Source: Patescibacteria group bacterium (GTDB taxonomy: Bacteria; Patescibacteriota; CPR2; UBA1875; CAIMLA01). From it: DNA of 64,000 bases. Numbering within the stretch: the stretch's first letter is position 1; each line of letters starts with the position of its first letter. Of the stretch, positions 1 to 64,000 are shown piece after piece. The notes beneath the pieces were generated by a model that did no database searches, was not told the origin of the DNA, and saw nothing but the letters and a program-made list of their open reading frames with translations. The translations under genes were made by a program, and so were the position numbers. The stretch is taken from positions 158,564-222,563 of the forward strand of contig JBGSPL010000001.1 of NCBI GenBank assembly GCA_041738615.1, written 5' to 3'.

Positions 1-1290
1 GATAACCTCAAGTTTATATATTTTGGCAAACTCCTCTGCTTCTGTGGCGGCTGTACCTGTCATACCGGCAAGCTTAACGTATAAACGGAAGTAATTTTGA
101 AAAGAAATAGTAGCAAGGGTAAGCGATTCACGGTTTACGGTCACGTTTTCCTTTGCCTCAATCGCTTGGTGAAGTCCTTCACTGTAACGGCGGCCAAACA
201 TCAAGCGCCCCGTAAACTCGTCGACGATTACAATCTCGCCGTCACGGATTACATAGTCCTTATCGATTTTGAACATTACGTTTGCCTTGAGTGCCTGCTC
301 TATGTGGTGGACGTTCTCAATCCCGAACTCTTCATAGATATTCTCTACACCGAGGAGTTTTTCCATGTGTGCAATGCCCTCATCGGTAAGAGAAACGGCT
401 TTTTGCTTCTCGTCGAGAGTGTAGTCGGTTTCAGCCTTTAGCTTCTTTACTAGCTGGTCAATTTCGGTATATTTATCGGTGCTTTCCTCTGCAGGTGCAG
501 AGATGATAAGCGGTGTCCTGGCTTCGTCTATAAGGATGGAGTCGACTTCGTCGACTACCGCGTAGTGAAGCGGGCGCTGGACCATTTGTTCGGCGGTTTG
601 TACCATATTGTCGCGTAAATAGTCAAACCCGTACTCGTTGTTGGTGCCATAGGTTATGTCAGCAGCATAAGCTTCCTTGCGGGTAACGGGGCGTAGATTC
701 TCGGTGGTTTCATCAATTACATTGGTGTTTTCGTACTCTGGATCATAAACAAAAGCCGCATCGTGGACAATGATCCCAACGCTTAGTCCCATGGCGTGAT
801 AAAGTTTGCCCATCCAGCCCGCATCACGTCTCGCCAGATAATCATTGACCGTGACAACATGGACGCCCTTGCCTGTAAGTGCGTTTAACACAACGGGCAG
901 GGTTGCTACTAGGGTTTTACCTTCGCCTGTCATCATTTCCGAGATGTTACCTTCGTGGAGCACTAGGCCGCCGATGAGCTGTACGTCAAAGTGGCGCATA
1001 CGGAGCGCTCGTTTCGATGTCTCACGGGTCAAGGCAAAAACCTCTGCAACGTGGGATTCCATGGCATCATTCTCGATAGTGCGGATAGAGTCCTTGTCGG
1101 TCTCTTTTTCGAGCTCCTTCTGTATTTTCAGCTCGATCTCCTTCCGGATTTCGGCAATGCGAGAGACAATCTGTTCATCTTTTAGTGAACTTACTTGGTT
1201 TTCCAGTGCGTTTGTAGCGTCAACGTATTTCTGTAGTTTAGCGACCCTCTTTTGATTGGGGTCACCAATGATTTTACTTAGAAGTGACAT
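1..1290 (-). CDS. secA: Preprotein translocase ATPase SecA, N-terminal ~430 aa; C-terminus lies beyond the window start
   Basis: Minus-strand translation [16 protein letters not shown]...[33 protein letters not shown]...[21 protein letters not shown] matches the SecA DEAD motor domain; ATG at 1288-1290. Confidence 0.9.
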
Positions 1291-1656
1291 CTATTGACGG
1301 CTTTCTATCCGGAGAATCTTTTTTAGCAGAGTCTTCCCCTTCGTGATGCGAGAAACCTTTGGGCTATGTGCGGCCTTATTTTTTTCAAGCAGACGAATAA
1401 GCTTTCTTTCTAACTCATCAACAGCAGCAAATAGAGTTTTGGCTTCTGCAGTAGCTGTGATATCAGGACCAGCTACCTGGATGGTAGCCTTTGCCGTAGC
1501 TAGTTTCTTTTCGGTTTTCTTTTTGCTTTCCTCTACTACCACGTCAATCACAAGTACCGACTTGTAGTGCTTGCAGAGCTTATTCATTTTCTTCTCAATA
1601 TATTTCTTGAGCTCGGGTGTTACTGCGGTTTCATGACCAGAAATGTTCAGTTTCAT
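1291..1656 (-). CDS. hpf: Ribosome hibernation promoting factor (HPF/RaiA family)
   Basis: MKLNISGHETAVTPELKKYIEKKMNKLCKHY is the typical HPF/YfiA N-terminus; internal Met of ORF 1291..1791; upstream part of that ORF overlaps serS in another frame. Confidence 0.8.
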   Translation of the reverse strand: MKLNISGHETAVTPELKKYIEKKMNKLCKHYKSVLVIDVVVEESKKKTEKKLATAKATIQVAGPDITATAEAKTLFAAVDELERKLIRLLEKNKAAHSPKVSRITKGKTLLKKILRIESRQ

Positions 1657-1666
1657 GATGTCCTCC

Positions 1667-2920
1667 TTATTTAATGCTGTCCTTGCCAACCCATTTTTGT
1701 AGTACCTTTGGTATTTTGATACTACCATCGGCTTGTTGGTTGTTTTCGATAATGGCGATGAGAGCCCTGGTTGTGGCGACTGCAGTACCATTTATCATAT
1801 AGACAAAGTCTTTCTTGTCGCCGTCTTTGTATTTAATGCTGAGGGCACGTGATTGATAGTCAGTACAATTTGATGTCGAGGTTACCTCGGCCCAATCGCC
1901 CAGCGAGCCGTCTTTATTCGGTTTACCTGGCATCCATGCCTCCAGGTCAAAGGTCTGAATCGCTGGTGCTCCAAGGTCTGCTGTACAGTGGTCGATGACA
2001 CGGTAAGGAATCTGAAGACCCGAAAATATCTCTTTTTCAATCTCCAGGAGTTCCCTGTGAGCGCTTTCGGCCTTCTCGGGTAAGACATATTGGAACATTT
2101 CTACCTTTGTAAATTGATGAACCCGGAAGATACCTTTTGAAAATTTGGAATAAGAGCCAGCCTCGGTGCGGAAACAGTGTGAAAGGGCCACATACTTTAG
2201 CGGAAGTGACTTAGCGTCCAGAACCTCGTCCATGTGGTAACCACCCATCGTGATTTCAGCAGTACCAATGAGTGAGAGGTCTGTGTCTTCCAGATTATAA
2301 ACCTGAGTTGAATCCCCACGAGGGTTGAACCCAAGTCCGTACAGAACCTCTCTTTTCGCCACATCGGGCGTAGTGAACGGGGTAAACCCATGCTTTACGG
2401 CTATCTCCATAGCATAGCTAGCGAGCGCAAGCTCCATGAGAGCAAGCTCATTCTTGAGGTAGTAAAATTTGGCGCCAGCAACCTTGGTAGCACGGTCAAA
2501 ATCGATAAGATTGTGCTTTTCAGCAAGAACTAGATGATCGAGAGGTGTAAAGCTGAATTTAGTGGGCCTACCCGCTTCGAGTACAGGATTGTCGTCTTCG
2601 TCTTGGCTCACATGGACTTCTGGGTGAGTCAGATTAGGTACGCTAAACCAAATATCCCGGTATTCGGCCTCTATGTCGGAAAGCTTGTCCGATAGTTTTT
2701 CTTCTTCGGCCTTGCTTTTCGCGAGTTTTGCGATCTCAGCAGCGCTGGGCTTACCTTTGATCTTATTCCGAACTGAGCGAAATTCGTCAATCTTAGCGGC
2801 AAGCTCATTCTTTTCTTTATCTAGAGTCAGGAGCCTCGGGATATCTGCCTTGGAGCCGCGATTAAGACAGTTTGTCGCTACTTCCTCTGCGTGATCCCGT
2901 ATATATTTAATGTCTAACAT
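1667..2920 (-). CDS. serS: Seryl-tRNA synthetase
   Basis: 417 aa with N-terminal coiled-coil arm, class II core (FRTEAGSYSK, GTAVATTRALIAIIEN). Confidence 0.93.
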   Translation of the reverse strand: MLDIKYIRDHAEEVATNCLNRGSKADIPRLLTLDKEKNELAAKIDEFRSVRNKIKGKPSAAEIAKLAKSKAEEEKLSDKLSDIEAEYRDIWFSVPNLTHPEVHVSQDEDDNPVLEAGRPTKFSFTPLDHLVLAEKHNLIDFDRATKVAGAKFYYLKNELALMELALASYAMEIAVKHGFTPFTTPDVAKREVLYGLGFNPRGDSTQVYNLEDTDLSLIGTAEITMGGYHMDEVLDAKSLPLKYVALSHCFRTEAGSYSKFSKGIFRVHQFTKVEMFQYVLPEKAESAHRELLEIEKEIFSGLQIPYRVIDHCTADLGAPAIQTFDLEAWMPGKPNKDGSLGDWAEVTSTSNCTDYQSRALSIKYKDGDKKDFVYMINGTAVATTRALIAIIENNQQADGSIKIPKVLQKWVGKDSIK

Positions 2921-2954
2921 ACTTTTCTCCTATCTCTATTATATCAAGGATGTG

Positions 2955-4496
2955 TTACTTTGCAGTTTCAGTGAGGCGAGCTATTACAAACTTTGGTTCT
3001 AGCGAGGCTAGGAGCCATCCAGCCTGGGGCCCCGATTCCTTACCAAGAAATGACAGGTAGATAGCCGAGAAAGCCTCTTTTGGCGATATCTCGCTACTCT
3101 TCTTGATTTCATGGATTGCCCCGTGCAGTTCCTCACCTGTCCAAGTAGCTTTTGATTGGAAGTTGAGAAGAAGCTGAAAAAGAAATCCTTTCTGGGCTGC
3201 GTTCAGGGTAATCTTTGGCAAGGATTCTGCGACCTTGAATACAAAGTCCGCAGGCGCATACTTCTCGAGCCATTTCTTGGCATAAAGGATTCTCTCTTCA
3301 AGGTTGGTGAGCTCGGTTCTACTGAGCTTACTACCCTTTTCGTTCTCTGCTTCAGCATAAATATCAACGCGAGGCATCTGAACAGCAAGGGCTACTTTGG
3401 AGAAGCGCATGCGGTATCCAGACTCGAAACCTGGGTTTTGAACAATTTCCCAGGCTCTTGCGATATCCGGGAAATCCACTTCGCCCAAATAGGCTTTCAT
3501 AGCGCGGTCATAGTCGTCAAAAAGATTGGGAATCGTAACTCCAGCTGGATCAAACTCAATTACCTTTTTTGGATTCTTTGCCATGAGATAGCGTACCAGT
3601 TCAGGAGGAAGGATCTCGGACATTTCCTTTGCAGAGACCCCGAGGCCTTTGGACGAGCTCATCTTCTTGCCTCCAATGACGAAGAAGTCGTAGCGAATAT
3701 CGGCAGGTGCTGGAAATTTGAATACTTCGCGAGTGAGCACGTCTGCCATTTCTCTACTCCCACCAGCGGCCCAGTGATCTTTGCCCTCGCCTTCAACGGT
3801 TATTCCAAGTGCCTTCCAACGCGCGGGCCACTCCACTCTCCAGTACAGCTTACCGGTGCCGTTGTAGGGGCTAACTTTGCCTGCATGGCCACAACCCTGT
3901 GCCCATTCTACTTTCGCTCGCTCACAACTATAGGTAACCAGCTCGCCGTCCCAGTCTGTGACAGTAGTGGTCCCGATCTTGCCACACTGTTCGCATATTG
4001 GTTGGAACGGAAACCACTTTTCACCTTTGTCTGCGTGACTGACGCGTTTGTAAATCTCTTTGATTTCTGTGACAGCGGTAAGAGCTTCTTTGATTACTTC
4101 ATTCATTTTGCCGCTCTTGTAGAGCTCTGACATGCGGAGAAACTCCGGTTTTGCTCCGACGCGGTTAGCAGTAGCGATAAATTCTTCGCTAAAATACTCA
4201 GAAAGTACGAGCCCTTCAGTAGGTGAAGGAATTGTAAATAAAGGTTTTCCCATCTCGTCGGCATATTTTTTGCTGTCCAGGTAGACTGGCATACCATCCA
4301 TAGGGTCGAAATCGTCGAGGATGAAGGTATAACTCGATTTTAGGCCGTCGTTAAGGAGGGCCCGGTTTGCAATATCGTGAACTATGAGTCCTCGCAGGCT
4401 ACCTACATGAGCAAAGCCAGAGGCACTCCAGGCGTCATCAACGAGCTGTGTTTTATTTTTGTCGAGTTTAGCGGCGATTTCGTCTGCCCAGAACAT
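2955..4496 (-). CDS. lysK: Lysyl-tRNA synthetase, class I (archaeal/LysK type)
   Basis: 513 aa; HVGS-like HIGH region (FAHVGSLRG) and KMSSSKG motif; Zn-binding Cys cluster CEQCGK...; class I LysRS architecture. Confidence 0.88.
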   Translation of the reverse strand: MFWADEIAAKLDKNKTQLVDDAWSASGFAHVGSLRGLIVHDIANRALLNDGLKSSYTFILDDFDPMDGMPVYLDSKKYADEMGKPLFTIPSPTEGLVLSEYFSEEFIATANRVGAKPEFLRMSELYKSGKMNEVIKEALTAVTEIKEIYKRVSHADKGEKWFPFQPICEQCGKIGTTTVTDWDGELVTYSCERAKVEWAQGCGHAGKVSPYNGTGKLYWRVEWPARWKALGITVEGEGKDHWAAGGSREMADVLTREVFKFPAPADIRYDFFVIGGKKMSSSKGLGVSAKEMSEILPPELVRYLMAKNPKKVIEFDPAGVTIPNLFDDYDRAMKAYLGEVDFPDIARAWEIVQNPGFESGYRMRFSKVALAVQMPRVDIYAEAENEKGSKLSRTELTNLEERILYAKKWLEKYAPADFVFKVAESLPKITLNAAQKGFLFQLLLNFQSKATWTGEELHGAIHEIKKSSEISPKEAFSAIYLSFLGKESGPQAGWLLASLEPKFVIARLTETAK

Positions 4497-4564
4497 GTAA
4501 TTCCTTCCTGTCTAACGGTATAAATGTACCTATATTTTACCGCATCTGGCGGTATTTGGCTATT

Positions 4565-4614
4565 AAAAAACCCCTTATGACGTTGCTATCTAGAGCTTTT
4601 GAAGGGGTTTTGTA
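4565..4614. terminator. Hairpin (AACCCCTT...AAGGGGTT) flanked by A/T runs between greA stop and lysK start
   Basis: Inverted repeat with A-run 5' and T-run 3', seen directly. Confidence 0.45.
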
Positions 4615-4629
4615 AACAATTTGTTTTGG

Positions 4630-5097
4630 CTACTTGATTTTCTTTATCTTGTACTCAATTTTCCCAGCAGGTACTTCGATTTCTACAGTTTCCCCTGCCT
4701 TCTTGCCAAGCAGTGCCTTGCCGATTGGTGATTCGTTGGAGATCCAGCCCTTCTCGGGGTCTGCCTCTGCACTTCCTACTATCATGAATTCCATCTCGCC
4801 CTTGTTGACCTCTACGTGTACAGAACAGCCGACATTGACCTGAGTACAGTTATCGTGGGACTCGTCAATGATGACGGCACCCTTGAGGATGTGCTCAAGC
4901 TCGGCGATACGACCCTCGATAAATACCTGTTGGTCTTTCGCGTCAGCGTACTCGGAATTTTCAGAAAGGTCGCCGTACTCTTTGGCTGTCTTGATCATGT
5001 CAGCAATCTTTTTGCGGCCATCAGTAGTAAGCTCATCGTATTCATGTTGTAGTTTTGTTAGTCCCGCTTTGGTCAGGTAGATTTCTTTTGTTTCCAT
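4630..5097 (-). CDS. greA: Transcription elongation factor GreA
   Basis: 155 aa, LTKAGLTKLQHEYDEL...DLSENSEYADAKDQQ coiled-coil plus FKBP-like C-domain. Confidence 0.92.
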   Translation of the reverse strand: METKEIYLTKAGLTKLQHEYDELTTDGRKKIADMIKTAKEYGDLSENSEYADAKDQQVFIEGRIAELEHILKGAVIIDESHDNCTQVNVGCSVHVEVNKGEMEFMIVGSAEADPEKGWISNESPIGKALLGKKAGETVEIEVPAGKIEYKIKKIK

Positions 5098-5143
5098 GAC
5101 TCTCCAAACTGTGTTTTTGGTTTATAAATCTTCAAATTGAGAG

Positions 5144-5172
5144 TAAAAAGATAGGAGTTTGGTCACTCCTAG
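5144..5172 (-). terminator. Intrinsic terminator/attenuator hairpin inside the greA 5' leader
   Basis: Minus strand TAGGAGT-GACCAA-ACTCCTA followed by TCTTTTT; lies between the promoter (5203-5231) and greA ATG. Confidence 0.5.
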
Positions 5173-5202
5173 CCCTTTTGCGTCCCCGCGGAACGCTTCC
5201 AA

Positions 5203-5243
5203 ATTCTAGTTTCTAGTGAGCTTTTTGTCAAGCCTTTTGTCAA
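5203..5243 (-). promoter_or_regulatory. Sigma70-like promoter for greA with duplicated TTGACA
   Basis: Minus strand TTGACA(5231-5226)-17 nt-TAGAAT(5208-5203); a second TTGACA at 5243-5238 overlaps the glyQS stop. Confidence 0.55.
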
Positions 5244-6607
5244 AGGCCGAGGCTGTGGAAAAAGGTGTTTAGTTCGGTGATTTTAACCCTTTCCTGCTTC
5301 ATGGTATCACGGTGTCTCACTGTGACGCACTTATCCTCTAGCGAGTCGAAGTCTACGGTGATGCAGAAGGGGGTACCTATCTCGTCCTGACGGCGATAAC
5401 GCTTACCAATATTACCATTATCGTCAAACTCACACATGAAGTCCTCTGCTAGATTCTCGTACAGTTTCTTCGCTAGGGAGACGAGATCGGGCTTGTTCTT
5501 CAGTAACGGGAAAACAGCAATCTTTATGGGGGCAATACTTGCCGGGAATTTCAAGACCACGCGTTCGTCTGTATCCAGTTTCTCTTCGGTGTAGGCCGAA
5601 CAGAGCGCCGCCAGAAGCGAGCGATCAAGCCCGAATGTCGGTTCAATAACGTGCGGTAGGAATTTCTCTCCGCCTGTAGGATCTGCGTAGGAAAGTTCAA
5701 CTCCTGAAGCCTTTTGATGTGAAGAAAGATCGAAGTCACCACGGTGCGCGAGGCCGAAAAGCTCGGAGAATCCAAACGGGTACTCGTACTCGATATCTAT
5801 CGTTTTCTTTGAATAATGGGAGAGTTTCTCCTTTGGGTGTTCGTAGCGACGGATTTGGCTATCTGTAATTCCGAGAGATTTTGCAAAGTCTTCTTGTGAG
5901 CCTAGCCATTCATCAAAGAGCGGTTCCCACTTTTTCTTAGGGTCTATAAAGTACTCAATCTCCATCTGTTCAAACTCGCGAAGGCGAAAGATGAAATTGC
6001 GCGCGACTATCTCGTTACGGAAAGCTTTACCGATTTGTGCAATTCCAAAAGGGATCCGTACCCGCATGGAGTCGATGATACTTTTGTATTCAACAAAAAT
6101 AGCACCGGCTGTTTCGGGACGTAGATAAACGTCGCCATCATAGCTATTCATCTGGGTCTTGAACATCATGTTAAGAAATTTTGCTTCTGCCCAGTCTGTT
6201 TTGCCACAATTTGGGCACTTGATAGCGCCAAGAGCTTTGTTGAGGGCAACTAGATCCCCTTCCAGGTCCTTCCCCGTAGCTTCCTCTACAACATGATCTG
6301 CACGAAAACGATTCTGACATTTTTTGCAGTCTACCATTGCATCGTTAAAGCCCTCGGTGTGCCCAGAAGCTTTCCATACGGCAGGAATTAACAAGATTGG
6401 CCCGTCGATACCCACGATATCAATTCGTTTCTGGACAAAGGTTTTCCACCACAAGTCTTTGATATTCTTCTTTAGTAGTGCACCGTATGGGCCGTATGAA
6501 TATGAGTTGGCAAACCCACCGTATATTTCGCAAGACGGGTAGACAAATCCACGTCTCTTACTGAGGCTTACTATCTTTTCCATCTTGTTCTGGGCTTTGG
6601 TACTCAT
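5240..6607 (-). CDS. glyQS: Glycyl-tRNA synthetase, dimeric (alpha2) type
   Basis: 455 aa; YGGFANSYSYGPYGALLKKNI, class II motifs, insertion domain with Cys pairs, C-terminal anticodon-binding domain. Confidence 0.92.
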   Translation of the reverse strand: MSTKAQNKMEKIVSLSKRRGFVYPSCEIYGGFANSYSYGPYGALLKKNIKDLWWKTFVQKRIDIVGIDGPILLIPAVWKASGHTEGFNDAMVDCKKCQNRFRADHVVEEATGKDLEGDLVALNKALGAIKCPNCGKTDWAEAKFLNMMFKTQMNSYDGDVYLRPETAGAIFVEYKSIIDSMRVRIPFGIAQIGKAFRNEIVARNFIFRLREFEQMEIEYFIDPKKKWEPLFDEWLGSQEDFAKSLGITDSQIRRYEHPKEKLSHYSKKTIDIEYEYPFGFSELFGLAHRGDFDLSSHQKASGVELSYADPTGGEKFLPHVIEPTFGLDRSLLAALCSAYTEEKLDTDERVVLKFPASIAPIKIAVFPLLKNKPDLVSLAKKLYENLAEDFMCEFDDNGNIGKRYRRQDEIGTPFCITVDFDSLEDKCVTVRHRDTMKQERVKITELNTFFHSLGL

Positions 6608-6616
6608 GAGATCTCC

Positions 6617-6931
6617 TTAAAGGGTATATAGGTCTTTGTTAAGCAATGCGGTTGCGTCTTCTGCTGTAAGCTTACCCAATGAAACTAGGTATTGCAAATC
6701 GTCTGTAAATTCCTGAAAAAGGGCGTCAAATCGCTCTTCACTGGCCTCACGTACTATGCAGAAGGTTTTGTTGGTGTCTATAATCCAGGCTTCCATCTCC
6801 TCCTGGTTCATGAGTTCCCCCTCTGTATGCAGTGTGTCGACAACTAGCTTCTCTGGAATTTCTTCATGTTTCGCTATGTAGTCTGATTGTTTCCAGGCGA
6901 GCGGAGAGGTGTGCTTTTTGTTCTTTTCCAT
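6617..6931 (-). CDS. Hypothetical acidic protein (104 aa)
   Basis: ORF tightly packed between recO and glyQS; no recognisable motif. Confidence 0.45.
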   Translation of the reverse strand: MEKNKKHTSPLAWKQSDYIAKHEEIPEKLVVDTLHTEGELMNQEEMEAWIIDTNKTFCIVREASEERFDALFQEFTDDLQYLVSLGKLTAEDATALLNKDLYTL

Positions 6932-6954
6932 AGGTAAATCATACCAAAATACTG

Positions 6955-7692
6955 CTAAGGGGTCAATTTGATACTAGCAAGAGAAAGGTACTCTCGGCCG
7001 GTGGTACTGGTGAGAAATTGTTCTACTACACTCGCTAGAATATTTGCTTGGTCTTCTGTGACGCTAAGTCTTTGGATCTGGTTTACTGAAGCCTCTTGGA
7101 TAAACCGCCAAAGCTTGATAGTGTCCTTATCTGCGTGTTTTAGGCTTTCGGTCACAGGGTTGCAGTCGACGCAAAAGATACCCCCAGCAGTGTGGCTAAA
7201 TCGAATCTCACCATCTGGTTTCTTGTGGCATACGAGACAAACAGAGAGTTCTGGGTAGCTGCCAAGTGCTTTTAGAATCTGCGAGATGTAGTACACCTTA
7301 AGTACCTGGCGGTTTATTTTGCCCAGGTTTCCTAGGCAGAAAGCTAGCGCCTCGTATACACTCGGTAATGAGTGTTCCTCGACGATTGCTTTCACCGTTA
7401 ACTCGGAAAAAAAGTGAGCATCTGCAATTAACTCTAGATCTGTCGTCTCGCTCAGGTAATGTTGTATTGGAGACACCTCGGTAATAATCTGAAAGGTCTT
7501 GCCAGTAGATAGAACAAACTCAGCCTCTGTAAAGAGCTCAACTGCTCCGCCGTACTTACTTTTCTGTTTCCTTGAGCCCTTGGCAATTGCAGAAATCCTT
7601 CCCAGCTCATATGAAAAAAGAGTGAGCACACGATCTGCCTCACCCTGGTTTCTTCTTTTTATAACGATTGCCTTTGTTCTATAGATTGACAT
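6955..7692 (-). CDS. recO: DNA repair protein RecO
   Basis: MSIYRTKAIVIKRRNQGEADRVLTLFS (OB-fold N-term) and CxxC...CxxC zinc motif (CLVCHKK...CVDCN); ATG at 7692 one nt from the upstream gene stop. Confidence 0.85.
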   Translation of the reverse strand: MSIYRTKAIVIKRRNQGEADRVLTLFSYELGRISAIAKGSRKQKSKYGGAVELFTEAEFVLSTGKTFQIITEVSPIQHYLSETTDLELIADAHFFSELTVKAIVEEHSLPSVYEALAFCLGNLGKINRQVLKVYYISQILKALGSYPELSVCLVCHKKPDGEIRFSHTAGGIFCVDCNPVTESLKHADKDTIKLWRFIQEASVNQIQRLSVTEDQANILASVVEQFLTSTTGREYLSLASIKLTP

Positions 7693-7693
7693 C

Positions 7694-8119
7694 TTAGTCG
7701 GTAAAGGCAACGCCGGCGATGTTCCCCTTGTTCTTTAGGGTCTCGTTTACAATTTCGACCACATCAGATGGGGTGTGCTCGGCTTTTATCAGGTAATCGG
7801 TAGCGCCAGCAGTGAAGCCGTTGGTCATCTGGTCTATCTCGCCAAAATTTGAAAGAATAATAACAGGAGTTTCCTTGGTGGGGTCGTATTTACGGAGTTG
7901 CTTAAGAACCTCAAAGCCGTTCATCACGGGCATCATAACGTCAAGTAAGATAATGTCTGGAAGCTCCTTCTTCGCCATATCTAGTCCCTTACCGCCATCT
8001 TCGGCGGCGAAGACCTCGAAACCACTTTTCTCGAGCTTTATACAATACAAATCACGAATTGATTTGTCATCTTCTACTATAAGTAATTTTGTTTTAGCCA
8101 CAGTTACCTCCGTTGACAT
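7694..8119 (-). CDS. Stand-alone response regulator receiver domain (CheY-like)
   Basis: 141 aa; LLIVEDDKSIRDLY...ILLDVMMPVMNGFEVLKQLR...KETPVIILS: phospho-acceptor Asp and conserved Lys context; no output domain. Confidence 0.8.
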   Translation of the reverse strand: MSTEVTVAKTKLLIVEDDKSIRDLYCIKLEKSGFEVFAAEDGGKGLDMAKKELPDIILLDVMMPVMNGFEVLKQLRKYDPTKETPVIILSNFGEIDQMTNGFTAGATDYLIKAEHTPSDVVEIVNETLKNKGNIAGVAFTD

Positions 8120-8143
8120 TATTATAGACGACTAATTTCAGAT

Positions 8144-10225
8144 TTAAAACTCTTTTAGATATGAACGGTCAGGATTTGTTGTGGGAATTGTCCCCTCCTT
8201 GAAATATTCTAAGATATTTGGGCTGCCTTGCCAAGTAGCTAGAGCGCCGGTATAAGGGTTTACCCAGGCCTGTTTGATGTTTGCGGGTTTTGGGAAGGGC
8301 GTGTCAGCTTTGTCGGCTAAAGCAGCGGTCATGATATCGTGCCAGACATAGGCTGCACCCTCGACTCCAGAAACATTTTTCATTGGCGCGTGGTCATTAT
8401 TCCCCATCCAAACTCCAACAACATAATCTGGAGAGTAGCCCATAGTCCACGAGTCGCTATAGTTGTCAGTGGTTCCAGTCTTTACGGCTGTGGTCTTGTC
8501 CGTTTTGAGCGGACTTACGCTGCCGAATGTCACCGAACGAGCATTGTTGTCCGAAAGGATGCTGCTAATAATGTATGCGGTCTCTTCACTAATGACTTGA
8601 TTCTTTACCCTGGTTGGTAGGGTTACTGTGTCTCCGCGATTGTTTTTAATGGAAAGAATCGCCGATTGTGGTGCTCGTTTGCCCCCGTCCGCAAAAGTAG
8701 AGAAGGCTTCTACCATATCAACTAGCTTCACTTCACCCGAACCAAGAGACAGTGGCAATCCATAATTATCAGGCCCAGAATTTAGCGATGATATTCCTAA
8801 CCTATGCGCCGTATCAATTACCTTCTCGAGTCCTACTAACTTGCCCATTTCGACTGCTGTGGTATTTAGAGACCTAGCTAGAGCGTTTCGCACGGTTAGA
8901 TAACCAGAATACCCACCACTATAGTTTTTCGGGGAGTAGGTTGGGTTGCTGCCAAACGATAAATATTTGTCGACAAGAATGGATGCAGCAGAGTAGCCGT
9001 TCTCAAGCGCCGTAGCATAGACCAGGGGCTTAAACGAAGATCCTGGTTGTCTTTCGCTCGTGGCAACATTGACCTTGCTGGTATTCCAATCGGCCCCGCC
9101 CACCATCGCAAGGATTGTGCTTGTTTTGGGGTCGGCCACCACTGCGGCGGCATTACTCGCGCCTTTGTAGGAAAGAGTGACAAGCTTTTCCTTGACCTGT
9201 TGTTCTGCGACGGCTTGCAGCTTTGGATCCAGACTGGTATATACCTTGAGCCCCTTCTCTGAAATGTTATCCTCCCCCAGCTTCGTCGCAAGCTCATCCT
9301 TCACATATTGTGAGAAATAGGGGTATTTATCAAAAGAATCAACCTTGCCTACAAGGGTAAGAGGCTCGTTGGCAGCAGCTTTCGCCTGCTCTAGTGTAAT
9401 CATTTTGGCACCTAGCATCTGCTGCAAGACATATTCTTGACGCTTTTTTGCCTGCAAATAATTTACTCCTAGGGGGTCGTAGTACGTTGGTGCCTGGGGC
9501 AAACCAGCCAGCATTGAAGATTCAGCGAGGTCTAGCTGAGAGAGATCCTTGTCAAAGAATACCCTAGCTGCATTCTTGATGCCCAAAGCCTGCTCACCGT
9601 AGTATATCTCGTTTAGATACATTTCGAGGATTTGGTCTTTACTGTACTTTTCTTCAAGCTTTGAAGAGAAGACGGCTTCTTTGATTTTACGTTCGAAGCT
9701 TTTCTCGGACGTGAGGTAAACATTCTTCACGAGTTGTTGAGTAATGGTGCTGCCACCTTGTGAGTAATTGCCCTCAGAAAAAAGGTTCGTGAGTTTTTCA
9801 ATTCCGCTTCCCTTACTGTTTTGCCAGTTTACATAGGCGGCTCTGGCAAGGCCCTTTAGATATATTGGCCCATGGTTATAAAATTCTAGGTCTTCAGCGG
9901 CTAGGGTTGCCTTCTTAACGTCCTCAGGGATGTCTGCAAGCTTGACTCTATTTGGCTCAGCAGCACCATAACCGCGAAAGATTTCCCCGCCGTCTTTGTC
10001 GTACATCACGAGCTGCGTCGAGTTGCTCTGGGGCTTAATCTTGGCAAATTCCGCCGAATATTTGAAATATAGTCCTAGGGTACCAAAGAAAACTGTAAGA
10101 AATAGCCCGGTAAATAAAAGCCCCAGCCCTACCATAAGGACGCGAAAAAACTTTAGCGTCACCTTCTTGGTTTTCGCCAGAGCATTTGAATAGGTCGTAA
10201 TGATTAGTTCTTCTCGTTCTTTCAC
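8144..10225 (-). CDS. Class A penicillin-binding protein (transglycosylase + transpeptidase, PBP1A-like)
   Basis: 693 aa; N-terminal TM; GT51 motifs (EDLEFYNHGP, GGSTITQQLVKN), TP motifs (SSFKP, SxN, KTGT). Confidence 0.9.
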   Translation of the reverse strand: MKEREELIITTYSNALAKTKKVTLKFFRVLMVGLGLLFTGLFLTVFFGTLGLYFKYSAEFAKIKPQSNSTQLVMYDKDGGEIFRGYGAAEPNRVKLADIPEDVKKATLAAEDLEFYNHGPIYLKGLARAAYVNWQNSKGSGIEKLTNLFSEGNYSQGGSTITQQLVKNVYLTSEKSFERKIKEAVFSSKLEEKYSKDQILEMYLNEIYYGEQALGIKNAARVFFDKDLSQLDLAESSMLAGLPQAPTYYDPLGVNYLQAKKRQEYVLQQMLGAKMITLEQAKAAANEPLTLVGKVDSFDKYPYFSQYVKDELATKLGEDNISEKGLKVYTSLDPKLQAVAEQQVKEKLVTLSYKGASNAAAVVADPKTSTILAMVGGADWNTSKVNVATSERQPGSSFKPLVYATALENGYSAASILVDKYLSFGSNPTYSPKNYSGGYSGYLTVRNALARSLNTTAVEMGKLVGLEKVIDTAHRLGISSLNSGPDNYGLPLSLGSGEVKLVDMVEAFSTFADGGKRAPQSAILSIKNNRGDTVTLPTRVKNQVISEETAYIISSILSDNNARSVTFGSVSPLKTDKTTAVKTGTTDNYSDSWTMGYSPDYVVGVWMGNNDHAPMKNVSGVEGAAYVWHDIMTAALADKADTPFPKPANIKQAWVNPYTGALATWQGSPNILEYFKEGTIPTTNPDRSYLKEF

Positions 10226-10317
10226 TTCTACTATTCTAGCAAGTTATACTGCTATCTGGAATATACAATTGAAAATTAGCTCCTCATGCGCTAGAATATA
10301 TCGGTAAATCAACCCGA

Positions 10318-10392
10318 TGGGGAGTCGCCAAGTGGTAAGGCACCGGTTTTTGGTACCGGCATTCGGGGGTTCGAGTCCCTCCTCCCCAGCCA
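10318..10392 (+). tRNA. tRNA-Gln (anticodon UUG)
   Basis: Cloverleaf read by eye: acceptor TGGGGAG/CTCCCCA, D-arm GCC-AAGTGGTAA-GGC, anticodon stem CCGGT/ACCGG with loop TTTTGGT, T-loop GGTTCGAGTCC, encoded CCA. Confidence 0.85.
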
Positions 10393-10433
10393 GAGAAAGG
10401 CTCCTCACTTGTGGGTGGCCTTTCTCTGTTTGT
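10393..10433 (+). terminator. Hairpin GAGAAAGGC...GCCTTTCTC after the tRNA, followed by TGTTTGT
   Basis: 9-bp inverted repeat immediately 3' of the tRNA. Confidence 0.5.
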
Positions 10434-10707
10434 AGGGTATGAGGGCGAGACCCCCGATATTGCCAAAACTGTGAGTTGGTGGAGACATAAATGAACTGTA
10501 TTGCTGTGTTTGAATAATAAGCACAGGTCTCCAAGATAGCGGTGAGAAGAAGGCTTGCCTTCGAGTCCCCGCCCGAACGGCTGTATACGTTCAGTCGCGC
10601 GGGCCTCCTACCCAGCCAAAAAGCAGTCACTCACTTGTCGGGAGACTTCTTTTTGTATTGCCTTAGATTCAATAGAAACGATGTGTTACACTTATTACAA
10701 TTAAGGG

Positions 10708-11493
10708 GTGGGTGTGAAGTTGGATTCTAAGGAAAGAACAAAATTTGCGAACGGCCGTTCTGGCGACAACATCTTTGTCAACGCCAAGCCGCTCGCTATC
10801 AGCTCGTATCGGAGCCCGAGAGCCATCGACTGGCAAGTTCTTTTTGTACATACGCGCCGAGTAAGCTTTGCTGCTCTGGGATTTCTCTGCGTCTCCTCAT
10901 TCGTTTTCCTCTCTACCCAATCCCCTTCCACCAAAACGACTGCACAGGACACCCAGAGCCTGCAGTACTCGGCAGCCGAGAATCCCCTATCCTTGACAAC
11001 CGCTGATAGTGCCACGACTACCGTTTCCCTCATTGGTCCTATCACTCGCCTCAAAGAAGCAGAAGACAAGGCCGAAAGTGATAAAGTGGGCATTGCTAGC
11101 GTGATATTGGCCCAGGTTTCAAGCAAAGGCAATTTTGAAGACACTTACGCATCTGCAGAGAAGAAATATGGAGTCTCGAGGTATTTACTGAAGGCAGTTC
11201 ACTACGTAGAAACCAGGCAAAAGGGTGACACCGATATCGAGAGTTACGCCGGAGCGCAAGGACCGATGCAGTTTATGCCAGAAACATTTGCAGCATATGC
11301 CCAGGATGGAGATGACGATGGCAGGAGGCAGATTACAGACGTTCACGATGCCATCTTCACAGCAGCAAAGCACCTGGCAATTCACGCCAAAACGAACGGT
11401 GGTATCAAGGCAGCACTATATAATTACAACCATAGTAACGCCTATGTGGAGCAGGTACTCTCTGTTGCGCGCGGGTTTGGATATACTCAGTAA
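10708..11493 (+). CDS. Membrane-anchored lytic transglycosylase (SLT domain) protein
   Basis: 261 aa, GTG start after AAGGGG; N-terminal TM; C-terminal ...ETRQKGDT...AGAQGPMQFMPETF... matches the SLT catalytic Glu and MQFxP motif. Confidence 0.72.
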   Translation: MGVKLDSKERTKFANGRSGDNIFVNAKPLAISSYRSPRAIDWQVLFVHTRRVSFAALGFLCVSSFVFLSTQSPSTKTTAQDTQSLQYSAAENPLSLTTADSATTTVSLIGPITRLKEAEDKAESDKVGIASVILAQVSSKGNFEDTYASAEKKYGVSRYLLKAVHYVETRQKGDTDIESYAGAQGPMQFMPETFAAYAQDGDDDGRRQITDVHDAIFTAAKHLAIHAKTNGGIKAALYNYNHSNAYVEQVLSVARGFGYTQ

Positions 11494-11518
11494 GTCCGTT
11501 CCCTCCCAGCCTTTTGCC

Positions 11519-11536
11519 GCGATTTGTGATATAATA
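11519..11536 (+). promoter_or_regulatory. Extended -10 promoter (TGaTATAAT) of an orphan transcription unit
   Basis: TGTGATATAAT at 11525-11535; no annotated gene downstream on this strand before terminator 11762. Confidence 0.45.
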
Positions 11537-11761
11537 TATCTATAGAAAATAAAGAGACTCAACTGAATAAGTTTATCGAGGACTACAACTCCCTTTTCAA
11601 CGTTCCAAACTATAAGGCGAATGTTGCTATTTGCGCTAGTTATCGGAAGGATCACGAAAACGAGTTCCGCACCTCGGATTGGGCTATCGAGAAGCATCGA
11701 AAGCGCTTTATGGACTGGATGTCACGGCAAAAGGAATCTGATCTCTCGGCTATTCAAAAAT

Positions 11762-11789
11762 AGAGACCCTTACTGGGTCTCTATTTTAG
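11762..11789. terminator. Bidirectional intrinsic terminator AGAGACCC-TTACT-GGGTCTCT
   Basis: Perfect 8-bp stem flanked by A-run and T-run, between convergent units. Confidence 0.7.
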
Positions 11790-12722
11790 ATCGGAAAGTA
11801 TATTATTGAGTTCCTCTTGACTCGAGACCAGCATCGCTCGTTTGCGAATGTCTTTTGCTCCTGCGAAGCCCTGAATATACCACCCTAGGTGTTTGCGCAT
11901 CATTCTCATGGCGTGCTCTTCGTCACCGACAAAATCAATCGTAGCTTGCGCTTGCCTTTTGATCACCTCGGAAATCTGCTCAAAAGTTATCTTATTATCT
12001 TTTTTAGTCTTAATCTCTTGAAATAGCCACGGCTTGCCCAGACATCCTCGTCCAACCATAATTCCTGAAAGCCCAGGAGTTTGTATTCTCTCTTGTGCAA
12101 TCCGCCAAGAGCTAATGTCGCCATTCCCGATGATTGGCATTTGGACCTGGGCGGTAATTTCTGCAATTTTGTCCCAGTCAGCCTCGCCAGAGTAGCCTTC
12201 TTTAGTGGTCCGACCGTGTATGGTGACCGCATCGATACCGATTTTTTCAAGTTCGAGGATAAATGGTAAAACATCTTTTTCCATCCAACCCAAGCGAACT
12301 TTAACCGATAGTTGGCCATGATAACCATCCCTCACCTTTTTCATTAGCTCGAGGGCTTTCGGATAGTCTTTGAGTAGGGCCGATCCGCATTCATTACCGG
12401 TTATCTTTGGTGCCGGACAACCCATATTGATGTCGATTCCTGCAGGCTTCAGTTCCTTCGCAACAATATTTGCAGCCTTTGCAATAGTGTCGCCATCGTA
12501 ACCGAAAATCTGCACAATCACCGGCTGCTCCTCCGGAAGAAAAGAGGCAATTCGGAGCGTTCTTTTGGGATTGTGAGTGATGGCGTTGGCTGAAAACATT
12601 GGTGTAAAAACGATATCGGCACCAAATTCTTTGCAAATTGAACGAAATGGCAGAGTCGTAATATCTGCCATAGGTGCCAGCACAACTGCCGGCTTTTTGA
12701 TTGTTGACCAAGCGAAAGCCAA
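11781..12722 (-). CDS. dus: tRNA-dihydrouridine synthase (Dus family)
   Basis: 313 aa; LAPMADITTLPFR...TIHGRT...PIIGNGDI TIM-barrel FMN motifs. Confidence 0.85.
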   Translation of the reverse strand: MAFAWSTIKKPAVVLAPMADITTLPFRSICKEFGADIVFTPMFSANAITHNPKRTLRIASFLPEEQPVIVQIFGYDGDTIAKAANIVAKELKPAGIDINMGCPAPKITGNECGSALLKDYPKALELMKKVRDGYHGQLSVKVRLGWMEKDVLPFILELEKIGIDAVTIHGRTTKEGYSGEADWDKIAEITAQVQMPIIGNGDISSWRIAQERIQTPGLSGIMVGRGCLGKPWLFQEIKTKKDNKITFEQISEVIKRQAQATIDFVGDEEHAMRMMRKHLGWYIQGFAGAKDIRKRAMLVSSQEELNNILSDLK

Positions 12723-12724
12723 GG

Positions 12725-14119
12725 TTATATCTTCCTTATTTTCTGGCCGTCTTTTGTGTCCTCTACCTCAAAACCTAGCGCAAGAATCTTAGCGCGGAGC
12801 TCATCGGAAGCAGCAAAGTCCTTGCTCTCTCTGGCAATCTCCCGTTTCTCAAGCAACGATCCTACCTTGGCCGGTGTCGTCACGATTCCGCTCTCATCTA
12901 GATCAAGGGCTAGGACGCGGTCGACATTTTGGAAAAAATGGAGGGCAACATCGGCATCGGACTTTGTCATTCCTTGTACAAAAGATTTGTTCACTTCTTT
13001 TAGGTAAACAAAAAGTGCAGCCAAGGCCTTCGGCGTGTTTAAATCGTCTTCAAGAGCTGCCACAAAGTCCTTCTCGGCATTCTTTGTTGCAACAACTAAG
13101 CTGCTAGTTGAGTCTTCTGAATATTTGATTCCCTTTAGCTCGGCGACGGTCATAAGCAGTTTCTGCCTGGTGTTGCGTGCCTGAACGATTGAGGCATCGG
13201 TGAAATTCATCTTTTCGCGATAATGCGACATCAGGCAAAGCATGCGAAAATCAAGTGGTTCTACCTGAAATTTCGCAACGATATCATCGAGGGTGTAGAA
13301 GTTGTGTAATGACTTCGACATCTTGGCGCCGTTTATCATCATGTGTTCCGGATGGAACCATAATTTCGCAAAGGGTTTGCCGGTACTGGCTTCGCTTTGT
13401 GCGATCTCGTTTTCGTGATGTGGGAATACAAGATCCACCGCACCTGCATGTATGTCCATAGTCTCACCGAGGTAGCGCATGCTCATAGCGGAACACTCGA
13501 TGTGCCATCCGGGACGACCTTCCCCAAATGGCGCTTCCCATGATGGCTCCCCTTCTTTTTTAGCCTTCCAAAGAACAAAATCCTGGGCATTCTCTTTGTC
13601 GTACTCATCCTGGTCGACACGGGCACCTTCTTTTAGTCCTTTAAAGTCGAGATTCGCCAGTTTGCCATATTCGGCAAATTTTACAATCGAAAAATAGATA
13701 CTGCCATCCTCTGATTTGTAGGCAAAGCCCTTATCCAAAAGGTCCGAAACCAGGGTAATCATGGAGTCGATTTCTTTGGTAGCCCTCGGCATATGTTCTG
13801 GAAGTTCGAAGTTGATGGCTTCGAGGTCTTTTAGGAAAAGTTTTGTGTATTTCTCGGAAATCTCGCTAATTTCGCTCTTATTCTCATTCGCCGCTTTGAT
13901 AATCTTGTCGTCAATGTCGGTAATATTCATCACTTCGTTTATCTGATAGCCCAAAAACTCTAGGGTCCTACGGAGTAGATCTTCGTTAACATAAGTCCTG
14001 AGATTGCCAATGTGCGCAGAGTTGTATACCGTGGGACCACAAATATAGATTTTTACTGGATTGGTTTTCTCTTTTTGGAAATCCTCTTTCTGTTTGGCGA
14101 GTGTGTTGTAGAGTTTCAT
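12725..14119 (-). CDS. cysS: Cysteinyl-tRNA synthetase
   Basis: 464 aa; HIGN (HIGH), KMSKS, Zn-binding Cys, C-terminal DALR-like domain. Confidence 0.93.
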   Translation of the reverse strand: MKLYNTLAKQKEDFQKEKTNPVKIYICGPTVYNSAHIGNLRTYVNEDLLRRTLEFLGYQINEVMNITDIDDKIIKAANENKSEISEISEKYTKLFLKDLEAINFELPEHMPRATKEIDSMITLVSDLLDKGFAYKSEDGSIYFSIVKFAEYGKLANLDFKGLKEGARVDQDEYDKENAQDFVLWKAKKEGEPSWEAPFGEGRPGWHIECSAMSMRYLGETMDIHAGAVDLVFPHHENEIAQSEASTGKPFAKLWFHPEHMMINGAKMSKSLHNFYTLDDIVAKFQVEPLDFRMLCLMSHYREKMNFTDASIVQARNTRQKLLMTVAELKGIKYSEDSTSSLVVATKNAEKDFVAALEDDLNTPKALAALFVYLKEVNKSFVQGMTKSDADVALHFFQNVDRVLALDLDESGIVTTPAKVGSLLEKREIARESKDFAASDELRAKILALGFEVEDTKDGQKIRKI

Positions 14120-15861
14120 GTGAGATATCCTCCAGATTGAATTTCAAATAGTTTTGAGTAAATTCCCTTTTGGGCTACGAGGTCGCTGTGGGTCCCCATC
14201 TCCGAGATGCGCCCCTTGTCCATTACGACAATTATATCAGCTTTCATCACTGTAGATAGTCTATGCGCGATTATAATCGTCGTTTTTCCCTCAATAAGGC
14301 GCCACAGCGCGTCCTGGATTAGCTGCTCACTTTCGGAGTCTAGACTGGAAGTAGCCTCGTCCAGCACCAAGATTGGTGGGTTTTTTAGGATTGCGCGAGC
14401 GATGTTGATACGTTGCTGCTCACCTCCGGAGAGCTTTACTCCACGCTCCCCTACGACCGTCTCGTATTTACTCGGTAGATTCGCAATAAACAGGTCTGCG
14501 TTCGCTTGTTTCGCCGCTATCTCGATCTCTTTACGTTTTGCGCTTGGTCTGGAGTAAGCAATGTTTTCTGCAACTGAATTATTGAACAGAATTGAATCCT
14601 GGAGTACGACCCCAATACCTTCCCTGAGGGATTTCTGGGTCACGTCGCAAACGTTCTGTCCATCTATGGTGATAATCCCCTTTTGTGTATCGTAGAAGCG
14701 TGAGAGAAGCTTTACGAGCGTGGTCTTGCCAGAGCCGCTCTTCCCTACTATCGCTAGGACTTTCCCCGCCGGCACTTCCAGGCTGAGATTCTTGACTACT
14801 TTGTGGTCTTTATATCCGAAGGTTATGTTTTTGAAACAGATACTACCCTTGGTGACTTTCAATTTCTTGGCATTTGGATTGTCAACAATCTCGGATTCTG
14901 TGTCGAGAAGCTCAAACACTCGCTTTACGCTGCGCATCTTTTTCTGCACATCGTCAATCAGCCTTGTGATATACCAAAGTGGCTGCATGGAGCGGTTGGT
15001 GTATTGCCATGCGAGGGTAAAGGCACCGAGAGTAATCTCGCCTGTAATGGTCCAGTAGACTCCCAGACCGATAATGGCAATCTGAGTAAAGTCCATAGCT
15101 AGGAGACGAAAGATATTCATAAATATCCTTCGCGACACATATTTGATATCGAGCCTTATGGATTCCAGTAGCTGGCTGATAAAGGCCTTTAGGTGTCGGT
15201 CTTCGGTTGCATAAGACTTGATCGTCTTAATATTGATGATTGATTCGGTCATGATCCCAGAAAGTTTCTCGTTGGAGTCCCTAGACTTGTCCTGGATTTG
15301 CAGCAGCAGTGGTGAGAATTTGAGACTGATAAGGATAAATATCGGGGCACTAGCCATCAGAATGGTACCAAAAACCCAGTTGACCGAGAAAAGGATTCCG
15401 GCTGCAATTAGGATGTAGATAAACTGTGGGACAATCTCGGTAAGAGTAGCCTCGATAATGTCGTTTAGCTCCCAGACTCCCTTGTCGATTCTTTCTTTGA
15501 TTTTACCTACACTATTATTCTCAAAGTAATTTAGTGACAATGATTCGAGATGTGCGTAGACCCTCCTAGAGAGAATTTCGCGAGTTTTGTTGTACCAGAG
15601 AACGGTATAGTAAAAATTGACCTGTCCAAAGGCGTCATTTGCGATCCAAAGGGTCGCGTAAAGTGCGATGGCTTGCCAAAATGAAGGAGGTACAGCCGTA
15701 GAACCGGACTTCGCTGCCTCGCCGATAACATCAAAAAGCATCTTGAAAGCCAAGGGAATAGCAACATTAAAGGCAATCGAGACCGTAACGGTCGCGAGAG
15801 CGATAAACATTAGTTTCTTGTCACTGGCTGCAAGCCTTAGGGCTCGCCAAAAATCACGCAT
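14116..15861 (-). CDS. ABC transporter, fused permease/ATP-binding exporter (MsbA-like)
   Basis: 581 aa; 6-TM domain then Walker A GKSGSGKTT, signature LSGGEQQR, Walker B ILVLDEATS. Confidence 0.9.
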   Translation of the reverse strand: MRDFWRALRLAASDKKLMFIALATVTVSIAFNVAIPLAFKMLFDVIGEAAKSGSTAVPPSFWQAIALYATLWIANDAFGQVNFYYTVLWYNKTREILSRRVYAHLESLSLNYFENNSVGKIKERIDKGVWELNDIIEATLTEIVPQFIYILIAAGILFSVNWVFGTILMASAPIFILISLKFSPLLLQIQDKSRDSNEKLSGIMTESIINIKTIKSYATEDRHLKAFISQLLESIRLDIKYVSRRIFMNIFRLLAMDFTQIAIIGLGVYWTITGEITLGAFTLAWQYTNRSMQPLWYITRLIDDVQKKMRSVKRVFELLDTESEIVDNPNAKKLKVTKGSICFKNITFGYKDHKVVKNLSLEVPAGKVLAIVGKSGSGKTTLVKLLSRFYDTQKGIITIDGQNVCDVTQKSLREGIGVVLQDSILFNNSVAENIAYSRPSAKRKEIEIAAKQANADLFIANLPSKYETVVGERGVKLSGGEQQRINIARAILKNPPILVLDEATSSLDSESEQLIQDALWRLIEGKTTIIIAHRLSTVMKADIIVVMDKGRISEMGTHSDLVAQKGIYSKLFEIQSGGYLT

Positions 15862-15914
15862 TTTTACTCCTTTGCATGGCCATTATATCCCAAAGCGGTC
15901 AGTAATTGTAGCTG

Positions 15915-16514
15915 TTAGTACTCGCGTCTGCCCTCTAGGGCTCGCGAAAGAGTCACCTCATCTGCATATTCCAGGTCTCCACCCACCGGTAGCCCCCTGG
16001 CAATTCTAGTAATAGAGATGCCTTGAGGGGAAATAATCTTTTGAAGATAGAGGGCGGTAGTTTCACCTTCGAGTGTGGGGTTGGTGGCGATTACCAGCTC
16101 TTCTACACGTCCATCTTTGATACGCGCAACTAGCTGAGAGATAAATAGCTCGTCTGGACCAATGCCGTCAACAGGTGATATTACGCCCCCCAGGACGTGG
16201 TAGAGACCTTTGTAGCTACCCGAGCGTTCAAGTGCCACCACGTCCAGTGGCTCGCCCACCACACATATCTTGCTCCCATCTCTGGTAGTGTCGCTGCAGA
16301 TTGAGCAGATCTCACTGTCTGTAAAGTTACAACAAACCTTACAAAACGTAATTCCCTGCTTCAGGCTGCTAGCTGCTGCGCCTAGGTCTAGAGCACTCTT
16401 ATCCGCCTTGCGCAGAAGATAAAAAGTAAGCCTCTGAGCGGTCTTTGGACCGATTCCAGGAAGCTTCGCAAATTCATCGATGAGATTCTGCACACTCGTT
16501 GGGATAATATTCAA
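15915..16514 (-). CDS. recR: Recombination protein RecR
   Basis: 199 aa; HhH KLPGIGPKTAQRL, C4 zinc finger CKVCCNFTDSEICSIC, Toprim domain. Confidence 0.93.
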   Translation of the reverse strand: MNIIPTSVQNLIDEFAKLPGIGPKTAQRLTFYLLRKADKSALDLGAAASSLKQGITFCKVCCNFTDSEICSICSDTTRDGSKICVVGEPLDVVALERSGSYKGLYHVLGGVISPVDGIGPDELFISQLVARIKDGRVEELVIATNPTLEGETTALYLQKIISPQGISITRIARGLPVGGDLEYADEVTLSRALEGRREY

Positions 16515-16529
16515 AACTTGGTTTCCTTA

Positions 16530-16832
16530 CTACTGCATTCCAGGGAAGCCGCCAAAATCCCCAATTTCCTTCATAATATTGGCTGAGTATTCCTGAGATC
16601 TTTTGACCGAAGATTCGATGGCTGATTTGATGTCTTTTTCTAGAACATCAAGTTTGTCGATCTCAATATCATCTTTGTTGAGCACAACTTTCTGAATTTT
16701 CTGCTCGCCATTCATAACAATTGTTACGGCGCCGGATTCCACGGTAAAGACTTCGGATTTGAGTTTCTTCTGAATCTCGCGTGCTTTCTTGATAAAGTCG
16801 AGTTGTTCCTTTGCTTTTCCAAACATAGCCAT
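16530..16832 (-). CDS. ybaB: Nucleoid-associated protein YbaB/EbfC
   Basis: 100 aa, MAMFGKAKEQLDF...VTIVMNGEQKIQKVVL typical YbaB. Confidence 0.88.
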   Translation of the reverse strand: MAMFGKAKEQLDFIKKAREIQKKLKSEVFTVESGAVTIVMNGEQKIQKVVLNKDDIEIDKLDVLEKDIKSAIESSVKRSQEYSANIMKEIGDFGGFPGMQ

Positions 16833-16890
16833 AATAAAACCCCTTCTTAATAACAGAGTCCATTATACAAGAAGGGGTCGTGCTTGTAAA

Positions 16891-18681
16891 TTAGCGCTTT
16901 TTGAGGTCGTAGATTAGGATAGAGCCACCGATGTTTGTGATCGGGGTCTCTGAATCTAACCAGGCATAGTCCATGCCCCCATTCGCCTCTTTCTTGAGCT
17001 TGGAGTTCTGGTAGAAGGTAGCCGAGATGGCAAAACAACCAGTGGGTTTGCCATTTTGTACGTGCCACTCTATCATGCGATCCCGGCCTATATAGTAGGC
17101 CGCAGGCATGCTACCCGGGAAGACATCAACGTAAGTTTGGTACTGACACTTGTGTTCTTTACTCAGCTCACTAGTCTTGATCCACTCAGAGAGTCTTTTT
17201 ACGTCCTGACCCCAGTCGAGGTTTGAATCTGTCAGGTATTTATAACCATTCTGATAGCCACCCACGAATTCATTAAAGTAAGATAGGTAGTGAGGATAAG
17301 TCGTAAGAGAACCGACAACATACCAAATCAACAATATCACTACTATTGCTCCTGCGGCACCTTGCTTCCATTGCCTACTAATAACATTCTTTATAGTGCC
17401 AAAGTCGATCAAGTTACCGAGTCTCGATAGAGCCACGAACAAGAATGGGAATATCGGTAACATGTACCGAATGCCTAGATTGATACTACCCTGCATTCCC
17501 ATGGCGAGCAGAACTATTGGTAGAATCCAAAGATAAATCTCCGTAAACCATCCTTTCCACTCCAGCTGTTTTCTAAACAAGAACAACAGAATCATGAAAA
17601 TGAAGATAGGTATAGCGGTTTTTAGCGCCAAGACTACGGGGTAGTAGTACCACCAACCCTTGTTGGAGGTCATGCCCAATAGAAATGCGTCATGCCCGCC
17701 TTCTACATGTCCGGCAACCATTGAGAAGCCAAGCAAATACTGAGCCATAGGTTTAAGGACTACGTTGTCAGACATGCCAGCTAGCGTATCGGAAACTACA
17801 TTTTTCGGCATAGACTCGTAGATAAGATTCTTCTGGACTTCTGCTGGCATATTCATAGTGTGAAAGAAGTAGAAACCCCACATCATAATTACACCAGTAA
17901 TACAGATAACGGCGAACGAGACTAGGGCAGACACAAAGCGTTTAGAAAGTTTTTCATCGAAGATGCCTGTCAGTATATCGGTTTTTTTCTCAGTCCCCTT
18001 GCGGAATACTAGCATCAAGAAGACGACGACATAAGTCGGTGCCAAGACAGCGGCTGAAAACTTGGAAACTAACGCAACAAAGAAAGTAAATGCTGCCAGC
18101 AGCATGCTCTTCTTGGTCGGCTTTTCGAAATAGTAATATAGGGCCATCATGTTCAGGAAGAAAGCGAAAGATATCCCTAGGTCAGTAGTGACAAATCTAC
18201 CGTGCGCAATGATGCTTGCATCAAAGGCCAGGAGTGTAAGAGCAAAAATACCGGCTTTGGGACCGAATAATTTCTTCGACCAAAGAAAAACTAATAACCC
18301 AAGTGTAAGGGTAATAAGCATCATCGGTATGTGTGAGGCCATCAGAATCTTGGCGGGATCATTGCCCGCTGTTTCATAGATAAATTTCCAGCCCATTTGC
18401 CACTGGTTGTTTATAACGGGAAGATTGGCTCTCCAGTAATCATAGGGAAACTTAAGATTCAGAAAAAGTAATGGTACAGCTGCTAAGTCTTTGATCAGTG
18501 GTGGATGTTCTGGGTTTAGCCTGTAATCACCTGTCGTTATGTAGCTATAGCCAGATGGGATGTGTGCGATTTCATCGACAATCGCCGAGTCCCCTTTTGA
18601 AGAGTAAAACATGGTAACAAACATTACCCCGAGGATTACCGGAACAAGCGCCCAGTACCAGTACCTTTTAAATAGATTCAT
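16891..18681 (-). CDS. GT-C fold membrane glycosyltransferase (ArnT/PMT/GtrC-like, family 39/83)
   Basis: 596 aa, >10 TM helices, DE-containing first loop (VDEIAHIPSGYSY), large C-terminal extracytoplasmic domain. Confidence 0.7.
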   Translation of the reverse strand: MNLFKRYWYWALVPVILGVMFVTMFYSSKGDSAIVDEIAHIPSGYSYITTGDYRLNPEHPPLIKDLAAVPLLFLNLKFPYDYWRANLPVINNQWQMGWKFIYETAGNDPAKILMASHIPMMLITLTLGLLVFLWSKKLFGPKAGIFALTLLAFDASIIAHGRFVTTDLGISFAFFLNMMALYYYFEKPTKKSMLLAAFTFFVALVSKFSAAVLAPTYVVVFLMLVFRKGTEKKTDILTGIFDEKLSKRFVSALVSFAVICITGVIMMWGFYFFHTMNMPAEVQKNLIYESMPKNVVSDTLAGMSDNVVLKPMAQYLLGFSMVAGHVEGGHDAFLLGMTSNKGWWYYYPVVLALKTAIPIFIFMILLFLFRKQLEWKGWFTEIYLWILPIVLLAMGMQGSINLGIRYMLPIFPFLFVALSRLGNLIDFGTIKNVISRQWKQGAAGAIVVILLIWYVVGSLTTYPHYLSYFNEFVGGYQNGYKYLTDSNLDWGQDVKRLSEWIKTSELSKEHKCQYQTYVDVFPGSMPAAYYIGRDRMIEWHVQNGKPTGCFAISATFYQNSKLKKEANGGMDYAWLDSETPITNIGGSILIYDLKKR

Positions 18682-18698
18682 AGTGTCCCTCCTAGAAA

Positions 18699-19580
18699 TT
18701 ATTTAGTTATGATGTATTCGTTATAGGTATTACCTAGCTTACGTCTAGCATGTCTCTTCGAATATTTACCAACCATCAGATTTCGCATGATCACCGCAAT
18801 GTCCGTAAAGGAGCTAAGGATGGCAGAACTTCCTACCTTGGAGCCCTCCTCGTCTATCCACTGCACAGGTACCTCAATAATCTTTAGTTTGTACTTTTGC
18901 GCGATTGACAGGTACTCCGTATCGAACCCGAAACCTGGGATTGTCTGGAGTGAAGCGAGGAGTTTTGTAACATCTTGACGGTAGAGTTTAAATCCGCAGC
19001 GTTGATCGATATAGCTCTGGTTCAAAAATATAGTGAAGAGAAAGTTACCGCCACGCGAGACAAGCTGTCGGAACCTTCCTTGCTTGCCGATAGCCTGGTA
19101 GTCCTTGCTGTGACCAAAGACTAATACTTCCACGATACTCTTGATGCCGTGGAAGACACCACCAAACCAGTTCGGTTTGTATGGATGCGGGTTCTTGATA
19201 TAGCGAGAACCGAGGACAATGTCGTACTTATCTGCGAACTGGAGAAGCTTATCAATTTCTGTGATCGGTGTGGAGTTATCAGCATCCATAAACATGACAT
19301 ACTTGCCCCTGGCGTCGGCAAAACCGCGCTGAATGCCTGCCCCTTTGCCCTTTGGTTCATTTACTTTTGGTTCTAAGTATCTAAAATGCTTTATCTCTGC
19401 AGCATACTTCTTTGCAATTTCGATAGACCTGTCCGTACTTTTGTCGTCGCTAAGGATAACTTCACAGTTAAACTTTGCATTTCTAGTGTATTCATCAATT
19501 ACCTTGAGTGTTTTCTCTATCCTAGCTTCTTCATTGAAGAAAGAGATGATTATCGAGAGATAAATTTCTTCTTCTGCCAT
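18699..19580 (-). CDS. GT2 polyprenyl-phosphate sugar transferase (GtrB/ArnC/Dpm1-like)
   Basis: 293 aa; SIIISFFNEE...ILSDDKSTDRS...FMDADNSTP (DxD) GT-A motifs. Confidence 0.85.
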   Translation of the reverse strand: MAEEEIYLSIIISFFNEEARIEKTLKVIDEYTRNAKFNCEVILSDDKSTDRSIEIAKKYAAEIKHFRYLEPKVNEPKGKGAGIQRGFADARGKYVMFMDADNSTPITEIDKLLQFADKYDIVLGSRYIKNPHPYKPNWFGGVFHGIKSIVEVLVFGHSKDYQAIGKQGRFRQLVSRGGNFLFTIFLNQSYIDQRCGFKLYRQDVTKLLASLQTIPGFGFDTEYLSIAQKYKLKIIEVPVQWIDEEGSKVGSSAILSSFTDIAVIMRNLMVGKYSKRHARRKLGNTYNEYIITK

Positions 19581-19608
19581 TGGGCCTCCTTATCAATAGT
19601 ATAACTCG

Positions 19609-20850
19609 TTACTTTTTCAAATCCAGTGTTTTTGTATACATCTCTTGAACCGCGGGATTGCCCTGCCAAGCATAAAAGTACTTCTGGAAATTGTAGTAGA
19701 CCGAAAGGAATAGAAAAACGGAGAAAAGGAGCGTCATGACAATTCTAGCTGAGCGATTGTAGGGAAAGGTTCGTACCCAGCTCGTGAGCAAGTAATCTAG
19801 CATTATTGAGCTCAGAATGAAAATGGCAGGGAGCAATATCGTGACATTCGCAATCTGCTGTACCTTTGCAAAGGAGATAATGATAACACTGAAGAGTACC
19901 CAAAGTAATATAAATTGATGTTTTCTTTTGCCACTATGAAAGAAAGCGTAGACGATACCGCAAATACTACTTACCGCCACAAAGGGGTCCAAAATTGGTT
20001 CAAGCGCTACGTTGACTGGAGAAACCGTTGCCGAACCCGCAAAGAGGGTCAGGATATTTTGCCCAACATTGAGGTAGAAGGCTGCGATAGATCCTGGCAA
20101 AAACGCTGCTACCGAAGAGCCTATTGCACCCCAGTTCAAGTACAAAAACGCCCCTGATGTCAGCAAGATAGGCGTTGCGAGTAGCATCAGCTCGTACTTA
20201 TACAGAGCAAACACTTTTTTGTTTTTTGCAATCATCGTAAGACCCGCGATAAAGATTAGGATACCAGTAAGGATAAAAAGAGGGCTCAGGAATATCCCAG
20301 CAGACGATAAGAGAGCGGTTAGGAGAAAGAGCCATTTGTTTTTTTCACGAAAAGCAGCCGTGGCGATATACAGGATAGCCATCTGCAATGCCAGAATCAC
20401 CACCGTGGTATTGGCCACTCGGGAGAGGATGAGCATAGTCGTATTGGTTGCCATCAGAAGCGTTGCAATAAGAGCAACTTGCTTATTGAACCAGCTGCGA
20501 GTAAAGATAAAGAAAAAGATGGACACGACGATTCCAGCCAGAGCTGAAAATAATCTAAAATAGAGAACACTGAAACTGGTCAGTTGCCCCAGGACGGCTA
20601 TCTTGTATAGATACAATGATTCGCCAATGAGCTTTGTGGGTACAGTCCAGTGTTGGTTCACTATCTCTCGGGCGCTCTTTAGGAGCGTTATTTCATCTAC
20701 AGAAAAACCTTTGAAGGTTGTAAGCCCCCAGAATCTCCATAGGGCACCTAGAAAAATTACAACTAGGGTAAGTAGTAGGAATTGATTATCTGAAGCAAAT
20801 GTCGAGAATTTTTCGCGTGTCCCACGGAGAATAGCAGAGAGTTTCTTCAT
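19609..20850 (-). CDS. Second GT-C-like polytopic membrane glycosyltransferase (candidate)
   Basis: 413 aa, many TM; SVDEITLLKSAREIV loop resembles the ArnT/PMT first periplasmic loop. Confidence 0.55.
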   Translation of the reverse strand: MKKLSAILRGTREKFSTFASDNQFLLLTLVVIFLGALWRFWGLTTFKGFSVDEITLLKSAREIVNQHWTVPTKLIGESLYLYKIAVLGQLTSFSVLYFRLFSALAGIVVSIFFFIFTRSWFNKQVALIATLLMATNTTMLILSRVANTTVVILALQMAILYIATAAFREKNKWLFLLTALLSSAGIFLSPLFILTGILIFIAGLTMIAKNKKVFALYKYELMLLATPILLTSGAFLYLNWGAIGSSVAAFLPGSIAAFYLNVGQNILTLFAGSATVSPVNVALEPILDPFVAVSSICGIVYAFFHSGKRKHQFILLWVLFSVIIISFAKVQQIANVTILLPAIFILSSIMLDYLLTSWVRTFPYNRSARIVMTLLFSVFLFLSVYYNFQKYFYAWQGNPAVQEMYTKTLDLKK

Positions 20851-20901
20851 AGGTGTATTGTACCAATTTTAGCTTGCTTTGTGAACACTAAGCAAGCGCT
20901 T

Positions 20902-21354
20902 CTATTTCACAAAGACAAGGAACTTGTATGCAAAAAAGTTATATACCAAGGTGACAGCTATAGCGCATACTTTTGCAAAGTTGTCTGTCACAAAGGAGTC
21001 CGAAAGCTTATTTAGGAACGGCAACCAACGAACTATCTTTAGCGCTAGTTTTCCTGGCCACAGAACCTTCTTTGTTAACAGGTAGACAATACCGTTATGG
21101 ATGATATAAATCCCCAGGATTGTAATCGTGAAGAACTTGAGAGCCTGGCTTGCGGAATCGCCCTTGGCAGCAAATGTCCAAGACTTGTTTAAGAAATAGC
21201 TACCAATCATTGCTATGGTGGTGGAAACATAGCTTGCCGTCGTGGCAGAAAACCCCTTGATTTTGCGGAGTACGTTAAAGAAACCGAGATCAACCAGAGT
21301 GTTAATGATGCCGACCGAAACAAATTTCATGATTTGCGCGATTAGAACTTCCAA
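20902..21354 (-). CDS. GtrA-family small membrane protein (lipid-linked sugar translocation)
   Basis: 150 aa, 4 TM, KFVSVGIINTLVDLGFFNVL N-terminus typical of GtrA. Confidence 0.72.
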   Translation of the reverse strand: MEVLIAQIMKFVSVGIINTLVDLGFFNVLRKIKGFSATTASYVSTTIAMIGSYFLNKSWTFAAKGDSASQALKFFTITILGIYIIHNGIVYLLTKKVLWPGKLALKIVRWLPFLNKLSDSFVTDNFAKVCAIAVTLVYNFFAYKFLVFVK

Positions 21355-21402
21355 CTTACCCTCCTATTTATGATTCGATTATAGCACCCCTTCAATAAAA
21401 AA

Positions 21403-22752
21403 CTATATCTTTTGTGAGGTTTCGTGCTTCTTGTCTAGGTTTGTAAATAGCATTTGCTCTGGCTTGAAATACAGTTCAATCTGACCGACGGGACCATTAC
21501 GGTGCTTGCGGATGAGCACGTCGGCAATGTTTTTGCGCTCTGAATCCTTATCGTAGTAGTCGTCACGATATATAAACATCACAACGTCGGCATCTTGCTC
21601 GATGGATCCAGACTCGCGTAGGTCAGAAAGTTGTGGTCTACGGTCAGGCCTACTCTCAACCGCACGGGAGAGCTGTGAAAGAGCGATTACAGGTACATTT
21701 AGCTCACGGGCGAGCCCCTTGAGCGAACGTGAAATCTCACTCACCTCTTCTACACGACTGTTGCTTGAGTTACCTTGCATTAGCTGAAGATAGTCGATAA
21801 TCACCAGTCCTAGACCATGTTCTGATTGCAGGCGTCGTGCCTTGGTACGCATCTCGAGTACATTGATACCGGCGGAGTCATCGAAATAGAGTGGTGCCTC
21901 AGAGAGCTTCGCCATCGCCTCTCCGATTCGCCCAAAGTCGGCGTCTGACAGATTGGCATTTCTGAGTTTCCATGAGTCGACGTTTGCTTCCGAACAAAGT
22001 AAACGGTCTACGAGCTGCTCTTTGCTCATTTCGAGTGAGAAAATAGCTACTGGGATGCCCTCGTGGATGGCAACGTTCTGCGCAATATTGATAGCGAGGG
22101 AAGATTTACCCATGGAGGGGCGAGCGGCTAGGATTACAAGGTCGGAATTCTGAAGTCCGGCGAGTAAGTTATCGAGGTCGCGGAACCCAGTCGGTACTCC
22201 CCTGATTTGATCCTTGTTGTTGTGTAGCTCGTCTAGACGGTCAAAACTATCTGTTAGAATGTCTTTAATGGCGATAAAGCTTTCCTTCGTATGTTTCTGC
22301 GAAACCGCAAAGATAGCCTGTTCGGCACGGTCTAGGATTTCAGGTATTTCCTTCTCCTCATGAAAGGCAATATCTGAGATTTCTGTAGATGCATGAATTA
22401 GGCGGCGTAAAATCGACTTTGAAGCCACGATTTTGGCATAATGCACAATGTTCGAAGCAGAAGGAACGGAGCTTGCGAGAGTAGCGATATAGCTACCTCC
22501 TCCGATAACGTCTAGCTTCTTCATCGCTTCCAGTTTGTTTGTGAGAGTTACTACATCTATCGGCTCCCTGTGTTCGAAAAGGTTCAGCATTGCTGCGTAT
22601 ATAATGCCATGGACATCTTTGTAGAAATCATCGGCCGTTATAATATCGGCAACTTTGATTAGCGCATCTTTGTCGAGTAGAATAGCGCCTAGTAAAGAAA
22701 TTTCAGCTTCTACGTTCTGCGGTGGAATAGTGGGGTTTATATTTGCCATCAT
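21403..22752 (-). CDS. dnaB: Replicative DNA helicase DnaB
   Basis: 449 aa; PQNVEAEISLLGAIL N-domain, Walker A ARPSMGKSS, RecA-like core. Confidence 0.95.
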   Translation of the reverse strand: MMANINPTIPPQNVEAEISLLGAILLDKDALIKVADIITADDFYKDVHGIIYAAMLNLFEHREPIDVVTLTNKLEAMKKLDVIGGGSYIATLASSVPSASNIVHYAKIVASKSILRRLIHASTEISDIAFHEEKEIPEILDRAEQAIFAVSQKHTKESFIAIKDILTDSFDRLDELHNNKDQIRGVPTGFRDLDNLLAGLQNSDLVILAARPSMGKSSLAINIAQNVAIHEGIPVAIFSLEMSKEQLVDRLLCSEANVDSWKLRNANLSDADFGRIGEAMAKLSEAPLYFDDSAGINVLEMRTKARRLQSEHGLGLVIIDYLQLMQGNSSNSRVEEVSEISRSLKGLARELNVPVIALSQLSRAVESRPDRRPQLSDLRESGSIEQDADVVMFIYRDDYYDKDSERKNIADVLIRKHRNGPVGQIELYFKPEQMLFTNLDKKHETSQKI

Positions 22753-24275
22753 TCTAGTATTTCTCCCCCAAAAATATTAATTGCGTCGTCTAGGAGATCA
22801 TCTCCTCCGCTTTCGGTCTTTGTAATTACGGATTTTTGACTGAGAGAATTTCGAAGTACGCACTTTACGCGATATTTAGTGCCATAAACTTTGGTAAGGG
22901 TGTTTTCTACTACTTGTCGGTTCTTGGCGTCTTCGATTCGCTCTTTATGAAATTTGTAAGGAAAGGCTAGCGTCACTGTATCTGCCGTGAATTCTGGTTC
23001 ACATACTTTGAGAACTGCATGAATTGAGTTGTTAGTACTCTTCACTTCCAGGAGAAAGTGCTGCCACTTGCCACGATCGTCCATATTTGCCGTTTCTATC
23101 CGAGGCTTTGTCTCTACCTTTTCGCTTGTCGCCTTTGCTGCGGTAGCAGGTTTAGAAACCCTCTCTGCAAGACCAGTACAGGCCTTTATTGTCGCTACTT
23201 CTAAGGAGAGTTGATGCAGCCCCGAGTATTTATAAAGAGAATCGTTCTGTATATAGGTGTCCATTAATATAATGAGGTCCGAAGTCGAAGCACCTTTGAG
23301 TAGTTCTACATAGAGTTTCTCCGATGCTTCCGATAGCCCAATCTCTGAGATGCCTGTAGCACTTGCCAGTGACAATCTGCGAAGGACCTCGACTGTATTT
23401 TTTAGAAATTGCGCCGGTTCGTATCCGTTTTCCAGGGCCTTACTTAGGACCTCAAGGGCTCCGCTAGTATCTTTTTTGACTACCGCAAAGACATAATCCT
23501 CTACCAGGCTGTAATCGCTGATGCCGAGAAGTGCTTCCATCTCAGTAACAGTGATCTCGGATTTACTCATATCAGCAACCTGGTCTAGCATAGAGATAGC
23601 ATCTCGAAATCCGCCTTCGCTGGCGCGGACGATGAGCTCGATTGCCTTCTGGTCTATCTTGATCTTCTCTTGGTCTGCGATGTAGCGCAGACGTTCTGAA
23701 AGAGCCTTCTCATTTATTCGATGGAAGTCAAATCGTTGGCATCGCGATTGGATAGTAGGGATTATCTTTTGGATTTCTGTAGTGGCAAGGATAAATACCG
23801 TATGTTCTGGCGGCTCTTCTAGCGTCTTTAAGAGCGCATTGAATGAGGACTTGGATAACATATGCGCTTCATCAATAATGTAGACTTTGTATTTTAGATT
23901 CGTCGGAGCAAACTTCGCTCGCTCGATAATCACTTCACGAATGTTGTCTACCTGTGTGTGGGAGGCCGCGTCAATCTCGATTATATCAACGGTGGAACCG
24001 GACGAGATAAGTTTGCATTTATCACACTTGTTGTCTGGATTTCCAGCTACGTTGTGCTCGCAGTTGATAGCTTTGGCTAGGATACGAGCGGCCGAGGTCT
24101 TACCTACACCGCGTGGACCATGGAAAAGGTAGGCATGAGCAAAGCGTCCTTCAGCGACCGAATTCTTCAGGGTTCTAGTAATGTGATCTTGGCCATAGAG
24201 GTCATCAAAATCAACAGATCGATATTTACGATACAGGGCTACTTTGGCCAAAATCCACCTCAAACAGATAATCAA
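22749..24275 (-). CDS. dnaX: DNA polymerase III gamma/tau subunit
   Basis: 508 aa; YRKYRSVDFDDLYGQDH, HAYLFHGPRGVGKTS, C4 zinc module, SRC; likely true start is TTG at 24251 (M-AKVALYRKYR). Confidence 0.9.
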   Translation of the reverse strand: MIICLRWILAKVALYRKYRSVDFDDLYGQDHITRTLKNSVAEGRFAHAYLFHGPRGVGKTSAARILAKAINCEHNVAGNPDNKCDKCKLISSGSTVDIIEIDAASHTQVDNIREVIIERAKFAPTNLKYKVYIIDEAHMLSKSSFNALLKTLEEPPEHTVFILATTEIQKIIPTIQSRCQRFDFHRINEKALSERLRYIADQEKIKIDQKAIELIVRASEGGFRDAISMLDQVADMSKSEITVTEMEALLGISDYSLVEDYVFAVVKKDTSGALEVLSKALENGYEPAQFLKNTVEVLRRLSLASATGISEIGLSEASEKLYVELLKGASTSDLIILMDTYIQNDSLYKYSGLHQLSLEVATIKACTGLAERVSKPATAAKATSEKVETKPRIETANMDDRGKWQHFLLEVKSTNNSIHAVLKVCEPEFTADTVTLAFPYKFHKERIEDAKNRQVVENTLTKVYGTKYRVKCVLRNSLSQKSVITKTESGGDDLLDDAINIFGGEILE

Positions 24276-24381
24276 TAATAGTTAGCCTATGTATTATAGG
24301 TCAAAACAAGCGCAATATCGAGCACAAAAAGAAGGTTTTTGGGTTATAAACGACCTTTATTGGTGGAAAAGCTGGGGAAAG

Positions 24382-25308
24382 CTATATCTCGAGCTCAGCT
24401 ATAGGCTCGTCAGACTTGCTTGGAGTCGGTTTTTCACTTGCAGCTAGGTCAGAAGCAACCAACCCTTCAGGTGGTAGCTCAGCGGCAACCGGCGAGACAA
24501 ATTCTGGCGTTGTGATATTCTTCAGATTGTTCTTGAGATTTTCGAGTAATTGTTCATCGCTGAGATTTTCATCTCCTTGTGCGAATTCAATCTTAGGAGC
24601 CAACGGGTCCTCTGCTGCGGTCTCCACTGGAGCTGTTGGTTCCTCAGTCTCGGCTACTGGTTCTGGACTTGAATCTACCTGTTCGGCTGCAATCTCAGGC
24701 AAAGCCGAAGCTGTTGTCACGGCTTCTATGGCGTCCGGCAGTGTAATCTCTGGTTCCTGTGTTTCCACATCAGCAGATTCGATGCTTGTGCCCTTGGAGA
24801 TAACATTTTCTAGGGCTGCCCAGCTAGCATCCGGACCTACCGGTACCAGTACTGTCACTGAGTCTCCTGGCTCAGCCTTGTAAAAGGTAATGCTAGCTGT
24901 AAGTACTTTGTATTTCTTGTCTTCTGCGAGGACTACATAGCTACTCCCATCTAGGCTCAGGGTACCGACCAGGCTCTTTCGCTCTATAGGACGGATTTGC
25001 TTGAAGATAAAGCTGCCATCAGCGGCTATGGTAAGCTTCAGACCGTCTCCTTCGACTAGTTTGGACTTAGACGCGTAGTTTGCGGGAACTGGATAATTCT
25101 TGCCATCTGCGGCAATCATTTCCTCGCCGTTAAAAGTACCTTCGATTACGTTATCTACAGTATCTTCCAGCGGTGTTGTTTCCGCTACAGGACCCTTATC
25201 CGTAGCAGGGGATTTCCCAACAACCTCACGCAACATGTTTCTTGCAGATGCCAGATTGCCCTCTGCGGCGTCCAGTAACTTCTGTATTTTTATCAATTTT
25301 TCATCCAT
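24382..25308 (-). CDS. Hypothetical protein with highly acidic low-complexity Pro/Glu/Ala-rich C-terminal half
   Basis: 308 aa ORF; ordered N-terminal ~180 aa then PEPVAETEEPTAPVETAAEDP repeats. Confidence 0.55.
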   Translation of the reverse strand: MDEKLIKIQKLLDAAEGNLASARNMLREVVGKSPATDKGPVAETTPLEDTVDNVIEGTFNGEEMIAADGKNYPVPANYASKSKLVEGDGLKLTIAADGSFIFKQIRPIERKSLVGTLSLDGSSYVVLAEDKKYKVLTASITFYKAEPGDSVTVLVPVGPDASWAALENVISKGTSIESADVETQEPEITLPDAIEAVTTASALPEIAAEQVDSSPEPVAETEEPTAPVETAAEDPLAPKIEFAQGDENLSDEQLLENLKNNLKNITTPEFVSPVAAELPPEGLVASDLAASEKPTPSKSDEPIAELEI

Positions 25309-25347
25309 GGGGCCTCCTTTTTGTTTTTGTTTTACACCTAGATTGTA

Positions 25348-27679
<2,332 letters not shown>

Positions 27680-27693
27680 GGCATTATTATATC

Positions 27694-27727
27694 AAAAAAG
27701 AGGCCCGCATGGGGCCCCTTTTTTGAT
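27694..27727. terminator. Intrinsic terminator GGCCC-GCAT-GGGCC flanked by A6 and T6 downstream of rplL
   Basis: Hairpin plus T-run on the minus strand immediately after the rplL stop. Confidence 0.65.
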
Positions 27728-27734
27728 AAGTAGA

Positions 27735-28139
27735 TTATTGAAGTTCTACAGTAGCGCCAGCTTCTACAAGCTTAGCTTTTGCAGCTTCAGCATCTTCCTT
27801 CTTCAGGTTCTCCTTAACAGTTGCTGGAGCACCGTCAACAAGGTCCTTAGCTTCTTTTAGTCCTAGCTCAGGAAGTACTTCACGTACTGCCTTGATAACC
27901 GAGATCTTGTTTGCACCAGCGGCTGTGATAACTACATTGAAAGAAGATTTCTCTTCTACTTCAGCAGCAGCGCCACCGGCAGCAGGCCTAGCACCCATCA
28001 TCATTGGAGCAGCGGCAGAAACGCCGAATTTGTCCTCAAGTGCTTTTACGAGCTCCGAAAGCTCTAGTACACTCATGGTTTCGATTTGTTTGATAAGTTC
28101 TGCGAACTTAGGATTTACTTCTTTTGCTTCTTCAGACAT
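27735..28139 (-). CDS. rplL: 50S ribosomal protein L7/L12
   Basis: 134 aa; Ala-rich hinge, C-terminal SVIKAVREV...[11 protein letters not shown]...KEDAE. Confidence 0.95.
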
Positions 28140-28169
28140 AATGTCTCCTTCGTTTTTGTAATTAATTAA

Positions 28170-28691
28170 TTATTTTTGTTCAGCGACTGCGTTTAGAACG
28201 TTTACTAGTCCACGGATGTTACCCGCAAGCACATTTACCATGCCTGACATAGGGGCGGCTATGGTACCAACCAGCTGGCCTAGTAGCTGTTCTCTGCTTG
28301 GTAGGCTTGCAAGAGACTTGACCATAATGTCACTAATCTCTTTTCCTTCTAGAACGCCACCTACGATAGCGAATTTGTCATTTTTCTTGGAGTATTCAAA
28401 AGCTATCTTTGCTGGAGCAACTTCGTCTTCCATGCCAAATGCAACTGCAAATGGGTGGTTGTGAGTAGCGTCCTTTGAAAGCTCAATACCAGCTTCTTTT
28501 GATGCTATCTGGAACAAAGTATTCTTTACTACTTTGAGTTCCACGCCTTCAGCGCGAAGCTTGTTTCGCACCTCGTCTAGTTCTTCGACTGTAAGCCCAC
28601 GATAATCAGTAAAAACTACTGATTTTGCCGACTTTAGCTTGCTTACTAACGAAGCTACTAATTCTTCTTTTTTCTGTCGTGTAATTGCCAT
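28170..28691 (-). CDS. rplJ: 50S ribosomal protein L10
   Basis: 173 aa; MAITRQKKEELVASL...VVFTDYRGLTVEELDELR. Confidence 0.95.
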   Translation of the reverse strand: MAITRQKKEELVASLVSKLKSAKSVVFTDYRGLTVEELDEVRNKLRAEGVELKVVKNTLFQIASKEAGIELSKDATHNHPFAVAFGMEDEVAPAKIAFEYSKKNDKFAIVGGVLEGKEISDIMVKSLASLPSREQLLGQLVGTIAAPMSGMVNVLAGNIRGLVNVLNAVAEQK

Positions 28692-28759
28692 TTATTCTCC
28701 CTCTCCCCTCTGTCATTTCGACCGAAGTGGAGAAATCTCTTTAAGACACTTTCGCGCCT

Positions 28760-28789
28760 CTTGTCGACCCAATAAAAAATCTTCGATTT
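28760..28789 (-). terminator. Intrinsic terminator CTTCGA-GAAA-TCGAAG plus T-run upstream of rplJ, insulating rplJL from the island
   Basis: Minus-strand hairpin followed by ATTTTTTATTGG. Confidence 0.55.
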
Positions 28790-28998
28790 CTCGAAGACAC
28801 ATTGGAATAAAATTCATAAAGCTTATGCGTTTTACTCCCTCGGTAGCGGATTAAGCCCTGTGGGCAGCTACTGTCTCCGGAAATTACCTTTGTATTTTAG
28901 CAAATTATCAGGAGAAGGTCAAGTTCAATATCTAAAGGCGTTAGTGCCGGCGCCCTGTGTGGTTGCCGGCACTAACAGTACCCCTTGCGCCGTTGGCG

Positions 28999-29376
28999 CT
29001 ACTTCGGACGAAGCTGAATCTCATGGTTCAGAGTGTCCTTCATGGACTGAGGGACCGCGTCATACCATGCGCTGGTCGCCGAGATGTACGGTCCTCGAAG
29101 CTCAGTGGGGAGCAACTCGCTGGTCCAGAGACCGAGGTAGAGCTTGTTGCCGCCGGTGACGATAAGAGACTCGCGGCTCGGACGACCTGGATGATTGCTG
29201 GCGGCCTTCAGAGCTTGCCATTGGCGCAGCGCACTGCGCACGTTCGCGCGATAGACCGCATCCAAGACATTGGAATCGTGGGCGAGTATGGACTCCCCCA
29301 GCTGTTCGAGAATTTCTCCGGCCTCCAGAAGCCTTGTGGTGTCCGCCTCGACTTGCTCTTTGCTCCTTGTGTCCAT
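28999..29376 (-). CDS. Hypothetical protein (125 aa), high GC
   Basis: MDTRSKEQVEADTTRLLEAGEILEQL...; SD AGGAGAG before ATG 29376; longer overlapping ORFs on both strands judged artefacts of GC richness. Confidence 0.4.
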   Translation of the reverse strand: MDTRSKEQVEADTTRLLEAGEILEQLGESILAHDSNVLDAVYRANVRSALRQWQALKAASNHPGRPSRESLIVTGGNKLYLGLWTSELLPTELRGPYISATSAWYDAVPQSMKDTLNHEIQLRPK

Positions 29377-29509
29377 GACGACTCTCCTGTTCGTCGGGTG
29401 TTGGGCATAGTGGTACTGCGTCTTGCGACGCCTAAATATAACATTATTGCCATATGTGGTCAAGAAGACCGGGGCGTGAGCAAAACGCCACCTAGGACCT
29501 CGTGTGGGG

Positions 29510-29833
29510 TTACAGACCCTTTGCAGCCTGTATTTCTCGGCGCATCTGCTCGAGATCTGGTTCACTTCCCTTACAGAAGAATGCGCGACAAACCTGAGGT
29601 CGGCGAGAGTGGATACTGCACTTGCCCCCAGTGAGATATATGCAGCTCCCATCCGTATTCTGCGCGACTATATTGGCACCACACTCAGAGGCCGTAGGAA
29701 AATTATCAAATATATCGGCTTTTGGGAACATAGCTAAGTATTTGCCTGACCGATACTCCTTCTCATTCAGATTGATAAGAAATAGCCGGCAGCAAATTCC
29801 GCACGCGTCACAACTGTCTTCGGTATGTTTCAT
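29510..29833 (-). CDS. YkgJ-family Cys-cluster protein (CxxCxxCC putative Zn/Fe-chelating domain)
   Basis: 107 aa; CDACGICC...C...C..C pattern characteristic of PF03692-type proteins. Confidence 0.65.
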   Translation of the reverse strand: MKHTEDSCDACGICCRLFLINLNEKEYRSGKYLAMFPKADIFDNFPTASECGANIVAQNTDGSCIYLTGGKCSIHSRRPQVCRAFFCKGSEPDLEQMRREIQAAKGL

Positions 29834-29895
29834 GTATACATTCTAGCAGCAATCTCATAAACCTTGAATCAGTAGTTCAAAAGTGCTATATTACA

Positions 29896-30390
29896 TTGTC
29901 ACTATACTGTGGCGACGAACTCAAGGACGGGGGTGAGCATGTGGCTCATGAAGAATTGGTACGGAGTATCACAGAGGCGATGCAGGAATTCGAACGGCAC
30001 AACGTGCTTGGCGACAAGCTAAAGGCCCAGGCAAGAGCGGAGTACGTTACCGCCGATGATTCACTGCGGCATCGAGCCGATGATATGGCAAAACTGTATT
30101 GCCATATCATGTCACAAAGCCTAGCTACTGACGAGATCAGGCAATCAAGTGCCTACATCATCATTGTGTGCAGAAACCAGGAGCACGTTGATGTTGATCT
30201 CTGTCAGGCCATCCTAGTGCTCGCGGATGCCTCCGGGGAGGTCCTGAGCGACCTCGATCGAGCGGCACGGAAGACCGATTTCCCTAGTCTGCGTGCCATC
30301 TTCTGTACGCTTCAGGTGGAAGAGTCCAAAGCCGACTACTACGCCATGGCCATCATGAAACTCTATCGCAGCACAGGTTGCTGCAACTAG
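29896..30390 (+). CDS. Hypothetical protein (about 150-164 aa; TTG or GTG start)
   Basis: High-GC ORF, protein-like composition; no motif recognised. Confidence 0.4.
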   Translation: MSLYCGDELKDGGEHVAHEELVRSITEAMQEFERHNVLGDKLKAQARAEYVTADDSLRHRADDMAKLYCHIMSQSLATDEIRQSSAYIIIVCRNQEHVDVDLCQAILVLADASGEVLSDLDRAARKTDFPSLRAIFCTLQVEESKADYYAMAIMKLYRSTGCCN

Positions 30391-30527
30391 CGCTCAAAGC
30401 GCGCGCTCCGTACTATCCGTACGACGGCGCTGCACTTTGGGCGCCTTTCGTATATATTCAAAAGAAGACGCCCCCGTTGCAAGGAAACAACGAGGTTGTC
30501 TTCTTTGCCGCGGGGGCGGTAGTCTGG

Positions 30528-30968
30528 CTACTCCGTGGTCGGACAGCTCTCACAAGGCTGTGGACTCGTGACACTGAGCATCCCTGGAATGGGAGCTTTG
30601 TGGAGCACCCAACAAGCTAGAGTGAGGTGGAAGCATGGGTTCAGGTGTGAACAGAGCCCGTTTCCGTCATCGAAGTGACCAAGATCGAGCAGGCGCGTAA
30701 TAAGCTCAGAACGCCTGGTGATACTCAGAACCGGGATGAGCTCCCTTACCTTGGTCGTCACATACAACACGTGGTCAACCTGTGCAACAACTCTGGCATA
30801 GCGCCACTTGTCGAGGAGGGGGTCAAGGAGATCCCACCAAGGGTAACTGTCCTGTCGGACATACAGAAGTTCCAGCTCCTCGCGAAGCCTCGAAAGGTGC
30901 TTTTCGGCACCCGCCAAGAAGGCGTGAAGCTGTTCCTCAACGACTTCGCTTTCGTGCTCCTCAAGCAT
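30528..30968 (-). CDS. Hypothetical acidic helical protein (146 aa)
   Basis: MLEEHESEVVEEQLHAFLAGAEKHLSRLREELELLYV...; preferred over the overlapping plus-strand ORF 30675..31166. Confidence 0.35.
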   Translation of the reverse strand: MLEEHESEVVEEQLHAFLAGAEKHLSRLREELELLYVRQDSYPWWDLLDPLLDKWRYARVVAQVDHVLYVTTKVRELIPVLSITRRSELITRLLDLGHFDDGNGLCSHLNPCFHLTLACWVLHKAPIPGMLSVTSPQPCESCPTTE

Positions 30969-31045
30969 TGTTGCCCCTCTCCGAAGTATCGCAACAGTAG
31001 CTTACGACCGAGATTATACAACAGGGACTTAGTATTGTCTAGGGT

Positions 31046-32281
31046 CTATGAGTTACGTAGTACTCCATCTAGATTCCTAGCTTCCTCACTAGTCAGAAGT
31101 GACATTTCGTTATATCCGAGCAGACTGAGTCCCTCAATGTCACGGATACGAGATAAGGCCACATAACCCAGACCGTAGGTAAAAGACCTAGAAAGATCAA
31201 TTTCGGCATAGTCCAGGGTCATTCCTTGGCTTTTGTGGATTGTTATGGCCCAGGCCAAACGCAATGGTATTTGTTCTATCCAATCATCGGCGCCAATCTC
31301 ATCGGTCCCCCATCGCATTGGCGCGGCGAGCACAGTGTCTCCCCGGAATGTTTCTACTATCGGATATCCGGTATCTACATCAAAATCGGTTATGGTTCCC
31401 GTAGTTCCGTTCACGTAATTTTTGGTGGGATTGTTGAAAACAAACATTACAACAGCTCCTATTTTTAGCCTCAATACCTCTGGGGCTAGGCAACCCTTTC
31501 GCATCTGGGTGACGATATAACTGTCGCCACTATCTTTCATCTTAAATACATATTCCCTTTCAGTCAGAGCGCTTAACCGGTTTTCATTATAAGTGTCCAC
31601 ATTAACATTGTGTGTATATAGCTTAGTTGGGATTATAGTCTCGTCGAAAGGATACCTCAGCCTACTAGTAAGCAGTTCTACAGTATCTTCACTTACGCGA
31701 GACTCGCGTATCTCGTTGAGAACTTGGTGCAAAGAATTGTTTTCGGTTTGCCGATACTGTTTGTCCAAGTAGCAAACACTGAGGTCCATCTGCTGCCAGG
31801 CCGCGGAGAGATTCACAAAATTGCCCCGATTCTTTACCCTAGATACGGGAGGTAGCTGAAAAAAGTCACCGCAGAGAATCACTTGGAGTCCACCGAACGG
31901 TCCAAGCTCTGTACGGACTCTTCGACAAATCTCGTCTACAAGGTCTAGTTGATAATCGTGAAGCATAGAGACTTCGTCGATAATAAGGACGTCTGCTTCC
32001 TGAACTCGTTTTACCGCAGCCTTGTTCTTCGTAAACATCTTCTTGATTTCGCTTGGGGTCATGCGGTCCTTGATACCCATACCGCTCCATGAGTGAATGG
32101 TAACGCCACCCAGATGCGTTGCCGCGATACCGGTAGATGCCGTGATCCCCACCTTGATCTTGTTTTTGTTCAAATACGCTATGAATTGATTTAATAAATA
32201 GGTCTTGCCTGTGCCGGCCTGGCCTGTAATAAGAGCGTTTTTACCGCTTACTAGTATCTCGAAGGCTTCTTCTTGTGTCAT
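31046..32281 (-). CDS. PIF1/RecD-family SF1B DNA helicase
   Basis: 411 aa; Walker A GQAGTGKTYLL, Walker B LIIDEVSML, GDFFQLPPV, C-terminal ITIHKSQGMT; AAA_30 + UvrD_C_2-like arrangement. Confidence 0.85.
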   Translation of the reverse strand: MTQEEAFEILVSGKNALITGQAGTGKTYLLNQFIAYLNKNKIKVGITASTGIAATHLGGVTIHSWSGMGIKDRMTPSEIKKMFTKNKAAVKRVQEADVLIIDEVSMLHDYQLDLVDEICRRVRTELGPFGGLQVILCGDFFQLPPVSRVKNRGNFVNLSAAWQQMDLSVCYLDKQYRQTENNSLHQVLNEIRESRVSEDTVELLTSRLRYPFDETIIPTKLYTHNVNVDTYNENRLSALTEREYVFKMKDSGDSYIVTQMRKGCLAPEVLRLKIGAVVMFVFNNPTKNYVNGTTGTITDFDVDTGYPIVETFRGDTVLAAPMRWGTDEIGADDWIEQIPLRLAWAITIHKSQGMTLDYAEIDLSRSFTYGLGYVALSRIRDIEGLSLLGYNEMSLLTSEEARNLDGVLRNS

Positions 32282-32470
32282 TACATTATTATCCCTAGTT
32301 TCGGTTGCTAAAACTAGTAGACAGTCCCTCTTTGCAGGTAAATGTCATAATGCGCTATTCAAAACTCCGATTTAGTCGTATAATGCTCATGTTTTGCAGC
32401 TTTACAGACAGATAGTAGTTTACGTAGATTTCGGCGGCGATAATTGCCGAAAACAGGGAAGGAGCACTCC

Positions 32471-32644
32471 ATGTGCGGAGAAATACCGGCGGGATTTGGC
32501 CCGGGAGGAATTGGCTGGCTCGGGGATTGTCAGCCTGTCCAAGCTCCCAGTACAGCTGTACAGGGCGATACCACCAAGGCTAGTCTGGAGGTATCGGAGG
32601 CTTCGGCCCAAGACCCTGCCTCTAGCAGCGATACGCCGAGCTGA
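32471..32644 (+). CDS. Small acidic protein (57 aa) with strong SD
   Basis: GGAAGGAG-6 nt-ATG; MCGEIPAGFGPGGIGWLGDCQPV...; high GC; terminated by the hairpin at 32755-32795. Confidence 0.4.
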   Translation: MCGEIPAGFGPGGIGWLGDCQPVQAPSTAVQGDTTKASLEVSEASAQDPASSSDTPS

Positions 32645-32754
32645 CCCCCTCGATGCCCCCCACTCCCTATTTACTACTTTCTATCTACCGTCACTCAAGT
32701 GACAACCTGCACAGACTTGGCCGGATTCCACTCGTGGGACCCGGCCTAGTGCAT

Positions 32755-32795
32755 TAAAAAGGAGCGACCAAGCGGTCGCTCCTTGAGTATTTCTT
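32755..32795. terminator. Bidirectional terminator AAGGAGCGACC-AAGC-GGTCGCTCCTT
   Basis: Perfect 11-bp stem between convergent genes. Confidence 0.65.
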
Positions 32796-32798
32796 AGT

Positions 32799-33416
32799 CT
32801 ACAGTTTTACGTAAATCGTTTTGTTGCTCCAAAAGCTTGGTTTAAATACTAGCTTAAGGCCTGTGTCTCCCGCTGGGACCTCAAAAACCATTGTCCCTGT
32901 CACCTTACCGCCCGGTGCAAGGTTTCCAGAATTCAGCTTGTTCTCAGCGTCAACAAATGTCTCCGTTTTCAAGACGCCGCTACTGTCCTGAACCTGAAAA
33001 TCGAAGGTATTGAAACTCACCTGGTCTGTGCCGTTATTCTCAATACTTACCTCGACAAGAACATATTCTTTCCCTGACTCTGGAACCATATATTCATTGC
33101 CGGTGCTATAGTTTCGTGTTGCTTTAGTGACTCTTAGAATCTGCTTGTCTATACTCGCAGCTTCACCAACGATGTAATCTGATTTTGCAGCGGCAATCTT
33201 GGACTCAGTACTACTCTTACCCGTCGTGGTGGTAGTCGTTTTGCCGCCACCGGTGGCAGAGATAACTGCTCCAAGCAAAATGATACCCAGGATGACCGAG
33301 ATAACCTTATGTTGTACAAACCAATTTCTTAAATCTGCACCACAGTGCTTACATTTTACAGCGCCTTTTGCGATGTCCTCTTTACACTTTGGGCACTTTA
33401 CTACTTCTTCAGCCAT
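32799..33416 (-). CDS. Zinc-ribbon / single-TM / DUF4352-type beta-sandwich membrane protein
   Basis: 205 aa; CPKCK...CKHCG N-terminal zinc ribbon, TM helix, Thr-rich linker, C-terminal domain ...EYVLVEVSIENNGT...GTMVFEVP typical of DUF4352. Confidence 0.65.
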   Translation of the reverse strand: MAEEVVKCPKCKEDIAKGAVKCKHCGADLRNWFVQHKVISVILGIILLGAVISATGGGKTTTTTTGKSSTESKIAAAKSDYIVGEAASIDKQILRVTKATRNYSTGNEYMVPESGKEYVLVEVSIENNGTDQVSFNTFDFQVQDSSGVLKTETFVDAENKLNSGNLAPGGKVTGTMVFEVPAGDTGLKLVFKPSFWSNKTIYVKL

Positions 33417-33490
33417 GTATTCCCCTTTCGTGGTTAATATCTAGCCTGATTTTAGCCCTGCACTAGCATAAATGTCAAATATTAGCCCAG

Positions 33491-34072
33491 TTATTTAGCG
33501 CCGTACACTACGAACCCTTGGTGCCTAAGATCCTCGGCGAGTTTCTTCTCTGCTGTCTGGGCCTCTTCTTTGGTCTTAATAGCACTAGGTACCCAAAGAT
33601 CTGTTCGCAAGATGGGATTCTCGGCTTTGCGGACTTTTACAGATGAATTGTAACCTGAGATATGTTGTGCAAGCCGTATTTCTGGGTCGTATATAGACTG
33701 TCCCACGTAAACCTTTTTGGGATTATTATCGAGCTCGATGACGTACAGCTGCCAGAAACCCTTTTGAAGGTGTGAGCCAGCTATTACTTGATAGTTCTTT
33801 TCTGTAAGTATCTCTACTTGGTCCAAAACGAGCTTCTTTGCTTCGTCTTCTGTGTTTATTGGCTTGATTTTAGCTGATTTTTCAACCAGCATTGCAGGCT
33901 TCTTGCCATGACGAACACTGCGCACAAACTTTTCAAAACACTTTTGGATGTGATCTTGGCTATACTGAATAAATAGCTTTCTGGAGCCCTTATTGATCTC
34001 GAAAATATATATCTGATAAGGAATGATCGCCGAATCGGGGCTGATATCTAGATTGGGAGTAACTTCTTTCAT
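33491..34072 (-). CDS. GIY-YIG nuclease-domain protein with uncharacterised N-terminal domain
   Basis: 193 aa; ...WQLYVIELDNNPKKVYVGQSIYDPEIRLAQHISG... fits GIY-(10-11)-YIG-...-R-...-H; AT-rich host-like composition. Confidence 0.6.
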   Translation of the reverse strand: MKEVTPNLDISPDSAIIPYQIYIFEINKGSRKLFIQYSQDHIQKCFEKFVRSVRHGKKPAMLVEKSAKIKPINTEDEAKKLVLDQVEILTEKNYQVIAGSHLQKGFWQLYVIELDNNPKKVYVGQSIYDPEIRLAQHISGYNSSVKVRKAENPILRTDLWVPSAIKTKEEAQTAEKKLAEDLRHQGFVVYGAK

Positions 34073-34200
34073 GAGTGTATTATAACGTACTTTTGTGCTT
34101 AATAATAGGTAAACCTACAGTTACGAAAGGCGCCCAGTAGTGCAGCGCCAATCTTGCGGATAGGCGTGCGCTCTGGGCGCTTGGTGACCAACTAGCCGTG

Positions 34201-34671
34201 TTACGAAACCGGTTCGGTGGCGTATTGCCGGGTTGGCTTTGGCTCTTCGTAGAGAGGGTTCTCGATGCGGCCGCCGACGACGGCCTGCTTGTAGGTGTCC
34301 TGGTCGACGATGATGGTGAAGTCGAGCTTGTCCCAGTATGTGGGCTCGTCGTCGCCTGGGTCGGCTAGTACAGCGTAGCGCGCACGGACAAGTAGCTCGA
34401 AACAGGTCGGTTCCCCGAGCTCCCACGGGTAGGATGAGAGTAGAGATAGGTCATTTCCAAGTGGGCCGTTCGTGAACGAAAGCGCTGGCGCGAGCTTCTC
34501 GACGACCGTGACGTACCGGTGGCTCTTCTTGATTGCCACCTTCTCGTTTCTATTGTCGATCGCGATGGCGCAGATGAACAAGACGATAATAATGACCACC
34601 AGTGCGACGATGAGGGCCAGGAAGCCCCCAGTAATCGCAAGTGCCCATTGCCACCAAGCCCAATACGGCAT
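34201..34671 (-). CDS. Hypothetical N-terminally membrane-anchored protein (156 aa), high GC
   Basis: SD GGGGAGGGG before ATG; TM LALIVALVVIIIVLFICAIAI then soluble domain. Confidence 0.5.
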   Translation of the reverse strand: MPYWAWWQWALAITGGFLALIVALVVIIIVLFICAIAIDNRNEKVAIKKSHRYVTVVEKLAPALSFTNGPLGNDLSLLSSYPWELGEPTCFELLVRARYAVLADPGDDEPTYWDKLDFTIIVDQDTYKQAVVGGRIENPLYEEPKPTRQYATEPVS

Positions 34672-34740
34672 GACCCCTCCCCTGACGAAGTGACCTTACG
34701 CCTTAGTATAGGCAAAGATTACAAATAGTCAAGAGTATAT

Positions 34741-34790
34741 ACGAAAAGAGTCCGCGCCGGAGGCGCATAGCGCAGACTCCTTCGCGGACC
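34741..34790 (-). repeat. Copy 1 of ~50-bp palindromic terminator-like repeat
   Basis: ACGAAAAGAGTCCGCGCCGGAGGCGCATAGCGCAGACTCCTTCGCGGAC; minus strand forms a long imperfect hairpin followed by TCTTTTCGT; sits just 3' of gene 34797..35804. Confidence 0.7.
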
Positions 34791-34796
34791 GTAGTG

Positions 34797-35804
34797 TTAG
34801 GACCCGATACTTGACGTGTCTTCGTCATCCTTAGACAGCTCGATACCCTCTTCTTCCTCGTAGTGAATGTCGATCGGTCCTGGCATGTATGAAGCAATCA
34901 CCTGGCAGATAGCGACATCGAGGCCGTCGTCCTGCCAATCCTTGCCTGGACTACGAACAACAACGATACCGCCGAGGATTTCACCGACGAGAACGAGTCC
35001 GGGAATCTGACCTATCTCGAGCCGTATCTCTGGTAGAGCCAAGCTAGAAGCTGCGGGTCGACCCAAATCGTCGAAATCTCCACCGAATGGATATGGGTGA
35101 TAAGGAGGCAACCCGTAGACAGTGTAACGGTGGACGTTCTCGGCTAGCGCGTCGATGTAGATGAAAAGCAATGGGTTGTCTCCGTTGCGCTTCTCTCGAA
35201 CGAGGCTGTCGATTTCGCCAACCAGTACTTTGACCTTCTCTGAGACATCAGCGGAACCGATGAACCCAACGGCTTTGTCGGCTGGGTCTGACGTCTCGAG
35301 GTCTTCCCACAATTCCTCAGAAGTGAGACCTGAGAGCTCGCGACGAAACTCGTCGACAATGTCATGTGTCGCGAGCTCTTGTTTGCGCTGACGCGCGATT
35401 TCTTCAGTCACAGCTTCGTCAAGACCGACGAGGATAGAGGTGATGAACGCCTCTAGCTCGATAAGCTCATCGGTAGCCACCCGGCTCTTTGCCAACATTC
35501 GTTTGTAGGTGAATTGAGCTTGCCGCGCTTCCTCGGTAAGATCAGAGTGATTCTTCTTGTACTCCTGGGCAATGCCCTGGATCCACCTCGACCGGCGCAT
35601 CTTGAGAAAGATCTCACCGGTATCGTCGGTGAGTTCCTCGGCCGGTAGGATGAGCATCCTCTCGAGCAACACCATCACTGACGAAAGGTTCGGCAGTAGT
35701 CTCTCGGGCTCTTCGTAGCCTACGACCTCAAAGTCATGAGCGACGGCGGCGAGGCAGTCGATCACGTCTCGCACCCATGCTGTGCTGGTGTCATGGAACG
35801 ACAT
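34797..35804 (-). CDS. Hypothetical acidic protein (335 aa), high GC
   Basis: SD GGAGGGAG-6-ATG; no recognisable catalytic motif; flanked on both sides by the palindromic repeat. Confidence 0.55.
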   Translation of the reverse strand: MSFHDTSTAWVRDVIDCLAAVAHDFEVVGYEEPERLLPNLSSVMVLLERMLILPAEELTDDTGEIFLKMRRSRWIQGIAQEYKKNHSDLTEEARQAQFTYKRMLAKSRVATDELIELEAFITSILVGLDEAVTEEIARQRKQELATHDIVDEFRRELSGLTSEELWEDLETSDPADKAVGFIGSADVSEKVKVLVGEIDSLVREKRNGDNPLLFIYIDALAENVHRYTVYGLPPYHPYPFGGDFDDLGRPAASSLALPEIRLEIGQIPGLVLVGEILGGIVVVRSPGKDWQDDGLDVAICQVIASYMPGPIDIHYEEEEGIELSKDDEDTSSIGS

Positions 35805-35890
35805 GACCGGCTCCCTCCGTCGGTTTTCAAGGTATCGTTGTCCTTGCGGGTATTATACATAAGGCCACTAGATATACAAGCCCCATAAAC

Positions 35891-35940
35891 GAAGGGAGTC
35901 CGCGCCGGAGGCGCATGGCGCAGACTCCTTCGCGGACTCG
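35891..35940 (-). repeat. Copy 2 of the palindromic repeat (about 3 mismatches to copy 1)
   Basis: ACGAAGGGAGTCCGCGCCGGAGGCGCATGGCGCAGACTCCTTCGCGGACTC just 3' of gene 35971..36288. Confidence 0.7.
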
Positions 35941-35970
35941 TGTTGCCGTACACACGGCTGAAGGGGATGT

Positions 35971-36288
35971 CTACAGACAGAATCTCTCCGGAACCTTGAA
36001 GCGGAAGGGAGAGAATTCCCTCTTCGGTGCAGGACGATAGTAGCCTATACAAGGGCTTTCGTCCTCTGCTTCAATCAGAACGTAGAGCTCCTGCCCGTGT
36101 AGCTGCTTCTTGAGAAACTCCAGAACTGGGCCTATCTTGCCTCGATTACCCTTGGGTTTGTAGTAGAGGCAGAAGTAGAGAATCCCTTGGTACCGCCTCA
36201 GTACTACCTTGCCGTTCACCCACTGGCGAACGATTTCTGTCACCTCTTCGGGTGTCAAGGGACGGTTGTTCGTCTTCCTTCTTCCCAT
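35971..36288 (-). CDS. Hypothetical basic protein (105 aa)
   Basis: SD GAGAGGGGAAAC-ATG; MGRRKTNNRPLTPEEVTEIVRQW... Confidence 0.45.
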   Translation of the reverse strand: MGRRKTNNRPLTPEEVTEIVRQWVNGKVVLRRYQGILYFCLYYKPKGNRGKIGPVLEFLKKQLHGQELYVLIEAEDESPCIGYYRPAPKREFSPFRFKVPERFCL

Positions 36289-36423
36289 GTTTCCCCTCTC
36301 GGCGTTCGGAACTATACAACAAGCGTACTAGTTTGCACCTCCATTTGTCGTAGGTGACGCTTGTGGATTCTGTAAGGTACTCTCATCGGTATACCCAGAT
36401 GTCGGGAAACGGGCAGCTGACCC

Positions 36424-36750
36424 CTAGGAAACCAGGGCGGCGGCGATGAAGGCGAGCAGCTCGCTCGGCTTGGACGAGTGAACGTGGACTTCCTGAAGGC
36501 CACTCGGCCGACGGTCGATGACCTTCACCCCGACGACAGGGGCTTCCTTGCCCGGTGTGCAGGCGTGCAGCTCAGTGGCCCTGCGGTAGGGCCTTGCGGG
36601 ACGCATCGGCTTCTCGGTAGGCTTAGCGCTCTTGTGCGTAATGCGGGCGGTTGGGTCAGGACAGTCCTCATGAGCGAGGATTGCCTGGACGTCACCGAGA
36701 AGCGGAAAGGCCTTCTGGCTGTGCTTTTCGCGCTGAGATCGAGTTGACAT
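36424..36750 (-). CDS. Hypothetical protein (108 aa), high GC
   Basis: SD GGGGAGAAC before ATG 36750; first gene after the island's right-end promoter. Confidence 0.45.
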   Translation of the reverse strand: MSTRSQREKHSQKAFPLLGDVQAILAHEDCPDPTARITHKSAKPTEKPMRPARPYRRATELHACTPGKEAPVVGVKVIDRRPSGLQEVHVHSSKPSELLAFIAAALVS

Positions 36751-36845
36751 TCGTTCTCCCCTGTCGATGCCTACAAGACTGGTACTTAACCTATACTCCC
36801 TTCGGCATGATGCAACCGCATCCTTGGATCCCTTAGAATGCTAAG

Positions 36846-36875
36846 ATTATATCCCCTAGATAGGGCAAAACGCAA
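36846..36875 (-). promoter_or_regulatory. Candidate promoter TTGCGT-18-TATAAT with a palindrome (CCCTA-GA-TAGGG) in the spacer
   Basis: Minus-strand -35/-10 read directly; positioned ~90 nt upstream of gene 36750 and reading leftward into the island. Confidence 0.35.
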
Positions 36876-36880
36876 GGTGT

Positions 36881-37885
36881 CTAGATATCCCAGGCAAAAC
36901 CATTCCCAAAGTGGCCTTGCGAGGCAGTTTGCCGATACACTGGGTCCCTGAGTCCCAGACTTGATATTATCCCATCCGGTGAAAGGTCGTACTCACCGTC
37001 TATGAGAAGATTAATTTCTTTGTGTCCGTCAATTATGGCAATGGCCATTACTGGCTGGACGACACCAATGCTGTAAGCGAGTTTCACCAGCACCTCATTA
37101 CAGTTCAACTTTCTAAGATAATCAACTGCGATGCGCCGTGCCATATAGGCAGCACTACGGTCGACCTTGGTAGCATCTTTGCCGCTATAGCAACCGCCGC
37201 CAATTGGTATTTGAGGTCCATAATTATCGACAGCTAATTTCCGACCGGTAAGACCGGTATCAGCCGTAAAACCTCCGATAGAAAAGTCCCCGGTCGGATT
37301 TATATGAATATGTATTGGCTTTAAAGTTTCTGCCAACTCGCGAAGCGGAGCAAAATCCTCACCGGGTTGGTGTTGCGCACTTATGACGACGGTATCGACA
37401 CTACCATCCTCGGCCAAGGTAACCTGACTTTTGGCGTCAGGGCCAAAACCTACCGGCAAAGCGTGGATTAGCTTACGCGAAAGGTAAAGTCCTTGGGGTA
37501 TCATCGCTTCATTCTCGTTACAAGCATAACCAACCATAATCCCCTGATCTCCTGCCCCACCAACATCAACACCCTGTGCGATCTCTGGACTTTGATGAAC
37601 GACATTCGTAAATACCTGTAGAGTGTCGTTGTAACCAATTACTGTATAAATATTTTGTACAATTGAGGTCAAATCAAAGTGTGCCTTCGAAGTCACTTCG
37701 CCGGTTATATATATCTGCCCATGTCCTCCCATAACCTCTACTGCCACTCTGCTCCCGGGGTCCTGCCGCAGATATTCATCCAAGATAGCATCTGATATCT
37801 GGTCACATACTTTGTCTGGATGTCCAGCGCTCACACATTCTGCAGTTCGCATTCCCTTGTTTTTAAAATAGTCATTTTCGCTCAT
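36881..37885 (-). CDS. metK: S-adenosylmethionine synthetase (short form)
   Basis: GHPDKVCDQISDAILD, GAGDQGIMVGYA, DAKSQVT, GGGCYSGKDATKVDRSAAY; SD AAGGAGA-6-ATG at 37885. Confidence 0.9.
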   Translation of the reverse strand: MSENDYFKNKGMRTAECVSAGHPDKVCDQISDAILDEYLRQDPGSRVAVEVMGGHGQIYITGEVTSKAHFDLTSIVQNIYTVIGYNDTLQVFTNVVHQSPEIAQGVDVGGAGDQGIMVGYACNENEAMIPQGLYLSRKLIHALPVGFGPDAKSQVTLAEDGSVDTVVISAQHQPGEDFAPLRELAETLKPIHIHINPTGDFSIGGFTADTGLTGRKLAVDNYGPQIPIGGGCYSGKDATKVDRSAAYMARRIAVDYLRKLNCNEVLVKLAYSIGVVQPVMAIAIIDGHKEINLLIDGEYDLSPDGIISSLGLRDPVYRQTASQGHFGNGFAWDI

Positions 37886-37907
37886 TATGCTCTCCTTTTG
37901 TTTTAGC

Positions 37908-37936
37908 AATCAAAAATCTCTTTCCACCGAAAGAGA
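37908..37936 (-). terminator. Expression-platform intrinsic terminator of the metK riboswitch
   Basis: Minus strand TCTCTTTC-GGTG-GAAAGAGA followed by TTTTT, 25 nt before the metK SD. Confidence 0.65.
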
Positions 37937-37960
37937 CAAGTTCGACCTTTTCATATAGGA

Positions 37961-38095
37961 CTTATCGCTCCACTTTCGTGGCTAGCATTGGCACCCTACA
38001 GCTCTAGGGTTGCCGGCAGGTACCACCATCGCAAAAGATTGCTCTTTCGGTCAGGCATCGGGCTAGTTCCCTATCTGCGCTCTTGATATATTTGA
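37961..38095 (-). promoter_or_regulatory. SAM-I (S-box) riboswitch aptamer candidate upstream of metK
   Basis: Minus strand ...TATCAAGAGCGCAGATAGGGAACTAGCCCGATGCC...GGCAACC...GGGTGCCAATGCTAGCC...GAGCGATAAG matches the SAM-I core (AUCAAGAG, AGGGA, GCCCGAUG, GGCAACC, GGUGCCAAU, P1 closing GAUAAG) with an enlarged P3 insert. Confidence 0.6.
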
Positions 38096-38134
38096 TTGTG
38101 ATCTAAGTATACTAAGGTTTGAGCCTGGAATCAA

Positions 38135-38170
38135 ATAATCCCCACTAAGTTAGTGGGGATTATTTTGGTT
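38135..38170. terminator. Hairpin AATCCCCACT-AAGTT-AGTGGGGATT with flanking T-runs, 3' of the DEAD-box helicase gene
   Basis: 10-bp perfect stem. Confidence 0.6.
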
Positions 38171-39396
38171 TACTCTACAAAAGTTAGGGCTTTGCCGAGA
38201 CTATGCCCTCGGCCAGTACGACCGATGCGGTGGACGTAATCATCATATGTCTTAGGGGTGGTGTAGTTGATTACATGAGAAACGTCCTTGATGTCCAGAC
38301 CACGAGCGGCAACGTCGGTTGCAACCAGGATCTTAATTCGTTCGTCCTTGAAGTCACGAAGTGCTTTCTGTCGCTGTCCTTGGCGTTTATCACCGTGGAT
38401 TGATTCTGCCTTGAAGCCATTCTCAATAAGCTCAACTGCTAGTCTCTCAACGTCACGCTTGGTTTCAGAGAAGATGATAACCTTCTCCATTTCGGGCTGA
38501 GCGAGAATCTCATGTAGTTTAGCTTTTTTGTCAAAACGAGTCGTCTTGATCACTTCCTGATGGACATTGACCGCAGTCTCGCCGCTACTGACCTTTACGG
38601 TAATAGGATTCTTAGCGAAACTCTCTGTGAGTCGCGCGATCTTCTCGGGCATAGTTGCCGAGAAAAAGAGACTCTGTCGCTCAACTGGTAGCTGAGAAAG
38701 GAAATATCGAATTTCATCGACAAAACCCATGTCTAACATGCGGTCTACTTCGTCTAATACGACATTGTTGAAGCTCGAGAACGTGATAAAACCACGGTTT
38801 GCAAGATCCTTTAGACGTCCTGGCGTACCGATAACAAAGTCCTGGCGCATACGCAGGGACGCTATCTGCTTACCAATTGGTAAGCCGCCGACACAAGAGG
38901 TATAAAATATCTTCATTCCCCAAGAGAATTTGCGCAGCTCATCCTCGATCTGGAGAGCGAGTTCACGTGTAGGTGCAATCACCAGCACTTTTTGTGAACG
39001 ATCCTGATAAACTTTGTTGATTAGAGGCAGCAAAAATGCAGCTGTCTTACCTGTACCAGTATTTGCAAGACCGATAAGGTCGCGACCTGCAATGATTGCT
39101 TCGATCGACTGGTCCTGGATAGGAGTCGGTACTCTATAGCCCTGTTTTACAAGATTGGCCTGCAAATGCTCGATGAAGGAAAAATCGGTAAATTTACTAG
39201 TTACTTCTACGACTGGTACTGGATTCGCGAGCGCTTTCTTGGCATTACGTTCGATAAAAGCGTGAATATCAATCTTGCTTTCACCTTTATTGCGGCCGTT
39301 CTTAGACGGACCGAAAGTTCTGTTTGATCCGCGCGAACGGAAATTGCTAGGGCTCTTCTTGATAAAAGACCCCTTAGAGGAGTTGATTTTTTGCAT
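38170..39396 (-). CDS. DEAD-box ATP-dependent RNA helicase
   Basis: 408 aa; Q-motif, Walker A ANTGTGKT, PTRELA, DEVD, SAT, HRIGRTGR; basic RS-rich N-terminal tail. Confidence 0.9.
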   Translation of the reverse strand: MQKINSSKGSFIKKSPSNFRSRGSNRTFGPSKNGRNKGESKIDIHAFIERNAKKALANPVPVVEVTSKFTDFSFIEHLQANLVKQGYRVPTPIQDQSIEAIIAGRDLIGLANTGTGKTAAFLLPLINKVYQDRSQKVLVIAPTRELALQIEDELRKFSWGMKIFYTSCVGGLPIGKQIASLRMRQDFVIGTPGRLKDLANRGFITFSSFNNVVLDEVDRMLDMGFVDEIRYFLSQLPVERQSLFFSATMPEKIARLTESFAKNPITVKVSSGETAVNVHQEVIKTTRFDKKAKLHEILAQPEMEKVIIFSETKRDVERLAVELIENGFKAESIHGDKRQGQRQKALRDFKDERIKILVATDVAARGLDIKDVSHVINYTTPKTYDDYVHRIGRTGRGHSLGKALTFVE

Positions 39397-39503
39397 GGTT
39401 TCCCTTTTCCGGCATTTACCGGTTATTACTTTTATCGATTCGATCTAGAGAACAAAGGAATCGCATAAGCAACCTGCAATCTATAGAACAAATTCGTTTT
39501 ACA

Positions 39504-39532
39504 ATAATAGCAGAAATATTAGTTATTGTCAA
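39504..39532 (-). promoter_or_regulatory. Sigma70-like promoter TTGACA-17-TATTAT for the DEAD-box helicase gene
   Basis: Perfect -35 and good -10 read on the minus strand right after the gmk stop. Confidence 0.5.
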
Positions 39533-39535
39533 TGA

Positions 39536-40114
39536 TTACTCTTCCTTGGATAAGTATTCCGCGACAATAGTTTCTATCATTTGTGCTGTAGTCTCAGGTT
39601 CACCCTCTATAGTAGTAATGCTGTGGTCAATTATATTTTGGGCATATGCGCGTTCTATTTCCAGCAGTTCCTTTTGTACAACCACTAGGCGCTCCGCTAT
39701 CTGAGCTTCATTCCAATTGCGTTCTGCGATTCTAGTCCTAGTATTCGCTACAATCGGGTCTGGCAGGGATAGATGGATAACCACCGCTTCTGGAATATGC
39801 TCTTTGAGCTCAGCTATCCTGTCAGTAGTCATATCGATAATGGCGTGTGAGCCTTCTAGCGTATCTAGCAAATCTGACCTACGACGACCGTAGTAATTAC
39901 TATTAAACACAGTGTACTCCAGCATCTCGCCGTTACTTACCATGTCCTCAAACTCTGATTTTGTGACGTGAATGTATTCGTCTGGATGCGTAGGACGAAC
40001 CGGTCGAGTAGTAATCGCAAATACACGGGCAAGTCCGTACTTCTCAACGAGTTTTTTTGAGTAATACGTCTTTCCCACACCAGTAGTGCCAATAAATACA
40101 AAAAGTTTCTTCAT
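39536..40114 (-). CDS. gmk: Guanylate kinase-like nucleoside monophosphate kinase
   Basis: 192 aa; P-loop GTTGVGKTY, ITTRPVRP...YG(R)RR lid-like segment. Confidence 0.7.
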   Translation of the reverse strand: MKKLFVFIGTTGVGKTYYSKKLVEKYGLARVFAITTRPVRPTHPDEYIHVTKSEFEDMVSNGEMLEYTVFNSNYYGRRRSDLLDTLEGSHAIIDMTTDRIAELKEHIPEAVVIHLSLPDPIVANTRTRIAERNWNEAQIAERLVVVQKELLEIERAYAQNIIDHSITTIEGEPETTAQMIETIVAEYLSKEE

Positions 40115-40151
40115 ATTCCAACTATTTTACAGATAAATCCTGTTAGTAGCA

Positions 40152-40184
40152 ATAAAAAAAGCCCCCAAAGGGGCTTTAAAAGTT
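40152..40184. terminator. Bidirectional terminator AAGCCCC-CAAA-GGGGCTT flanked by A7/T-run
   Basis: Seen directly between gmk start side and the NTF2-like gene stop. Confidence 0.6.
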
Positions 40185-40545
40185 ATTCTGAACAATACCA
40201 CTGGTGAAATTCGGTACATTTACCCGACTCGTCTAATTTAAACTCGAAGATTCCATCCAATTCTACTTTTTCACCACTGGGAACCCTGGTAAAATTCGCT
40301 TTCCAATTAGCGACACAAACCACATCGTTTTCACAGATAATATGGTATTTACACACTATAACTTCTTGCTCAAGTACACTTTGCCATTCGCTGATAAGCG
40401 CCGCCTGGTCATTGATTATTGGTACCGAAAAGGGTGTTTCATACCAAGAAAACTGCTCAGCAACGAGAGACTGAACCTCTTCTGGCTTCCTTTCCATCCA
40501 GATTCGACAGATATTATCGAGCCAGGAAGTGTACAGCTGATTCAC
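40183..40545 (-). CDS. Hypothetical NTF2/SnoaL-like small protein (120 aa)
   Basis: Size and alternating hydrophobic pattern fit the NTF2-like fold; weak. Confidence 0.4.
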   Translation of the reverse strand: MNQLYTSWLDNICRIWMERKPEEVQSLVAEQFSWYETPFSVPIINDQAALISEWQSVLEQEVIVCKYHIICENDVVCVANWKANFTRVPSGEKVELDGIFEFKLDESGKCTEFHQWYCSE

Positions 40546-40547
40546 GG

Positions 40548-41768
40548 CTATTTTATCCCTGGTACGGGCTTATCAACGACTAATTTTGCCACTTCGGCTC
40601 TCACTTCTTCGTAAATCGTCTCATTTTCCACGTTTCGGAGCGTTTTTACGATTAGCCCCGCCACTTTGGCCGCATCCTCCTCCTTGAAACCTCGTGTTGT
40701 AACTGCAGCTGTACCTACTCGGATGCCAGATGTTACGAATGGACTCTCTGGATCGTTTGGAATTGCGTTCTTGTTTACCGTAATATGAACCCTGTCGAGC
40801 TCCTTTTCCGCTACCTTACCTGTAACGCTAAGACTACGCAAGTCTAGGAGTAGAAGGTGGTTGTCAGAGCCGCCAGAAACCATATTCACGCCCTCTGCTT
40901 CAAAAACGCGTTGCATGGCCTGTACGTTGGCCACAACCTGCTTTGCATACTGTGTAAACTCAGGCTTTAGGGCCTCGCCGAAGCAAATGGCCTTGGCAGC
41001 GATAATGTGCTCCAGGGGACCACCTTGCATCCCAGGGAAAACGGCCTTATCTACGGCCTTCGCATATTTTTCTTTACAAAGAATTACTCCACCACGCGGA
41101 CCGCGTAGGGTTTTGTGAGTTGTGGTAGTAACGATATCGGCATAAGGTACTGGGGAAGGGTGAATACCTGTAGCCACTAGTCCGGCAATATGGGCCATAT
41201 CCACCATTAGCATTGCCCCTACCTTGTCGGCAATCTCACGAAATCGCTTGAAGTCTATCTCACGTGGATAGGCACTGGCACCGGCCACAATGAGCTTGGG
41301 CTTGTGTTCTAGCGCAAGCTTCTCAATGTTATCATAATCAAGATAACCCTCTGCCGTCAGACCATAGGCTACAAAGTTATAAAACTTACCCGAGAAGTTT
41401 ACCGGACAACCGTGAGTCAGGTGACCTCCCTGATCAAGAGCCTGGCCCATTACGGTGTCCCCTAACTCGATGATTGCAAAGTAGGCAGCGATATTGGCGC
41501 TGGCACCACTATGTGGTTGGACATTGGCGTGTTCCGCTCCGAAGAGCTTCTTTACTCGATCTCTAGCCAGGTCCTCTACTCGATCGATATATTCACATCC
41601 CCCGTAGTAGCGGTGTGATGGTGTGCCCTCGGCGTACTTGTTGGTAAGAATTGATCCAGCTGCTGCTAATATCTCTTCTGAGACATAATTCTCGCTGGCA
41701 ATTAGCTCTATTCCGTTTTTTTGGCGACCTTTCTCGAGGTCTATGATGTCAAAAATCTCTGTATCCAT
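40548..41768 (-). CDS. glyA: Serine hydroxymethyltransferase
   Basis: [12 protein letters not shown]-Lys context [14 protein letters not shown]; start at [12 protein letters not shown] makes it abut the CYTH gene stop. Confidence 0.93.
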
Positions 41769-41769
41769 C

Positions 41770-42360
41770 TCATTCTCCTTGTTTATCGTACTGATAAACT
41801 TCATTACTTTCTGCGTTTAGGCGGTCTATGTAGTCGTGGAAGCCTTCCTCTGAAAACACCTTGAGCCCAAGCTCCTCAAGAACCGTCTCGATGTTCTTTT
41901 TTACCAAATCATGATCCGAATCATAGGGAGCGACAATCTCTGCCTCGAAGTAGTAACTGTGGCCAGGAACTTCGACAAGAGCCACTTCCACACCTTTGTA
42001 ATCGTAGGCGAAGGTGTGACGGTTACCCTTGATTGCCTTCACGAATCCCATTTCTCCAAAAATCTTTAACAGCCGTTCCGTGCTACCCCGCTCTGTCATT
42101 ACAGATATTTCTTCGCGGTGGTCGGAACCTTGCCAGGTGCCAAGCTTCAATATTACTTCTGGGTTACCATTAGTTTCGCGAATGCGGAAGTCCTTGGTTC
42201 GTCCTCTCAGTCCCTCTCCTTCTATGAAGGTCGAGAAGTCGTAGAATATTCTATTCTTTTCTTCTTTGAAGGTCCCCTTTTCGTCTAAGAATTCCTTGGT
42301 TTTGGCGTACTTCTGCCCGTCTATCTCCCCGCGTAGCTCAATCTCAAAATCAGCAATCAT
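41770..42360 (-). CDS. CYTH-domain protein (CyaB/triphosphate tunnel metalloenzyme family)
   Basis: 196 aa; N-terminal EIELRGEI (EXEXK-like) motif and alternating charged beta-strand pattern. Confidence 0.65.
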
Positions 42361-42401
42361 AGAGTACTCCTACTAATAAAAAATATTTGTGTTCCCAATA
42401 A

Positions 42402-43226
42402 TCATAGCTCACCTGCTTTCACAACGTTTGAAAGCAGCATCGAAACTGTCATCGGACCTACCCCTCCTGGGCTGGGGGTGACATATGCCGCTTTTTTCAT
42501 AACATTCTTGTAGTCCACGTCCCCAACAATCTTACCCTGGTAAAAGGAAGTGCCGATGTCGATAACGACAGCACCATCCTTTATCATGTCTGCCTTCACT
42601 AAGTTCCGTTTTCCAACGGCCGAGATGACGATATCTGATTCGGAAGTGATTGCCTTTAAGTTTTTGGTAAGGCTGTTTGCACTTAGAACCGTTGCTTCTT
42701 CGTTTAGGAGCATCTGCGCTAGCGGGCGACCTACAAGGTTACTCTGACCGATCACTGCAACCCTCTTACCGGCTATATCTATCTGATAATAACGAAGTAA
42801 ATTGATCACTCCCTCTGGAGTCGCCGGGTAGAGTCCAGGTAGCCCCTTGATCAGTCTGCCTAAATTTACCGAAGACAAACCATCCACGTCCTTGTTTGGG
42901 GCAATTGCCTCTAGGAGCTCGTTTGGAACGTAGTCTCCGGGAAGTGGTAGCTGTATCAAAATTCCAGTAGTCTTCTTGTCTCTGTTCAGCTTGGCAATGA
43001 GCTTCAAAACATCTGCCTGTTTGCCGGCTGAATCAAAACGCCAAAGGGTCATGGTGATTCCAACCCTCTCGCAAGCCTGCCTCTTGAGTTGGACGTACTT
43101 TTCACTGGCGGGGTCGTCCCCTATCAGAATTACAGCCAAGGAATACTTACGTTTCGATAACAAAGCAGCCTCTTTCACACCTTCTTCAATTGTCTTAGCT
43201 AGCTCACGGCCAGACATCTCTGTCAT
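42402..43226 (-). CDS. folD: Bifunctional methylene-THF dehydrogenase/methenyl-THF cyclohydrolase
   Basis: 274 aa; LAVILIGDDPASEKYV, ILIQLPLP, GRSNLVGRPLAQ. Confidence 0.9.
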   Translation of the reverse strand: MTEMSGRELAKTIEEGVKEAALLSKRKYSLAVILIGDDPASEKYVQLKRQACERVGITMTLWRFDSAGKQADVLKLIAKLNRDKKTTGILIQLPLPGDYVPNELLEAIAPNKDVDGLSSVNLGRLIKGLPGLYPATPEGVINLLRYYQIDIAGKRVAVIGQSNLVGRPLAQMLLNEEATVLSANSLTKNLKAITSESDIVISAVGKRNLVKADMIKDGAVVIDIGTSFYQGKIVGDVDYKNVMKKAAYVTPSPGGVGPMTVSMLLSNVVKAGEL

Positions 43227-43723
43227 TTTCTCTCCAATACTACATACTTGAGTTTATACCCACCAGATTGAGAGTCAACTGATTCTGTCTCTTGGAATTC
43301 CTCAGAATATTCTGGGAAGAAAGTGTCTGCATCGTCAATTTCAGCATCCACAACGGTAAGGTATAGTCTGTCGGCGTCCTTAATTGCCTGTGAGTAAACA
43401 TAGCCACCGCCTATGACGAATATTTCGCTATCGTCACTCAGGGCTGCAACTTCGTATGCTTCTTGTAGACTGTGAGTAACGGTGGCACCAGGGATTTCGA
43501 TATTTTCTGGCGTTAAAACAACATTGAGCCTGCCCGGGAGCAAGAAAGGTAATGACTGGTAGGTCTTGTATCCCATAATCACAGGGTGACCATGCGTAAT
43601 CTTCTTAAAATGAGCCAAATCTTCGGGTAGTTCAAACAGTAACTGGTTGTTGCGTCCGATTGCCCTATTACCAGCAGCTACAACTGCTATCATGCTAATT
43701 GTTGGTTTCTTTTCATTATTCAA
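43223..43723 (-). CDS. folA: Dihydrofolate reductase
   Basis: MIAVVAAGNRAIGRNNQLLFELPEDLAHFKKITHGHPVIMGYKTY; likely TTG start 8 nt after AAGGAG. Confidence 0.85.
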   Translation of the reverse strand: MNNEKKPTISMIAVVAAGNRAIGRNNQLLFELPEDLAHFKKITHGHPVIMGYKTYQSLPFLLPGRLNVVLTPENIEIPGATVTHSLQEAYEVAALSDDSEIFVIGGGYVYSQAIKDADRLYLTVVDAEIDDADTFFPEYSEEFQETESVDSQSGGYKLKYVVLERK

Positions 43724-43727
43724 GACA

Positions 43728-44783
43728 TTACTCCTTAGGGTCGGCACAAGCATCTGGCTTTTTTTCTTCAAACCCACCTATATTGGCAATCTCGGCCTTA
43801 ATTGCCGCGTGAGATTCGTAGCCAACAAGCTCGATGTCCTCGAACTTAAAATCGTCAATATTTTTGATCTCAGGATTTAGCTTTACTGTCGGAAAGGCAA
43901 AAGGTTCCCTGGATAACTGCTCGTTCACCGCATCAAAATGGTTGCTATAGATGTGAACGTCGCCAAAGGAATGAACAAATTCACCGGGTTCTAGGCCTGT
44001 GACTTGCGCCACCATCAGAAGTAGAAGGGCGTAGCTGGCGATATTGAAGGGTACTCCCAAAAAGGAGTCTGCACTACGCTGATACAGGCCCAAATTTAGC
44101 TTATTACCATCCGTGACTGCAAACTGGAAAGTGGTGTGGCAAAATGGTGGTACTTGACTTTTGTTCTTTTCTGAGGCCATGGCATAGATAAAATCGGGAT
44201 TCCAAGCAGAGACGACATAGGATTTCCGAAAAGGCTTGTCTTTTAGCCCCTGGATTACCCATCCGAGCTGGTCTATCTCTCTGCCGTCGGATGCAGGCCA
44301 ACGTCGCCACATTCTACCGTAAATGGTAACAAGGTCACCCCACTTAACCACAAATGGGTCATCTGCAGGCAGGGACTTGAGCTTGGCAATAAACTCTTTC
44401 TGTTCGAGGTCGTTCCCTCGGTCGTTCTTCACGCAATGCATGTGGTAGTGTTTCCATGCCCATTCGTCCCAAATATGGACATCGTGGTCTACTAGATACT
44501 TGATATTTGAAGATCCAGATAGGAACCAAAGTAGTTCCTCGATGATTCCCCTCATAAAAACTTTTTTGGTAGTGAGGACAGGGAGTCCTTTACTCAGATC
44601 GAATCTTATCTGACGACCAAAGACAGAGCGAATAAATGGTGGCTGCTCTCCCTTTGCGGCGTACTGGTCGCGGACCTCCTGATTAAAAAACACTTCCTTG
44701 TCGGATCCGTTATCTAAAATATCCTGCAAAAGGTTTAGATATTGATATTCTGGGTGTTTCTTCTCTGCCATGATTCGCTCCAA
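43728..44783 (-). CDS. thyA: Thymidylate synthase (ThyA, long form)
   Basis: 351 aa; ...[14 protein letters not shown]..., catalytic Cys region [17 protein letters not shown]. Confidence 0.9.
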
Positions 44784-44788
44784 TCTAG

Positions 44789-45328
44789 TTACACTTGTAC
44801 TTCTTGTCCGTCAGTAGTGACTCTGCCGCCTTGCCACTGACCACGATAGAGGTGGGTAGCGCCGTTTACCTCGTGAAAAACAACGTGACAGAGACGAGCA
44901 CCCATCTCGAGCTTTACTTCGCATGGACCAACATTTGCAAACGCGAAGGTTAGCTCTCCTGAGTAACCAGGACCACCCAAAGCCGAGCGAAACATCAGTC
45001 CCATTCGCTGCATTGTCGAACGCGGCTTGAACTCAGCTACTAAATTATCTGGAATATTTACTTTCTCAATGGTCTTAAAGAGGAAATAGTCCCCTGGTTT
45101 TACAACGAATGTTGTGACTTCACCCTCGGTATATTTGGCAACCGATTCGATATCACAAGTCTTCCGTTCTGTCTCGCCTAGGTAACCCTCGCCCGAAATC
45201 TTAAAGAGTTCACCTACACGTAGGTCGAAGCCTGTTCCCTCTGGATTCGTAAGCTCCCGCTCGCACAGATTCTCCACCAAATTATCGCTTTTCACAAGCT
45301 CGAGCAACTTATCAACACCAAGTACCAT
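44789..45328 (-). CDS. dcd: dCTP deaminase / dUTPase-superfamily protein
   Basis: 179 aa; jelly-roll dUTPase-like motifs ([20 protein letters not shown]). Confidence 0.7.
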
Positions 45329-45996
45329 TATTTCTCCTCCATATTCTTAGGTTTTCCGTATACCAGTTCATTTCCTGCTGTTTTGCCGTTTTCATCGCGT
45401 TTTATCAGATGCTCCAATGATTTGTATAGCGCGGCCGCGACTCTATCCTTCGGAATCATTTCGGTCTCTACGCCAGCCTCTTCCAACAATTGATCGCTAA
45501 ATGAGCTGTTCGGGAGCTTCTCGGTGTAAACAATCTTCTTGATCCCGGCATTTATAAGGAGCCTCGTGCAATCCACGCAAGGAAAAGCTATAGTGTACAT
45601 TATTGAGTCCTTCGTCGGCGCGCCACCGTTGAAAGCCACGCTAACAATAGCGTTGGCCTCTGCGTGTGTAGCAAGACAGTTGTGATACATCTTGTCATTC
45701 TTATCGGTTCTGGCCGCCTCTCGCATACAACCAACACCACGTTCGATGCAGTCCCGAACGCCTTTAGGGGCGCCATTATAACCAATACCGATTAGGGCCT
45801 TGTCTTTCACAAGAACCGCACCAAGCTGCCTGTCGAGACAGGTACTACGAACCGAAATGTAATAGCACATTCCCATCCAGTAAATATCAAAATCAGCACG
45901 TTCGCCTACGAGGTGAGCAAGCTCATCGGGGATTTTAACCATATCACGGAGTTCTTTGGTAGTGATACTACCATCTGCGTTCGGAGTCATAGCCAC
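45328..45996 (-). CDS. dCMP deaminase (cytidine/deoxycytidylate deaminase family) with ~80-aa N-terminal extension
   Basis: HAEANAIV...PCVDCTRLL zinc-binding CDA motifs. Confidence 0.85.
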   Translation of the reverse strand: MAMTPNADGSITTKELRDMVKIPDELAHLVGERADFDIYWMGMCYYISVRSTCLDRQLGAVLVKDKALIGIGYNGAPKGVRDCIERGVGCMREAARTDKNDKMYHNCLATHAEANAIVSVAFNGGAPTKDSIMYTIAFPCVDCTRLLINAGIKKIVYTEKLPNSSFSDQLLEEAGVETEMIPKDRVAAALYKSLEHLIKRDENGKTAGNELVYGKPKNMEEK

Positions 45997-46051
45997 CTCA
46001 AGTTATCAGTACTCACTATTTTACAGGATTAAAAGACTGAAATAAAGGCGA

Positions 46052-47986
46052 TTAACGCGAATAATACCACTTTAATACATCATGGGCCGCCGGTGCTGCA
46101 TAGACATCACCACCCCCGGCTCCTTCTATAAGAATTGCCATGGCGATTGGGTTTGTGGCGTCCTTGGAAAAACAAATAAACCAAGCATGTGATTTGCTAT
46201 TATTCGGTCCGTACTGGGCCGTTCCCGTTTTTGCATACATTTCCACTGGGATGTCCTGCAGAACTCGTCCAGACCCAGCTGTGACGGTTTCACGCATTGC
46301 TCGTTGTACTATATCCATAGTTTCTGATTTGACAATATTCTTACGGATAACTTTTCCTGTTTTCGTCTCTATTGTCTTCCCATCTCCATTTAGAATCTGA
46401 TTTACAAAGGTTGGCTCATAGAGCGTGCCGCCGCTAGCAATAGCCGCTGTGGCGTTCGCCATCTGCAAGGGCGTTACAAGTACGTCTCCCTGACCAATTG
46501 CCATGTGGTAAGTATCTCCTAGGTACCAAGGCTCATTGAAGAGACGCAGCTTCCAGTCTGGATCAGGAATACTCCCCTTGGCTTCCCCTCCGATGTCAAT
46601 CCCGGAGTAGGCATTGAAGCCAAACTTGTCGAGATAGCTCTTTATCTTGTCTGGACCAAGCCCCTTGATCTCACCATAACCACCGCCAATAGCATAGAAG
46701 AAAGTATTTACAGACTCGGCTATAGCTTTTAAGACATTTGTTGTACCGTGACCCCCGGCCTTCCAATCAGGGAAAGTAAAATCACCTATCTTGATGCCGC
46801 CTGTTGAGCTTACCGTTGTACCTTCGTTTATATACCCTTCCTCAAGCGAGGCTGCAGCAACAAATGGTTTGATTGTGGAACCGGATGGATACTCACCAGC
46901 GGCCGCCCTGTTTAATAGGGGTGTGTCCTCGTCTTCTAGGAGCTTATTGTAAGCATCTGTACTAATACCATTGGCGAAAAGATTGTTGTCATATGTCGGC
47001 AGACTAGCCATTGCGAGCACCTGACCGTTGCTTGGATTAATTGCAACGGCAGTAGCGCGCTTTACATTTGCTTTCCCCATCTGCACCTTCAGAGAATCCA
47101 CTAGGTGTTGTTGGAGCTCAAAGTCAATTGAGAGCTTGATCCCATTACCTGGTGTGGGCTCTACCCTACCGAGTACGTTCTTTACTTTGCCTGTCGAATC
47201 CACCTCATAGCGATCGCTGCCCATCTTACCACGAAGTTTCGACTCATATGATTTTTCTAAACCCGACTTACCAATGTAATCTGTGAGCAAATAATCACCA
47301 CCAGCTCTCTTCAGCTCCTCGGCCGAAATTCTACCCACATATCCAAAAACGTGTGAGAGTAGTCCACCGTCAAGGTATTCACGAATTGGATTCACTTCTA
47401 TGTGGATACCTGGAAGATTAGCAATTCTAGACTCAAACAGAATAGATTGATCCTTCGTAAGATTCTTGGCAAGCAGCACTGGTTGAGTAGAGTGTTCCCC
47501 GTTCACAGCTATTTTCTTCTTCAGTTCTTGGGTAGCAGTCCCGGAAATATTTGCTATCTCGGCGAGAGTTTTTTCGCGTTCCTTGGGGTCAAGAGGTAGG
47601 TCGCTAGGAGTAACGGAGAGGTCATAATTGGGGACGTTCTTAACAAGAGCTTTGCCCTTCGTATCGAAAATAATACCCCTGGGCGCTCTAATCGGAATAT
47701 CGTGTACGTAGTTATTCTCTGCCTTTGACAGGTTATTTTTGCCACTGATGACTTCCATGGTGAATAACCTACCCGCAAGAACGGTTAAAAGTAATAGCGA
47801 GATCCCAATTATCGCTATAAATGGCTCGTGTTTTCGGTCGTTCTCTATATTGGGAGCTTCTGCGTCCGCTGGCATGATGTGTTGCAGCCATCTTTCGGAA
47901 TTGGCAGCCTTTGGTGTGGCAATCTGCCAACGCTTGCTCCCTCCCTCAAGATATACTAGTTTTTTAAAGATATCCTTGTTTCTCAT
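46052..47986 (-). CDS. mrdA: Class B penicillin-binding protein 2 (peptidoglycan D,D-transpeptidase)
   Basis: 644 aa; N-terminal TM, dimerisation domain, STIKP, SSN, KTGT. Confidence 0.9.
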   Translation of the reverse strand: MRNKDIFKKLVYLEGGSKRWQIATPKAANSERWLQHIMPADAEAPNIENDRKHEPFIAIIGISLLLLTVLAGRLFTMEVISGKNNLSKAENNYVHDIPIRAPRGIIFDTKGKALVKNVPNYDLSVTPSDLPLDPKEREKTLAEIANISGTATQELKKKIAVNGEHSTQPVLLAKNLTKDQSILFESRIANLPGIHIEVNPIREYLDGGLLSHVFGYVGRISAEELKRAGGDYLLTDYIGKSGLEKSYESKLRGKMGSDRYEVDSTGKVKNVLGRVEPTPGNGIKLSIDFELQQHLVDSLKVQMGKANVKRATAVAINPSNGQVLAMASLPTYDNNLFANGISTDAYNKLLEDEDTPLLNRAAAGEYPSGSTIKPFVAAASLEEGYINEGTTVSSTGGIKIGDFTFPDWKAGGHGTTNVLKAIAESVNTFFYAIGGGYGEIKGLGPDKIKSYLDKFGFNAYSGIDIGGEAKGSIPDPDWKLRLFNEPWYLGDTYHMAIGQGDVLVTPLQMANATAAIASGGTLYEPTFVNQILNGDGKTIETKTGKVIRKNIVKSETMDIVQRAMRETVTAGSGRVLQDIPVEMYAKTGTAQYGPNNSKSHAWFICFSKDATNPIAMAILIEGAGGGDVYAAPAAHDVLKWYYSR

Positions 47987-48483
47987 TATCTAAATCTTTC
48001 CGAAGTAAATTTCTCCACCCAGTCAAAATAGGGCGTTAAGGCACGATATAGAACTAGTTGCCAGACAAAAAGAAAGAGTAAATTGGTTGCTAACTGTAAG
48101 TACAAACCCGAGTGAGTTAAATTTGCACCAATCCTTTGCCAGTCAGAAAACAGAATCAAGCCATAGCCCATCAGGGTGAGTAGCCATCCCGTACGCTCGA
48201 CTCCGTAGCTTGTAATCTTTGAGAAGAAGCTCTTACCAACCATTGTGACCAGGAGAAACGTTACGGAAAACACAGGGAAGGAAGAGGCCGTCAAGGTGTC
48301 GTAGTAAACCCCTAGGGTAACCGCCAATAGGTAGGAAAAGATGGTTTTATCCTTGAGTGAATAGATTGACAGAAAAGGTAAGACAAAAACTATTTGGGCA
48401 ATAGGCATCCAAAAATGAGGTAGCAAACTTACGTTTACAACACTAATTCCGAAGGCTATCAAAAAAGCAGAGAAATATAACAT
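47986..48483 (-). CDS. mreD: Rod shape-determining protein MreD (candidate)
   Basis: 165 aa polytopic membrane protein between mrdA and mreC. Confidence 0.6.
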   Translation of the reverse strand: MLYFSAFLIAFGISVVNVSLLPHFWMPIAQIVFVLPFLSIYSLKDKTIFSYLLAVTLGVYYDTLTASSFPVFSVTFLLVTMVGKSFFSKITSYGVERTGWLLTLMGYGLILFSDWQRIGANLTHSGLYLQLATNLLFLFVWQLVLYRALTPYFDWVEKFTSERFR

Positions 48484-49262
48484 TATTTAGCAATCATCAC
48501 CCTTTCGATCTTTGAAAAATCAATCATTGGCAGTAATTCTACGTTTTGAAAAATAGAACCGGAAGCCTTTGATATTTCTCCGACCTTTGCAATAATTATC
48601 CCCTTTGGTAAATCGCCGCCTAACCCAGATGTGACTACAAGGTCGTTTTCGGCTACACCTTCGCTCTGCGGAACCTGATCCATCATCAAACCGTTTCCAA
48701 TAATACCCTTCGCAATACCCGTGATATCCTTGCCAAGAATCACTGCAGGTACAGCGCTAACGCTATCGACAATCAGGCTAACCTTTACGATGTTGCCGTT
48801 AATTTCTGTTACTTTCCCTATCAAGAAACCCTCTGCTACTACTGGCCTGCCTTTAGTAATACCAGCCGTAGAGTCTACGCGAACGTTGATTCCACTCCTT
48901 AGGGTAGGATCGAAAGACACCACAGTCGCTGGGGTCAAATCCAAATTACTACTGTTTTTAAACCCCAAGTCCTTACGCAAGGATTCGTTCTCGTCTTTGG
49001 CTGTCTTTATCGACGATATCTCTGAGAGGGCGGTACTCAGCTTATCCTTGAGGGACGAGTTTTCTTTTTGAAGATTACCAATATTACCTATTCCAGAAAA
49101 AAACCCTGAAATATAATTACCAGTGTCACTAATAACAATACCAACCGGCGAGAGTACGGTGGAGAACCAACTACCTACTCCTAGGTGCAATGTCGAGTCC
49201 GCAAAAAGCAATCCAAGGAGCAAAAAGACCGTAAAGATGCTTGCATAAAGTTTATTTTGCAT
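48483..49262 (-). CDS. mreC: Rod shape-determining protein MreC
   Basis: 259 aa; N-terminal TM, coiled coil, beta-rich C-terminal domains. Confidence 0.82.
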   Translation of the reverse strand: MQNKLYASIFTVFLLLGLLFADSTLHLGVGSWFSTVLSPVGIVISDTGNYISGFFSGIGNIGNLQKENSSLKDKLSTALSEISSIKTAKDENESLRKDLGFKNSSNLDLTPATVVSFDPTLRSGINVRVDSTAGITKGRPVVAEGFLIGKVTEINGNIVKVSLIVDSVSAVPAVILGKDITGIAKGIIGNGLMMDQVPQSEGVAENDLVVTSGLGGDLPKGIIIAKVGEISKASGSIFQNVELLPMIDFSKIERVMIAK

Positions 49263-49263
49263 A

Positions 49264-50319
49264 TTAGACCCTCGGTGACTTAGCGTACTGAGTCGTCACA
49301 AGAACATCTTTTAGTAGATCAATATCCTCAAGTACTAGACCCGTGCCGCGTACTACAGAGGTCAGGGGGTCATCTGCAATATGGACAGGCATTTTTGTGT
49401 TGAGAGCAAGTAAATGATCCAGTCCGCGTAGCAAGGCACCGCCGCCAGCGAGTACAATCCCCTTTTCCATAATATCCGCGACGAGCTCGGGGGGTGTTTC
49501 CTCGACTGTCATTTTTACTGCATCTACGATAGACATAACTGACTTAGATAGCGCCTGCCGTATCTGATCAGAATCAACAGATATCGCTTTTGGTAAACCT
49601 GTTACCAGGTCTCTTCCACGCATCACTGCCTCGAGTCTTTCCTCTGTAGGGTAGGCGGAACCAATACTGATTTTGATGTCCTCTGCCGTTCGCTCCCCTA
49701 GCAATAGATTGAACTCGTCTTTGGCATACTGAATAATATCTTCGTTAAGCTCGTCCCCTGCAATGCGCAGTGAGCGCGACGCCACGATGCCGCCCAAGGA
49801 GACTACTGCAACTTCTGTTGTACCACCGCCAATATCTACAATCATCGAACCGGCCGCTTCCTGGATCGGGAGACGGGCCCCAATCGCAGCAGCCATAGGT
49901 TCCTCTATCAGAAAAGCCTGTCTTGCGCCTGCATTGATACTCGCGTCTTCTACCGCTCTTTTTTCCACTTCGGTCACACCCGATGGGATTCCAATGACAA
50001 CTCGCGGTCTAGGGATTAGAGTAAAGGTTTCCTTATGTACCTTCTCGATGAAATATCTCAACATCTGCTCGGTGACCTCAAAGTCAGAGACCACTCCGTC
50101 GACTAAAGGGCGCCTGGCAACTATATTTGCCGGGGTTCTGCCAACCATGCGCTTGGCTTCTTCTCCAATGGCGAGTATCTGCTTTGTTTTAACATTAAGT
50201 GCCACCACTGAAGGTTCATTGATTACAATGCCTTTACCCTTAACGTACACTAGAGTGTTGGCCGTACCGAGATCGATGCCGATATCGTGAGAAAAGTAGC
50301 CAAAGAACTTATTTAGCAT
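49264..50319 (-). CDS. mreB: Rod shape-determining protein MreB (actin homologue)
   Basis: IGIDLGTANTLVYV, DIGGGTTEVAV, Hsp70/actin fold motifs. Confidence 0.95.
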   Translation of the reverse strand: MLNKFFGYFSHDIGIDLGTANTLVYVKGKGIVINEPSVVALNVKTKQILAIGEEAKRMVGRTPANIVARRPLVDGVVSDFEVTEQMLRYFIEKVHKETFTLIPRPRVVIGIPSGVTEVEKRAVEDASINAGARQAFLIEEPMAAAIGARLPIQEAAGSMIVDIGGGTTEVAVVSLGGIVASRSLRIAGDELNEDIIQYAKDEFNLLLGERTAEDIKISIGSAYPTEERLEAVMRGRDLVTGLPKAISVDSDQIRQALSKSVMSIVDAVKMTVEETPPELVADIMEKGIVLAGGGALLRGLDHLLALNTKMPVHIADDPLTSVVRGTGLVLEDIDLLKDVLVTTQYAKSPRV

Positions 50320-51574
50320 TCAACTTCTCCGCTAGTACGGCCGTGTATTCGTCTAGCCTTACAAGTTCTGCCTGGTCGCTACTGCGTAGTTTGATTTCAA
50401 CACTGTCGTTGTCCAGTGTCTTTTTACTTACGACGATCCTTACTGGTACCCCGATAAGGTCGGCGTCCGCGAGCTTAGTACCTGCCGATTCGTTTCTATC
50501 ATCGTAAATGACGTCTACGCCACGTTTTAGCAAGTCTTTATATATTTTGTCCGCGGTAGCACGCACCTTGTCGTCTCCGAGTGAGACCAAAACAACAGAG
50601 AATGGGGAAATAGAAACAGGCCAAATAATGCCCCTCGCGTCGTGGCAAACCTCGACCACAGTCCCCATGAGGCGTCCCAGCCCAATACCATAGCAACCCG
50701 TAAGAACAACCTGTCTCCCACCATTCTCGTCGGTATAATTGACGTCAAAAGCCTGGGTGTACTTGTCTTTGTTCTTGAAGATATTCCCGACTTCAACGGC
50801 TTTGGTTTCGGTAAGATTACTAGAGCCACACTCTGGGCAAGTCTTCTGATCTTCGATAACTTCTTTATTTATCGCCACATTACATTTCTTGCAGAGATAG
50901 ATAATGTCCTCGCCCGCCTCGGTTTCTGTTTGAAACTCATGTGAGAAGCGCGAGAAAGACCCCCCGGAAGCAAATGTTAGATAGGTCTTCTCCCCTATTC
51001 CGCAGCGTTCAAAAATATTACGATACGATTGCTTCATTACTTCGTAGTAGCTATCGAGATCTTCTTGAGTGGCATGGAAAGAATACAAGTCCTTCATCAG
51101 GAATTCGCGTCCGCGAAGAATGCCAGATTTTGCACGCTTCTCGTCTCGAAATTTGTTTTGTATCTGATAAACATACTTTGGAAGGTCACGGTAGGATTCG
51201 ATGTATTTTTTCATAAGCGGCATCACTACTTCTTCGTGCGTAGGCCCTAGTGCCAGCTCGTTCTTGGTATAGAAACTAGTAAACTTGTATAGGTTGTCTT
51301 CCGTCTCCCACCTTCCAGTACGAACCCAGTTCTCCTTGGGTTGGAGCGTCGGCATGAAGAGCTCCACTCCGCCAGCTTTGTTCATCTCATCTTTTATGAT
51401 TTCGGAAATCTTGTCTATTACGCGAATCCCGAGAGGCAAATAGGTATAAACACCCGCCATTAACTGATCTACAAAATTACCCCTTAGCAGTAAGTCGGCA
51501 TTGATACTCTCTACTTGTTCGGAGGAATCTCTCCTTGTTTTAATTAAGAATTGACTATATTTCATTTGAACCAA
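50309..51574 (-). CDS. proS: Prolyl-tRNA synthetase (short form without editing insert)
   Basis: 421 aa; class II motifs, C4 zinc knuckle CKKCN...CPECG, C-terminal anticodon-binding domain. Confidence 0.88.
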   Translation of the reverse strand: MVQMKYSQFLIKTRRDSSEQVESINADLLLRGNFVDQLMAGVYTYLPLGIRVIDKISEIIKDEMNKAGGVELFMPTLQPKENWVRTGRWETEDNLYKFTSFYTKNELALGPTHEEVVMPLMKKYIESYRDLPKYVYQIQNKFRDEKRAKSGILRGREFLMKDLYSFHATQEDLDSYYEVMKQSYRNIFERCGIGEKTYLTFASGGSFSRFSHEFQTETEAGEDIIYLCKKCNVAINKEVIEDQKTCPECGSSNLTETKAVEVGNIFKNKDKYTQAFDVNYTDENGGRQVVLTGCYGIGLGRLMGTVVEVCHDARGIIWPVSISPFSVVLVSLGDDKVRATADKIYKDLLKRGVDVIYDDRNESAGTKLADADLIGVPVRIVVSKKTLDNDSVEIKLRSSDQAELVRLDEYTAVLAEKLNAK

Positions 51575-52719
51575 TCTATTACGTACTTAATGATACCAAA
51601 ATTCAGCAAATCTTTCACGGTGATAATCAGGAATAGTCCGATAATAAATGCAAAGCCAGCTAGTTGAACAGTGTTTTTTACCTTCGCACTAAATTTTCGT
51701 CGCATTACAATTTCTAGCGCCGTGACCATTATCTGCCCTCCATCGAGCGCAGGTATTGGTAGCACATTGAAGATTGCCAAGCTGATACTAAGTACGGCAG
51801 CAAACTGAAGCAAGGGCACAAAGCCGAGTTGGGCAAAATAGTTTGTCATAACCACAATCCCCACAGGTCCCGAGACCTCACTGCTAAGTTGAAAGTGCAG
51901 TAGAAGCTGTCTAAATAGGCCAATAATACCTTCGAAGGTCAGTACCGTAACATCCCAAACCGTTACAAAGGCTGCCCCGAGAGATGAAACAAAACCACCA
52001 TGTACGTTGCCTGTGGTTTCGAGTGCGATTCCAATCCTACTGACTTCTTTCTCACCGCCGTTTGCGAGCTTTACTTTGCTTTTGTAAGCAGTAACATCTT
52101 TAGTGAGCTCTTCGGTCCCTCGTTTTACGACCAGTTTGGTCGTGGTCCCGACTGGATCTGTCTTTTGAGAGATTATCGAAACTACCTCGTTGTCTGTGTG
52201 GACCAGTTTGCCGTCTACGGAAAGGATATAGTCCGACGATCTCAGATCCATTTTGTTTGATGGTGAATCTTTTTCGACAGAGACAATCCTGACCTTCATG
52301 TCGTTTTGGATGCCTTTGTGTTTAGTAGCTCCATCCAAAATAGGCTGAAAACCAACAAGATAGCAAACGAAAAAGAGTGTAATTGCCAAAACGACGTTCA
52401 TTAGAACCCCAGCAATCATAATAATCACAATCTGCCACGGTTCCTTGGTACTTAGACTACCCGGATCCAACCTTGAATCCTTAGGATCTCCGGAAAGCTG
52501 CTCGTCTTCGCCTAGCATACTGACATAACCACCTAGAGGGATAAGGTTCAGTTTGTACACTGTGTCGCCGATTTTCTTTGAAAAAAGTGTCGGTGGAAAA
52601 CCAAAAGCAAATGTCTTTACCGTAACACCCATCCATCTAGCGGCAAGAAAATGCCCGAGTTCATGAACAAAAACCAGCATACCAAAGACAAAAATAAAGG
52701 CTACTACCGTAATGATCAT
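51562..52719 (-). CDS. rseP: RIP zinc metalloprotease RseP (site-2 protease, M50) with PDZ domain
   Basis: HELGHFLAA HExxH in TM1, PDZ insert, LDGG in C-terminal TM. Confidence 0.88.
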   Translation of the reverse strand: MIITVVAFIFVFGMLVFVHELGHFLAARWMGVTVKTFAFGFPPTLFSKKIGDTVYKLNLIPLGGYVSMLGEDEQLSGDPKDSRLDPGSLSTKEPWQIVIIMIAGVLMNVVLAITLFFVCYLVGFQPILDGATKHKGIQNDMKVRIVSVEKDSPSNKMDLRSSDYILSVDGKLVHTDNEVVSIISQKTDPVGTTTKLVVKRGTEELTKDVTAYKSKVKLANGGEKEVSRIGIALETTGNVHGGFVSSLGAAFVTVWDVTVLTFEGIIGLFRQLLLHFQLSSEVSGPVGIVVMTNYFAQLGFVPLLQFAAVLSISLAIFNVLPIPALDGGQIMVTALEIVMRRKFSAKVKNTVQLAGFAFIIGLFLIITVKDLLNFGIIKYVIDWFK

Positions 52720-53426
52720 GCCCCAAACCTCCTGTCACGTCTGTTGTATTCAGCAATCGCCTTATCCAGCTCCGCCGCATCAAAATCCGGCCAGCAAGTG
52801 TCTGTAAAATATAATTCTGCATATGGCGATTGCCAGAGCAAAAACCCAGATAGTCTGAATTCACCAGAAGTACGCACGATAAGGTCGGGATCTGGCTGTC
52901 CAGCTTCAAAAGTGAGGCTAGAAAACAGTTCCTCCGTAACTTCCTCAGCGGAAATGCCAGATGCCACGATTTGCCTTGTTACATTCAATATTTCGTCGCG
53001 TCCACCATAAGACAAGCCAATATTGAAGGTGAGCTTGGTGTTACCGCTAGTCTTATCCATCGCTTGGCGAGCCAGTTTCTGTACCTTTTTCGGAAAGTCC
53101 TGGAGCCGACCGATAACGTTAAGCCTTACGCCTTTTTCGTGGAGTTCTTCTATCTTGTCCCTAAATATTTGCTCTATTAGTCCTATGAGATAGCTAATCT
53201 CTGCCTCACTGCGATCCCAATTTTCTGTCGAGAAAGCCCAAACGGTCATGTGCTTTATCCCACGATCAGCGCAGGTCTCTACTAGGGGTAGTAGGGCGTC
53301 ATACAAACCCCGGCGATGCCCCTCTAGCGTGGGTAAATTATGAGCTTTTGCCCAACGACGATTTCCATCCATAATAAAAGCCACGTGCTTTGGCATGCTA
53401 ATTGTATGCTGAGCAGCTTTTGCCAT
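52716..53426 (-). CDS. uppS: Undecaprenyl diphosphate synthase (cis-prenyltransferase)
   Basis: HVAFIMDGNRRWAK, TVWAFSTENW, RTSGEFRLSGFLLWQ. Confidence 0.93.
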   Translation of the reverse strand: MAKAAQHTISMPKHVAFIMDGNRRWAKAHNLPTLEGHRRGLYDALLPLVETCADRGIKHMTVWAFSTENWDRSEAEISYLIGLIEQIFRDKIEELHEKGVRLNVIGRLQDFPKKVQKLARQAMDKTSGNTKLTFNIGLSYGGRDEILNVTRQIVASGISAEEVTEELFSSLTFEAGQPDPDLIVRTSGEFRLSGFLLWQSPYAELYFTDTCWPDFDAAELDKAIAEYNRRDRRFGA

Positions 53427-53983
53427 TAGACTTCTAAGAGTTCCTTTTCCTTCTGGGTCAGGACTTCTTCTACTTTTCTATTGTACATATCTACCTGTTT
53501 CTGGATCTCAGCTTCGCCTCTATACATATCATCTTCGCCGATTTCACCGTCTGTTTTTGCCTTCTTGATCGCGTTCCAGGCTTCGGTTCGGGCGTTGCGA
53601 ATGCCTACACGTGCTTCCTCGGCCTTTTCCTTGGCAATTTTCACGTAGTCACGGCGGCGTTCCTCTGTAAGCTCTGGGATGTTAATGCGAACCACGTCAC
53701 CTGTATTTACCGGATTGAACCCCATCTCGCTATCGCGTATAGCAGACTCAATCTGTCCCACAATCCCTTTATCCCAAGGCTGAATCATGATCTGTCGTGC
53801 CTCGGGAATTGTAATGTTAGCGACTTGCTTTAGTTGCTGCTTCGAACCATAGGCAGTCACTAGAAGTTCGTCCACCATAGAAACTGAAGCCCTGCCAGTA
53901 TGTATATTTGAGAGCTCTGATTCCAGAAATTCTATTGATTTGTCGAGCTTAACTGGTAATCCCTTAAGTATTGCGTCCACCAT
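53426..53983 (-). CDS. frr: Ribosome recycling factor
   Basis: 185 aa, typical Frr three-helix plus beta domain sequence. Confidence 0.93.
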   Translation of the reverse strand: MVDAILKGLPVKLDKSIEFLESELSNIHTGRASVSMVDELLVTAYGSKQQLKQVANITIPEARQIMIQPWDKGIVGQIESAIRDSEMGFNPVNTGDVVRINIPELTEERRRDYVKIAKEKAEEARVGIRNARTEAWNAIKKAKTDGEIGEDDMYRGEAEIQKQVDMYNRKVEEVLTQKEKELLEV

Positions 53984-53999
53984 GTCTTTGCTCCTAACT

Positions 54000-54590
54000 T
54001 TATTTACCTAGTTCGTAACGAACAAAACGACGCACAACCAGCTTCTCACCAATTGCGGCTGTCTTTTCGTTGATAATATCCTCTATTGTCACGTCAGGGT
54101 TCTTCACAAATGATTGTTTCATCAAGCAAACCTGTGAGAAATATTTAGCGATCTTGCCTTCTAGAATCTTCTCGATCACTTCGGCCGGCTTTCCAGCCTC
54201 GAGCAATTTAGCCTTTTCGATCTCTTTTTCCTTCTCGACAATCTCAGCAGGCACATCTTCTGGCGAAACATACTCTGGTGCTGCTGCTGCCACGTGCATC
54301 ACGATATCGGCTGCAAGCGCTTTGAAGTCCTCGTTGCGAGCCACAAAGTCGGTCTCAGAATTTAGCTCTAGCAGTGCCCCAATGCGACCGTTATGAATAT
54401 AGCTCACAACAATGCCTTCTTTGGCATCGCGATCGGAGCGTTTGGCTGCAGTAGCTGCCCCTTTTTTACGTAAAATCTCAATTGCTTTGTCGAAGTCGCA
54501 AGCAGCCTCATCGAGAGCCTTTTTGCAATCCATCATCCCCGCACCAGTCGTCTCGCGCAGTTTAGCAATGTCTTCCATATTTGTAGCCAT
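54000..54590 (-). CDS. tsf: Elongation factor Ts (short form)
   Basis: LRETTGAGMMDCKKAL UBA-like N-terminus. Confidence 0.9.
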   Translation of the reverse strand: MATNMEDIAKLRETTGAGMMDCKKALDEAACDFDKAIEILRKKGAATAAKRSDRDAKEGIVVSYIHNGRIGALLELNSETDFVARNEDFKALAADIVMHVAAAAPEYVSPEDVPAEIVEKEKEIEKAKLLEAGKPAEVIEKILEGKIAKYFSQVCLMKQSFVKNPDVTIEDIINEKTAAIGEKLVVRRFVRYELGK

Positions 54591-54614
54591 ATATTCCTCC
54601 TGTGGATTTAGTAA

Positions 54615-55319
54615 TTACTCTCCCGTAACGTCGGCTTCTTTAGGAGCGACCGGGCTGTTCTCCCTGATAACCCCGGCGATTTCGTCAAGTAGTAGCTTGA
54701 TCGCCTTAACTGCATCGTCATTTCCAGGGATTACATAGTCGATAACGTCAGGATTTGCATTTGTGTCTGTAATTGCGATCACTGGTATCTTAAGCTTTCG
54801 TGCTTCGGTAACGGCGTTAGACTCCTTGACGGCGTCCACAACAAAGATTGCATCAGGAACTTTTTTCATGTCCTTGATACCACCAAGTACAATCGCTAGC
54901 TTTTCGGCCTGCTTTTTTGCTACTGTAAGTTGTTTCTTAGTTGCGAAATCGTTATTTGCGATCTTTTCTTCTAGTTTCTTGAGGTTCTTTACTTGACCTA
55001 AAATCGTACCAAAGTTGGTCAGCATTCCGCCTAACCATCTCTCGCAAACGTAAGGCATAGAACAGCTCTCTGCGGCTTCCTTGACCAAAGCCTGGGCCTG
55101 TTTCTTTGTACCTACAAAAAGCACACTACCGCCGTTTGAGGCGATAGTGCGAACAAATTTGTCGGCCTCCAAGAGGCTTTCCTCGGTTTTTGCGAGGTCA
55201 AAGATATGGACGCCTCCACGTTCAGTAAAAATAAAAGAAGCCATCTTTGGATTCCAACGCGACTTTTGGTGTCCAAAATGTACTCCCGCTTCTAGCATAT
55301 CCTTCATGCTAACGCTCAT
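54615..55319 (-). CDS. rpsB: 30S ribosomal protein S2
   Basis: MLEAGVHFGHQKSRWNPKM... Confidence 0.95.
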   Translation of the reverse strand: MSVSMKDMLEAGVHFGHQKSRWNPKMASFIFTERGGVHIFDLAKTEESLLEADKFVRTIASNGGSVLFVGTKKQAQALVKEAAESCSMPYVCERWLGGMLTNFGTILGQVKNLKKLEEKIANNDFATKKQLTVAKKQAEKLAIVLGGIKDMKKVPDAIFVVDAVKESNAVTEARKLKIPVIAITDTNANPDVIDYVIPGNDDAVKAIKLLLDEIAGVIRENSPVAPKEADVTGE

Positions 55320-55495
55320 GTTTTCTCCTTTTCTTCCGAGCTAGGGCTTACCCTGCCGGACCTCCGCTACCTTCAACTGCCACTAAGCCCGTTAACGGGA
55401 GGATAGTCGCATCTGGTTGCGTGTGAATTAATATTTACAGCTAGTATTTTAGCAAATCTAGGCACGTTTGTCAATTATGAGTCTCGGCAAAACAC

Positions 55496-55524
55496 TTGAA
55501 AGCCGTGCAAAAATTTGTTACAAT
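55496..55524 (+). promoter_or_regulatory. Sigma70-like promoter TTGAAA-17-TACAAT for rpmE
   Basis: Read directly; ~27 nt upstream of the rpmE start with SD ACGGAG. Confidence 0.55.
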
Positions 55525-55551
55525 ATTACCTGCGTTAGTTACGGAGTAAAT

Positions 55552-55884
55552 ATGAAGACAGAAATCCACCCAAAATATGACAAAACAGTAGTTACCTGCA
55601 CTTGCGGTAACACTTTTGAGACCCAGTCTACTGCTGGCGACATAAATGTTGAAATCTGTTCAGCGTGTCACCCTTTCTATACTGGCAAGCAAAAGCTTGT
55701 TGACACCGCTGGTCGCGTGGATCGCTTCAAGATGCGCCTAGAGGCCTCTGCTGCCAAACAGGCGGTAAAGGTTGAGAAGAAGAAGACCGTTAAAGAAAGT
55801 GCGGCTCCAGTAACTCTGTCCGAGATTAAGGCAGAGCTCAAGGACGAACTCGTAGAGAATACGCCCGAAACCACAGAAGCTTAA
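55552..55884 (+). CDS. rpmE: 50S ribosomal protein L31 with Lys/Glu-rich C-terminal extension
   Basis: MKTEIHPKY...CTCG...[13 protein letters not shown] zinc-ribbon L31. Confidence 0.9.
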
Positions 55885-55944
55885 CGATAATTTTTATAGC
55901 GCTATAAGATAACCATCTTTAGCGCTATAATTGTATCTGGAGTT

Positions 55945-57015
55945 ATGATGCAAGAGAAACTACAAAGAATCAAAGAGCAATTTGACGAAATCGAGGCGAA
56001 GCTTAGTAACCCCGAGGTTATTGCCGACCAAAAACAACTGATGAATCTGAGCCGTGAACGCGTCTCTCTCCTTCCTCTAGTAGAACTTTACGAAAAATAC
56101 ACTAAGGTTGCTCTTGAGTTTCAAGAATCGGAGGAAATCCTCAAATCGGAAGGTGACCCAGAGATGGTTTCTATGATTGAAGAAGAAGTAACCACCCTTA
56201 AAGAACAATTAGAAAAACTTACCAAAGAAATTGAGCTAGAACTGCTACCAAAGGATGAAAACGACAACAAGAACGTAATTGTCGAAATCCGCGCCGGAGC
56301 TGGGGGTGATGAATCGGCCCTTTTTGCAGCCGAGCTTTTCAAGATGTATAGTCGCTACGCAGAGGTACATAAATTCAAAGTGGAGATAATTGATGCTCAC
56401 GAAAACGAAATCGGAGGGTATAAAGAGATCATTTTCTCACTGGCCGGCCAGAACGTCTACAAGCACCTGAAATTCGAGAGCGGCGTACATAGAGTTCAGA
56501 GAGTCCCCGAGACCGAATCCGGTGGCCGTATTCATACCTCTACCGTAACAGTCGCTGTCCTACCTGAAGCCGAAGAGGTGGATGTGGAAATAAATCCAGC
56601 GGAGATTCGAGTAGACGTCTTCCGCTCCTCGGGGCCCGGCGGGCAGAGTGTCAATACTACCGATTCTGCAATTCGCATTACTCACCTCCCGACTGGACTC
56701 GTGGTTTCATGCCAAGATGAGAAATCGCAAATCAAGAATCGCGAGAAAGCAATGAAGGTTCTACGTTCCAGACTGCTTGTCCAGAAACAGGAAGAAGAAG
56801 CCAAAAAGCGAGGTGATGCCAGAAACAGCCAGATAGGAACCGGCGATCGCTCAGAAAAAATACGTACTTACAACTTTCCGCAGGACAGAATCACCGATCA
56901 CAGAATAGGTTTTAGCGTAAACAACTTACCAGATTTTATGGCTGGGAATATCGATAAAATGCTCGACCAGCTCACAGAAGCAGACCGAGAAAAAGCCCTT
57001 GAAGGGATCTCTTAA
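55945..57015 (+). CDS. prfA: Peptide chain release factor 1
   Basis: GGQ motif ([12 protein letters not shown]), [17 protein letters not shown] recognition loop (RF1-type PxT); start may be second ATG 55948. Confidence 0.93.
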
Positions 57016-57029
57016 ATTCAGGGGGGCAG

Positions 57030-58205
57030 TTATTGACTTTCAGAAAGCTGAATAGTCGCTGTCTTGGTCTTGCCATCACGAAGCCAAGTAATCTTGACAC
57101 TTTCCGAAGGAGAATGTTTTGAAAGCAAGGAGATCAAACTCTTCTGGGCTGTAATCTTATCCAATCCTAGCTCTGTGACAATATCACCTGGTTGCAGGCC
57201 TATCTTAGCTGCCGGGCTACCTGCAACAACGGCTGGCGAGGCCGCATTGTTTGAATATATATATGCCCCCTCATAAACAGGTAGATTGTTCTGTGTTGCG
57301 GTATCTTTTGTTAACGAAACATAGCGTACCCCGAGCATTGCACGAACGATTTTCCCTTTGGTAAGATAGCTATCCAGGGCGGACTTTATCAGTTCGACGG
57401 GTAGCGCAAAGCCGATTCCTTGGCCCTGAGAGTCGACTGCCGTATTCATTCCGATGACTTGGCCGGCGATGTTGAGTAGCGGGCCACCAGAATTCCCGGA
57501 ATTTATAGCTGCATCTGTCTGAATAACGTTGTCAAGAGACTCTGTAGACGTCCCTGTGGAGTCGCTGGCCTCAATAACCCGCCCCATACCCGAAATCACG
57601 CCTACAGTGACGCTGTTTTGATATTGGCCCAAGGCATTACCAATAGCGATGGCTGTCTGTCCAGCCACGAGGTCAGCCGTAGAGCCAAGCTCGACCGTTG
57701 GTAGGTTGGAAGCCTCAATCTTTAGTATCGCTATATCAAAGAGAGGGTCCAGTGACTTCACAACCGCTGAATACGTTTTACCGTCGTTTGTTATCACGCT
57801 GTACTTGGTGGCGGCATTGCCTGCCACATGCTTATTGGTTACGATAATCCCGTCTTTGCTTACAATATAGCCCGTGCCAGCAATTTCCGAGCTGCTCGCC
57901 TGTCCAAAGAAATTCACGCTCTCTGTTACACCAGTGATACTGACTACTGCGGGCATCGCCTGCTCGGCAGTAGTTGTGATTGCTGAACTTTCCTTAATAT
58001 TTATGGTGGCATTTGAAATTTTTGAAGAGCTCTTTACGGGACCAAAGTAGTTGATATACACAAAGCTCCCCATTAGACCACTGGCTACAGATAAAGTTAC
58101 AAGCAAGGCGCCCCAGAATAACTTCGTTCTATCCACTGTCACGACCCTCTGAAGCTTTTTGGGTTCTAAGGGCTCTTCGTTTTGCGGTAAACCATTCTCT
58201 TCCAT
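57030..58205 (-). CDS. htrA: HtrA/DegP-family trypsin-like serine protease with PDZ domain
   Basis: Catalytic TNKHV (His), D, GNSGGPL (Ser) and C-terminal PDZ; N-terminal TM; probable start MEENGLPQ. Confidence 0.85.
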   Translation of the reverse strand: MEENGLPQNEEPLEPKKLQRVVTVDRTKLFWGALLVTLSVASGLMGSFVYINYFGPVKSSSKISNATINIKESSAITTTAEQAMPAVVSITGVTESVNFFGQASSSEIAGTGYIVSKDGIIVTNKHVAGNAATKYSVITNDGKTYSAVVKSLDPLFDIAILKIEASNLPTVELGSTADLVAGQTAIAIGNALGQYQNSVTVGVISGMGRVIEASDSTGTSTESLDNVIQTDAAINSGNSGGPLLNIAGQVIGMNTAVDSQGQGIGFALPVELIKSALDSYLTKGKIVRAMLGVRYVSLTKDTATQNNLPVYEGAYIYSNNAASPAVVAGSPAAKIGLQPGDIVTELGLDKITAQKSLISLLSKHSPSESVKITWLRDGKTKTATIQLSESQ

Positions 58206-58221
58206 GCTTCCTCCGAGATTA

Positions 58222-59058
58222 TTAGCTAATTGGCAACCATTTCGCCGTAACAAACAGGATGACAAAAAACATTATAGTAAAAAGCAGGTACTCTGTCAGA
58301 ACCTTACGAGTCAGATTCTGGTCCAACTTGTGAGAAATCATTCCCCAGAGAAAATAATATGTCAAAGTAATTACGATTGCCGCTATCGGGGTCCCGCCAA
58401 GGGTCGCTTTTTCTGTGGTGCCGAGTACCGGATAGTTGATCGACCAGATAGAACCCACCCAGGCCATCTGAGCGCACAAAAATGCTGATATAACACCATA
58501 GGCACGATCTTTTGATTCTAGCGCCCCCTTTTCCCAGGTAAGAAAATATGTTACGAAATAGATTAGACCAAAAACTGCGAGCACTATCGCTGCACGCACA
58601 TAGTTTATCGTGCCGCGTTCGGAAACCGACATCAGCAGTCTGAATAGCATCGAAGTGGAGAGAAAGACCGTAAAAAATGATATAACGATGAGAACGTTTC
58701 TGTACAAAAGAGCTGCTCGATCTGCCAGGTTACGAACTTTTCTAAGAGAAATAAACAGGTAAAAGTTCGCGATGATAGCGAGCAATGTTAGTACGAGTCG
58801 TCCTATACCGATATAGACAAAAGAAATATATGAAAGTGCCGAAACGTTAAAAAGGAGGGGCATCATCAGGAACTTGAAGTTTGTAAAGAGAGAATCTCTG
58901 TTTAGCTGCATATTAAAGAAATACTTTGCACAGACAGCAACCATCACAAGTGCAGAGGTCACCGAGAAAACGATAAGCTCGGGGCGAATGAAATTAAAAA
59001 TATAGACAACTGAAATAACCGAAACTGCTATTATACTATTCTTGGTAATTTGCTTCAT
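58222..59058 (-). CDS. Hypothetical polytopic membrane protein (278 aa)
   Basis: ~8 hydrophobic helices; no motif. Confidence 0.45.
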   Translation of the reverse strand: MKQITKNSIIAVSVISVVYIFNFIRPELIVFSVTSALVMVAVCAKYFFNMQLNRDSLFTNFKFLMMPLLFNVSALSYISFVYIGIGRLVLTLLAIIANFYLFISLRKVRNLADRAALLYRNVLIVISFFTVFLSTSMLFRLLMSVSERGTINYVRAAIVLAVFGLIYFVTYFLTWEKGALESKDRAYGVISAFLCAQMAWVGSIWSINYPVLGTTEKATLGGTPIAAIVITLTYYFLWGMISHKLDQNLTRKVLTEYLLFTIMFFVILFVTAKWLPIS

Positions 59059-59064
59059 GATAAC

Positions 59065-60510
59065 CTACGACTTTGTTGGATAGTTTGAGCCTATAATAAT
59101 CTCTATGTCAGCCCCACTTGCGGAAGTACCCGTGCCCCTAGTTGCTTTGGCGGAAAAAAGTTTCTCCAGGGCTGCGATAGTAGATTTCTTGGCACCACCA
59201 GTATAGTCAATTATTGCATTTTGTGAATAAGTGGCTGTATCTGCCGTACTTATGTCTATTACATTATACCCTGTGGAGGTAAGGTTAGTAGCCGCTTTGT
59301 TCGCGAGGCCAGAGGTTGTAGTACCGTTTTGAACCGAGATCGAGGCATTTTCGGACTGGACCGAATTATCTTCAAAGATATTTTTTACGGCAGCTTGAAG
59401 CTTGCTATAATTGTATATACCCGCCCTAGGCACCAGGATATAGCCAGCGGCTCCGCTGTCGTCAATCAGTAGCCCCTCTGGGGAATTATCAAAAACCTTA
59501 TTCTTAATCTTAGCAGAATCGACGCCCTTAAAGAGCTCGATACCTCGTGGTATCTCTCCTACCGAGAAATCTGTTTTCAAGTGTTTTCCGAGCGCAGTGG
59601 CTATGTCAGAAATCTTTTGTGGATTAAGAAAGGTATCAACCGACATGACCTTGGTTTTTATCGCCGTGAGAACGATCTGCTGTCTTCTCGCCCGATCAAA
59701 GTCACTGGTAGTTTCACGAGACCTGGCATAACGCAGCGCGGTATCGCCACTCATATGCTGCTGTCCCTTTTTGATATAAAGGGCCTTGTTACCCAGACCG
59801 TCATCAGAAGGATACAGAGGGTCGTAGAGATCCTCAGTGACGTTGACATCAATACCACCAACAGCATTTACAATTTCTTTCAGTCCTGTAAAGTCTACTC
59901 GCGCATAGTAGTGAATAGGAGTCCCCAGAACTTCACTAATGGTCTTTGTTGCTAGCGCCGGACCACCGCCGGCGTATTTGTAGTATTCTCCGTAGGCATG
60001 CGCGGCATTTATCTTTGCGCTGCCATAGTCATCGATCTTAACATACAGGTCCCTAGGGACAGAAATCATCGCTGCTTGCTTGGTCTTTACGTCGTAACTT
60101 ATGACCATGATGGTATCAGAGAGATTCGCTCCATCATGTCCAGTATCTCCAACACCAAGTAAGAGAATGTTTATCCTGCCAGAGCTCTCCCCCTTTAACT
60201 GCTGGCCACTAAACAGGCTGAGTACGTTGGAACCACCGCCAAACATCGATGCCAAACGACTATACATATTCCAACCAAAGACGCCTAGACCAGCAAGCAC
60301 CACAGTCAACACCGCAAGTACAAGATATAGTTTAAGGTGTTTGATTTTTCTTTTACCTCGTTTATTGAATTTTACCGGTGTTCGGCCCTTGTTGTCCATT
60401 CTTGGGGACGATTCTTGGGGAGAGATGCTAGTAACACTCTTTTCAATCTCGTCTATAGTAAGTTTCTTTTTCTTTGCATCTTGTTTTTTCATCTTTACTA
60501 TTATAGACAA
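59065..60510 (-). CDS. LytR-CpsA-Psr (LCP) family cell-envelope phosphotransferase with C-terminal LytR_C-like domain
   Basis: N-terminal TM; INILLLGVGDTGHDGANLSDTIMVISYD...ISVPRDLYV LCP core. Confidence 0.85.
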   Translation of the reverse strand: MSIIVKMKKQDAKKKKLTIDEIEKSVTSISPQESSPRMDNKGRTPVKFNKRGKRKIKHLKLYLVLAVLTVVLAGLGVFGWNMYSRLASMFGGGSNVLSLFSGQQLKGESSGRINILLLGVGDTGHDGANLSDTIMVISYDVKTKQAAMISVPRDLYVKIDDYGSAKINAAHAYGEYYKYAGGGPALATKTISEVLGTPIHYYARVDFTGLKEIVNAVGGIDVNVTEDLYDPLYPSDDGLGNKALYIKKGQQHMSGDTALRYARSRETTSDFDRARRQQIVLTAIKTKVMSVDTFLNPQKISDIATALGKHLKTDFSVGEIPRGIELFKGVDSAKIKNKVFDNSPEGLLIDDSGAAGYILVPRAGIYNYSKLQAAVKNIFEDNSVQSENASISVQNGTTTSGLANKAATNLTSTGYNVIDISTADTATYSQNAIIDYTGGAKKSTIAALEKLFSAKATRGTGTSASGADIEIIIGSNYPTKS

Positions 60511-60575
60511 TATATCCTAGACAGCCAATACTTTTTATCCGATAATTGTACAAGCAATAGAACTAAAGTGAGGGA

Positions 60576-61472
60576 GTGCCAGTGTTAGGGTTAATAATCG
60601 TTGTATATTCAATCTACGTTCTCGGAGTTGGGAAGATGATCTGGTCAAAGAAGGTCCAACTGGTTGGTACAGAAGCCAGGGTGATGGCTGTATATTTCCT
60701 CTTTCTCGCTTTTTTCCTAGCAATCATTGCCCCACAGGTCTTTCCAGCATTTTCTTCAAACCTTTTTCTTCGAGTTCCGGTTTCACTTGGCCTAGTATTT
60801 CTTTTTCCTTACCTCTATGTTGTCGTACGAGATCTCGTTACAAAATCAGATAAGAAAGCTCAGATTGAGACCGAGGCCTATATGGGCTGGGAGATATTCA
60901 AAACCATAGTGGGAGTGGCACTCTTTGTGGTTTTCTTCCGATATTTTGTTATCCAGCCTTTCTACATAATCGGCAACAGCATGAACCCAGGTTTCCTGCA
61001 GGGTGAATACCTATTTATCGACGAAGCAAGCTACTATCTCCGCGCTCCTGCTCGAGGCGAAGTTGTTGTTTTCAAACACCCAGAGAGTGGCTGCACGGAG
61101 TTTGTGGAACAGAACAAATTCTGGAGCCGAATTGCACAAGGCCCTTGTACTAGCTACATCAAGAGAGTGATCGCGCTCCCCGGCGAAACTGTCACACTAA
61201 AAAACGGCAAATTCAAAATCAAGAATAAAGAATACCCAAGCGGAATCACTCTCAGCGAGGATTATATCGAACCAGGCGTAACAACACTGGGAGACCAAAC
61301 AGTTACTCTGGCCAAGGATGAATACTTTGTAATCGGCGACAACAGAGAACCGAATCAAAGTTACGACTCCAGACAGTGGGGCCCGCTAAAACGCGACTAC
61401 ATAACAGGCAGGGCTTGGCTACGGATGCTACCAGTGGACAAACTAGGCTTTATAACAAAAGCTAAATACTAG
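60576..61472 (+). CDS. lepB: Signal peptidase I with long N-terminal membrane extension
   Basis: GNSMNPGF (Ser box), YIKRVIALPGE (Lys box), FVIGDNREPNQSYDSRQWG. Confidence 0.85.
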   Translation: MPVLGLIIVVYSIYVLGVGKMIWSKKVQLVGTEARVMAVYFLFLAFFLAIIAPQVFPAFSSNLFLRVPVSLGLVFLFPYLYVVVRDLVTKSDKKAQIETEAYMGWEIFKTIVGVALFVVFFRYFVIQPFYIIGNSMNPGFLQGEYLFIDEASYYLRAPARGEVVVFKHPESGCTEFVEQNKFWSRIAQGPCTSYIKRVIALPGETVTLKNGKFKIKNKEYPSGITLSEDYIEPGVTTLGDQTVTLAKDEYFVIGDNREPNQSYDSRQWGPLKRDYITGRAWLRMLPVDKLGFITKAKY

Positions 61473-61475
61473 AAC

Positions 61476-61521
61476 AAAAGACAGAAGGCCGCCCGAAAGG
61501 GCGGTCTTCTGTCTTTTAACT
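61476..61521. terminator. Bidirectional terminator with 18-bp perfect stem (AAAGACAGAAGGCCGCCC-GAAA-...)
   Basis: Between convergent lepB and parB. Confidence 0.75.
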
Positions 61522-61528
61522 TTTGGCC

Positions 61529-62389
61529 TTATTTAGAGGTTAGGTTTCTATATATTCGATCTAGATCTTCTGGACTGTAGAAATCGATTGTTATTCGACC
61601 GCCGGTGCCACTGGTTTTAATCAATACCTTCGTCCCCATTACCTCAGAGAGGCGCTTCTCTGCCGCACGCACGTTCGGATCCTTCCGAACTTTGGTCGTG
61701 TTTTTCTCCTTCACGTGATGCTCGGCCTGTCGTACGTTTAGCCCGTCGCTAATGATACGGTGATAGAAGGCCAACTGGCCTTCGCGACTCTCTATCGCCA
61801 TGATGCTCCTGGCGTGCCCTTCGGTTATTTTACCTTCCATGAGCCCCTGCTTGATCTCTGCTGGCAATGTAAGGAGACGTAGGGCATTCGCTACCGTAGA
61901 TCTTGCCTTTCCGACCTTCTTAGCGGCATCTTCTTGCGTAAGGTTGAACTCTTCCATTAACCGTTTGTAAGAAAGGGCTGCCTCTATAGGACTCAGGTTT
62001 TCGCGTTGAATATTTTCAATTATGGCAACTTCGAGCTTCTTTTGCTCGTCAAACGTCCTCTCGATAGCTGGGACCTTGGTAAAACCTGCCAGCTTAGCCG
62101 CTCTCAGACGTCTCTCACCCGCAACCAGCTGATAACGCCCGTTATCTGCTTTGGTAACCAAAAGGGGCTGTATGATGCCGTATTCTCGGATTGATGCTGC
62201 CAGCTCTGCCAGAGGAGCTTCGTCGAAACTCGTTCTTGGCTGGTGTGGATTTGGATCGACCAGATTGATGTCGATTTCGATGTCTCCAGCCTTTGCCTGA
62301 GCATTGTCATCATCTACTGGAATTAATGAATCCAGCCCTCTCCCTAAACCAAAATTACTCTTTTTCTTCTTTTCCTCTACTGGCTGCAT
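61529..62389 (-). CDS. parB: Chromosome partitioning protein ParB/Spo0J
   Basis: 286 aa; IQPLLV, GERRLRAAKLAG, HTH. Confidence 0.9.
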   Translation of the reverse strand: MQPVEEKKKKSNFGLGRGLDSLIPVDDDNAQAKAGDIEIDINLVDPNPHQPRTSFDEAPLAELAASIREYGIIQPLLVTKADNGRYQLVAGERRLRAAKLAGFTKVPAIERTFDEQKKLEVAIIENIQRENLSPIEAALSYKRLMEEFNLTQEDAAKKVGKARSTVANALRLLTLPAEIKQGLMEGKITEGHARSIMAIESREGQLAFYHRIISDGLNVRQAEHHVKEKNTTKVRKDPNVRAAEKRLSEVMGTKVLIKTSGTGGRITIDFYSPEDLDRIYRNLTSK

Positions 62390-63144
62390 TTGATGTGTAC
62401 CTCCTTGGCCAGCTGCTTGTATGCAGTTGCCCCCTTACCAAACTTGTCATAGTGCATAATTGTTTTCCCGTATGATGGTGCTTCTGCAAGGCGGATATTG
62501 CGAGGAATAATAGTATCAAAAACTTTATTCGGGAAGTGCTTCTTCACCTCGGATTCCACTTGCCTAGAAAGCAACGTATTCTTATTGTACATCGTAAGCA
62601 GCACCCCCAGAAGCGCTAGCTTTGGGTTTAGGTTCATCCGAACCCTCTGTACTGTATGAAGTAGCTGAGAGAGTCCCTCGAGAGCATAAAACTCAGTTTG
62701 GACAGGTATCAAGATACTATCGGCGCTTACCAGGCCATTTACAGTCAGAATCCCGAGTGATGGTGGTGAGTCTATCACAATATAATCATACTCATGCTTA
62801 ATCTTCTCGATAGCCTGCTTTAGACGATGTTCCCTGGCAATCTGGCTAGCAAGCTCCACTTCGGCGGCAGCCAAAACCACGGATGCTGGCGCTACGTCCA
62901 AGCCTTTAACGTTTGTAGAAACACGAATATCTCGTATAGGAGTTTCCCGCACCAAGACGTCATAGAGGCTGCCCCTTACGGTGTTTTTATCCACGCCAAG
63001 GCCGCTGGTCGCATTTCCTTGGGGGTCAAGATCGATAAGCAGCACCTTGCTGCCGTTCTTGGCTAGGTATCCAGCCAAGTTTACAGTGGTGGTCGTCTTT
63101 CCGACTCCGCCCTTTTGATTTGTTACAACTATTACATTAGCCAC
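62377..63144 (-). CDS. parA: Chromosome partitioning ATPase ParA/Soj
   Basis: deviant Walker A KGGVGKTT. Confidence 0.95.
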   Translation of the reverse strand: MANVIVVTNQKGGVGKTTTTVNLAGYLAKNGSKVLLIDLDPQGNATSGLGVDKNTVRGSLYDVLVRETPIRDIRVSTNVKGLDVAPASVVLAAAEVELASQIAREHRLKQAIEKIKHEYDYIVIDSPPSLGILTVNGLVSADSILIPVQTEFYALEGLSQLLHTVQRVRMNLNPKLALLGVLLTMYNKNTLLSRQVESEVKKHFPNKVFDTIIPRNIRLAEAPSYGKTIMHYDKFGKGATAYKQLAKEVHIKCSQ

Positions 63145-63189
63145 GAAACAATCTTACCAAAATTGTAGCGGTTTTAATAGTAAAAGATA

Positions 63190-63226
63190 AAAAAAGAGAC
63201 TGCGACGGCAGCCTCTTTTTTTATCT
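63190..63226. terminator. Hairpin GAGACTGC-GACG-GCAGCCTC flanked by A-run/T-run
   Basis: Seen directly between parA start side and the next gene. Confidence 0.55.
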
Positions 63227-63228
63227 AG

Positions 63229-63687
63229 CTATAAGGGAAATAATTGAACAAATATATCTTCCCCACCAGAGAGATGCATTTTTAGATAAAACACCGCCAT
63301 GCAGGCGATACCGGCAGAGATCATAACCATAAGGAAAATGAGGAAAACCGTAACAGTCCACTTCATCGCCCTGTCTATGTCAAAGTCCTTGAGTTCGGCA
63401 AAAAACTTCTTCTCGAAATCCTTGACTCTTACCGCGTGCTCCTTGACGTACTTGTCTCCGCGCACTCCCTCAACATAAACCTTATGCCAGGCAATACGAC
63501 CACAGATAAGCCCCACCAGGATACCAGCGAGCAAGAGAACTAAGAAATAGAGCGCTACCACCCAATCTCCCTGAATGTTGTTAGTAATCATTACCAGACT
63601 GATAAGACCTACCAGAGCTGTCGCTGTAAGTGCACCGGTAGCTATCCAAAGCATGCGGTAAACAAACTTCTTTGTTTTGTGATTCAT
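63229..63687 (-). CDS. Hypothetical membrane protein (152 aa, 4 TM)
   Basis: ORF with hydrophobic helices; no motif. Confidence 0.45.
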   Translation of the reverse strand: MNHKTKKFVYRMLWIATGALTATALVGLISLVMITNNIQGDWVVALYFLVLLLAGILVGLICGRIAWHKVYVEGVRGDKYVKEHAVRVKDFEKKFFAELKDFDIDRAMKWTVTVFLIFLMVMISAGIACMAVFYLKMHLSGGEDIFVQLFPL

Positions 63688-63747
63688 ATTCCCTCCTAAT
63701 TCCTATTCATTATGAAATTATCTGAGGCATAATGCAACAGTTTTTCT

Positions 63748-63993
63748 TTAAGAGTCATTTAAAACATCGCAGGTCTTGCTGCCAAATTGCCCCTTCTTTA
63801 TATACAAACGACAATACGGTGAGCCAGCTTTACCAGCCAGGAGTGCCTTTTTGCAGACTTCTCTTTGGTCTTCGGCAATTGGCTTGGAGTTTGCGTTTAT
63901 TAGTAATGCCGCTATCACTTGATAGACAAGATAAAAGAATACTACTGTAGCCAGCACAAACCCTGCAAAGATATATAGTAAGTTCATAGACAC
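63748..63993 (-). CDS. Hypothetical small membrane protein (81 aa)
   Basis: N-terminal TM helix; start near window end. Confidence 0.35.
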   Translation of the reverse strand: MSMNLLYIFAGFVLATVVFFYLVYQVIAALLINANSKPIAEDQREVCKKALLAGKAGSPYCRLYIKKGQFGSKTCDVLNDS

Positions 63994-64000
63994 CTCCTTT

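Follow-up and report, generated by a model that had tools for sequence, protein, structure and literature searches.

A lineage-restricted hairpin family that may terminate the transcription units of an orphan-gene module in Patescibacteria

Why does a near-identical GC-rich palindrome stand twice, about 1.1 kb apart, on a CPR/Patescibacteria chromosome? The window, the 64-kb stretch of DNA analysed here (46.5% GC), contains a 53-nt direct repeat at 34737-34789 and 35885-35937 with both copies in the same orientation (92% identity in the repeat search). The 42-nt core (34748-34789 and 35896-35937) is identical at 41 of 42 positions, the single mismatch being an R base in the loop, and 0.00 chance matches were expected from 100 shuffles. 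This confirms what the sequence-only reading of the locus had described, a palindrome present twice in one orientation. That reading had the right sites, but its coordinates were 1-3 nt off (the 49-mer it quoted lies at 34741-34789 and 35889-35937). It was also correct that each copy lies just 3' of a gene. The first copy, A1, is 7 nt downstream of the stop codon of a 335-aa gene, and the second, A2, is 31 nt downstream of that of a 105-aa gene. Both copies read the same in an independent Logan assembly, so the repeat is not an assembly artefact. Gene duplication as its source was ruled out, because the proteins encoded upstream of A1 and A2 are unrelated.

The two copies belong to a GC-rich island with the following features:

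34100..36850, no strand assigned: GC-rich island, 52-65% GC in a genome of ~46% GC, housing four orphan genes and flanked by metK and a GIY-YIG gene
36424..36750, minus strand: 108-aa orphan gene, the first of the island, GC3 0.73, 90% amino-acid identity to L021, the closest relative
35971..36288, minus strand: 105-aa orphan gene upstream of A2, found in this genome and L021 only
35885..35939, minus strand: hairpin A2 and tail, reading on the minus strand GAGTCCGCG-AA-GGAG-TCT-GCGC-CAT-GCGC-CTCC-GG-CGCGGACTC, then CCTTCGTTTAT
35852..35879, minus strand: promoter-like TTGTAT-16-(TG)TATAAT of the 335-aa gene, directly 3' of the A2 tail, read by eye
34797..35804, minus strand: 335-aa orphan gene between A2 and A1, whose acidic product has a helical N-terminal domain
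34736..34789, minus strand: hairpin A1 and tail, the same 40-nt hairpin as A2 with loop TAT, then TCTTTTCGTATATA
34705..34732, minus strand: sigma-70-like promoter TTGACT-16-TATACT of the 156-aa gene, directly 3' of the A1 tail
34201..34671, minus strand: 156-aa orphan gene with a hydrophobic N-terminal segment, GC3 0.74, window-specific relative to L021

The GC3 of the island genes is 0.62-0.74 versus 0.43-0.55 for host genes, and the same contrast is found in L021 and in a second genome, L025. By this compositional measure the island is a foreign-looking module. The 335-, 105- and 108-aa proteins have no match in Pfam, NCBIfam, PADLOC or PHROGs; the 156-aa protein has none in Pfam, NCBIfam or PADLOC and one weak PHROG match of unknown function (E 9e-4). 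The 335-aa gene is a single-copy locus. The AlphaFold model of its product is confident for residues ~10-130 only and has no PDB fold match at E <= 0.001, the family has no invariant histidine, and a search of IMG/VR with the family found no match.

Folded on the minus strand in a 76-nt context, A1 reaches -27 kcal/mol (z -3.3) and A2 -40 kcal/mol (z -4.5). The GC-rich hairpin first proposed for both copies therefore holds, but the tail proposed with it, TCTTTTCGT, follows the first copy only; the second has TCCCTTCGT. In full, the tails are UCUUUUCGU for A1, part of which is flagged by the terminator scan, and UCCCUUCGUUU for A2, which is not flagged. Both hairpins are on the gene-sense strand, between a stop codon and the promoter-like site and Shine-Dalgarno sequence of the next gene. 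The -35 element lies 17 nt beyond A1 and ~17 nt beyond A2, and the next promoter begins 14-18 nt downstream of the hairpin. The promoter-like site at 35852..35879 falls below the -35 criterion of the promoter scan; its equivalent after the upstream hairpin of another genome, L053, which comes from JGI 3300040998, is TTGATT...AATAAT.

The A-type family comprises six copies in four genomes (two each in the window and L053, one each in L021 and L025). The copy in L021, at 12032-12081, is the orthologue of A2. The single copy in L025 is 3' of a 336-aa homologue (32% identity) of the 335-aa protein, and the two copies in L053 flank a 327-aa homologue (24% identity). These are the only two homologues found of the 335-aa gene, and each is followed by an A-type hairpin; the neighbourhoods of gene and hairpin differ among the window, L025 and L053. 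Covariance model R1 scores A2 at 84.4 bits and A1 at 81.6 bits, and a model made without L053 gives its two hairpins 46 and 32 bits. Covariance-model searches of L022 and L054-L058 found no copies. In the ~100 kb of relatives searched, the copies in L021, L025 and L053 are orthologous or linked to the module only.

Of the cells in the six-copy alignment, 96.7% are paired; compensatory changes occur in four pairs. The covariation score exceeds that of all 500 shuffles, and slid registers are only 34-56% paired; an alternative register, S2, in which the tail pairs with the invariant CGAAGG block, has nearly equal support. All one-sided changes are G·U or U·G, on the sense strand only, and the antisense ssDNA loses this fold in three of the six copies (L021, L025 and L053-U). 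These wobbles favour selection on the sense-strand RNA.

The 41/42 identity of two copies 1.1 kb apart could also come from a local duplication that is neutral and functionless, but covariation and conservation between genomes contradict this origin. The orthologue in L021 differs from the window hairpin only in structure-neutral ways while the flanking DNA is ~82% identical, and family members persist, with compensatory substitutions, beside homologues that are 24-32% identical. We consider a neutral duplication extremely unlikely.

Conservation of primary sequence is found in the stem base (GTCCGYGAAGG / GGCGCGGAC), in a tandem A/G internal loop and in the tail; the apex is free in sequence and length. 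Stem base and TTCGT tail are conserved across genomes whose adjacent proteins are 24-32% identical and whose housekeeping proteins are 71-88% identical; the L025 copy has no TTCGT. This pattern suggests an additional, sequence-specific partner. A duplex-DNA operator was excluded, as the spacing of the arms varies with apex length among copies. The partner could be a putative protein, maybe encoded in the module, which would bind or process the mRNA at the hairpin and so control stability or expression of the orphan genes and not termination as such. Such a site would fit the conserved base, loop and tail with their free apex, a conservation that outlasts that of the adjacent protein, the selection on the sense strand and the confinement of the hairpins to one co-occurring gene module. 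However, none of the 105-, 108-, 156- and 335-aa proteins matches a family or fold (the weak PHROG match aside), and none offers itself as an RNA-binding candidate. In L025, where hairpin and 336-aa homologue are both present, tblastn with the 108-, 105- and 156-aa proteins found no match in 10 kb of that genome. There is no Rfam family either, with no match at the gathering threshold in the window or at E<=1 in 33.4-38.3 kb. We regard this role as unlikely.

A second type of hairpin occurs in the window, also twice:

34121..34190, minus strand: hairpin B and tail CCTTTCGTAA, the 3' end of the 156-aa gene
30392..30452, plus strand: second copy of hairpin B and tail CCTTTCGTATATA, 3' of a GC3-rich orphan ORF (29896..30390)

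Hairpin B is unrelated to the A hairpins yet bears the same TTCGT tail. To the copy at 30392..30452 corresponds an orthologue at 15001-15063 of L021. The two Logan contigs terminate inside the window copy, at 30422-30446.

If the palindrome were mobile and REP-, BOX- or MITE-like, spread through the genome and landed here twice, further copies should be found. Pattern and covariance-model searches of the 64-kb window found no third A copy, and no k-mer word of the element is over-represented there. Exact-pattern scans of GTDB representatives (185,579 genomes), JGI metagenomes and IMG/VR gave no family member among the matches listed. A relaxed, structure-preserving pattern returned 18 singleton hairpins from the GTDB representatives and IMG/VR, in unrelated, mostly high-GC genomes and dissimilar at unconstrained positions, and we attribute these to chance. 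The 3' half with tail had no match in JGI metagenomes or IMG/VR. A broader pattern (GAAGGAG...GCGCGGRCTCYYTTC) had 26+1 matches there, all without the upstream CCGY, on high-GC contigs and in groups of near-identical sequences; these were rejected. Both patterns are too strict to match the L053 copies, so absence from metagenomes is unproven. An improved hairpin pattern had no match in IMG/VR, and blastn against phages and plasmids gave partial matches only (E >= 0.1).

The A hairpins do resemble REP/BIME, BOX, RUP and Correia-type elements, which are short, intergenic, GC-rich imperfect palindromes at gene 3' ends with potential terminator or mRNA-stabilising activity (PMC3184786). They too are GC-rich imperfect palindromes of ~40-50 nt at gene 3' ends with more than one near-identical copy. 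Mobility would account for two such copies beside unrelated genes, for a second family that is also present twice, and for the breaks of both Logan contigs within hairpin B, as can happen at repeats. Unlike REP/BIME elements, however, the A hairpins are not dispersed: the two copies in 64 kb are in one island and tied to one orphan-gene module, and in relatives they are orthologous, module-linked or, in L022 and L054-L058, missing. They form no clusters of alternating orientation, have no GTAG motif and have variable 5' flanks, and the window contains no RAYT gene. Unlike MITEs, each is one hairpin without separate terminal inverted repeats, no target-site duplication was found, and in all orthologues the TTCGT tail belongs to the hairpin itself and is no duplication. 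DNA uptake sequences (DUS/USS), whose inverted pairs lie in terminators, share a terminator-like palindrome conserved beyond structural need; they occur about once per kilobase, and no word of the A element is over-represented in the window. The suggestion of a REP/BOX-like mobile palindrome is thus largely refuted for the searched sequence, and we rate it as very unlikely. The comparison with high-GC bacteria that accompanied it does not apply to a window of 46.5% GC.

The explanation that we find somewhat more probable than its negation is that the hairpins are a small, lineage-restricted RNA-hairpin family. Within a narrow lineage of CPR/Patescibacteria, they would close off the transcription units of an orphan-gene module that evolves fast and is compositionally foreign. 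Each would be transcribed as the 3' end of the preceding gene and would most likely work as a terminator of the intrinsic type that also stabilises the 3' end and insulates the promoter downstream; termination itself is the inferred step. Of the three initial suggestions, a reiterated intrinsic terminator is thus the best supported, by position, covariation, sense-strand wobbles and the hits of the covariance model, and it is weakened by the poor U-tract, chiefly in the second copy. Like intrinsic terminators, the A hairpins are GC-rich sense-strand stem-loops soon after a stop codon, with a pyrimidine- or U-rich tail and a promoter beyond it, and their fold is kept by compensatory and G·U changes. 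The next hits of the covariance model after the A and B hairpins are mainly canonical terminators with A-tract, stem and T-tract, at 61.5, 63.2, 40.1, 27.7 and 11.7 kb. Unlike these native terminators, whose long T-runs are perfect, the A hairpins have a short U-tract always interrupted by CG (UUCGU). The U-tract of the L021 copy is interrupted too (UCCUUUCGUAA), and the L025 and L053 tails are richer in U than those of the window. Stem base and tail are also conserved across genomes far more than termination would require. Neither their identity between genomes nor the tail shared by hairpin B is accounted for by a generic terminator. The near-identity of A1 and A2 may reflect shared ancestry or homogenisation by gene conversion; the hairpin-gene-hairpin arrangement is also found around the 24%-identical homologue in L053.

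The locus differs between the window and L021 by one segment:

34123..35888, minus strand: 1,766-bp segment of the window that L021 lacks, containing promoter-335aa-A1-promoter-156aa-B

Both ends of this segment are immediately 3' of a hairpin+YYTTCGT motif. The flanks in L021 match the left flank of A2 at 43/60 positions and the right flank of B at 41/60, versus 3-17/60 for other candidates. Inside the segment, TTTCGTA again stands at either end of the 156-aa unit. The interval from metK to the Pif1 helicase is a variable hotspot among relatives. The idea of a recombination repeat flanking gene 34797..35804 is partly supported: in L021 that gene is absent and only one copy of the hairpin is present. 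What L021 lacks is a larger segment, however, which includes the 156-aa gene and has its right breakpoint at B and not at A1. The GIY-YIG neighbour was considered as the responsible nuclease and set aside: it is conserved beside metK in relatives without hairpins and has no specific link to them.

These breakpoints raise the possibility that a hairpin with a TTCGT(A/T) tail is a recombination site, with promoter-gene-hairpin units exchanged right after the tail, as in attC x attC recombination or at the targets of HUH endonucleases, which consist of a hairpin and an adjacent cleavage site. Any terminator role would then be secondary. The position of both breakpoints, the flank matches, the bounded 156-aa unit, the tail on the unrelated hairpin B, the hotspot and the changing neighbourhoods of the 335-aa family gene and its hairpin are all consistent with such a site. 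So is the attC-like architecture, with a conserved paired base, an unpaired 2x2 spacer, a bulge and a length-variable apex. As in integron attC arrays (species-specific ones such as Vibrio VCRs, and CALINs), imperfect palindromes stand 3' of each gene unit, in tandem, in one orientation and near-identical within the array, and gene content changes with breakpoints at the sites, here in a single event. CALINs are attC clusters without an integrase, with at least two attC sites and an array of promoterless cassettes.

Several observations argue against exchange. No gene for a transposase, integrase (IntI included), tyrosine recombinase, HUH endonuclease or RAYT was found in the 64-kb window. The A hairpins end in GTCCGYG / CGCGGAC followed by YYTTCGT, without the canonical attC cores (R'' RYYYAAC and R' GTTRRRY). 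The shortest known attC sites are about 55-60 nt, and the A hairpin is 40 nt. Unlike integron cassettes, the units each come with a promoter-like site and a Shine-Dalgarno sequence of their own, and the wobbles point to coding-strand RNA and not to bottom-strand DNA. The presence/absence difference is a single indel event, which microhomology-mediated deletion or slippage at hairpins would explain equally well. Moreover, the insertion of a nearby DUF4352 gene uses an ordinary terminator without TTCGT, and the L025 copy also lacks this motif. IS200/IS605 ends and PATEs are comparable: there, as here in the window and L053, a gene stands between two similar, like-oriented subterminal hairpins, and a conserved short motif keeps a constant distance to the foot of the hairpin. 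They differ in that there is no TnpA (Y1/HUH) or TnpB here; the 335-aa protein, without an invariant His and without a Pfam, NCBIfam, PHROG, PADLOC or PDB fold match, is encoded by a single-copy gene. In addition, the upstream hairpin is the 3' end of the preceding gene, and L025 has the downstream hairpin only. We view a recombination site as improbable. Slightly more doubtful is its extended form, a new CPR cassette-exchange system that would move self-contained promoter-gene-hairpin units of a GC-rich accessory pool with a recombinase or HUH-type nuclease encoded elsewhere, A and B being variants of a site analogous to attC and unrelated to it in sequence. Were it true, the predicted junctions are A2-...CTTTCGTAACTGTAGG for the empty site and B-...TTTCGTA+TATACTCTTGACT and A1-...TTCGT+TTATGGGGCTTG for circles.

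If the hairpins are terminators, as we favour, gene gain and loss between relatives at hairpin+TTCGT sites would be a side effect. Between the two closest genomes, gene content at this locus differs only by the 1,766-bp segment, whose breakpoints both lie exactly at such sites. Should these reflect site-specific exchange, they would mark a route by which tiny CPR genomes shuffle accessory genes; should they reflect slippage at hairpins, they would be an ordinary route to gene loss. Transcription signals in CPR/Patescibacteria are essentially uncharacterised, and our literature search found no paper joining 'Patescibacteria' with 'intrinsic terminator'. As terminators, the hairpins would be a modest addition, a lineage-specific 3'-end element supported by covariation. 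Their base and tail outlast the conservation of the fast-evolving orphan protein beside them, which would imply that a sequence-specific partner acts on them.

A repeat search of the window recovered a 53-nt direct repeat (34737-34789 and 35885-35937; 92% identity), whose 42-nt core, GAGTCCGCGCCGGAGGCGCATRGCGCAGACTCCTTCGCGGAC, is found at exactly these two places in the 64 kb versus 0.00 expected from shuffles. This bears out the near-identical palindrome reported by the sequence-only reading, although its positions were 1-3 nt off. Read on the minus strand, the repeat is GTCCGCG-AA-GGAG-TCT-GCGC-YAT-GCGC-CTCC-GG-CGCGGAC, and the GC-rich hairpin proposed for that strand is recovered, with folding energies for the two copies of -27 and -40 kcal/mol in 76-nt context (z -3.3, -4.5). 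A Logan assembly made independently from the same organism is identical to the window over both copies, A1 and A2, and each copy does lie just 3' of a gene, as that reading had it.

Features of the locus and its relatives (window coordinates unless a relative is named)
~34.1-36.85 kb: GC-rich island (52-65% GC) between metK and the GIY-YIG gene, holding A1 and A2
35885-35939, minus strand: hairpin A2, 31 nt past the stop of the 105-aa gene
34736-34789, minus strand: hairpin A1, 7 nt past the stop of the 335-aa gene
34797-35804, minus strand: 335-aa gene; homologous genes at L025 6001-7011 and L053 403-1386
34121-34190, minus strand: hairpin B copy 1, GC-rich, different from A, 3' of the 156-aa gene
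30392-30452, plus strand: hairpin B copy 2, 3' of another GC3-rich orphan ORF, ~80% identical to copy 1 over ~65 nt
35888..34123: extra segment (1,766 bp), promoter-335aa-A1-promoter-156aa-B, absent from the closest relative

The host is not a high-GC bacterium: window GC is 46.5%. Housekeeping genes include an L10 leader with rplJL, tRNA-Gln, aminoacyl-tRNA synthetases, mreBCD with a PBP, thyA, folA, folD, glyA and metK. Relatives of MetK are annotated as Berkelbacteria, Saccharibacteria or 'bacterium' MAGs, so the window is a CPR/Patescibacteria chromosome. The island contains four minus-strand orphan genes (108, 105, 335 and 156 aa) with GC3 of 0.62-0.74 versus 0.43-0.55 for host genes, and their products gave no significant match in Pfam, NCBIfam, PADLOC or PHROG. 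A promoter-like -35/-10 pair begins at most 17-18 nt after each of A1 and A2, followed by the next gene's Shine-Dalgarno sequence.

All window genes of foreign composition (GC3 > 0.58) are orphan ORFs within 28999-32702 and 34201-36750. They form a cluster that runs from the rplJ leader to metK, and some host-like genes (CxxCxxCC protein, Pif1-type helicase, DUF4352, GIY-YIG) lie among them. The closest relative, L021 (GCA_964501135.1; MetK 90% identical, ~80% nucleotide synteny), has most of these orphan ORFs too, so the mosaic arose before the two genomes diverged and has yet to ameliorate.

L021 has the order metK-108-105-[one A hairpin]-GIY-YIG. Its hairpin differs from A2 at three positions only, a stem C-to-T (G·U pair kept) and single bases in the bulge and the loop, and the neighbouring DNA is ~82% identical to the window. 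Its left flank matches that of A2 (43/60 identical) and its right flank the one past hairpin B (41/60), versus 3-17/60 for the remaining candidates; the window thus carries the extra 1,766-bp segment, by either insertion in the window or deletion in L021. Both breakpoints fall directly 3' of a hairpin plus YYTTCGT. A1, A2 and both B copies end in YYTTCGT(A/T), the two orphan genes preceding B are unrelated to each other, and B is conserved in L021 (15001-15063). These junctions would suit a cassette-type recombination site formed by hairpin and TTCGT, which we consider an unlikely reading; a gene-cassette exchange site of CPR bacteria is a slightly slimmer prospect still. The two Logan contigs of sample SRR28170474 (69.5 kb and 20.1 kb) both stop inside the 30.4-kb B hairpin, overlapping by 25 nt (30422-30446), which suggests that the site is heterogeneous in the population or repeated at another place in the genome.

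The zinc-ribbon/DUF4352 gene (32799..33416; region 32756-33491) also lacks a counterpart in L021. This presence/absence unit stands apart from the first: its GC is host-like, it lacks a TTCGT motif, and it has a near-consensus promoter (TTGACA-18-TAAAAT) of its own as well as a canonical terminator (32759-32784). Between that terminator and the Pif1-type helicase gene, a GC-rich stretch (32350-32800; 54-57%), partly conserved in L021 (12712-13050), holds a conserved hairpin, GGCCGGGTCCCACGAGTGGAATCCGGCC, and one short opposite-strand ORF (57 aa; 48 aa in L021). It had no Rfam match at E<=0.1 and could encode a small protein or a previously unknown ncRNA. In more distant relatives, the interval from metK to the Pif1 helicase gene is a hotspot of variation. 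Past metK, L022 (11106-19778) carries GIY-YIG and then defence-type genes (Z1/SWI2-SNF2 helicase, EcoRI-type methylase, two GmrSD-like proteins), L055 carries DUF362, and L054 DUF1295 and TspO. The short metK is of CPR type, and its leader (37959-38092, minus strand) matches the SAM-I riboswitch RF00162 below threshold (29.5 bits versus a gathering score of 44.4, E 0.0012), with a terminator-like hairpin after it (37916-37937); the match is probably a genuine, if divergent, S-box.

Searched exhaustively with HMMER, 1.84 billion representative proteins yielded only two homologues of the 335-aa protein, making a family of three 50%-identity clusters. One, P0122, shares about 31-32% identity and comes from a fairly close CPR relative, L025 (SHMT 88%, DCD 81%, FolD 71% identical); set against SHMT, this implies extremely fast evolution. 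Nine nucleotides past its stop lies an A-type hairpin, GAGCCCGTGAAGGAG...GGCGCGGGCTCCTTTCTTT, in which a compensatory change has turned a T·A pair into C·G. The other, P0123 (24% identity), on the 1.45-kb metagenome contig L053, is bracketed as in the window by A-type hairpins, GGTCCGYGAAGG...GGCGCGGACCTTCTTCGTTT, which have entirely different apices and scored 46 and 32 bits with a covariance model built without L053. The AlphaFold model of the 335-aa protein is confident only for an N-terminal helical domain and had no fold match in the PDB; the C-terminus is acidic.

When the six copies are aligned, 96.7% of cells are paired, four pairs show compensatory changes, and the covariation score exceeds 500/500 shuffles; shifted registers lower pairing to 34-56%. 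This contradicts a local duplication without function, now hardly credible. Wherever only one side of a pair has changed, the gene-sense strand keeps a G·U or U·G pair, and antisense ssDNA gives up the fold in 3/6 copies, so selection acts on the sense strand; the selected molecule would most simply be RNA. A duplex-DNA operator is ruled out because arm spacing varies (apex 3 to ~25 nt). Conservation extends to the sequence itself in the tail, in the GAAGG block, in the AA/GG internal loop and at the base of the stem (GTCCGYG / CGCGGAC). In an alternative register, S2, the CYYTTCG tail pairs with the invariant CGAAGG block; with 92% of cells paired (four-copy alignment), S2 is almost as well supported as the main fold and might clamp the released 3' end.

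The sequence-only reading had also raised a REP/BOX-like mobile palindrome. A pattern search allowing 3 mismatches, k-mer enrichment and a covariance model with filters off all revealed no further A copy in the window. Relaxed structure-preserving patterns returned unrelated singleton hairpins or nothing from 185,579 GTDB representative genomes, JGI metagenomes and IMG/VR; phage and plasmid collections gave chance-level partial matches, and Rfam had no matching family. The L053 copies escaped these patterns because of their strictness, so the metagenome negatives apply to such exact patterns and do not establish absence of the family. The 64-kb window holds no integrase, transposase or HUH gene. 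Within the sequence searched, the A hairpin is not a dispersed repeat. Its form recalls REP elements and integron attC sites, but it lacks the dispersed copies, RAYT gene and GTAG motif of REP/BIME, the RYYYAAC/GTTRRRY core sites and IntI of attC (the cassettes here are not promoterless), the TnpA and TnpB of IS200/IS605 (the locus is single copy), and the terminal inverted repeats and target-site duplication of MITEs, features that define these families. A REP/MITE element, largely refuted for accessible sequence, is very doubtful; the earlier interpretation is thus partly supported, with the terminator its best-supported option.

In its working, the A element would resemble an intrinsic terminator. 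With the A and B hairpins set aside, what the covariance model scores highest in the window is mostly canonical terminators, in keeping with a terminator-like architecture. Three features speak against a plain terminator: the U-tract is weak and interrupted by CG, hairpin sequence conservation outlasts that of the adjacent protein, and the unrelated hairpin B has the same tail. These points keep two rivals alive: the recombination site, and a sequence-specific RNA-binding or processing site, to which we give an equally small chance. We class the element as an intergenic hairpin repeat of the terminator type whose sequence constraint is unexplained. The likeness of A1 and A2 may reflect common descent or gene conversion. 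On balance, we lean towards a lineage-restricted family of terminator-type RNA hairpins, which would end each transcription unit of an orphan-gene module that is foreign and evolves fast, and would insulate it from its neighbours.

Follow-up and report, generated by a model that had tools for sequence, protein, structure and literature searches.

A predicted SAM-I (S-box) riboswitch with a 34-nt insert in P2 upstream of a Patescibacteria metK

The metK locus and its leader

The window, meaning the whole 64-kb stretch of DNA that was analysed, carries on its minus strand a metK gene (37895..36881) with a GGAG Shine-Dalgarno sequence at 37895..37892, the ATG at 37885, a stop codon ending at 36881 and a product of 334 aa. 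It is preceded by a leader of about 215 nt that runs up to the metK ATG at 37885 (-). Upstream of this leader, a DEAD-box helicase gene ends at 38170 on the same strand, and a terminator-like hairpin (AAUCCCCAC...GUGGGGAUU and then AUUU; 38161..38137 (-)) lies right after the helicase stop; metK is therefore read as its own transcription unit. The order of guanylate kinase, helicase and metK is kept in one related locus, L104. A sigma-70-like promoter site was recognized by consensus match only, with the -35 box TTGATT at 38134..38129, a 17-nt spacer and the -10 box TATACT at 38111..38106 (-), implying a putative start of leader transcription near 38099. The leader of L001, a relative treated below, presents a TTGATT/TATAAT arrangement that is the same as in the window. 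The tail of the hairpin behind the helicase (38137..38161) overlaps the -35 box of metK.

Judged by its sequence, the leader between 38091 and 37911 (-) is a true riboswitch of the SAM-I (S-box) class, terminator included, that is, an element of known kind carrying a minor or rare structural variant, an insert in P2. The core motifs listed in a preliminary description of this DNA, AUCAAGAG (38087..38080), AGGGA, CUAGCCCGAUG, GGCAACC, GGGUGCCAAU and GAUAAG, are all read in the minus-strand leader. The SAM-I aptamer and the intrinsic terminator that it proposed for the sequence directly before metK were borne out by the RF00162 match, the terminator scan, the MetK domains and covariation. A place in the 5' leader of a gene of methionine or SAM metabolism is thus found here, and metK starts 26 nt past the U-run of the terminator.

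The aptamer covers 132 nt (38091..37960 (-)), as delimited by alignment to the full RF00162 model (1-108) and by covariation. P1 is formed by 38091..38085 and 37966..37960 (-) and contains an A.A mismatch that is seen clade-wide, and J1/2 reads AAGA (38084..38081 (-)). The P2 domain (38080..38015 (-)) was defined from the Rfam alignment, the alignment of sister leaders and covariation. Within it, P2a pairs G13 and G15-G18 (38080 and 38078..38075) with 38019..38015 (-), the kink-turn's non-bulged strand is AUA (38074..38072 (-)), P2b is GGG-AACUAG-CCC (38071..38060 (-)), and the bulged strand consists of GAU-G (38059..38056), the insert and AC (38021..38020 (-)). P3 (GGCAACCCUAGAGCUGUAGGGUGCC, 38014..37990 (-)) is of ordinary size with 25 nt, and P4 spans 37986..37967 (-). 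One pseudoknot arm, CUAG in the P2b loop (38063..38066 (-)), is 100% paired with the other, CUAG in J3/4 (37985..37982 (-)).

The intrinsic terminator (37937..37911 (-), -10.9 kcal/mol) consists of a 9-bp stem GUCUCUUUC/GAAAGAGAU with the loop GGUG, followed by UUUUU. It had been described before as GUCUCUUUC-GGUG-GAAAGAGAU-UUUUU and is present in that form, being the sole terminator-like site given by the scan of 37700..38400. The distance of 25 nt to the Shine-Dalgarno sequence reported with it had to be corrected, since the U-run ends about 15 nt before GGAG (37895..37892).

The S-box and its Patescibacteria relatives

Using a permissive scan of 37800..38250 (451 nt), RF00162 matched the leader over the full model (1-108) with 29.5 bits (E = 1e-4), a value that does not reach the gathering score of 44.4 bits. 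It was the sole credible Rfam match at the leader and the best member of clan CL00012. The Rfam scan of the whole 64-kb window gave no S-box at gathering score. The only matches at that level in the window were a ribosomal protein L10 leader (RF00557, 28765..28898 (-), 64.2 bits) and a tRNA (10318..10389 (+), 60.3 bits). In the Rfam alignment, the window has 57 nt inside P2 where the RF00162 model has 20. Eleven insert-free sister leaders, namely that of L001 and those of close relatives reached through MetK homologues, have near-identical cores, and nine of them pass the gathering score with 46-54 bits (46.3-54.2), while the insert-bearing leaders L002, L067, L118 and L096 fall below it like the window. 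The insert therefore appears to be the cause of the low score and could explain it alone, because the insert-free clade is only a few bits over the threshold.

By this score alone the leader would not pass as an S-box, and the fold itself was evaluated by covariation in alignment A1, comprising 20 Patescibacteria leaders including the window, with the SAM-I structure and the pseudoknot written on the window row. Standard pairs occupied 90.7% of the cells, compared with 28-41% when the partners were slid by 1-3 columns; the structure derives from one of the aligned sequences (the window) and the sequences are related, yet the slid controls are still far lower. Thirteen pairs changed on both sides, distributed over P1, P2a, P2b, the pseudoknot, P3 and P4, and the covariation score was reached by none of 500 shuffles. 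Helices 2 and 3 of P2 were 99-100% paired with compensatory changes. For the pseudoknot between the P2b loop and J3/4, the four pairs were 100% paired and two of them changed on both sides, the arms covarying as CUAG/CUAG, CUGG/CCAG and UUGG/CCAA. The preliminary description had proposed to give up the S-box if the Rfam score lay below threshold with no covariation-supported P1-P4 fold. The score does lie below (29.5 against 44.4), but P1-P4 is supported by covariation, and therefore the S-box reading stands despite the Rfam score.

Conserved positions point in the same direction. The highly conserved nucleotides of SAM-I are G11, A12, A20, G21, A24, C31, G35, A36, G43, C44, A45, C47, G56-C59 and A61 (PMC3764141). 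All conserved SAM-I nucleotides of that source are present in the window, with the exceptions of U4 and G19, which are changed clade-wide. The SAM pocket and core in 2GIS numbering (G11, A12, C44, A45, C47, U57, G58, C59, A61 and the pairs A6-U88 and U7-A87) is found complete in the window row of A1.

A covariance model built from A1 (R1) scored the window, which is one of its 20 training sequences, at 86.1 bits (E = 1e-25); with RF00162 as with R1, the match is well beyond what chance would give. Species-representative genomes were scanned with the MetK protein, giving 65 loci, nearly all from Patescibacteria MAGs (Saccharibacteria, Parcubacteria, Komeilibacteria and others). With R1, 48 of the 65 showed an aptamer ahead of metK at ≥57 bits and three more gave weaker matches; by Rfam alone, 11 of the first 20 Patescibacteria loci have an S-box above gathering shortly before metK. 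A classical S-box had been called unexpected in this phylum; from 48-51 of 65 metK loci with R1 and 11 of 20 by Rfam, an S-box before metK is the rule in Patescibacteria. In the literature, of which the coverage was partial, no description was found of an S-box or SAM-I riboswitch in Patescibacteria/CPR or of hairpin insertions in P2, the SAM-I kink-turn. The closest comparison is provided by L001, with a MetK 90% identical to that of the window, an S-box of 49.7 bits (Rfam) and a leader that matches that of the window almost base for base, but without about 34 nt.

The protein is equally ordinary for its clade. The MetK of the window is 100% identical to P0001, contains all three MetK Pfam domains and can be aligned over its whole length with solved MetK structures (380-400 aa), relative to which the shortening consists of many small loop deletions and not of a truncation. 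The best 120 homologues measure 283-364 aa, with a median of 323.5. The gene had also been described as unusually short; its 334 aa are normal for the clade, and the short form is a clade trait.

Position, fold and recurrence of the insert

The insert CCUGACCGAAAGAGCAAUCUUUUGCGAUGGUGGU (34 nt, 38055..38022 (-)) is absent from the 11 sister leaders. In the sisters (e.g., L116), P2 has CCC-GAUGAC-CUGCC as its 3' strand, and in the window CCC-GAUG-CCUGACCGAAAGAGCAAUCUUUUGCGAUGGUGGU-AC-CUGCC. By alignment, the insertion site lies between the kink-turn G (1b, equivalent to G35) and A (2b, equivalent to A36), with boundaries that are ambiguous by a few nucleotides, CCUG and ACC recurring at both ends. 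The kink-turn positions were set by alignment to the 2GIS numbering (G35.A20, A36.G19) from PMC3764141, and the kink-turn definition was taken from PMC3651934. In SAM-I, the P2 3' strand is the bulged strand of the kink-turn, in which G35 and A36 form the conserved tandem G.A with A20 and G19 (PMC3764141). A standard P2 kink-turn, with a 3-nt bulge and then contiguous G.A and A.G, is not found in the window: position 2n is U in the whole clade, and the G and A of the bulged strand are 34 nt apart. A U at 2n is a known non-standard type of kink-turn, and the SAM-I G2nU,G3nU variant still folds within the riboswitch (PMC4316175, PMC3651934).

The predicted fold of the insert has three pairs at the base (G37-C38-C39/G66-G67-U68), a 4x4 internal loop (UGAC/CGAU) and the hairpin CGAAAGA-GCAA-UCUUUUG. 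In a comparison with shuffles, folding energy supports the hairpin strongly in L096 (z = -3.2), weakly in the window (z = -1.3, its fold being no more stable than shuffled sequence) and not at all in L002 (z = -0.3). Constrained folds of the three insert types are alike, each a hairpin closed by the G aligned to G1b, followed by GG(U/G)AC before P2a. With only three distinct insert sequences, covariation inside the insert is anecdotal, two G.U pairs of the window being G-C in L002. No second copy of the insert was found in the 64-kb window, even with three mismatches, and the idea of a repeated or mobile element was dropped. A kink-turn within the insert itself (UGC bulge, then GA) was discarded as well: no consistent non-canonical helix was obtained, and L096 has no GA there.

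Among relatives, such an insert is rare. Metagenomes were scanned for S-box cores in which UAUCAAGAG and GGCAACC are 45-75 nt apart, and 37 loci were obtained. In most of them a hairpin occupies the 5' (non-bulged) strand of P2, and in some it lies between J1/2 and P2a; the 3'-strand insert occurs in just three, namely L096 and, with the insert of L002, L067 and L097. This L002-type insert (CCUGACCGACAUAGCGUCGCGACGGCGGU) has both of its flanks in common with that of the window and differs at the tip, and it is identical in five contigs (L002, L067, L097, L118 and L119). L096 belongs to another S-box subgroup (P2b GAG/CUC); its 31-nt hairpin, placed between the same G and AC, is unrelated, and the metK downstream encodes 316 aa. 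Further insert-bearing relatives, other than the L002 type and L096, did not appear in the genome scan, in the metagenome pattern scan or in 12 contigs of the closest MetK homologues. The 3'-strand insert is thus rare but recurrent, homologous in one other lineage and present as an independent hairpin in a third. Grouping by P4 and expression platform places the window with L001, L107 and L116, and L002 with L103 and L003; both groups have insert-free members, and repeated precise loss or recombination of the insert is therefore implied.

Purifying selection on the L002-type insert was considered and left aside as uninformative, since the whole 690-nt leader block is near-identical between L002 and L118 with metK about 19% different. 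Comparing L002:712-1400 with L118 and L119, the riboswitch and a spacer of about 500 nt differ at only five positions, with metK DNA about 19% diverged, which suggests either recent recombination of this block or a conserved spacer element that has gone unrecognized. The S-box of the L002 lineage lies about 650 nt upstream of metK. In L109:1835-1950 and L121:433-550, extra sequence is found in P4 and not in P2; the clade enlarges its peripheral helices at several sites.

As read from the alignment, the insert leaves all SAM-contacting and core nucleotides intact. Most likely it is a peripheral hairpin, a tolerated and lineage-polymorphic elaboration rather than a new function.

Proposed switch, alternatives and known systems

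The whole-leader MFE fold predicts an antiterminator (37966..37935 (-)) in which the P1 3' strand pairs as GAUAAGU/ACUUGUC and encloses a CCU/AGG hairpin, sharing the first 3 nt of the terminator stem. In silico, a platform with alternation of the P1 3' strand is thus found upstream of the intrinsic terminator, and the GAUAAG/CUUAUC complementarity and the same platform design are kept in the sister leaders. Energies computed without ligand or pseudoknot terms were -45.8 kcal/mol for aptamer plus terminator, -41.8 kcal/mol for the antiterminator state and -47.8 kcal/mol for the antiterminator state with a residual 6-bp terminator stem, this stem contributing -5.0 kcal/mol beside the antiterminator. 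The modelled ON state is not clean because the classical antiterminator leaves the 6-bp residual stem, from which the overlap between antiterminator and terminator is seen to be small. Between the variable small hairpin and the terminator lies a single-stranded stretch, AAAGGUCGA(A/C/U)C (window 37949..37938 (-)), conserved in L001, L002, L003, L103, L107, L111, L112, L114, L116, L120 and L121. It is missing in L104 and L109, whose P2 3' strands read GACUGCC/UACUGCC against GA(C/U)CUGCC, and by sequence AGGUC and GACCU could form an alternative pairing (AGGUC:GACCU) when SAM is absent.

From this platform we infer a switch of the classical S-box OFF type, in which SAM would stabilize P1, the terminator would form and metK would be off. 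Transcription would start near 38099. With SAM bound, the P1-P4 four-way junction and the pseudoknot between the P2 loop and J3/4 would lock GAUAAG into P1, so that the 9-bp hairpin and U-run could form and transcription would stop before metK. With SAM absent, GAUAAGU would pair with ACUUGUC, the bottom 3 bp of the terminator stem would be lost and read-through would follow. The insert would branch off the bulged strand of the P2 kink-turn (G1b/A2b), turning the two-helix kink into a three-way junction. With a probability of roughly 0.8, this is a working SAM-I riboswitch that tolerates the insert and holds metK down through premature termination; the conjectural parts of this reading are that SAM binds, which way the switch acts and how the junction is arranged in space. 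It has to accommodate that the insert splits the tandem G.A, a motif counted as highly conserved and as required for the kink-turn to fold, and that no structure shows a whole hairpin tolerated between G1b and A2b.

The same split of G1b from A2b is what a decaying riboswitch would present, in which the insert had broken the kink-turn, SAM was no longer bound and metK was constitutively terminated at a basal level or read through. G.A substitutions abolish folding of isolated kink-turns (PMC3651934), and the Rfam score is sub-threshold. Evidence against such decay comes from the rest of the element: the remaining core nucleotides, both pseudoknot arms, P1 and the antiterminator and terminator are all preserved, nearly equal to those of L001. 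Moreover, the homologous insert is unchanged in five contigs of two metK lineages about 19% apart (metK DNA), and L096 acquired a hairpin at this site independently. Within the riboswitch, variants of the kink-turn are rescued by tertiary contacts (PMC3651934), and its place can be taken by a pk-turn (PMC4316175). Loss of function is thus considered very unlikely. That the extra sequence is an enlarged P3, as the preliminary description had it, is hardly conceivable. P3 is indeed the most length-variable S-box helix, about 100 nt in L024 and long in L004, L006 and L010, and the insertion of about 35 nt reported there is real (34 nt); its placement was wrong, since the window has an ordinary 25-nt P3 and the additional 34 nt sit in the P2 3' strand, upstream of GGCAACC and between CCCGAUG and ACCUGCC.

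A further proposal gives the insert a part in the switch. Its segment ACCGAAAGAG (38051..38042 (-)) is a perfect 10-nt complement of CUCUUUCGGU (37935..37926), in the 5' arm and loop of the terminator, and could pair with it in the SAM-free state as a second long-range antiterminator that blocks the terminator fully, while compaction of P2 by SAM would keep the hairpin closed. Complementarity of this length was reached by 2 of 5000 shuffles. The duplex amounts to -14.1 kcal/mol and is used in the unconstrained whole-leader MFE fold, which at -61.3 kcal/mol lies about 14 kcal/mol below both classical states; the classical antiterminator, for its part, overlaps the terminator by just 3 nt and leaves the 6-bp stem. 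The observation is nevertheless post hoc, and 7 of the 10 nt follow from GAAAGAG, common to the insert and the 3' arm of the terminator. In the L002-type and L096 inserts, the longest complementarity to the platform is 4-5 nt, the same as in shuffles, so a conserved antiterminator was dropped and the pairing taken as specific to the window. Insert-free sisters share the terminator/antiterminator design, and hence the extra pairing is not needed. In addition, kinetics favour the local terminator hairpin, whose 3' arm emerges 4 nt later, with the insert about 90 nt upstream and already in its local hairpin. A role of this kind is distinctly unlikely, and tolerance of the insert by a working SAM-I riboswitch is preferred. 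A broader claim, that the G1b/A2b bulged-strand hairpin is a previously undescribed elaboration of a kink-turn to a three-way junction, different from a k-junction and arisen at least twice in Patescibacteria S-boxes, with a 5' arm that here may act as a second antiterminator, is unlikely as a whole.

In the preliminary description, then, the element was rightly recognized, the variant was mislocated to P3 and the two supposed surprises are normal for the phylum. SAM feedback on metK, as in Firmicutes, is otherwise expected biology. Patescibacteria S-boxes with an extra kink-turn hairpin, in the 3' strand here and more commonly in the 5' strand, drop below the Rfam gathering score, and therefore SAM regulation is under-annotated in these reduced genomes; a model permitting kink-turn insertions would recover the missed S-boxes. 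These natural variants show kink-turn positions tolerating a branching helix in a kink-dependent riboswitch, and the window leader, which differs from that of L001 or L116 essentially by the insert, offers together with them simple constructs for the kink-turn question.

Compared with known systems, the element is a SAM-I riboswitch by every testable feature but the Rfam score and the standard kink-turn. It shares with SAM-I (RF00162) the P1-P4 four-way junction, AAGAG in J1/2, the GGCAACC...GGUGCC core of P3 with a bulged A, the P2b loop/J3-4 pseudoknot, a kinked P2, the competition of terminator and antiterminator for the P1 3' strand and the control of metK. Examples of SAM-I are the T. tengcongensis metF aptamer (PDB 2GIS) and the yitJ and metK leaders of B. 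subtilis. The window differs from SAM-I in the 34-nt hairpin of the P2 kink-turn bulged strand and in the Rfam score below gathering; clade-wide differences are U instead of G at 2n and the A.A mismatch of P1.

The SAM-I/IV and SAM-IV riboswitches (Rfam clan CL00012) have the same SAM-binding core (P1, P3, J1/2). They are without the arrangement of kink-turn and P2b pseudoknot and present another P4 and pseudoknot, whereas the window has the P2b loop/J3-4 pseudoknot and the P4 of SAM-I. Shortened S-box-like aptamers were observed in two metK leaders, L005:1202-1288 and L061:1319-1412, with a plain hairpin for the kink-turn and P2b. They scored 28-33 bits with R1 and none at Rfam gathering, their MetK is 64-65% identical to that of the window, and judging from these features they may be a SAM-I/IV-like variant.

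The k-junction of TPP riboswitches (Wang, Daldrop, Huang & Lilley, NAR 2014, PMC4005666) is likewise a kink-turn elaborated to a three-way junction in an aptamer. Its defining feature is a third helix in the non-bulged strand, a topology so far described for TPP riboswitches, and the TPP k-junction accommodates a single additional nucleotide between G1b and A2b, oriented away from the helix (PMC4005666). The window differs, with U at 2n and an insert that sits in the bulged (3') strand and separates G1b from A2b, and is not a k-junction in this sense. The topology would also permit P2 to be read as a k-junction in which the insert takes the place of the C helix and P2b that of the third helix, but P2b would then point away from J3/4, and this reading was not adopted because it conflicts with the covarying pseudoknot.

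The k-junction topology is seen instead in about 13 distinct S-boxes whose P2 carries a hairpin of 15-35 nt in its 5' strand, placed directly behind (N)GA and ahead of P2b, with the 3' strand NNN-GA-N. They were located at L072:7624-7754(-), L073:6956-7097(+), L077:239-368(-), L080:743-889(+), L088:1644-1796(+), L093:6863-6989(+), L095:3854-3992(-), L098:1368-1488(-), L102:687-811(-) and others, most of them upstream of a short metK of the Patescibacteria type, and 12 of the 14 tested fell below the Rfam SAM gathering score. In L054:3204-3352 (-), a second S-box of the 5'-strand-insert type (37.5 bits) lies on the opposite strand downstream of metK. Members of this group (L072, L073, L077, L088, L098, L102 and others), met with in metagenomes, resemble the window in being leaders of Patescibacteria-type metK, in the three-way junction of P2 and in lying mostly below gathering. 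They differ in that the hairpin comes after (N)GA in the non-bulged strand, the k-junction topology, and in being commoner, with about 13 distinct sequences against three for the 3'-strand type.
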